From positions 3,184 to 67,183 of the forward strand of contig JAFZXK010000006.1 of assembly GCA_017616785.1 (NCBI GenBank): 64,000 nt of DNA, written 5' to 3'. Below are positions 1-64,000 of the stretch, piece by piece. Position numbers and translations under genes: made by a program. This DNA is from Alphaproteobacteria bacterium. GTDB taxonomy: Bacteria > Pseudomonadota > Alphaproteobacteria > Rs-D84. Every line of letters begins with the position of its first letter. Within the stretch, counting starts at the first letter, position 1. The notes under the pieces were generated by a model that saw nothing but the letters and a program-made list of their open reading frames with translations, made no database searches and was not told where the DNA came from.

Positions 1-211
1 TCATCATATATGTGGTCGCACTGTGTGCTACGTTGCCGCTGTCTGGGGCTATTTCGCCGGCCAGTAATTTTAACAGTGTGGTTTTGCCAGAACCATTGTC
101 CCCTACAATGGCCACGCGGTCAGAATTGTTAAAAACAACCGACACACCATCCAAAATTGGATTTGATGAATCATAAGAAAAAGATACGTTTGATAAAGAA
201 ATTGTTAACAT
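1..211 (-). CDS. ABC-type ATP-binding protein, N-terminal part; the gene continues beyond the window start
   Basis: Reverse translation from the ATG at 209-211 gives MLTISLSNVSFSYD...RVAIVGDNGSGKTTLLKLLAGE, which carries a Walker A motif (GxxGxGKT). The ORF runs off the edge. Confidence 0.8.
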   Translation of the reverse strand, partial: MLTISLSNVSFSYDSSNPILDGVSVVFNNSDRVAIVGDNGSGKTTLLKLLAGEIAPDSGNVAHSATTYMM

Positions 212-385
212 GATAAAAACCTTTTAATATTGCAATTAACGGGCGCATATTTCTATGCACAGTTTGTTTGATAAGAATTACAATATTACATACGCATCGG
301 TTTTTATCCTTTTGTTCCAAGGGAATTCTAGCATATTTGGGTCAAAAGTCAAATTTTATTTTTGTGCAATATGGCAATATGTTTG

Positions 386-412
386 TTGACCGGGTATGTT
401 TTGTGGTATAAT
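386..412 (+). promoter_or_regulatory. Candidate sigma70-type promoter (TTGACC ... TGgTATAAT) for the S41 peptidase gene
   Basis: TTGACC lies at 386-391 and an extended -10 TGGTATAAT ends at 412. An AGAGGGG RBS precedes the ATG at 442. Confidence 0.4.
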
Positions 413-441
413 TACCCTATAATCATAACAGAGGGGTTACC

Positions 442-1551
442 ATGGTCAAAATACCAACAATTAAAGAAATGGAAAATTTTTTGTTACAGGATTCCGGATT
501 GGAAGATATGGGAATACCAGCACCAGAAAAGCGCGAACCAAACAAAAAATTGTCCACGGATGATGTCCGTCACGATATTTCTGTGCTTGCTCGTTATTTA
601 ATTCGGGTTTATGTTGGATGGCCTGTGCATGATGAGATTGTTAAACGTAAAGTTTTGACCCGTTTGACAAAGGCATACAAATCTGCACACGATATGACCG
701 CCACCAAATTTTTCGATTTTGTTAGAAACGTGATAGAGCCCATTCCTGACAACCACATTTCGCTTAGATTTAATAATGTTCGGGCATTTATGACAGTAAA
801 AACAAGGGAACATAAGGATGTTGGCACAAATATTGCAGGCAAAAAAACGGTAAAGGCAGAGATGCGTAATAATGGCGTAGCCGTTATTGGTTTTACAGGT
901 ATGCACAAAACGGACGAATTTCGTGACGTTATCATTGCTTTTCAAAAAAATATTTTACCAAAAGCCAACGCACTGATCATTGATTTGCGTGGCAATGGCG
1001 GCGGTAATAGTTTTTATTCGGACCAGTTTGCATATTTTTTATGCGGAGCAAAAGTTGATAGCATGAAAAAAACTTTTGTTAGAACTACCCCAGAGGCGCA
1101 AAAAGTTCTTGGATTCAGCAATCCAGACGCCGATTGGCGAAAGTTGAAACAATCGGAAAAACTACAATTATGGCGAAAAGGTGTGTGCTTTAAGATTGAT
1201 AAAAAGAACGCATACATGAAACCAATATTTATTCTTACTGATGAGAACACTGGCTCCGCCACAGAAATGTTTTTGTTGCGTATGCTCCATCATCCTATGG
1301 TTACCGTTATTGGCGACAATTCGCGTGGCATGGAGGTTTATGGTAATATGGTGCATGGATTTTTGCCCCATAGTAAACTTTATGTAGCTGTCGGTGCTAA
1401 TTACCGGATACTTGAGTATGATAATTTTGAATTACATGGTCACAAACCAGATATAAAATGCAAAAAAGGCCAGGATGCTTTCCAGATTGCAATGTCAATG
1501 TGTACGAACCGAGTTCATGTTGATGAATCCAAACATTCAAAGCAAAAATAA
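442..1551 (+). CDS. S41-family (C-terminal processing / tail-specific type) serine peptidase
   Basis: The ORF is 369 aa. LIIDLRGNGGGNS and LTDENTGSATEMF resemble the conserved S41 D-x-R-x-N-x-GG and nucleophile Ser motifs. Confidence 0.65.
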   Translation: MVKIPTIKEMENFLLQDSGLEDMGIPAPEKREPNKKLSTDDVRHDISVLARYLIRVYVGWPVHDEIVKRKVLTRLTKAYKSAHDMTATKFFDFVRNVIEPIPDNHISLRFNNVRAFMTVKTREHKDVGTNIAGKKTVKAEMRNNGVAVIGFTGMHKTDEFRDVIIAFQKNILPKANALIIDLRGNGGGNSFYSDQFAYFLCGAKVDSMKKTFVRTTPEAQKVLGFSNPDADWRKLKQSEKLQLWRKGVCFKIDKKNAYMKPIFILTDENTGSATEMFLLRMLHHPMVTVIGDNSRGMEVYGNMVHGFLPHSKLYVAVGANYRILEYDNFELHGHKPDIKCKKGQDAFQIAMSMCTNRVHVDESKHSKQK

Positions 1552-1665
1552 TTTATCTTTATGTAATCAAATTGCGAATAGAGAAAACATACCGGTCTTT
1601 TGGTAAACATTCATATTTATACTATGCCTTGTGTATGCTAATATTCTTGGTGTACAGGGGGCAAT

Positions 1666-1968
1666 ATGTCATCAGAAATTGAATATGAAAAACTTTCAAA
1701 CGGAAATGGATTTTGCGCAAAGTGCGACGGCAAAATAATCGGCGAAATAGATATCGTCTATGTCGGCATAAATCGTTTAATCATTGAATCGACCTATATC
1801 GACAGTGCGTTTGAAAACAGCGATGTATGCAAAAACCTGGTGCGGTGCGTTGTGGAATCTGCGCGCCGGGAACATCGAAAGATTTTATCGCTTTGCCCGC
1901 GCGCGCAATCTATATTCAATCGGTACGCAGAATTTGATGATGTGAGACTCATGAAATTGGCCGCATAA
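1666..1968 (+). CDS. Small GNAT-like acetyltransferase (YjdJ / Acetyltransf_CG type)
   Basis: The ORF is 100 aa. The C-terminal LSLCPRAQSIFNRYAEFDDV matches the characteristic LCPF..y..k.PEyqD signature of the ~95-aa GNAT subfamily. Confidence 0.55.
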   Translation: MSSEIEYEKLSNGNGFCAKCDGKIIGEIDIVYVGINRLIIESTYIDSAFENSDVCKNLVRCVVESARREHRKILSLCPRAQSIFNRYAEFDDVRLMKLAA

Positions 1969-1971
1969 AAA

Positions 1972-2562
1972 TTATTCGACACCCAGGTTATCGACAACAA
2001 ATTTCCAATCAATCAAACTTTCAAGAAAGCAATCAACAAAATCCGCGCGCCGATTTTGATAGTCCAAATAATATGCATGTTCCCACAAATCCAAAACTAG
2101 CACTGGTTTTAATCCATGCGCGATTGGTGTGTCCGCATTCTTTGTTGAAATAATTTCAAACTTTTTATCCGGCCGACGCACAACCCAAACCCAGCCCGAA
2201 CCAAAGACATCGTTTGCGACGGCTTTGAATTTTTCTTTGAATTCTGCGACACCGCCGAATTCGTCCGACATTAAATCCGGAATCAAATTATTTCCGCGTC
2301 CAAGGCAATTGAAAAAGAATTCGTGATTAAAAATCTGTGCCGCGTTATTGAAAATTTTTGTTGCGGTTGCGTCTTTGGCGGACGCCAAAATAATTTCACG
2401 CAAATCCATTTCGGCGTATTTTGTATCGGCTATCAATTTATTCAAATTTGCAATGTATGTTCCAAGGTGCTTGTCATGATGCAAACGCACAGTTTCCACA
2501 GACATGTATGGCACAAGGTCAGTTTCGCGAAATGGCAATGGGTATTCATTAAGGTTGAACAT
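1972..2562 (-). CDS. sodB: Fe/Mn superoxide dismutase
   Basis: The ORF is 196 aa and has HHDKHL, FNNAAQIFNHEFF and DLWEHAYYLDYQNRR metal-ligand signature blocks. Confidence 0.95.
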   Translation of the reverse strand: MFNLNEYPLPFRETDLVPYMSVETVRLHHDKHLGTYIANLNKLIADTKYAEMDLREIILASAKDATATKIFNNAAQIFNHEFFFNCLGRGNNLIPDLMSDEFGGVAEFKEKFKAVANDVFGSGWVWVVRRPDKKFEIISTKNADTPIAHGLKPVLVLDLWEHAYYLDYQNRRADFVDCFLESLIDWKFVVDNLGVE

Positions 2563-2705
2563 CTTATTTTCCTTTTTTTTGTATATTTTACAAATTTAAG
2601 AAAATATAACCATAGGAAAAAATAGTTCGTTTTTTGTCAAAAATGACTTGCACTGGGCGCATGGATATTTCTATAATCATCGTGCAAAGTAATAAAGGAG
2701 AAAAA

Positions 2706-3191
2706 ATGAAAAAAGCAACTTTGTTTGGTGCACTTGCAGGTGCGGTGTTTGTTGGTAATGCTTTGGCGGCGGACATAACGATTTACTATTCGCCGACATG
2801 TCCACATTGTCATCATGCGCGCGAATTTATTTCGCAAACTTTGATTTACGAATATCCAAATCTTAATGTAACAACGGTTAATGTTACCGGTGCCGCGAAT
2901 CGTGATGAATTTATGGCGACACTTAAAAAGTGCGAATATCAGTCGGGTGGTGTGCCGGTAATGGTTGTTGGCGAAAAATGTTTCCAGGGCTATGGCGATT
3001 CAATGGGCGATTCAATTCGCGAAGCGATAGAGGTTGATATGGATGATGCGGCCAAGGCAACCGCCGCAGAGAATAAAAAAGCGATGGAATCCGACGCAAA
3101 TGCCTTCCGCAGTGCGCACGCGGATAGAACTTCGGCGATTGTTGAACGCGTTGTCGAAAAGACCGAAGACGCGGATGCAAAAAAAAACTAA
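2706..3191 (+). CDS. Secreted thioredoxin/glutaredoxin-fold protein with a CPHC active site
   Basis: The start is taken at MKKATLFGALAG, which has a signal-peptide-like N-terminus and an AAAGGAG RBS. YYSPTCPHCHHAREF is a CxxC redox motif. The ORF ends just after an A9 run (see findings). Confidence 0.7.
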   Translation: MKKATLFGALAGAVFVGNALAADITIYYSPTCPHCHHAREFISQTLIYEYPNLNVTTVNVTGAANRDEFMATLKKCEYQSGGVPVMVVGEKCFQGYGDSMGDSIREAIEVDMDDAAKATAAENKKAMESDANAFRSAHADRTSAIVERVVEKTEDADAKKN

Positions 3192-3297
3192 AACGGGTGA
3201 ATGAAAACTGGTTCTATTACGGGATTCTTGGAATTTTGGTTGTGGGATTGATTTTCGTTCTCTTGCGCAAAAAGAAATAAAATAACGGAATGATGAA

Positions 3298-4035
3298 ATG
3301 TTTAATTTGACCGGACTTGATTATGCATATGTTGGAATACTGCTCGCGTCGACTGTGTGGGCGACGATACGTGGTGGAATTTATGAAACCATCGCAACGT
3401 TGTCTTGGGTTGTGGCGGCGGTAACCGCGCGGTTCGTGTCACCGATGCTTGATAAATTGCTCCAAGGTTGGTTCGGTTTGCCCGAATCAACCGTGGGAAC
3501 ATTGGTCGCATCGTATTTCATTGTGTTTTTCGTTATATTGCTGATTGTTGGATTCTTTAATCAGAAACTGCGCGACCGAATTCAGGCAAGTGTGATGAGT
3601 GTTACCGATCACACACTTGGCGTAATCTTTGGAATTGTTCGCGGCGTTGTTGTCATGGGCGTTTTCTATTGGGTCGCGCTGTGGTATTTTTCCGACACAC
3701 CGCGCACGCCGGCATGGTTGACGGATGCGCGGACGCGCCCTGTGATGCAGGTAACGGCATTAAAGTTAGATGAATGGTTTATCCCCGGTGCAACAAGCAA
3801 ACTGTTGTTGCGCGATATAGAAAGTGCACATGAGGCGCAAAAGATATTTGATAATCTGATAAATCCGCGCGTGGTTGATGATTCGGCAAAATCAACAAAT
3901 GGCACACAGGGCAATAGCGAAGAAACCGGTTACAAAAGTTCTGAACGCGGCGCATTGGAAAACCAATTATTGCAAATAGAAAATGTTGCGAACGCGGTTG
4001 AACAGCGGGAAAAAGAACGCCAGGAAAATAACTAA
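3298..4035 (+). CDS. cvpA: CvpA-family integral membrane protein
   Basis: The ORF is 245 aa. It has four predicted N-terminal TM segments with a CvpA-like start (LDYAYVGILLAS...IRG) and a hydrophilic tail. Confidence 0.65.
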   Translation: MFNLTGLDYAYVGILLASTVWATIRGGIYETIATLSWVVAAVTARFVSPMLDKLLQGWFGLPESTVGTLVASYFIVFFVILLIVGFFNQKLRDRIQASVMSVTDHTLGVIFGIVRGVVVMGVFYWVALWYFSDTPRTPAWLTDARTRPVMQVTALKLDEWFIPGATSKLLLRDIESAHEAQKIFDNLINPRVVDDSAKSTNGTQGNSEETGYKSSERGALENQLLQIENVANAVEQREKERQENN

Positions 4036-4040
4036 AACAA

Positions 4041-4069
4041 AACGGAATCAAAAAGGTTCCGTTTTTTTT
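4041..4069 (+). terminator. Rho-independent terminator after cvpA
   Basis: The stem is AACGGAA/TTCCGTT, followed by T8. Confidence 0.75.
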
Positions 4070-4096
4070 ATTGTATGCAATCCGCCTATTTATATT

Positions 4097-4352
4097 TTGA
4101 CTTTTTTCATGTTTCCATGTAAAGTTTTACATGAATCCAAGAGATTGGGTTCGGGGCTGTGGTAAGCCCGTGAATTCGGTGCGAAAGCATCGTCAAATGG
4201 TTATCACGGTGTTTTTCGCACCGTTGATTTCCCCGAGTATGTCGGGGAGTCGTGGTTATAAAACAGGGGGCAACCCCGAAATCCGCGAAATCAATAATTC
4301 ACTGATTACCAACTCCCCGACCGTCAATCTTTTGGCGGTCGAATTTTTTAAC
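4097..4352 (+). promoter_or_regulatory. Candidate promoter plus ~225-nt structured leader ending in an intrinsic terminator (copy 1 of a two-member family)
   Basis: The promoter is TTGACT-17 nt-TAAAGT. There is a perfect 10-bp hairpin at 4177-4186/4214-4223. Hairpin 4231-4236/4242-4247 competes with a 10-bp helix at 4241-4250/4312-4321. The terminator is 4319-4325/4334-4340 plus a T-run. Sequence blocks are shared with 21113-21345. Confidence 0.5.
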
Positions 4353-4366
4353 AAAAAGGAGTAAAA

Positions 4367-4720
4367 ATGATAACGTTAACACGAAAAAACGGTGGTTTTT
4401 GGAATACAACCGTTGTAATAAATGATGAATATAGTGTTAAATTAGGCGGACACGAAAGCAAGCAAGTGGAATTATCAGAAGATATAACAGAATTGGATAT
4501 AGATGTGTCAATGTCTGATACACGTGGAACATTTAAAATAAAAAATGCGAAAAAAGTAAAAGAAATTATTTTTAAATTAAAAATGTGGGGATTTGTCTTT
4601 GCTGGAACATCGCCAGATATAGTTTGTACGGTTATTTTTGAGGATGGGTCAGAAATGGAACCGCTAAATAAGAAGACAGGTACCGAAGTTAATGCCAATG
4701 TAAATCGTATGAAATTTTGA
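4367..4720 (+). CDS. Hypothetical protein (117 aa)
   Basis: The ORF has an AAAAAGGAG RBS 6 nt upstream. I recognise no motif. It is AT-rich relative to its neighbours. Confidence 0.55.
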   Translation: MITLTRKNGGFWNTTVVINDEYSVKLGGHESKQVELSEDITELDIDVSMSDTRGTFKIKNAKKVKEIIFKLKMWGFVFAGTSPDIVCTVIFEDGSEMEPLNKKTGTEVNANVNRMKF

Positions 4721-4740
4721 TAATACTATGGGAGTTTTTT

Positions 4741-4989
4741 ATGAATTATCAAATTGATCAAAAAATTAATCAAAATACCTTAACAATGTTTTTGTCTTTG
4801 TTCGGTTTGGGGTGTGCCGAATATCTGTCTTTATCCTACACCATATGGATATTATGTCTAATGACAAGTTGTATATCTATATTGTCTGTCTTTATTTGTT
4901 TAATTGCATACACATATTGTTATTGCATACTTAAATATAAGAAACCAAAAGAGACAAGAAAACAATCAAATCAAAACGGAATCAAATGA
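4741..4989 (+). CDS. Hypothetical small membrane protein (82 aa, two hydrophobic segments)
   Basis: The ATG at 4741 is preceded by GGGAG. Hydrophobic stretches are LTMFLSLFGLGCAEYLSL and ILCLMTSCISILSVFICLIAY. The stop codon lies inside a terminator hairpin. Confidence 0.45.
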   Translation: MNYQIDQKINQNTLTMFLSLFGLGCAEYLSLSYTIWILCLMTSCISILSVFICLIAYTYCYCILKYKKPKETRKQSNQNGIK

Positions 4990-5001
4990 TTCCGTTTTTT
5001 T
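4975..5001 (+). terminator. Rho-independent terminator, a near-duplicate of the one at 4041-4069
   Basis: The stem is AACGGAATC/GATTCCGTT, followed by T7. Confidence 0.7.
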
Positions 5002-5140
5002 GTCCGCCTGCGCTGGTTCTTAAATTTGGATTAATAAATCATTTGTTTTTGATAAATTATTTTCGATATACGCGCAAGCTACGGCGCGACACTGAAATTT
5101 TTTAAGCCCGCACTTTGTTGTGCGGGCTAACAAAATTTCG
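5002..5140. repeat. ~139-bp module abutting the 3' end of tRNA-Thr; paralog at 20533-20669
   Basis: It aligns by eye at roughly 80 percent identity with the sequence abutting tRNA-Leu. It includes the hairpin AGCCCGCAC/GTGCGGGCT, which serves as the tRNA terminator on the minus strand. Confidence 0.8.
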
Positions 5141-5216
5141 TGGTGCCAGTTGTCGGACTTGAACCAACGACCCTCTGATTACAAATCAGATGCTCTACCA
5201 ACTGAGCTAAACTGGC
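5141..5216 (-). tRNA. tRNA-Thr (anticodon UGU), CCA encoded
   Basis: The reverse complement GCCAGTTTAGCTCAGTTGGTAGAGCATCTGATTTGTAATCAGAGGGTCGTTGGTTCAAGTCCGACAACTGGCACCA folds as a cloverleaf with anticodon loop TTTGTAA. Confidence 0.95.
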
Positions 5217-5310
5217 AATGCCACATAATTATACATATTGAACAGGGTAAAGCAAGAAAAATTTTCAAAATTATCTTGAAAATAGTGCGTTGTGGGTTAG
5301 TATTAAACAC

Positions 5311-6555
5311 ATGATCAAATTACCTGAACTTTTGGCGCCGGCGGGAACGTTGGATGCTTTTCGGACCGCGATTCTGTATGGTGCGGATGCGATTTATGCC
5401 GGTCTGCCCGGGTTTTCAATGCGGGCGCGGGCGAAAATCACGACCGACGAAGTGCGCACTGGTATTGAACTTGCGCATGCGGCGGGGAAAAAGGTTTATT
5501 TGGCATTCAACCTGTTTGCGCACGATAGCGAATATGCAAATATGCCGCGTGTGTCCGAAATAATTCGATATTTATCGCCGGATGCGCTTATTGTGTCAGA
5601 TCCGGGGGTTTTAATGTGGGTGCGCGAACATCATCCGGAAATTCCGATTCATATTTCGACCCAGGCGAACATTTGTTCGGCCGCATCGGTAAAGTTTTGG
5701 CAAAATGCCGGCGCGTCGCTGTGTGTTTTGGCGCGCGAAGTTTCGCACAAAGAATTCGTTTCAATTCGGCGCGCGTGTCCCGATATAAAACTTGAAATTT
5801 TTGTGCATGGCGCAATGTGCATGGCGTATTCGGGACGGTGTTTGCTGTCGAACTTTATCACAGGGCGACCGGCAAATCGCGGCGCGTGCGCGCAACTTTG
5901 CCGGTGGAAGTACGATGTTATTTTGCGCGAATGTGAAACCGGAATTGAAATGCCAATTACCGAAGATGAACGTGGCGCATATATTATGAATTCGCGCGAT
6001 TTGTGCCTGATGCCGCGTCTTGCCACGGTTATTGAATCCGCGCCAGATTCACTGAAAATCGAAGGTCGCAACCGCAGCGAATATTATGTCGGTTCGGTGG
6101 TGCATGCGTATCGTGCGGCGATTGATGACTATGCACGCGACCCGGAAAATTTTGACCCGGCAAAATATATGGAAATGCTAAATGTGCTGGAATCGCGCGG
6201 ATATACAACGGCGTTCTTTGATGGGCCGGTGCCGCCGTCCGCACATAACTATGATTCCGCGCGGTCGGTTTCGGAATATCATGCAGCGGGTGTAGTTACC
6301 GCAAAAAACAATTCGGAAGTTACACTTGAATTGCGTAATGAAATCAAATCGGGCGATGAAATAAACTTTGTTGTTCCGCATGAAAACGAACCTGTACAAG
6401 TGCAAATAAAACAAATCATAAATGCCAAGGATAATTCAGTAATGCCGAAAATGTCGGCGGGACAAGGTAACGCAATAAAAATTCCGCGCGATTGGGTGGA
6501 TGCGGAAAATTTTGATAAATTAGTGCCCTTTGTTTTGGCATATAAACATAAATAA
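5311..6555 (+). CDS. U32-family peptidase-like protein (Fe-S containing U32 family)
   Basis: The start is taken at MIKLPELLAPAG. It has a typical U32 N-terminus (ELLAPAG...A...GADAIY) and the conserved Cys cluster CMAYSGRCLLSN...GACAQLCRW. Confidence 0.85.
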   Translation: MIKLPELLAPAGTLDAFRTAILYGADAIYAGLPGFSMRARAKITTDEVRTGIELAHAAGKKVYLAFNLFAHDSEYANMPRVSEIIRYLSPDALIVSDPGVLMWVREHHPEIPIHISTQANICSAASVKFWQNAGASLCVLAREVSHKEFVSIRRACPDIKLEIFVHGAMCMAYSGRCLLSNFITGRPANRGACAQLCRWKYDVILRECETGIEMPITEDERGAYIMNSRDLCLMPRLATVIESAPDSLKIEGRNRSEYYVGSVVHAYRAAIDDYARDPENFDPAKYMEMLNVLESRGYTTAFFDGPVPPSAHNYDSARSVSEYHAAGVVTAKNNSEVTLELRNEIKSGDEINFVVPHENEPVQVQIKQIINAKDNSVMPKMSAGQGNAIKIPRDWVDAENFDKLVPFVLAYKHK

Positions 6556-7113
6556 TTATCGGTGTGTTTGTCGCATCACATACTTGTTGTACAATTGCCC
6601 GAAATATTTGGGATCACGTTGCAATTTTTGTATATCGGCCGGATTTGCAGTATTGCCGAGCCATGTATGAAAATTCCTTTTGGGCCTATCATAATTTTTC
6701 ACGATTGGCACCGAAGAAGTTGGCAACCGATACAATGTTGTTAGAGATTGTGCATAAGTTGAAAGAATCTTGTCTTCCAATAATGAAATAGCACAGGCAA
6801 CAGCAAACGCACTGTTTTTTGGTACAGGCGTTATTACATCATCTTTGTTCGGTGAAATCATTGTCTTTTTTGCAACAACACCACGATGAGTATTATATAA
6901 TTTAAACAAAAATTTGACTGCGGGATTTCTACTGTCTGTACCATACGCCATCAAGATAGTGTGCATAACACAGATAGCATTAAACTGTGATTGCCCAACA
7001 GAATTGCCATTGGATTGGTACGCAGCGACCAATTTTTTATATAGAAACATATATACACGCGACAAATCGGCCTGTAACTTTTTTGATACATTTACGGTTT
7101 TCATCTTTTGCAC
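6556..7113 (-). CDS. Hypothetical protein (185 aa)
   Basis: This is a long ORF immediately downstream of the 171-aa ORF on the same strand. I recognise no motif. Confidence 0.5.
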   Translation of the reverse strand: MQKMKTVNVSKKLQADLSRVYMFLYKKLVAAYQSNGNSVGQSQFNAICVMHTILMAYGTDSRNPAVKFLFKLYNTHRGVVAKKTMISPNKDDVITPVPKNSAFAVACAISLLEDKILSTYAQSLTTLYRLPTSSVPIVKNYDRPKRNFHTWLGNTANPADIQKLQRDPKYFGQLYNKYVMRQTHR

Positions 7114-7121
7114 CCCCGCGG

Positions 7122-7637
7122 TTATCGTTTATGGATACGTTCGTATTCGTTCGACCTTGTTCGTTCCATATTCATTACCATAATTTTTTGCGGTTCCCTT
7201 TGCGCACCCGTGGTGGACGCAGAATTCAGAAAACCGTTTATAACGCACATTCCGGATTCAATCAAAGAATTTGCATAATCACGTAAATTTGTAAGTTCTT
7301 GGCCCGACACATTTGCCACAGAATTTCTTTCATTACTTTGTAACTTTTTTATTTCCCACTTTTTGCGCAATTCAAAAACAGCGATGCGAAGATATTCAAC
7401 AATCGGTGTCGTATTTTTTATTTCGAAAATTTGTTCAAGCAATTCTTGCATAGCCGATTCCCACGCATCACCAAGTTTTCCACCATTTGTCCAAATTAAT
7501 ATGCTTTTGCCACGAAACACTGAATCCAGCGCATCGTCAATTTTACCGCGAACATCCGATGAAATAGAATTTTCATCAAAGCAATCACGATTCTGACCGG
7601 CGGCCATTGCAATAAGTTTTTCTATTGTCTTGTCCAT
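7122..7637 (-). CDS. Hypothetical protein (171 aa)
   Basis: This is a long ORF, 8 nt upstream of the 185-aa ORF. I recognise no motif. Confidence 0.5.
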   Translation of the reverse strand: MDKTIEKLIAMAAGQNRDCFDENSISSDVRGKIDDALDSVFRGKSILIWTNGGKLGDAWESAMQELLEQIFEIKNTTPIVEYLRIAVFELRKKWEIKKLQSNERNSVANVSGQELTNLRDYANSLIESGMCVINGFLNSASTTGAQREPQKIMVMNMERTRSNEYERIHKR

Positions 7638-7709
7638 TTTATTCTTTTCGTCACCTTTACAATATGATAATGTTTTTTGGCTTGGTTTTCAAGGGTTATC
7701 ATAACATCT

Positions 7710-8003
7710 GTTAATACACAATTAAAATGGGACACTTAAACTATTCCAGAGCGCGAAGTTCTCCTCCCTCGGAGGAGTACGGTGTGGAACACCGGGAGGT
7801 GGGGGTCATAGAAATAATGCTTTTTCGATTTTTCACCCCCACCCCGCCGGCTGCTAGCCGGCACCCCTCCGGAAATCACCCACAAAATTTTTCAAATTTT
7901 GCGGGGCCCGATGGAGGGGAACCCACCCAATTTGGGCGAAGCTTATCGGTATCCAGCATATTTTTTTATATACAAAACTGTCCCATTTTAATTGTGCATT
8001 AAC
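7710..8003. mobile_element. MITE-like non-autonomous element with 25-bp terminal inverted repeats
   Basis: GTTAATACACAATTAAAATGGGACA at 7710-7734 matches the reverse complement of 7979-8003 at 24/25. It is flanked by an 18-bp direct repeat, AGGGTTATCATAACATCT (7692-7709) and AGGGCTATCATAAAATCT (8004-8021). The interior is GC-rich, full of hairpins, and has no credible ORF. Confidence 0.6.
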
Positions 8004-8158
8004 AGGGCTATCATAAAATCTTTGACTTTATTTCAAACTTGCGCAATCATATGCGGGTCATATTCCCAAGGTGGTACTGTTGCCAAGAATGGGCGGTGCG
8101 GGGGTGTGACACCAATCTTGCCAATAATGGGGGTTGGTGGATAAACAATCCCACTCCG

Positions 8159-8210
8159 CTACTACGCCAAGGCTTCGTAGCGCAGGCGCCAGGGCTACGT
8201 GGGACAGGCG
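8159..8210. repeat. REP-like hairpin motif with a CGCCAAGGCT core followed by GGGACAGG
   Basis: CTACGCCAAGGCTTCGTAG...CTACGTGGGACAGGCG. Related copies lie at 35621-35652 and 57069-57100. Confidence 0.6.
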
Positions 8211-8227
8211 AAAGAAAGGAAAAACAA

Positions 8228-9238
8228 ATGAAAAAAATATTTGGTATTGCGGTCGCAACGGCGGCTATGGCAACTTCGGCGGTTGCGGCAAACATGGAAA
8301 ATCCATTGTTCTTGCCGGGGGGCGGGGATGTGTATTCAAAAACAACACTTGGAATTATGTATAAGATTACTGATTACACGGAAAATCAGGTTTTACGCGG
8401 ACATGGGGGCAGCACTGAATTTCCAATCTGGCGTCCGGCACAGGAATTTGGTGTCGGCATAACCGACCGTTGGGCGGCGCATGTGATTGCGGGCTATACA
8501 TACGACCCGGACATCAATCGCAAGGGTTTTCACCTTGGGCGTCTTGGGACGACATACCGCATATTTGGTAAAGAAACCAATTTCGTGTGGGATATGTACG
8601 GCGATTTCCACCTTGGCGGTGTTGAAAGAATGAAAGGGAAATTGGTTAAATCAGCAATCAGTACAACTGACCTTGCGAAAATGTTTGTATTTAATTATGA
8701 TAATTATTCAAACGGTCGTTGGGGCGCACATTTGGGAACAAAATTTGGTTACCGTTGGTCGAACCTTAGCGCAAGTGCATATGCCGAAGTTTTGCGGACA
8801 TGGGGAAATCATAACAATGAAATTGATGTTTCGGCTTTATCCAGCTTGGTGGCTGGATTACCACGGGAAATATCGGTTGACATTAAATCAACGTGGGAAG
8901 TCAACGCCGGTGCAAATGTGTTCTATCAAATGTCTGATAAACTTTCGGGTGGTATAGCATTCAATTATAAACACCATGCGACCAACGGATTAGAAGGCAT
9001 CCACACAGATTTGCTGCCCGATGTTCAGACAGCCGTTAATGGTCTATTAAAAAACTTTAAAGATATGCGTGACCGTTTTGATGAATATGCGCTTAGTTTT
9101 ACAATCGCGTATCAGTTCACACCTGGGACACAACTTGCGTGGTATATCGAAGATACATATGATACGGGGGCACGGTTATCTTCGAACACGACAAATGTTA
9201 AAATCGAAAGTGGTTTCAGATTTAACTTTATGTTCTAA
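8228..9238 (+). CDS. Outer-membrane beta-barrel protein (porin-like), hypothetical
   Basis: The start is taken at MKKIFGIAVATAAMATSAVAA, a signal peptide. It has alternating beta-strand-like composition and a C-terminal ...FRFNFMF with a terminal Phe typical of OMPs. Confidence 0.7.
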   Translation: MKKIFGIAVATAAMATSAVAANMENPLFLPGGGDVYSKTTLGIMYKITDYTENQVLRGHGGSTEFPIWRPAQEFGVGITDRWAAHVIAGYTYDPDINRKGFHLGRLGTTYRIFGKETNFVWDMYGDFHLGGVERMKGKLVKSAISTTDLAKMFVFNYDNYSNGRWGAHLGTKFGYRWSNLSASAYAEVLRTWGNHNNEIDVSALSSLVAGLPREISVDIKSTWEVNAGANVFYQMSDKLSGGIAFNYKHHATNGLEGIHTDLLPDVQTAVNGLLKNFKDMRDRFDEYALSFTIAYQFTPGTQLAWYIEDTYDTGARLSSNTTNVKIESGFRFNFMF

Positions 9239-9266
9239 AAAAGGGAAAAAATTAGTATCCATAAAA

Positions 9267-9290
9267 AACGGATCCGATTGGGTCCGTTTT
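9267..9290 (+). terminator. Rho-independent terminator
   Basis: An AACGGATCC/GGTCCGTT hairpin is followed by a T-run. Confidence 0.6.
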
Positions 9291-9358
9291 CATATTAAAA
9301 CGCTTTTTTTAATATCGATTTTGTGATATAATACCCCCAAGAGAGTAAAGAAGAAAGT

Positions 9359-10492
9359 ATGAGGAAGGTCGGGTTTTCTGCCACTTTTATGGGGATTTTG
9401 TTCGGTGCGTCACGCATTGCATGTGCGGCGTATCCCGCATACCCATCACAACAAGTTCCACTTTATCAGCAACAATATCAACAACAGATGCAGGCCCAAG
9501 CCGCATATCCGGCACAACCGGGAACGGTTCAATTACCAACGGCAAATGGCACGGTTTTGGTTGCAAATTCCGGTGTTGCGGTACCGGCAACACGTGTGAC
9601 GGGCGCATTGCCAAAGGTGGGTTCGGCGGCAACGGCGGCGGGTCGGAAATATTATTTGCCATCTGATTATGACCGTTTGGCGGACAGCGGTTTGTACGTC
9701 GGTTTCTCGGTTGCCTATGCCGCAAGTGTTATGGGGTCGATAAAGGCGGATTATATGGGTGAAAAAGATGCCTATGTCGTGCCGGGCGCATTTGCCGCGG
9801 CGGATTTTGAACATGATACGGTTATTCCATTGCAAGTTTCGGTTGGTTCGTCGCTAAACAATGATATACGCGTAGATTTTTCATACACGCGTTATTCGGG
9901 ACTAAGTTATCCAGACCATGTTTATACCGCGGAATACACCGGTGCGGCGACGGTTCAAACGGCGGTCGAAGGTGGTGCGATTACCGCAAATACGACAATG
10001 TTGAATATTTATTATAACCTTGATTCATACACCGGTTATTTGGCGGGCGGTTCATTGCGTCCATATATCGGTGCGGGTGTCGGGTTGTCGCTTAACACCA
10101 TTGCGGACTATGTCGTGTATGACGACACGTATTACACAATTGTCGAAGATTTGAATACCACGGTTGGCAAGGCCGGTGTACTTACCGGTGTGTCCGATAT
10201 ATACGCGTATCATAACGGTGGAACAAATGAACAATTGGCGTTTATGGTCGAAGGTGGTATAACAACGGACCTTGGCGGTGGAATAAAGTTTGACCTTTTT
10301 GCGCGGTATACAAACCTTGGGAATGTAAAGACATCGGGCAGTATTATTTTGTCGCAAATCGAATGGTTGTCGGACGGCCTTGGTAACGAGGTTCAGGCGG
10401 ATTACGACAGCGTGTTCCACTATACGAATTGGTATGAAAGCGGGCGTCTTAGTTTGATTGATGTTGGTATGCGCCTGCGGTTACAATTCTAG
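9359..10492 (+). CDS. Outer-membrane beta-barrel protein (OMP_b-brl / Omp25-RopB-like) with a Q/P/Y-rich N-terminal linker
   Basis: It has a signal peptide and the low-complexity stretch AYPAYPSQQVPLYQQQYQQQMQAQAAYPAQPG. Barrel-type strands include LYVGFSVAYA and RPYIGAGVGLSLN. The C-terminus is ...MRLRLQF. Confidence 0.7.
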   Translation: MRKVGFSATFMGILFGASRIACAAYPAYPSQQVPLYQQQYQQQMQAQAAYPAQPGTVQLPTANGTVLVANSGVAVPATRVTGALPKVGSAATAAGRKYYLPSDYDRLADSGLYVGFSVAYAASVMGSIKADYMGEKDAYVVPGAFAAADFEHDTVIPLQVSVGSSLNNDIRVDFSYTRYSGLSYPDHVYTAEYTGAATVQTAVEGGAITANTTMLNIYYNLDSYTGYLAGGSLRPYIGAGVGLSLNTIADYVVYDDTYYTIVEDLNTTVGKAGVLTGVSDIYAYHNGGTNEQLAFMVEGGITTDLGGGIKFDLFARYTNLGNVKTSGSIILSQIEWLSDGLGNEVQADYDSVFHYTNWYESGRLSLIDVGMRLRLQF

Positions 10493-10516
10493 TGATTTTT
10501 CATACTGGGGGAAAAG

Positions 10517-12181
10517 GTGAAGAAAAATAGTTATACGACACTTTTTTTGGTGGGAATTGCGGGAATATCCGCGGGTGCGGCGTTTGGCGGCATTCGTGTT
10601 GGAAACCTTTCGCGGAACTATGCGAATTCTTATAAAAATACCATGGCCCTGGAACAGCAATACTATGATTCAATCGCAAATGAACCGGACGCCGTGGTTG
10701 ATATTGATTTGCCGGTGCGCGTTGCGGATAAAACCATAGCGGACAAAATAAAAAGTGGCGACAAAGCCGCAGGCGCGGATTATAATACCCTGACCAATTG
10801 TGCAACTATTTTCCCCGACGGCGAATTTGTTTGGGACACGCCAACAATCGGGCAAAAGGCCGGCGGAAAACCGACCTGTGTCGCAGTTGTAGAAATGCGC
10901 GTAATTGGCGCGAACGGGGCACTTGAATACACAACCGTTGCGCGTGGTAAATTGGCCGCGGGTGATGCGATGAATTGTAATATTTCTGATTTTCCGTATT
11001 CATCATATTTGCCGGACGCGATGCGTGTAACATTCCCGGCGGATAATGCGCCGACGCACGAAGATGTTATTCGCGTTTTGAACGAAGAACAGAAAAACAA
11101 GGCCGGCCTAAAAATTGCGGCGGGCGCGGTGGCGGCGGGTGTTGCGGGAAATATGGTTGGAAAACAGGAACCGGGCAAAGATGGACTTTTTGGAACAAAT
11201 TCAGAAAAAATGAAAACTACGCTTGGTGGCGCGCTGATTGGTGCGGCACTGATGACGGCAAGCACGTATTCCGGCAAAGTCGTTGGCGACACTATTTTGC
11301 ATGCGGGCGTGAACGCGGCGGCGGGCGGAGTCGTTGGAAATATGATGGCAACCGGCGAAGCGGTCCTGCGCGTTCAGAAATGTAATGACGGTGGTGTTGA
11401 AACATCGTGTTTGTGGGGAAATATCGTCAAGACAACCAACGCCAGCATTGATGGCAAAGCGTATTATCATCCAAATGGTGATATCGTTGTGTGCGACAAT
11501 AATAATGAAAATTGTGTAGTGAATAATAGTTTGATTGTGAAATCTATCAAAGGTAAGAACGGCGATATCAAACCCGAAGAATTTGATAGACGTGATTCTG
11601 TTCAATACCTTGCCGACAAAACAGTTCAATACGGATATAAAAAAGATGAACATAAAATTGAACAGGATGTTTTCAATGATTCTGGCACTTTTTATGAGGT
11701 AAATGTTGGCAAACGCGCGGGCGCACCGATACCGGCGGTTATTGTTGGATTCACAGATAATTCGGCGTTTGGAACAAAAATTGGCGATTGGGCGCAATGG
11801 AAAAACACACATAAAAACGATTTCAAAATGTGTCAGCGCGACGGATACGGCAACCCAACGGGCGATTGCAAGTTAGTAGATACCGACAAACAACCATACA
11901 CAATCGACGACTTTAATCCGTTGACAATGGATGCGGACGATGGCGGTGTGGTTGATTTTTCGAACAAAGCACGCCTGGGGTCAACATTAAAGGGTGCGGG
12001 CGTTGGTGGCGCGCTTGGCGGATTTTCCGGTTACCAAGGCGCACAAAGCGATATCGAGGCACGTTTCGTAGAGGCCACACGCGAATATAATGATTCACTT
12101 GAAAAGATATACTGCGGCACCGGTAAAAAATGGTTGGGATACTATAACGATGCAGTAAGCATACCGGCGGCAAAAGAGTAG
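10517..12181 (+). CDS. Hypothetical secreted/membrane protein with two glycine-zipper-like segments (554 aa, GTG start)
   Basis: It has a signal-anchor-like N-terminus. Gly-zipper-like segments are KAGLKIAAGAVAAGVAGNMVGK and GSTLKGAGVGGALGGFSGYQG. Several Cys pairs are present. Confidence 0.6.
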   Translation: MKKNSYTTLFLVGIAGISAGAAFGGIRVGNLSRNYANSYKNTMALEQQYYDSIANEPDAVVDIDLPVRVADKTIADKIKSGDKAAGADYNTLTNCATIFPDGEFVWDTPTIGQKAGGKPTCVAVVEMRVIGANGALEYTTVARGKLAAGDAMNCNISDFPYSSYLPDAMRVTFPADNAPTHEDVIRVLNEEQKNKAGLKIAAGAVAAGVAGNMVGKQEPGKDGLFGTNSEKMKTTLGGALIGAALMTASTYSGKVVGDTILHAGVNAAAGGVVGNMMATGEAVLRVQKCNDGGVETSCLWGNIVKTTNASIDGKAYYHPNGDIVVCDNNNENCVVNNSLIVKSIKGKNGDIKPEEFDRRDSVQYLADKTVQYGYKKDEHKIEQDVFNDSGTFYEVNVGKRAGAPIPAVIVGFTDNSAFGTKIGDWAQWKNTHKNDFKMCQRDGYGNPTGDCKLVDTDKQPYTIDDFNPLTMDADDGGVVDFSNKARLGSTLKGAGVGGALGGFSGYQGAQSDIEARFVEATREYNDSLEKIYCGTGKKWLGYYNDAVSIPAAKE

Positions 12182-12405
12182 TTAGTGAGAAGTGTAAGTG
12201 TTAGTGGTTAGTGTTAGTGAAACGGGCGCAATAATGCGCCCGTTGTTGTTCCCCTTCTTTTCAAGAAGGGGTAGCGCCGAATGGCGCCGGGGTAGTTCTA
12301 CCCATACCCCCCAGCGGTTCCGCCAGCCCCCTTTCCATGGGAAAGGGAAATTAAAAAACGGCGCTGGGCGCCGTTTTCACTAACCACTAACACTTACACT
12401 TCCCA
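12182..12405. repeat. Composite palindromic intergenic module: TTAGTG-heptamer arms, terminator hairpins and a GC-rich hairpin mosaic
   Basis: A perfect 25-bp inverted repeat, GAAGTGTAAGTGTTAGTGGTTAGTG, lies at 12189-12213 and 12378-12402. Each arm is followed by a hairpin (ACGGGCGC/GCGCCCGT; AACGGCGC/GCGCCGTT). The central hairpins at 12251-12347 are homologous to 46329-46427. Confidence 0.85.
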
Positions 12406-13770
12406 TTAACCCTCTCTTACTATTTCCATTACACGGGCCGAGACATCCGCAATTGGGACACGAACCTGTTCCATTGTATCGCGATAGCGCATTGTTACCA
12501 TGTTGTCTTCCAATGTTTGGTGGTCAACGGTAATGCATACCGGCGTTCCGATTTCGTCATGCCGGCGATAGTTTTTACCAATATTTCCCGAATTTTCCAA
12601 TTCGATACGGCCGATGGCAAGTTTGCGCAAATCGTTTTCAATATTTTCAGCCAAGCCCACCAATTCCGGAACATTTCGCGCAAGTGGTATCACCGCCGCC
12701 TTGACCGGGGCAAGTGATGGTTTAAGTTTCAACACCGTCCGCGATTTGCCATCTGGCAAGGTTTCTTCGGTATATGCCTCTATCATCAACGCCATCATTG
12801 CGCGGTTCACACCCATCGCGGTTTCGATAACATACGGAATAAAACTTTCGCCCGTTTGCGGGTCGGAATAGCACAGTTTTATCGTGCTGTCTTTATTTTC
12901 CATAACATGCGCGGCGATTTTGAATTCACCCTGTGATTTAGTATGCGACCCCAGGTCAAAATCTTGGCGATTATGGACACCTTCGACCTCATCAAATCCG
13001 TCGGGAAACTCATATTCAATGTCGCCCGCATTCTTGGCATAGTGCGCCAATTTTTCATGTGGCGTAAAGCGCAATTTATTCGCCGGTATTCCAAGAACAT
13101 TCGTCCACCACGCGATACGCGTTTCGCGCCAAGCGTTAAAATACTTTTCATCTTCGCCCGGGCGGACAAAGTATTGCATTTCCGCCTGTTCAAATTCGCG
13201 CATACGAAAAACGAAACCACGTGGGGAAATTTCATTACGAAACGCCTTGCCAATTTGGGCAATTCCAAAGGGCAATTTATGCGGCGTGGAATCAAGCACG
13301 TTTTTGAAATTTATATATGTTGTTGTCGCCGTTTCCGGACGCAGGTACGCGTTCACTTCGCCGTCCGCAACCGCACCAATCGAAAGCCCCATCATTAATT
13401 GATATTCGCGCGGCGGCATTAAGTCGGCTGAACCGCAATTATCGCACTTTGTTTGGTCGCGCATTTTGTCTTGGCGCATACGGGCGCCACATTTTTTACA
13501 TTCAACCAACGGGTCGGAAAATCCGCCTTCGTGGCCGGAATATTTCCACATCAAACGATTGCCGATAAGTGATGCGTCCAAACCTTCGATATCATTGCGC
13601 GAATATATCATCGCGTTCCACCAGGCATTGCGTATATTCTTCATCAATTCGACGCCGTACGGACCGTAATCGTATGTTCCGCCAAGTCCGCCATAAATTT
13701 CAGACCCGGTAAATATAAATCCGCGACGTTTGCACAGTGCAACAATATCATTAACACTTTTTGCCGGCAT
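12406..13770 (-). CDS. glyQS: Glycine--tRNA ligase, single-chain (homodimeric GlyQS) type
   Basis: The ORF is 454 aa. The N-terminus RGFIFTGSEIYGGLGGTYDYGPYGVELMKNI and class II motifs are typical of dimeric GlyRS. Confidence 0.93.
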   Translation of the reverse strand: MPAKSVNDIVALCKRRGFIFTGSEIYGGLGGTYDYGPYGVELMKNIRNAWWNAMIYSRNDIEGLDASLIGNRLMWKYSGHEGGFSDPLVECKKCGARMRQDKMRDQTKCDNCGSADLMPPREYQLMMGLSIGAVADGEVNAYLRPETATTTYINFKNVLDSTPHKLPFGIAQIGKAFRNEISPRGFVFRMREFEQAEMQYFVRPGEDEKYFNAWRETRIAWWTNVLGIPANKLRFTPHEKLAHYAKNAGDIEYEFPDGFDEVEGVHNRQDFDLGSHTKSQGEFKIAAHVMENKDSTIKLCYSDPQTGESFIPYVIETAMGVNRAMMALMIEAYTEETLPDGKSRTVLKLKPSLAPVKAAVIPLARNVPELVGLAENIENDLRKLAIGRIELENSGNIGKNYRRHDEIGTPVCITVDHQTLEDNMVTMRYRDTMEQVRVPIADVSARVMEIVREG

Positions 13771-13848
13771 AATTCAAACCCCTTTGTTTTATTTTTGCTA
13801 AGTATGATATTTTATTTGCGCTTTTGCAACAGATTTTGGTATAAAAAT

Positions 13849-13866
13849 ATGGGGGCATGCCCCCAT
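13849..13866. terminator. Palindromic hairpin ATGGGGGCATGCCCCCAT downstream of the ferredoxin gene
   Basis: This is a perfect 18-bp palindrome with A/T-rich sequence on both sides. Confidence 0.5.
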
Positions 13867-13885
13867 AAGTAAAAGAAGCATCAAA

Positions 13886-14065
13886 CTATTGTGCGGGTTC
13901 GATTGCCGTCATTGGGCAAACCTGTGTGCATGCACCACAAGATACGCATATTTTCGGGTCGATGATACACTTGCCATCCGCGTCAACCCTAATAGCACCC
14001 ATTGGGCATGCGTTAATACAAGTTCCGCATCCAACACATTTACTTTTGTCGATTTTATAAGCCAT
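13886..14065 (-). CDS. 2x[4Fe-4S] ferredoxin (59 aa; below the ORF-track length cutoff)
   Basis: Manual translation gives MAYKIDKSKCVGCGTCINACPMGAIRVDADGKCIIDPKICVSCGACTQVCPMTAIEPAQ, with two CxxCxxCxxxCP clusters. Confidence 0.85.
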   Translation of the reverse strand: MAYKIDKSKCVGCGTCINACPMGAIRVDADGKCIIDPKICVSCGACTQVCPMTAIEPAQ

Positions 14066-14089
14066 TTTTTACTCCTATGCTTTTGTTTT

Positions 14090-14815
14090 TTAATTCCGGT
14101 TCAGCAATCCCAACACATATTGAAACATTGCGATAAACGATATATAAAGGTGCAACGCGCCAAGCACCGCAAGTTGGTCCTTTTGTGTATCATCGCCAAG
14201 GATATTGTACGCGTTTTTCAGATTCTGCATATCATATGCGGTAAAGAGTGCGAACACCAAAACACCGACCGCACAGATGATTGTTGAAAATGTCCCGCCC
14301 AGCGACCAAATCATCGACACTATGCCGACCAAGATTAAACCAATCATTCCCATCATTAGGAATATGCCAAGGAACGACAAATTCTTGGCGGTTTTGTATC
14401 CGAACATCGCCATACACGCGAACATTATCGCGGCGATTATAAACGCCCAAAGTATCGATACCGGGTTCACAGACAATCCGCCCCAAACAATCGGTGTTAT
14501 TGCGAAACCCATCATTACCGCATAGATAAACAGCAAAACCGCCGCAACCGGCGGCCGCATGGAAAACGCCCGCGCCTGGGCCCAGATGGACAGCGCAAGA
14601 CCACCGAATACCATGATATAGAAAAACGGTGTCATCCCGCCGGTGGACACCAACAACCGTATTCCGCCAAGGTAAATTGTAATGAAAGTTACAATTGCGG
14701 TCACGCCAACGGCACCAAACATTAGTGTGAAAATTTTCTTAAGATACATGTCGATTCCGCCGCTTTTTTCGGCAATTTGGGCATTTTTGCGAATTGGTGT
14801 TTTTTTTGTGGGCAT
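14090..14815 (-). CDS. Bax-inhibitor-1 / YccA-family membrane protein
   Basis: The ORF is 241 aa with seven hydrophobic segments. FTAYDMQNLK resembles the BI-1 family signature (taYDtQ.ik). Confidence 0.8.
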   Translation of the reverse strand: MPTKKTPIRKNAQIAEKSGGIDMYLKKIFTLMFGAVGVTAIVTFITIYLGGIRLLVSTGGMTPFFYIMVFGGLALSIWAQARAFSMRPPVAAVLLFIYAVMMGFAITPIVWGGLSVNPVSILWAFIIAAIMFACMAMFGYKTAKNLSFLGIFLMMGMIGLILVGIVSMIWSLGGTFSTIICAVGVLVFALFTAYDMQNLKNAYNILGDDTQKDQLAVLGALHLYISFIAMFQYVLGLLNRN

Positions 14816-14896
14816 AATTTTTCTCCTTGTTATTCAAAAAAAATATAATACAATAGTCAAAAAGTTTCAAGAACAAAAAAAACAAAAGGGTAAAGA

Positions 14897-15373
14897 ATGT
14901 ATAGAAGTCATAACAGAAAATACGACACAGATCACGATCCAATAAATAAAAAAGGTAAAGCAAAACAAGACTTGTCTAAGTCCCCGGGTCATGATGCCGG
15001 TGTCACCAAAATGAAGAGTGATTTTGACGCAGGAATCAAAAAATTAGAGCAATTAATGTTGGCCGACCAAGTGATACAGTGTCAGGAACAACTTGATTCC
15101 GCAGAAAGGGATGACGAAAAAGAAATATTACAAAACCTAATTAAAGATGCAAAACGTAAATTAAGTTCCGAAGGGCGAGGGTTTATCACAGAAGGCCAAA
15201 ATTCATTACAAAAACGGGTCGCTGCACTACGGGAAGACTTGGGTTCTAAGGCATGGAGTTTGAGATTTTATGACGAACCCGTTTCGGAAAAAACATTAGA
15301 AAAATTTGGGATTGTTCCGACAATGGGTAAAGTCATAGGCCGTGGACAAATGGGGAAAGATATGACACGGTAA
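14897..15373 (+). CDS. Hypothetical protein (158 aa, charged, coiled-coil-like)
   Basis: The ORF has an AAGGG RBS. I recognise no motif. Confidence 0.5.
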   Translation: MYRSHNRKYDTDHDPINKKGKAKQDLSKSPGHDAGVTKMKSDFDAGIKKLEQLMLADQVIQCQEQLDSAERDDEKEILQNLIKDAKRKLSSEGRGFITEGQNSLQKRVAALREDLGSKAWSLRFYDEPVSEKTLEKFGIVPTMGKVIGRGQMGKDMTR

Positions 15374-15397
15374 ATAAAAAACAAAAAGGATAAAAAA

Positions 15398-15895
15398 ATG
15401 ATGGGATCAATGAATCTTAAGGGAAAAGGCGCCAACGGTTATGAAGATTTAGGTAGTACTGTAAGAAATTCTCTGGGGCATCATGTGTCTGACAAATATA
15501 ATCCAAGGGTGCAAAAAGCTTGTGCGAATAACATTATCCTGGATAGAGTTCTGGAAAAGGTGACTCTTTTGGTAAATGGTGATGTTACCCGGGCTAAATT
15601 GGCGCAGGTCATTGTGATAGCCAGAGACAGAATGCACAATTATGAAAAAGAAGGCGGTAATATGAATAGGCCTGTCGCAATCAAAACCGACGCTGGTCGT
15701 GTACGCAGGGTTTATGCGACATACAAAGACAAAAACGGCCAAAAGCATAGAGTGCTGGTGAAAACTGTCGCAGATATGAAAATAAAAATTCAAAATTTCG
15801 TGGACGCTAACTCTGCGATTGTGGCTGCCTATGATGCTGGTGAAGCGGAACGTATGAGAAACTCTTACGAAGCCAAAAGATCAAAAAGACGCTAA
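15398..15895 (+). CDS. Hypothetical basic protein (165 aa)
   Basis: The ORF has an AAAGGA RBS. Its stop directly abuts the lgt start codon. I recognise no motif. Confidence 0.5.
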   Translation: MMGSMNLKGKGANGYEDLGSTVRNSLGHHVSDKYNPRVQKACANNIILDRVLEKVTLLVNGDVTRAKLAQVIVIARDRMHNYEKEGGNMNRPVAIKTDAGRVRRVYATYKDKNGQKHRVLVKTVADMKIKIQNFVDANSAIVAAYDAGEAERMRNSYEAKRSKRR

Positions 15896-44580: not shown

Positions 44581-44910
44581 TTAGTGATGCAAAAACAAAT
44601 GCGCAACAATTCCGGCAACGGTTAGAATTGTTATGCAAACCAAGATTATCATTTGCACGCGGTGGTGGTGCGTCGCGTCGCAGTGTTCACATTTACAATC
44701 GCGATTTGAAAGGTACAAAATCCACGACAAACACAGCATCAATCCGGAAAACACGAACAACCATTTTTCCGCGCTTTCGGGTATTATGTCATGATCCAAC
44801 GCACCCGGCGCGATAAGTCCGACCAGTCCCAACACAACCGGCAACACACAGCAAAACATGTGTGGCAAAATTCCGGCGATGATTCCAATTTTTACGGCGC
44901 GATTTTTCAT
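44581..44910 (-). CDS. Small Cys/His-rich membrane protein, MerT/MerC-like architecture
   Basis: The ORF is 109 aa with three TM segments. A CC pair lies in TM1 (HMFCCVLPVV) and CKCEHCDATHHH lies in a loop. The functional call is tentative. Confidence 0.4.
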   Translation of the reverse strand: MKNRAVKIGIIAGILPHMFCCVLPVVLGLVGLIAPGALDHDIIPESAEKWLFVFSGLMLCLSWILYLSNRDCKCEHCDATHHHRVQMIILVCITILTVAGIVAHLFLHH

Positions 44911-44926
44911 TATTTTTCCATTGTCT

Positions 44927-45002
44927 TGGTATCCCCAGCCGGAATCGAACCGACATCTAATTCTTAGGAGGAACTTGTTCTATCCGATTGAACTATGGGG
45001 AC
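44927..45002 (-). tRNA. tRNA-Arg (anticodon CCU), CCA encoded
   Basis: The reverse complement is GTCCCCATAGTTCAATCGGATAGAACAAGTTCCTCCTAAGAATTAGATGTCGGTTCGATTCCGGCTGGGGATACCA, with anticodon loop CTCCTAA. Confidence 0.9.
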
Positions 45003-45089
45003 ACGCGTTTATATTTTAATCTTTGATTTTGATATTGCAAGTTATATTAAAATCTGTATAATACTTGGACATCGCACTGGAAGAAAGAA

Positions 45090-46028
45090 ATGGGAAATAA
45101 ACTTATCGGATATGGTTCTTATTTGCCGGCGCGCGTTGTAACAAACGCGGATTTCGAACGCGTTATGGATACAACCGACCAATGGATTGTTGAACGCACC
45201 GGAATTCGTGCGCGGCACTTTGCGGCGGCGGATGAAACGGTTGCGGATATGGCAACAAATGCGGCGCGCGCGGCGTTGAAAAATGCAAATATTGGAATCG
45301 ATGATATCGATATGATAATTGTTGCGACAACAACGCCGGAACTTGATTTTCCGTCTGTGGCGGTGACTGTTGCGGGTCTTTTGGGGGCAACAAACAATAT
45401 GCCGGCATTTGATGTTCGTGGCGCATGCACGGGGTATATATATGCCCTGCACTGCGCGCGCGGATTTTTTACCGCGGGTATGCATGAACGCATTATGATT
45501 ATAGGCGCGGAAAAAATGTCGCGCTTTGTTGATATGACCGACCGGTCGACCGCGGTTCTGTTTGGTGATGGCGCGGGCGCATTGATATTTGAACGTTCTA
45601 CATCAAGTTATTCGGGAATAATAGATACGGTGGTTATGTCGGACGGGCGGCGGTTTGATATGCTGCACGGGTCGGACGACCATAAAATTATTATGAACGG
45701 ACCGGAAACATATAAAATGGCGGTGTCACTGATGCCGGATGCGGCGCGGTATATTATGGAACACGCCGGTATTACCCAAGATGACATTGATTGGATTGTA
45801 CCGCACCAGGCGAACATAAGGATTATCGAATCCTGTGCGGCGCGTTTGGGCTTTCCGATTGAAAAGATTTTGATAACGGTGGACAAGCATGCGAACACCA
45901 GTGGCGCATCCGGCGCATTGGCGTTGGCGTATGCATTTGACAACGGTATCATAAAACATGGACAACTTGTGCTTTATCCCGCGTTTGGCGCCGGCCTGAC
46001 GTGGGGTGCAACATTAATAAGGGTGTAA
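45090..46028 (+). CDS. fabH: 3-oxoacyl-ACP synthase III
   Basis: TSDEWI-like TTDQWIVERTGI, active-site ACTGYIYAL, and HQANIRII...GNTSGAS are present. Confidence 0.95.
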   Translation: MGNKLIGYGSYLPARVVTNADFERVMDTTDQWIVERTGIRARHFAAADETVADMATNAARAALKNANIGIDDIDMIIVATTTPELDFPSVAVTVAGLLGATNNMPAFDVRGACTGYIYALHCARGFFTAGMHERIMIIGAEKMSRFVDMTDRSTAVLFGDGAGALIFERSTSSYSGIIDTVVMSDGRRFDMLHGSDDHKIIMNGPETYKMAVSLMPDAARYIMEHAGITQDDIDWIVPHQANIRIIESCAARLGFPIEKILITVDKHANTSGASGALALAYAFDNGIIKHGQLVLYPAFGAGLTWGATLIRV

Positions 46029-46031
46029 AAA

Positions 46032-46319
46032 ATGGCAACGATAACAAGAAATGATTTGGCAACAACATTGCGTGATGAATTTGGTTTTACGGCGGCACAG
46101 TCGGGAAAACTGATTGATTCAATATTCGATGAAATATGCGAATCGCTGATAAATGGTGAAGAAGTAAAGTTCGCCGGATTCGGCACTTTCAAGATTTTGG
46201 ATAAATCGGCACGCGTTGGCCGCAATCCAAAGACCGGTGAAATGGCGATTGTAACCGCACGGCGCGTTGTTTCTTTCCGTCCCTGTGCGGAATTCCGCGA
46301 ACGGGTGTCAAGAAAATAA
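46032..46319 (+). CDS. ihfA: Integration host factor subunit alpha
   Basis: The ORF is 95 aa. The GFGTFKILDKSARVGRNPKTGEMAIVTARRVVSFRP beta-arm signature is present. Confidence 0.9.
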   Translation: MATITRNDLATTLRDEFGFTAAQSGKLIDSIFDEICESLINGEEVKFAGFGTFKILDKSARVGRNPKTGEMAIVTARRVVSFRPCAEFRERVSRK

Positions 46320-46520
46320 TCGTGATCTCCCCTTCTTTTCAAGAAGGGGTGCGGCATAGCATGCCGCGGGGTAGTTGAACCCATACCCCGATGCCGTTCG
46401 GCATCACCCCTTTCCCACGGAAAGGGGATGTCCCGCCGTCACCCCGCGGAAACGCGGGGTCTTGTGGTTTCAAACGTGATGACGAGATACCGCCTTTCGG
46501 CGGTATAACGTTTCTTTTTG
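46320..46520. repeat. GC-rich multi-hairpin REP-like mosaic, homologous to 12251-12347
   Basis: CCCCTTCTTTTCAAGAAGGGG is identical to 12251-12271. GGGGTAGTTGAACCCATACCCC and CCCCTTTCCCACGGAAAGGGG are near-identical. The second hairpin differs in sequence but still pairs. Extra hairpins are CCCCGCGGAAACGCGGGG and ATACCGCCTTTCGGCGGTAT. Confidence 0.8.
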
Positions 46521-46548
46521 CAATATGGGGTGGTAAAAGCTAAACTTT

Positions 46549-48456
46549 TTATGGATTTGGAGTCACAACGCCGTTCATGACACAACTAAGCGTACCATCT
46601 GATGATAATTGCAAGACATAACCCCTGTTGCATTCTATCTTATTGCATCCGTCCCACAAATTATTTACGTATTCATTGCCGTTGATTGTTCCGCCCTGTT
46701 GCGGGACAGAACCACATGTTCCATTGGTCACAGTATCACCTTTTTGGCATGAATACCTGCATACATACCCGGTCACGGTACGTGGAGAGGTGTTTCCGAA
46801 AACGGTACTGCCACAGGTGACAGAATGACTTGGTGTGTATAACCCATTATATGTGCTTAGATATTTTAGCGGATTATTTGAACCGCAAACAGCCAGATGT
46901 GGCAGGTTATAAGCACTGGGGACTTCACATGTTGTACTGGATACATTGCATCCATTCACAGCAAAGCCATATTGGTCAACAAATTGATAGTTTATGCTTA
47001 ACGTATCACCGGCCTCTTTCACACATTGCGGATTATATACATTACCGCTACCATTCAAACCATAACCATCGTCACAAGATGTAATATACTTTACGTCGCC
47101 CTTGCCGAAACCATTGCTATCTGGGGTAAAGCTATCGCCGATACGTAAATCGCATGAGAATGGATACTGCTGAGTATGTTGAATATTTTCTGCCGGACAT
47201 TTCCGTGCCCAACCCGCATAAACACTGATTGGGTATGGAGTTATGTCAACCAAATCACCATTACATTCTGGAATATTGTCCGGACCATAATGTATAACAT
47301 GACCATTCCCCCCAGTTAAAGGTTGACACCATAAATCTACGGTATTATAGGGCTCAACAACAACAACCGCACGTCCTGTAATATTCATATAGTTATTTAG
47401 TTGATTGGTTCGATAAAACACACTGAATGCACCGCCATCTGTAGTTCCAACATCAGTTATAAGATCTTCGGGATTTTTTGGTTGTTTAAAATATCCGCGA
47501 AATTCATAGTCCGTTGCTTGTGGGACCCAAAGACTCATGCAAGTCCCACCTTGGTGAATATCGCCCCTATTCTCTTTACACCAATCGGCCGCACGACACC
47601 CAGTTCCACCATAACATGTTAATGTTTTACCATTGTTACCACCCTGGCTGTTGGGGTAAGTCACACCAAAACTCTTTCCAGGATTAGTATTGTTATCATA
47701 AAGTGTAACCAAAAGATTCCAATGGCAATAGTTTTGATAACTTCCGCCCGGTCCGGTTGGACGCCAACATTGCAATTGGTCGGGCGAAACAGAACGGCCC
47801 TGGGTATCAAAATAATCTTCGCCTTCGACCACACAAACATTATATTGGTTCATATAATGGCCATCTGGGCAAGTATAAACCGCGCGGTATGTTACCGTCG
47901 ATCCCGCGGGGGCATTTACCGTGGCATTTCTGGATGCGGCTGAATCTTGCTGATCCGACCTGACCCAACCGGCGAATATTGCGCCATCAAAACTACTGCG
48001 GTCGGGGACATATGCGGTAAGGCGTGCGCCCTGAACTGCCTTGAACTGGGATGTTTTGGACATACTGCCACCGCGTGTATCAAGTTTTACGGTAATCATT
48101 GATGCGCTTGATTCGCATTCGCCATATCCGGTTTCCGTTGTGCCATCCGGGCACGTATATGTCTGTGGAATTTCAACAGGGCCGCTTAGATTGGCATCAA
48201 GTAGTATATTCAATGCATTTGATGTTACGTTTCCATTTGCGTCGACAATCATTTGCCCATTTACATAAAATCCGGTAAATGTGGTATCGTCCGCCGGCGT
48301 TACGGTAAGGTGCGAAACCGCGGTGGCGTTACATGCGGTGGCGGGCTTTGACCGGTAAAGGCCGGGACACGCGCCGTCCTGTTCATACCAAAGCGTTACG
48401 GTGGCGACCGCCGGCAACGATACAAAACACAGTGCACATGTCAAAAAACGTTTCAT
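46549..48456 (-). CDS. Large secreted Cys-rich surface protein (635 aa)
   Basis: The start is taken at MKRFLTCALCFVSLPAVATV. It has repeated YTCPDG-x(7-9)-C modules and F-x-G-[WFY]...Y-A-x-W segments reminiscent of Listeria-Bacteroides-type repeats. Confidence 0.65.
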   Translation of the reverse strand: MKRFLTCALCFVSLPAVATVTLWYEQDGACPGLYRSKPATACNATAVSHLTVTPADDTTFTGFYVNGQMIVDANGNVTSNALNILLDANLSGPVEIPQTYTCPDGTTETGYGECESSASMITVKLDTRGGSMSKTSQFKAVQGARLTAYVPDRSSFDGAIFAGWVRSDQQDSAASRNATVNAPAGSTVTYRAVYTCPDGHYMNQYNVCVVEGEDYFDTQGRSVSPDQLQCWRPTGPGGSYQNYCHWNLLVTLYDNNTNPGKSFGVTYPNSQGGNNGKTLTCYGGTGCRAADWCKENRGDIHQGGTCMSLWVPQATDYEFRGYFKQPKNPEDLITDVGTTDGGAFSVFYRTNQLNNYMNITGRAVVVVEPYNTVDLWCQPLTGGNGHVIHYGPDNIPECNGDLVDITPYPISVYAGWARKCPAENIQHTQQYPFSCDLRIGDSFTPDSNGFGKGDVKYITSCDDGYGLNGSGNVYNPQCVKEAGDTLSINYQFVDQYGFAVNGCNVSSTTCEVPSAYNLPHLAVCGSNNPLKYLSTYNGLYTPSHSVTCGSTVFGNTSPRTVTGYVCRYSCQKGDTVTNGTCGSVPQQGGTINGNEYVNNLWDGCNKIECNRGYVLQLSSDGTLSCVMNGVVTPNP

Positions 48457-48516
48457 TTTATTTTTTCCTTTTTGTTTTATTACTACCCCCATCCCGCCCC
48501 TCTCCATGGAGGGGAA

Positions 48517-51500
48517 CTATTCTGCGCCGGGCAGAGTTATACTGTTCCAATTTTCCCCGGGTGCCACACATTTAACGTCCGCACCGGTGCCGCGTGGTTC
48601 GTACCCATTGATGCAAGTGATACCATAATCCACAGCCCCGCTTGAATTGATGTCCAAAGTACATGTGCCATTGTCAACATTGTTACACTTTTCCGCCCAC
48701 GCCGCATACAGATTCAATCCGTTAAAGTTCGCATCCGTTGTTGCCAAAACCCAACTGGTGTTATTCAACAAAAGTGGATTTGAACCCGCCGGCCAACGCA
48801 ATCCGGTTGAATCGTCCACCGACACGGCACTTTTTGCACCGGGATAATACCCGCGGAATGTGTAATTCGTATCGGTAACACTTGGTGCATTGGTTACCCG
48901 GGCCCCGGTGTTTGGATTGGTATATCCGGTTCCTTGGGCATAACGAAGTGTCATCGGTGTATTGCTGTTCGCGGTGGTCGGCCGGTTAGGATAGAAGTTT
49001 ATATTGAAATTATCATAGATATAATAATCCTCGTCCGGAACAGTATATGTTGCATTCCAAGTATGATTATTGTCATCAAAATATACAAAACCAATACTTC
49101 CACCGGTCGTGAATACTTTGACCGTTGCCGTAAGTGTTTCGTCCGGGTCCGTATCGGCAAGTTTCGCAAGATTTTCCGTAACGACAGTGCCATCTTCACG
49201 TGCGAACAAAACGGATTCGCCATTAACATCTATATAGAACCCAGATGCGCGGCTGTTTTGTTTCATATACCAACCTATGCTATCCACGGCCTCGGTACAG
49301 ACCATTGAATTTTGGCTTGGGTTACTGATATAAACACCGGGATGCTGACAAATACTGCCGTCGGTATCGACCCAGAATGCATCAGCCGTGCTTAGTCCAC
49401 GTGTCCGCGGGATACGTGTGCCACCCTGGTCTTTTATTTCAACATAGCGCAGGCCACCGGTACCAGTGGATGGCGTCGTCCACTGTGCCGTAATTGTAAA
49501 CGCGTCGCCCGCAAAACTGGAAAGATCGGCAATCCCGTAAAGTGCACTTTTGAATACGCCATTTCCATCAATGTACTCTGTATTTCCGTTATAAAAACCA
49601 TTAAATATCGAACTATTTGAATATGTACGCGGAACATTTGTTAACTGCGTATACGAATATGCACTGCCTGGGCAATTCTCTCCATTATCCCCGTACAAAC
49701 GATCATACACCCCATCGCATACATGATTAGAATCGACATATAATCTAGATGGATTTGCTGCTATCAGATCAGAGTTGCTAACATTTCCATAATCAAACGA
49801 TATTTCGGTCCAAAATGGCTCATCTTGATTGGTGCCATCCCTGTTCGTAACTTCACACACAACACCATTTTCTGTTGGACAAAACTTACCATTTTTAGGC
49901 GGTGTCTCACCATTACATTGCCACATGGGGCTATTCTCATAAGGAGAACTCCAATTGCAATAATGTTGGTTACCAGATGACGTCACATCCAAATATATAC
50001 ACCCATTTTCGGTACTAACTTGACCACACCCCCCTTCTGGGCATCCATCCATAGAAAGGAGGTCACCAGCAGTAGTTATGAAAGTGTATGGTTGTTTTTG
50101 GCTGCATTTAATTATTACGGTATATTCCGGCTCTGGTGGTGTGGGGTTGTTCTTATTCCACTCCGCTGTGCATGTTGTATTGTTTACTGATGGCCTATAT
50201 GATGTATTTGGCAGAAATTCGAGATTATTTTGACCACACTTCCACACATTTAAAGTATAACCTAAACGCTCACACCACGATCCACTTAAATACAAATCTT
50301 TATTTGTTGTAGTTTTAGACTGAATGTTAGTAGGCGCCCCACCATTACAATCTATGAGTACGGTATATTCTTGGGGTTCACAGGAATCACCGTCTTTTAA
50401 ACATTCACCAGTATATTGACAAAAAAACTCATCGTCATCACAAGTGTTACCATAGATATTATCCCGCATGCAATCGTCGGTGGAGGTGCTGTAGAGTAAA
50501 CCTTGGACCCAGCAATTCATTTCCGTTGGGGTTGGTGTGTCGATTGAATATCCGTTCACCGACATACAGGTTACAACCTGGGCCCGACAGGCGTTCACCG
50601 CGATATTCATTTTGGTTGTGTTTGTGCTGTATTCATCAGTTTCCCAATCAATTGGGTCTTCGGTTGGGTAACCGTTTTGCGTTAAACATGTTGTAACATC
50701 ACTTACGCAAGATTCGGCATAGTTCGCAAGGATTTCATCCTGTTTCGCCTTTATCTGAATCAAAACGCGCGCAAGGTATTGCTTTATAACGTCGTTATCC
50801 TGTTTATACTTTGCGGATGTGCCCTTGCCATCGTAACTGTAATCTTGGCATTTGTTAAGGACGGATACGCACATACCGTATGCGCGGCCGTCTTTGTTGA
50901 CATACCCGATTTTGTTTTGCAGGTATTTCGACATATTTTCGCTTACCTTTTCGGCACTGTTGCTCTTTACAGTTTGGGTAATATATTCCGACAATGTGTC
51001 GTTGGTGCCACTGCCCCATGCGTTGTTTTGATTGTATGTTGGATTCTTCAAATACGTGGTGTAATTACTACTGCCCTGTGGGTCGGCGTGTATTTGACAT
51101 GTTGCACCCGGCATATCCCATGTCCGGTAAAGATTCACACGGCAAACATCACTGGTCATCACACTGGATACAAGGTCCCTTGCTTCCGGGTCGATGGCGT
51201 GGCCGGGCTGACTGCCCACCACGATTTCGCCGTTCACGATATAGCGGCCCGTCGGGTCAAGGCAATTTTCATAGTCCGAACCACAGACAAATTCATCCTG
51301 CATACATTCGTCCAGTGCATTGATGCAACCACGCATGTCGTATGCATTTTTCTGTTGTGCCACCATAAGGCGCGCCTTTTGCAAAACGTTTTTCGCGTTG
51401 CGCACCGTCGCCAACATTTGATCGTTGGAATCATTCAAACTGCGTTCATACGCCATACATTCGCGGTCGATTTCCAAATCATATGCATTGGTAATAAGTG

Positions 51501-52875
51501 ATGCGTCAACACCGCGCGCCGTGCATGCCTTTAACACAGATGTTTTGCAACGCGCCGCCGCGGTTTTGTATAACTGTTCCCCGCGTTGGTTGCTAACACT
51601 GTTTGTATTTGTCGTGCCAAATAATGACGCAAGGTCGAAACCGGTGCTGTCGAAAGAAAACTCTAAAAGACCGGACAGGTCAAAGTTCAAAATGCCATTG
51701 TCGGCGGTACTGGTTGCACCACCGGACGAAACATTGATTATCATATCCTTTATTTTGTTAAGGTTCGCTTGCAATTGGCTGTTGTCCGTGCCGTTGGTGC
51801 GCATTTTTTCTTCGGCCGCGGTTTCGGTGAACAGTGTTTCAACCTCACGCGAGGTCAGGCCGATATATTGAATTTTTTGCGCGACATCTTGCAATTCTTC
51901 GGTTGCGGTTTTTAACGCCGCCTCGGCCTTGGCATAGTTTTTAAGGTTCGCACTGCAACTGCACCGGCCCTGGTTATCGTCCAAGACGTTGCAATAATTA
52001 TCCATACACGACGCATACTGGGCCTTGCAATAATCCGTCAATTCCGCCAAATCGTCCATATCTTCCAATGACATGGAAACCGATGTTGTGTCCGCCGACA
52101 CGCCACTTACCGACGACATACGAACCGTCGGTGTTCGACGTGTAGAAGCGGATTTGTAAAGTGGTGTGTTTGAACTTTCGAGTGTTGTAACCATTCCATT
52201 TGATGCGGTAATTGTCGCACCCTTGGCCGCCACATCACCCCTAACAGATATCCGCCCCGCCCCCGTTGTTGTTGCGCGCGCCGTGCCCGCCGCCGTTGCG
52301 GTTCGTGCCGCCGTTGTTCGACCCGCGGTTGTTGCCGTACGCGCCACGGTTGTGCCAGATGTAGTTGCAGCACGTGATGAACCACCGGTTGTTCGTGCCG
52401 CCGCCGCACGTGTTGCCGCCGTGGTTGTTGCCGTACGCGTTGCGGTTGTCGTTCCCGTCGCACGCGGTGATGCGTTCGTTGTTCCGCGCGATGCCACCGC
52501 ACGCGACGCATCCGTACGCGCCGATGTTGTTGTTCGTGCCGCAACAACACGCGATGAATTTCCCGCCGCCGTTCCGCGACCGGATGACTTTGTCCCCGAT
52601 GTCGCCGGAACCGCGCGCGATGCGGTTGTTCTATTCGCAACCGGCGTAGCATTCACGGGTGCGCGCGAAATTTTTACCGATGTCGGCGTTTCAGACGCGG
52701 CGGTTTCCGCCGTTTCTTCGACGATTTCGGTTTCCGGGATTATCAAAAAACCATTTTCATCGTACATTGCGTCCGCGTATTCAAGCGCACCCTCGTCCGT
52801 TATGAAAACGGGTGCAACCTCAGCAAATGCGGGCAACACAAGCAGTCCACCAACAAATATAGCAAGTCGTTTCAT
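48517..52875 (-). CDS. Giant secreted surface protein (1452 aa): R/T/A-rich disordered region, Cys-rich helical region and repeat-rich C-terminal region
   Basis: The start is taken at MKRLAIFVGGLLVLPAFA. About 160 aa are ARTT/TATR low complexity. The DYCKAQYASCMDNYCN...RCSCS block is present, along with duplicated EYTV[LI]I[DK]C modules and FRGYY...LYAAWAEKC. Confidence 0.75.
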   Translation of the reverse strand: MKRLAIFVGGLLVLPAFAEVAPVFITDEGALEYADAMYDENGFLIIPETEIVEETAETAASETPTSVKISRAPVNATPVANRTTASRAVPATSGTKSSGRGTAAGNSSRVVAARTTTSARTDASRAVASRGTTNASPRATGTTTATRTATTTAATRAAAARTTGGSSRAATTSGTTVARTATTAGRTTAARTATAAGTARATTTGAGRISVRGDVAAKGATITASNGMVTTLESSNTPLYKSASTRRTPTVRMSSVSGVSADTTSVSMSLEDMDDLAELTDYCKAQYASCMDNYCNVLDDNQGRCSCSANLKNYAKAEAALKTATEELQDVAQKIQYIGLTSREVETLFTETAAEEKMRTNGTDNSQLQANLNKIKDMIINVSSGGATSTADNGILNFDLSGLLEFSFDSTGFDLASLFGTTNTNSVSNQRGEQLYKTAAARCKTSVLKACTARGVDASLITNAYDLEIDRECMAYERSLNDSNDQMLATVRNAKNVLQKARLMVAQQKNAYDMRGCINALDECMQDEFVCGSDYENCLDPTGRYIVNGEIVVGSQPGHAIDPEARDLVSSVMTSDVCRVNLYRTWDMPGATCQIHADPQGSSNYTTYLKNPTYNQNNAWGSGTNDTLSEYITQTVKSNSAEKVSENMSKYLQNKIGYVNKDGRAYGMCVSVLNKCQDYSYDGKGTSAKYKQDNDVIKQYLARVLIQIKAKQDEILANYAESCVSDVTTCLTQNGYPTEDPIDWETDEYSTNTTKMNIAVNACRAQVVTCMSVNGYSIDTPTPTEMNCWVQGLLYSTSTDDCMRDNIYGNTCDDDEFFCQYTGECLKDGDSCEPQEYTVLIDCNGGAPTNIQSKTTTNKDLYLSGSWCERLGYTLNVWKCGQNNLEFLPNTSYRPSVNNTTCTAEWNKNNPTPPEPEYTVIIKCSQKQPYTFITTAGDLLSMDGCPEGGCGQVSTENGCIYLDVTSSGNQHYCNWSSPYENSPMWQCNGETPPKNGKFCPTENGVVCEVTNRDGTNQDEPFWTEISFDYGNVSNSDLIAANPSRLYVDSNHVCDGVYDRLYGDNGENCPGSAYSYTQLTNVPRTYSNSSIFNGFYNGNTEYIDGNGVFKSALYGIADLSSFAGDAFTITAQWTTPSTGTGGLRYVEIKDQGGTRIPRTRGLSTADAFWVDTDGSICQHPGVYISNPSQNSMVCTEAVDSIGWYMKQNSRASGFYIDVNGESVLFAREDGTVVTENLAKLADTDPDETLTATVKVFTTGGSIGFVYFDDNNHTWNATYTVPDEDYYIYDNFNINFYPNRPTTANSNTPMTLRYAQGTGYTNPNTGARVTNAPSVTDTNYTFRGYYPGAKSAVSVDDSTGLRWPAGSNPLLLNNTSWVLATTDANFNGLNLYAAWAEKCNNVDNGTCTLDINSSGAVDYGITCINGYEPRGTGADVKCVAPGENWNSITLPGAE

Positions 52876-53033
52876 GGTAAAAATTTCCTTCCTTTGTGTA
52901 AAGTTTATCATTTTATAGAATTTTAACGCAAGCGAAAAATGAATACAGTTTCTAAAAAACGATTGTTTTATGAAGTTATTCTTGCGGATGTTTTGACTTG
53001 CGGTGAAACATGCAACTTGGTATAATTATCGGC

Positions 53034-54614
53034 ATGACAAGTGTGAAAAATTTTTTGCCACGGAAAATGTTCTCGTTCTTGGGTTGCGCAATTCCCACAA
53101 GTATGAAGGACGGACGTTTGCGCAATTATCAACCGAAAATAACCGAACAAGATTTCGATTATAATCCACTAAATACTCCGATTGCCAAAGTGTATAAAAA
53201 AGAACTTAAAAACGGCACGAACACCAGTGGTGCAACACTGATTGATGACGGCCTGTCCGCGTTTATTATTCGTGCCGCGTTCGCGCGTATGGCGACCAAG
53301 ACCATTGATGTTCAGACCTATATTTACAGTAATGATTTTTCCGCACATGTTTTAATAAGCGAACTTAAAAATGCCGCCGACCGCGGGGTCAAGGTAAGGA
53401 TCCTTATTGATGATTACGGAACGAATTCTGATATCGCCGATGTCATCGTCCTTAATCAACATCCGAATATCGAAGTGAAAATTTTTAACGCGGTAAAGCA
53501 TCGGTCACGACTTTTGTATTATCCGCAAATCTTGATGGATTTTAATCGACTAAATTCGCGAATGCATAATAAACTTTTTATTATTGACAATGTTGCGTTG
53601 ATTACCGGCGGCCGAAATATAGGCAGCAATTATTTTATGCCAGAAACCGCGGCGAATTTTTCCGATACTGATGTTTTGTTCATTGGTGAAATAACGCACG
53701 ACGCGACAAAAAGTTTTAATGAATATTGGAACTATGAATTGTCGGTGCCGGCATCCGTTATTCCAAAGGCCTGTTCCGCACGCGCGATGCAAAAACTTAG
53801 CCGGCAATTTAGAAGACAAGAACAAATTGGAACAAAAAACCTTAAACGATATAATACTATCATTTCACTGGTAGTGCGTGAATATAATCACAAAAATTTT
53901 GACTTTTCGTGGGGCCATGGACAGTTCTTGGCTGACGCGCCGACCAAGGTGCAAATGCCGATGGCAAAAAAAGAAAAACACCGCGGGCAAATTATGCGCG
54001 CGTTGAATAAACTTTGGATTGCGACAAAAAAATCGGCGTATGTGTCCGCCGCGTATTTTGTTCCGGGACATGGCGGCATGCAAATGATACAACGCGGCGA
54101 ACAATCCGGTGTTCATGTTACTATTGTTACAAATTCACTTTCATCAACAAACGCGCCGACCGTTTTCGCAAAGTGGGAAAAATATCGTCGCAAACTTATT
54201 CGTGGTGGCGTTGATGTGTATGAATTTATGTCTTCGGCGGAAAATCGACGCGGAAGATTGCACGACCGTATGCGAAAGCAATCGAGTTTTTCCGTTATGC
54301 ACAGCAAGACAATTGTATTTGATGATAAAATTTCATGGATAGGCAGTTTTAACCTTGACCCGCGCAGCGCGTATTACAATACCGAAAATGTTGCAATCTT
54401 TGAAAGCCCTGAATTTGCGCAGAAATTGCGCGATATGATTATTGACGACACAAAAACATCGTGGCATGTAACAATTGATGAAGGTAAAACAACTTGGTGC
54501 GGGTTTCGAAGTGGGAATAATGTCATCCGTGTGCATCATCATGACCCCGACACGACAATTTTTAGACGCGCCTTTAAGACGATTGCAAAGATTATTCCGG
54601 AAAAATTTGTCTGA
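53034..54614 (+). CDS. Phospholipase D / cardiolipin-synthase-family protein (two HKD motifs)
   Basis: HNKLFIIDNVALITGGRNIGSNYF and HSKTIVFDDKISWIGSFNLDPRS are present. The start is taken at the ATG at 53034, 7 nt after TGGTATAAT (53018-53026). It could also start upstream at 53010. Confidence 0.85.
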   Translation: MTSVKNFLPRKMFSFLGCAIPTSMKDGRLRNYQPKITEQDFDYNPLNTPIAKVYKKELKNGTNTSGATLIDDGLSAFIIRAAFARMATKTIDVQTYIYSNDFSAHVLISELKNAADRGVKVRILIDDYGTNSDIADVIVLNQHPNIEVKIFNAVKHRSRLLYYPQILMDFNRLNSRMHNKLFIIDNVALITGGRNIGSNYFMPETAANFSDTDVLFIGEITHDATKSFNEYWNYELSVPASVIPKACSARAMQKLSRQFRRQEQIGTKNLKRYNTIISLVVREYNHKNFDFSWGHGQFLADAPTKVQMPMAKKEKHRGQIMRALNKLWIATKKSAYVSAAYFVPGHGGMQMIQRGEQSGVHVTIVTNSLSSTNAPTVFAKWEKYRRKLIRGGVDVYEFMSSAENRRGRLHDRMRKQSSFSVMHSKTIVFDDKISWIGSFNLDPRSAYYNTENVAIFESPEFAQKLRDMIIDDTKTSWHVTIDEGKTTWCGFRSGNNVIRVHHHDPDTTIFRRAFKTIAKIIPEKFV

Positions 54615-54677
54615 TTACAATCGGTTAAAAATTTTTTAATTTTTTTCATTTTTTTTATTTTTTTTTATATTTTTCTC

Positions 54678-54707
54678 TTGACCTGCGATTCGTTTTTATT
54701 CTATCAT
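54678..54707 (+). promoter_or_regulatory. Candidate promoter TTGACC-18 nt-TATCAT, preceded by a long T-rich UP-like tract
   Basis: The hexamers lie at 54678-54683 and 54702-54707. It would give a ~170-nt 5' UTR ahead of the ATG at 54882. Confidence 0.4.
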
Positions 54708-54881
54708 CACTGTATAGACATTGGGACAAGAGGAAAATCGTTCGAGAACCCGTAAAAAGCGCGGATTTTTGGGCAAAACAAACAAAAATTTGAAAATTTA
54801 TGTCGCAAAAATGTAAATACACAATGTAAATACAAATTACGGCTGAATTTCAAAGATAACACCCAGAAAGGAGGGACACAC

Positions 54882-64000: not shown

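Follow-up and report, generated by a model that had tools for sequence, protein, structure and literature searches.

A covarying, pseudoknotted leader RNA family, mainly of gut Alphaproteobacteria, and its proposed role in transcription attenuation

Results

Two copies of one leader RNA

The 64-kb stretch of DNA analysed here (the window) contains two short operons of two genes each, both headed by a sigma-70-type promoter and a structured leader of about 215 nt (Table 1). The four encoded proteins have no match in Pfam, PADLOC or PHROGs. At the first operon, the promoter TTGACT-17-TAAAGT of the original prediction is present, together with the 10-bp stem within H1, the hairpin CCCCGA/TCGGGG (4231–4236/4242–4247), the long-range helix between GTCGGGGAGT and ACTCCCCGAC (4241–4250/4312–4321), and the terminator with its T-run, which overlaps segment C. 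In each copy the first base of the -10 box precedes TGAATC by 12 nt, and in both the ribosome-binding site (RBS) and ORF follow within about 20 nt of the 3' end of the leader, leaving the 117-aa ORF of copy 1 no space for a promoter of its own. The claim that five sequence blocks are shared between the copies holds in part: AATCCGCGAAAT and CTGATTACC lie at non-homologous positions in the two and are therefore coincidental, the blocks truly common to both being the 5' hairpin, GGGCUGUnnnARGCC, GGUCGGGGWG, GGAAUCA, UGAUU and AACWCCCCGACC.

Table 1. Positions of the features of the two leader RNAs and their operons in the window.
Feature	Position	Strand	Details
Promoter, copy 1 (sigma-70-type)	4097–4125	+	-35 TTGACT 4097–4102, 17-nt spacer, -10 TAAAGT 4120–4125
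Leader RNA, copy 1	4132–4348	+	predicted start TGAATC to terminator T-run
P0 (extreme 5' hairpin)	4133–4152	+	GAAUCCAA/UUGGGUUC, loop GAGA
P1a hairpin	4154–4169	+	GGGC/GCCC, 8-nt loop UGUGGUAA
P2 5' arm (P1a loop)	4160–4165	+	UGGUAA; partner UUACCA 4306–4311; pseudoknot with P1a
P3 5' arm	4170–4176	+	GUGAAUU; partner AAUUCAC 4296–4302
H1 (long hairpin)	4177–4223	+	includes 10-bp stem CGGUGCGAAA/UUUCGCACCG (4177–4186/4214–4223); two similar half-units
Segment A	4231–4237	+	CCCCGAG; forms local hairpin H2 with B; putative anti-antiterminator
Segment B	4241–4250	+	GUCGGGGAGU; partner A or C
H3 hairpin	4251–4287	+	conserved internal loops UAUAAAACA and GAAA(U/G); inner stem-loop
H4	4288–4307	+	AAAUCA 4288–4293 with UGAUU 4303–4307; loop is the P3 3' arm
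Segment C	4312–4321	+	ACUCCCCGAC; pairs with B (B:C a putative antiterminator); GAC(C) common to terminator stem base
sRNA-Xcc1-like three-way-junction domain	4241–4329	+	closing helix B:C, H3, H4
Intrinsic terminator	4318–4349	+	CGACCGUCAA/UUGGCGGUCG, stem 4318–4341, then T-run
RBS and 117-aa ORF	4358–4720	+	RBS GGAG 4358–4361; ORF 4367–4720
82-aa membrane-like ORF	4741–4989		after the 117-aa ORF
Promoter, copy 2	21090–21118	+	TTTACA, 17-nt spacer, TG-TATAAT; 11/12 consensus, extended -10
Leader RNA, copy 2	21125–21342	+	architecture as copy 1
Copy 2 P0	21126–21147	+
Copy 2 P1a	21149–21164	+
Copy 2 P2	21155–21160/21299–21304	+
Copy 2 P3	21166–21172/21288–21294	+
Copy 2 segment B	21242–21251	+
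Copy 2 segment C	21306–21315	+
Copy 2 terminator	21314–21335	+
119-aa ORF (copy 2 cargo)	21360–21719	+	signal peptide and TM segments
269-aa secreted ORF (copy 2 cargo)	21730–22539	+

The two copies are members of one RNA family. Pattern scans that held GGGGWG, TGATT, AAC and WCCCCGRC fixed retrieved more than 220 true relatives, so the apparent invariance of these positions is partly a matter of ascertainment; nhmmer gave at least 256 matches in at least 244 loci. A covariance model built from the relatives (cmsearch) recognises copy 1 at 208.1 bits (E = 2.7e-58) and copy 2, as a true paralogue with the same architecture, at 96.4 bits (E = 1.1e-25), and the window holds just these two copies according to both nhmmer and cmsearch with default filters. 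Their minimum-free-energy (MFE) z-scores are -7.5 and -3.6, respectively. The hosts of the relatives listed are almost all gut Alphaproteobacteria (Candidatus Enterousia-like MAGs), with several copies per genome, and three of the relatives listed are on viral contigs.

Both copies start 6–7 nt past a sigma-70 -10 box and end in an intrinsic terminator. Across the family the -10 box keeps a fixed distance, with TAnnnT at -12/-11 relative to the first RNA position in 98 members out of 107 and TTGnnn at -35/-34 in 61; the terminator is conserved, and conservation sets in exactly at the predicted transcription start and stops at the terminator. This bounding, together with the compensatory changes and G-U pairs described below, makes it hardly credible that the region encodes a small protein or is a repeat at the DNA level, for instance an att site or the end of a mobile element. 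Copy 1 is indeed open for 77 codons (4131–4364), a metagenome gene caller annotated it as a gene (L012, 2765–2998), and the RNA-bearing modules are indels flanked by TTATT at either junction; however, just 19 of 107 members stay open for 65 codons or more, member lengths are evenly spread modulo 3, and coding potential was rejected on these grounds.

Covariation and fold

Covariation in the family is very strong and supports a double-pseudoknotted fold. The 70 pairs of this fold are canonical in 95.3% of cases versus 80.5% in shuffled alignments, double-sided changes are seen at 58 of them, and the covariation score of 0.439 compares with 0.185 for shuffles (0 of 500 attain 0.439) and 0.04–0.07 for slid controls. 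An unbiased MI-APC scan picks out P3, P2, B:C, P0, H3, H1 and the terminator. G-U pairs are abundant in the alignment and, together with the compensatory changes, show that the structure belongs to an RNA transcribed from the + strand. The RNA family, its fold and its leader position are established, in agreement with the original prediction of a structured, promoter-proximal leader.

The strongest covariation belongs to P3 (seven pairs, mutual information up to 1.7 bits, 98–100% canonical). P2 provides the top MI-APC pairs 32-183, 33-182 and 34-181, shows all four Watson-Crick pair types and is canonical in 95–98% of cells. These two best-covarying helices had escaped the original prediction, as had the similarity to sRNA-Xcc1 described below. 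P0 comprises nine pairs, 92–100% canonical with compensatory changes, and in P1a the consensus columns 27-38 are GC in 92 and AU in 9 members, and columns 28-37 CG in 90, UG in 9 and UA in 4. An MFE helix GGGG/CCCC ('P1', Z:C) and a Z:A pairing were rejected, since a change of column 27 to A is compensated by the P1a partner and not by the C or A partners. H1 has 14 pairs (83–99% canonical), and an alternative local GNRA-capped hairpin (S1:S2) is likewise consistent with the data. In the 3' half, H3 covaries at columns 123-130:154-160 and 140-142:147-149, and H4, with R-U, U-A and C-G pairs, is 92–99% canonical and is compensated as AUUCAA/UUGAAU in L210, a copy found independently of the search pattern. 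The terminator (columns 192-200:205-213), a GC-rich hairpin directly before a U-run, has a core that is 91–100% canonical family-wide. Several unpaired junction or loop nucleotides are strongly conserved (U31, A151, A152, U163, C164, A184 and A185), some of which (U31, A184) fall inside P2.

Proposed competition between A:B, B:C and the terminator

The helices of the three-way competition claimed for copy 1 are conserved and covary family-wide. Segment B has two alternative partners. The A:B hairpin is present, with covariation, in 102 of 103 members and carries a weakening G-U pair, systematically, in about half of them. Segment B covaries with A no less than with C. B:C is a 10-bp long-range helix in which the W-W pair is AU in 67 and UA in 35 members, a result that arose although the search pattern permitted any W/W combination. 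It is fully compensated in L255 and L210, both found independently of the pattern, and in L159 the three segments A, B and C change together with full compensation; the support for B:C comes mostly from the one free pair and the few pattern-independent copies. Columns 192–195 (GACC) are common to B:C and the terminator stem. Both alternative pairings and the overlap with the terminator are established.

The median energies are -10.8 kcal/mol for A:B, -18.5 kcal/mol for B:C, -12.5 kcal/mol for the full terminator and -5.2 kcal/mol for the terminator without GACC. Constrained folding gives a median ddG(ON-OFF) of +1.9 kcal/mol, with 47% of members within 3 kcal/mol, so that the A:B and B:C states appear roughly isoenergetic family-wide in this model. 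For copy 1 OFF is favoured by 7.9 kcal/mol in a nested model, in which the pseudoknots are not scorable.

B:C crosses P3, as P2 crosses P1a, and all helices might therefore coexist in one static fold, A:B then being a co-transcriptional folding intermediate and the two states an artefact of thinking in nested structures. Such a fold would suit a constitutive, non-switching leader, whose stable 5' structure protects the mRNA and whose fixed, partially leaky terminator sets low expression of horizontally acquired genes, and both the diverse accessory or 'moron'-like cargo, with no common pathway, and the copies on viral contigs would fit such a device. We consider this reading unlikely in view of the strongly conserved unpaired nucleotides, the equal covariation of A and C with B, the systematic weakening of A:B by G-U and the closeness of the ON and OFF energies; moreover, a stabiliser joined to a terminator needs no set of about 70 conserved pairs.

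Relation to sRNA-Xcc1

The small RNA sRNA-Xcc1 (RF02221) occurs widely among pathogens of plants and animals, on their integron cassettes, plasmids and prophages, and, to our knowledge, has been without a mechanism since 2010. The leader family appears to be distantly related to it and thus not wholly new, a relationship proposed from sub-threshold model scores and shared structure. Against a gathering score of 53, RF02221 scores 25.5 bits on copy 1 (E = 0.024), gives no match on copy 2 up to E = 10, and among 20 relatives scanned reaches 46.4 (E = 1.8e-7), 45.7, 40.3, 37.5 and 32.6 bits, all below 53, whereas the scores of two true members from plasmids are 72.6 and 69.7 bits. The novelty claimed for the element is thereby qualified: it matches no known riboswitch class in Rfam, but its 3' half is probably related to this family.

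About 90 nt of the leader, the 3' half bounded by B and C, can be aligned with the entire RF02221 model, spanning positions 1–87, with the three-way junction and its AUACAAUA/GAA loops in place; H3 aligns to the hairpin that bears these loops. B:C, H3 and H4 are each backed by covariation or compensated variants. In both RNAs the domain is closed by a GC-rich helix (GUCGGGGAG/CUCCCCGAC in the leader; one true member has GUCGGGAGU/ACUCCCGAC). One hairpin bears internal loops, AUAMAAYA on the 5' side and GAA on the 3' side, and a second one leads through a short linker up to the closing helix. Both RNAs also sit just ahead of a gene in the same orientation on mobile or variable DNA, end in a U-run and occur in several copies per genome (10.1101/2025.06.18.660453; 10.1101/2020.03.17.996009; PMC12189769). 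The leader family differs in an additional 5' domain of about 110 nt (P0, P1a, H1 and A), and its conserved promoter places the start about 110 nt before B and not, as the ~88-nt transcript of sRNA-Xcc1, at the closing helix. This domain pairs with the second-hairpin loop and the linker (P2, P3); segment A offers one strand of the closing helix a rival partner; and the closing helix has GACC in common with a distinct terminator hairpin. Of two true members borne on plasmids, one has a closing helix that leads straight into a U-rich stretch and the other does not. The taxa differ as well, the leader being found in gut Alphaproteobacteria and the true members in beta/gamma-Proteobacteria and Desulfovibrionales.

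Downstream genes

A same-strand ORF starts at a median of 25 nt past the RNA in 220 of 238 instances, which leaves no space for a promoter, so these genes depend on read-through. The 220 downstream proteins are very diverse, falling into 112 clusters; 141 of them appear to have a signal peptide. They include outer-membrane proteins, adhesins, LPS-type glycosyltransferases and many secreted proteins of no assigned function, as well as defence-related cargo (Mrr, methylases, restriction enzymes and UvrD helicase). Gain and loss affect the RNA and its cargo as a single module, and L006, for instance, is without the entire module of copy 2. No conserved partner protein gene or regulator was found within 4 kb of the copies. 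Nothing in the set of downstream genes suggests a metabolite. The original interpretation as a riboswitch or attenuator is supported in part, in its conserved structure and its alternative helices.

These observations bear on the possibility that the RNA is a stand-alone, abundant, trans-acting sRNA of about 215 nt with targets elsewhere, the expression of the downstream gene being incidental leakage. The unit does run discretely from promoter to terminator and occurs in several copies per genome. Its relative sRNA-Xcc1 was detected as an sRNA of about 88 nt (PMC2996969) and described as trans-acting in the title of Chen et al. 2011, as cited in 10.1101/2020.03.17.996009, and transcripts of its Xylella homologues were found both in cells and in vesicles (PMC12189769). 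We nevertheless give this reading only a small chance, because the nearby ORFs rely on read-through and the RNA and cargo move as one module. Furthermore, the hypervariable P2 and P3 segments pair together within the same molecule and hence are not free seed regions, and true sRNA-Xcc1 members likewise lie 40–50 nt upstream of co-oriented CDSs on mobile DNA.

Discussion

Taken together, the region is best explained as a cis-acting, effector-responsive transcription-attenuator leader RNA, to which we assign a probability of roughly 0.55; that it actually switches, in which direction, and in response to what effector, we infer from the comparative evidence. In the predicted mechanism, transcription would start from the leader's own sigma-70 promoter at the conserved GAAUC, and the first ~215 nt would fold into P0, P1a, the pseudoknot helices P2 and P3, H1 and the sRNA-Xcc1-homologous three-way junction. 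The P1a loop and the strand right after it would pair with the 3' region as P2 and P3, and the junction would comprise H3 and H4, with B:C as its closing helix. Segment B may engage either upstream A, in a local hairpin, or downstream C. With A:B formed, the terminator would be complete, most transcripts would stop as the ~215-nt RNA and the downstream gene would be off. Formation of B:C would instead cost the terminator the four basal pairs beside its U-tract, and polymerase would then pass the terminator and transcribe the RBS and ORF, which lie about 20 nt further on. The balance between A:B and B:C is presumed to be set by the effector, most likely a global signal such as a second messenger, which is favoured by the gene set; a protein is possible.

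More tentatively, the family may constitute a novel type of attenuator that senses an effector, in particular a riboswitch whose signal is global or of the second-messenger type, of which sRNA-Xcc1 would be a minimal version and in which P2 and P3 would be self-addressing. If so, one RNA-level control would in uncultured gut Alphaproteobacteria extend over a whole set of variable genes, for the cell surface, envelope glycosylation and restriction-modification as well as phage 'morons', and sRNA-Xcc1 on integron cassettes, plasmids and phages would be a minimal cis-acting device instead of a trans-acting sRNA. The P2/P3 'address' helices, which change fast yet stay complementary within each molecule, would make every copy fold on itself in cells with many paralogues. 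Should the attenuator reading be right, a large structured RNA family of more than 220 members with about 70 covarying pairs would control the genes most varied by gut Alphaproteobacteria and their phages, those for adhesins, outer-membrane proteins, glycosyltransferases and restriction-modification enzymes, and the sRNA-Xcc1 family would gain a concrete, testable function. The A/B/C/terminator design and the self-addressed pseudoknot helices are open to direct mutational tests.

The attenuator reading is worth comparing with known regulatory RNA systems. Scans with Rfam 15 at gathering and permissive thresholds, covering the window, both copies and 20 relatives, found no riboswitch, T-box, c4, put, EAR, 6S, tmRNA or ribozyme, yielding just tRNAs and sub-threshold sRNA-Xcc1, and the literature on Enterousia/RF32 RNA motifs and on structured RNA upstream of symE held nothing beyond the sRNA-Xcc1 papers. 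Like riboswitches in general, the family has a covarying structured domain in a 5' leader, and it resembles those acting by terminator and antiterminator in its large, conserved, pseudoknotted fold and in helices, the terminator included, that would be mutually exclusive. Second-messenger riboswitches (c-di-GMP-I/II, 2'3'- or 3'3'-cGAMP) are multicopy, precede heterogeneous genes for surface or secreted proteins and occur on phage DNA, and the leader family is alike in these respects. It differs in having no Rfam riboswitch match and a uniform expression platform fused to the conserved core, whereas the platforms of riboswitch classes are usually variable. The c4 antisense RNA of phages P1 and P7 (immI leader) has two recognition segments that pair with complementary segments on the same transcript; the leader is comparable as a structured RNA in which two short segments pair further along the transcript, varying between relatives yet staying complementary. 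However, it has no Rfam match to the c4 families, its complementary segments both lie inside the leader with the RBS uncovered, and its predicted control is exerted at the terminator in the leader, not at translation of the downstream ORF.

Factor-dependent antitermination, as with lambda nut, HK022 put, EAR or LoaP/RfaH-like systems, would have the RNA recruit a protein or act on polymerase itself, which would then disregard both the adjacent terminator and those further downstream. The cargo resembles RfaH-, UpxY- and LoaP-type regulons, the terminator directly follows the element as in phage antitermination modules, the two similar hairpin units of H1, with conserved sequence, could suit a dimeric protein, and viral contigs carry copies. 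We nonetheless hold this to be improbable: no conserved neighbouring regulator gene was found, put, EAR and other known antitermination RNAs gave no Rfam match, the window operons have only two genes each whereas processive antitermination usually serves long operons, and the built-in competition of A:B, B:C and terminator explains read-through with no processive mechanism.

A type III-like antitoxin RNA preceding a toxin gene, or an abortive-infection RNA, would share with ToxI/ToxN the order of a strong promoter, structured RNA, terminator and read-through-dependent gene, and part of the cargo is defence-related. In Xanthomonas integron cassettes, sRNA-Xcc1 lies upstream of symE (10.1101/2025.06.18.660453). 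This explanation is very improbable, given that the alignments show none of the tandem repeats of about 34–36 nt that precede the endoribonuclease in type III systems, that the cargo consists mostly of secreted and membrane proteins in 112 clusters unrelated to each other or to ToxN-like endoribonucleases, and that the window proteins have no PADLOC match. A link to reverse transcriptase (RT) or retron ncRNA (msr-msd) was also rejected, with no RT enrichment near the other family copies; the single RT, near the copy in L026, belongs to a separate type VI retron with its HTH partner upstream.

A structured leader RNA family with competing helices

The two leader RNAs, copy 1 (4132-4348) and copy 2 (21125-21342), which are the only copies in the window, are members of a real and well-supported family of structured leader RNAs. 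The leader RNA is a discrete promoter-to-terminator unit with a conserved pseudoknotted fold, and is a strong candidate for a regulated attenuator, judging from its sequence. The promoter, 10-bp stem, hairpin, long-range helix and terminator predicted originally for copy 1 were all found (Table), and TGAATC starts 12 nt after the first -10 base in both copies, as had been claimed. Two of the five sequence blocks said to be shared by the copies, AATCCGCGAAAT and CTGATTACC, occupy non-homologous positions and are coincidental. Shuffled versions fold far less stably than either copy (z = -7.5 for copy 1, z = -3.6 for copy 2). Because RBS and ATG lie within ~20 nt of the T-run in both copies, no space is left for a separate promoter before the downstream ORFs; the downstream ORF depends on read-through.

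The search for further homologues started from contigs encoding the identical L33 protein or the identical 117-aa protein (the first gene after copy 1), and this look-up returned ruminant-gut metagenome contigs of close strains, in some of which the paired RNA segments are changed with complementarity kept. Public collections were scanned with a DNA pattern built from these close-strain variants, a retrieval that carries ascertainment bias, yielding at least 120 stretches in metagenomes, at least 119 in species-representative genomes and three true matches in viral contigs. Among the matches listed, nhmmer confirmed 110/120 metagenome and 114/119 genome loci, the nhmmer-negative ones belonging to other phyla. 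The genomes with a confirmed locus, MAGs of gut origin (ruminant, human, horse, mouse and termite), carry the labels Candidatus Enterousia, Alphaproteobacteria, Rickettsiales or Parvibaculaceae; several have at least four RNA copies. At 85% identity, at least 171 distinct full-length sequences group into at least 143 clusters; part of the interest of this covarying family lies in its size and quality. A full member (128.9 bits) also occurs at 4409-4640 of a contig labelled Bacteroides fragilis (L209, CAVGNU010000003.1), which is probably mis-binned, all other true matches among those listed being alphaproteobacterial.

A TAnnnT box precedes RNA position 1 by 11-12 nt in 98/107 members, with TTGnnn at -35/-34 in 61/107. 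As there is no sequence conservation between or around the two boxes, conservation starts at the predicted transcription start and stops at the terminator. Open runs of at least 65 codons are present in only 19/107 members, and lengths are spread evenly modulo 3; both a coding and a DNA-level reading of the leader region are excluded. The 77-codon ATG ORF over copy 1 (4131-4364) is incidental, as its frame is not conserved in the family; its annotation as a gene by a metagenome gene caller in one retrieved contig (L012, 2765-2998) is a spurious call over structured RNA.

A covariance model built from ten members was used to align 110 matches, and a mutual-information scan without assumed structure recovered the helices listed in the Table, their registers being set by per-pair counts. 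Over 70 pairs (A:B state), standard pairs make up 95.3% of cells versus 80.5% in shuffled alignments, with two-sided changes in 58 pairs, and the covariation score is 0.439, compared with 0.185 for shuffles (0/500 as high) and 0.04-0.07 for slid partners. The many G-U pairs place the constraint on RNA of this strand. A 'P1' helix (GGGG/CCCC) drawn by the MFE fold has no covariation support and was rejected. Columns 29 and 161, a P1a-loop base and an H4 5'-strand base, also covary (UA 84, CG 9, UG 6); this pair, not accounted for by the described helices, may be tertiary. H1 (4177-4223 in copy 1) is composed of two similar units, CGGUGC-GAAA-GCAUCG-UUA and CGGUG-UUUUU-GCACCG-UUAU. The first arm has two possible partners, a local one that gives a GNRA-capped hairpin and the last arm, which gives the long hairpin, and the substitutions fit either; this two-unit design might bind a protein or act as a second switch.

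Table. Positions of features of the leader RNA family and related elements (columns refer to the family alignment A4)
Feature	Position	Description
Promoter, copy 1	window 4097-4102, 4120-4125	TTGACT, 17-nt spacer, TAAAGT
10-bp stem, copy 1	window 4177-4186/4214-4223
Hairpin, copy 1	window 4231-4236/4242-4247	CCCCGA/TCGGGG
Long-range helix, copy 1	window 4241-4250/4312-4321
Terminator, copy 1	window 4318-4341	followed by T-run
P0	columns 2-10:15-23	5'-end hairpin
P1a	columns 25-28:37-40	small hairpin
P2	columns 31-36:179-184	P1a loop with bases 3' of conserved UGAUU; pseudoknot
P3	columns 42-48:168-174	strongest signal; all four Watson-Crick types seen; 98-100% paired
H1	columns 49-62:81-94	long hairpin
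A:B	columns 102-108:114-120	local hairpin
H3	columns 123-130:154-160 and 140-142:147-149	hairpin with internal loops
H4	columns 160-165:175-180	loop is the P3 3' arm
B:C	columns 113-122:186-195	long-range helix
Terminator	columns 192-200:205-213	192-195 in common with B:C
Copy 2 module	window 21070-22716	promoter, RNA, 119-aa and 269-aa ORFs, GC-rich hairpin-rich tail (inverted repeat 22563-22602; hairpin 22635-22653)
Bona fide sRNA-Xcc1 members	L271 2482-2572; L272 2498-2580	plasmids NZ_CP116247.1; NZ_CP093017.1

Segment B of the leader RNA (GGUCGGGGWG) has two conserved, covarying partners. The A:B hairpin is found in 102/103 members with compensatory changes, weakened by a G-U pair in about half. 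For the 10-bp B:C helix, most bases were fixed by the search pattern, and the W/W position left free is AU in 67, UA in 35 and another combination in 4. Non-matching second copies in the fetched loci provide an unbiased, pattern-independent test: B:C is GGGUAU/AUACCC in L255 and GGGAAG/CUUCCC in L210, where H4 is also compensated (AUUCAA/UUGAAU), and A, B and C are jointly changed in L159 (CCCUGCG / CGCGGGG / CCCCGCG). C ends in GACC (columns 192-195), and these bases also make the four basal terminator pairs adjoining the U-tract, so that B:C overlaps the terminator base. As A:B, B:C and the terminator overlap are all kept family-wide, the sequestor, antiterminator and terminator logic first proposed for copy 1 is a conserved property of the family.

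Median energies are -10.8 kcal/mol for A:B, -18.5 for B:C, -12.5 for the full terminator and -5.2 for the terminator lacking GACC. It is most plausible, on the strength of these sequence features, that the RNA would alternate between A:B with the full terminator (OFF) and B:C with read-through (ON), the balance presumably being set by an effector. A rival explanation is a static expression leader. When the 3' part alone was folded under constraints that block the P2/P3 strands, ON minus OFF has a median of +1.9 kcal/mol and lies within 3 kcal/mol in 47% of members; OFF is favoured by 7.9 in copy 1 and ON by 4.0 in copy 2. The 3' strand 168-195, predicted to pair successively with P3, H4, P2 and B, could form a single long stacked spine, the end of which would be peeled off by the terminator.

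Relation to sRNA-Xcc1

The claimed novelty holds in that both copies score below the gathering score of every Rfam family and the family as such is not in Rfam 15, but has to be narrowed in that the 3' half, from B to C, aligns with the whole of the sRNA-Xcc1 model (RF02221). Copy 1 scores 25.5 bits (E = 0.024) and the best of 20 relatives 46.4, 45.7, 40.3, 37.5 and 32.6 bits, all below the gathering score of 53; one member searched alone (L050) gives E = 1.8e-7. Common to both are the closing helix, a hairpin with AUAMAAYA and GAA internal loops, and a second hairpin. In the leader RNA, however, segment A competes for the closing helix, a separate terminator overlaps that helix, and a ~110-nt 5' domain is added that pairs with the second-hairpin loop (P3) and the next linker (P2). 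Because its 3' half aligns and these parts are added, the leader RNA is an extended relative of sRNA-Xcc1, best filed as a new, extended variant of that kind. Short forms (L031, L059, L066, L101, L113 and L131), without P0, P1a, the P3 5' arm and H1 and with A, B, a reduced H3, H4, C and the terminator, are intermediate between the family and the minimal sRNA-Xcc1.

A trans-acting sRNA is a second rival, and sRNA-Xcc1 was described as an 88-nt sRNA (PMC2996969). It lies 5' of symE in the integron cassette most widespread in Xanthomonas (10.1101/2025.06.18.660453) and 5' of an ORF6N protein in APSE phages (10.1101/2020.03.17.996009), and Xylella has seven copies, five in tandem ~385 nt apart (PMC12189769). 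The two bona fide members retrieved (72.6 and 69.7 bits), on plasmids of Pseudomonas aeruginosa and Nitratidesulfovibrio vulgaris, each have a co-oriented CDS 40-50 nt 3', which encodes a hypothetical protein in L271 and a BRO family protein in L272, and in L271 a U-rich run immediately follows the closing helix. This suggests that members of the known sRNA-Xcc1 family are not just free sRNAs but terminated leaders as well, and a cis-regulatory role for the family becomes testable.

Genomic context and cargo

Among the matches listed, a same-strand ORF starts a median 25 nt 3' of the RNA in 220/238 instances. The 220 downstream proteins fall into 112 clusters, and 141/220 are signal-peptide-like. 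Most cluster representatives have no Pfam match; the others match outer-membrane beta-barrels, Opacity porins, the YadA anchor, BspA repeats, glycosyltransferase families 2, 4, 6, 8 and 9, EcoRI-type and C-5 DNA methylases, Mrr endonuclease and UvrD helicase. The four cargo proteins in the window have no match in Pfam, PADLOC or PHROGs. Such a cargo, made up of phage morons and of variable genes for surface, envelope and defence, resembles the gene sets of second-messenger riboswitches or of RfaH/LoaP-type antitermination, and not a metabolic pathway. Two further rivals are a protein-dependent antiterminator and a toxin-antitoxin RNA; no enriched protein family other than the cargo was found beside the RNA. 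The candidate attenuator is of further interest for its tie to the genes that vary most in an uncultured gut lineage and in its phages.

The largest cargo cluster (61/220; e.g., L154 5039-6682 and L031 344-1273) consists of secreted proteins with a signal peptide, its representative having no Pfam match, and related neighbour clusters on the downstream side have an N-terminal 'ATSKxYVD'-like motif in common; these proteins may be surface fibres or adhesins specific to the lineage. In viral contig L025, the RNA lies 5' of a lipoprotein gene, beside phage late and lysis genes. In L026 (IMGVR_UViG_3300029904_000303), genes for an HTH protein and a 324-aa RT (3449-4746) of retron type VI (PADLOC RT_VI, E = 1.3e-74) lie directly 5' of the RNA copy at 4879-5104; as this is the only RT near any copy examined, the retron seems an unrelated neighbouring defence system.

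The copy 2 module (window 21070-22716) is a clean insertion relative to the close-strain contig L006 (1440-1450), in which RNA and downstream genes are jointly missing, with TTATT at both junctions; L005 and L007 have a different, secreted-protein gene there, after rpmG. Compared with copy 1, the RNAs at L014 2765-2981 and L011 2770-2981 have identical P0 and 117-aa protein and near-identical terminators, and diverge heavily, always with compensation, in P2, P3, distal H1 and H3; the copy 1 promoter is common to L014, and L011 has a different upstream context and promoter. This pattern points to recombination between paralogues or diversifying selection on paired 'address' segments. Both RNA-cargo modules in the window have a tRNA gene no more than about 0.5 kb away (5144-5216 and 20673-20754, both minus strand), and gene content around both sites is strain-variable, L011 for example having an Mrr-like endonuclease and three extra ORFs; these tRNA-adjacent sites may be hotspots of gene gain and loss.
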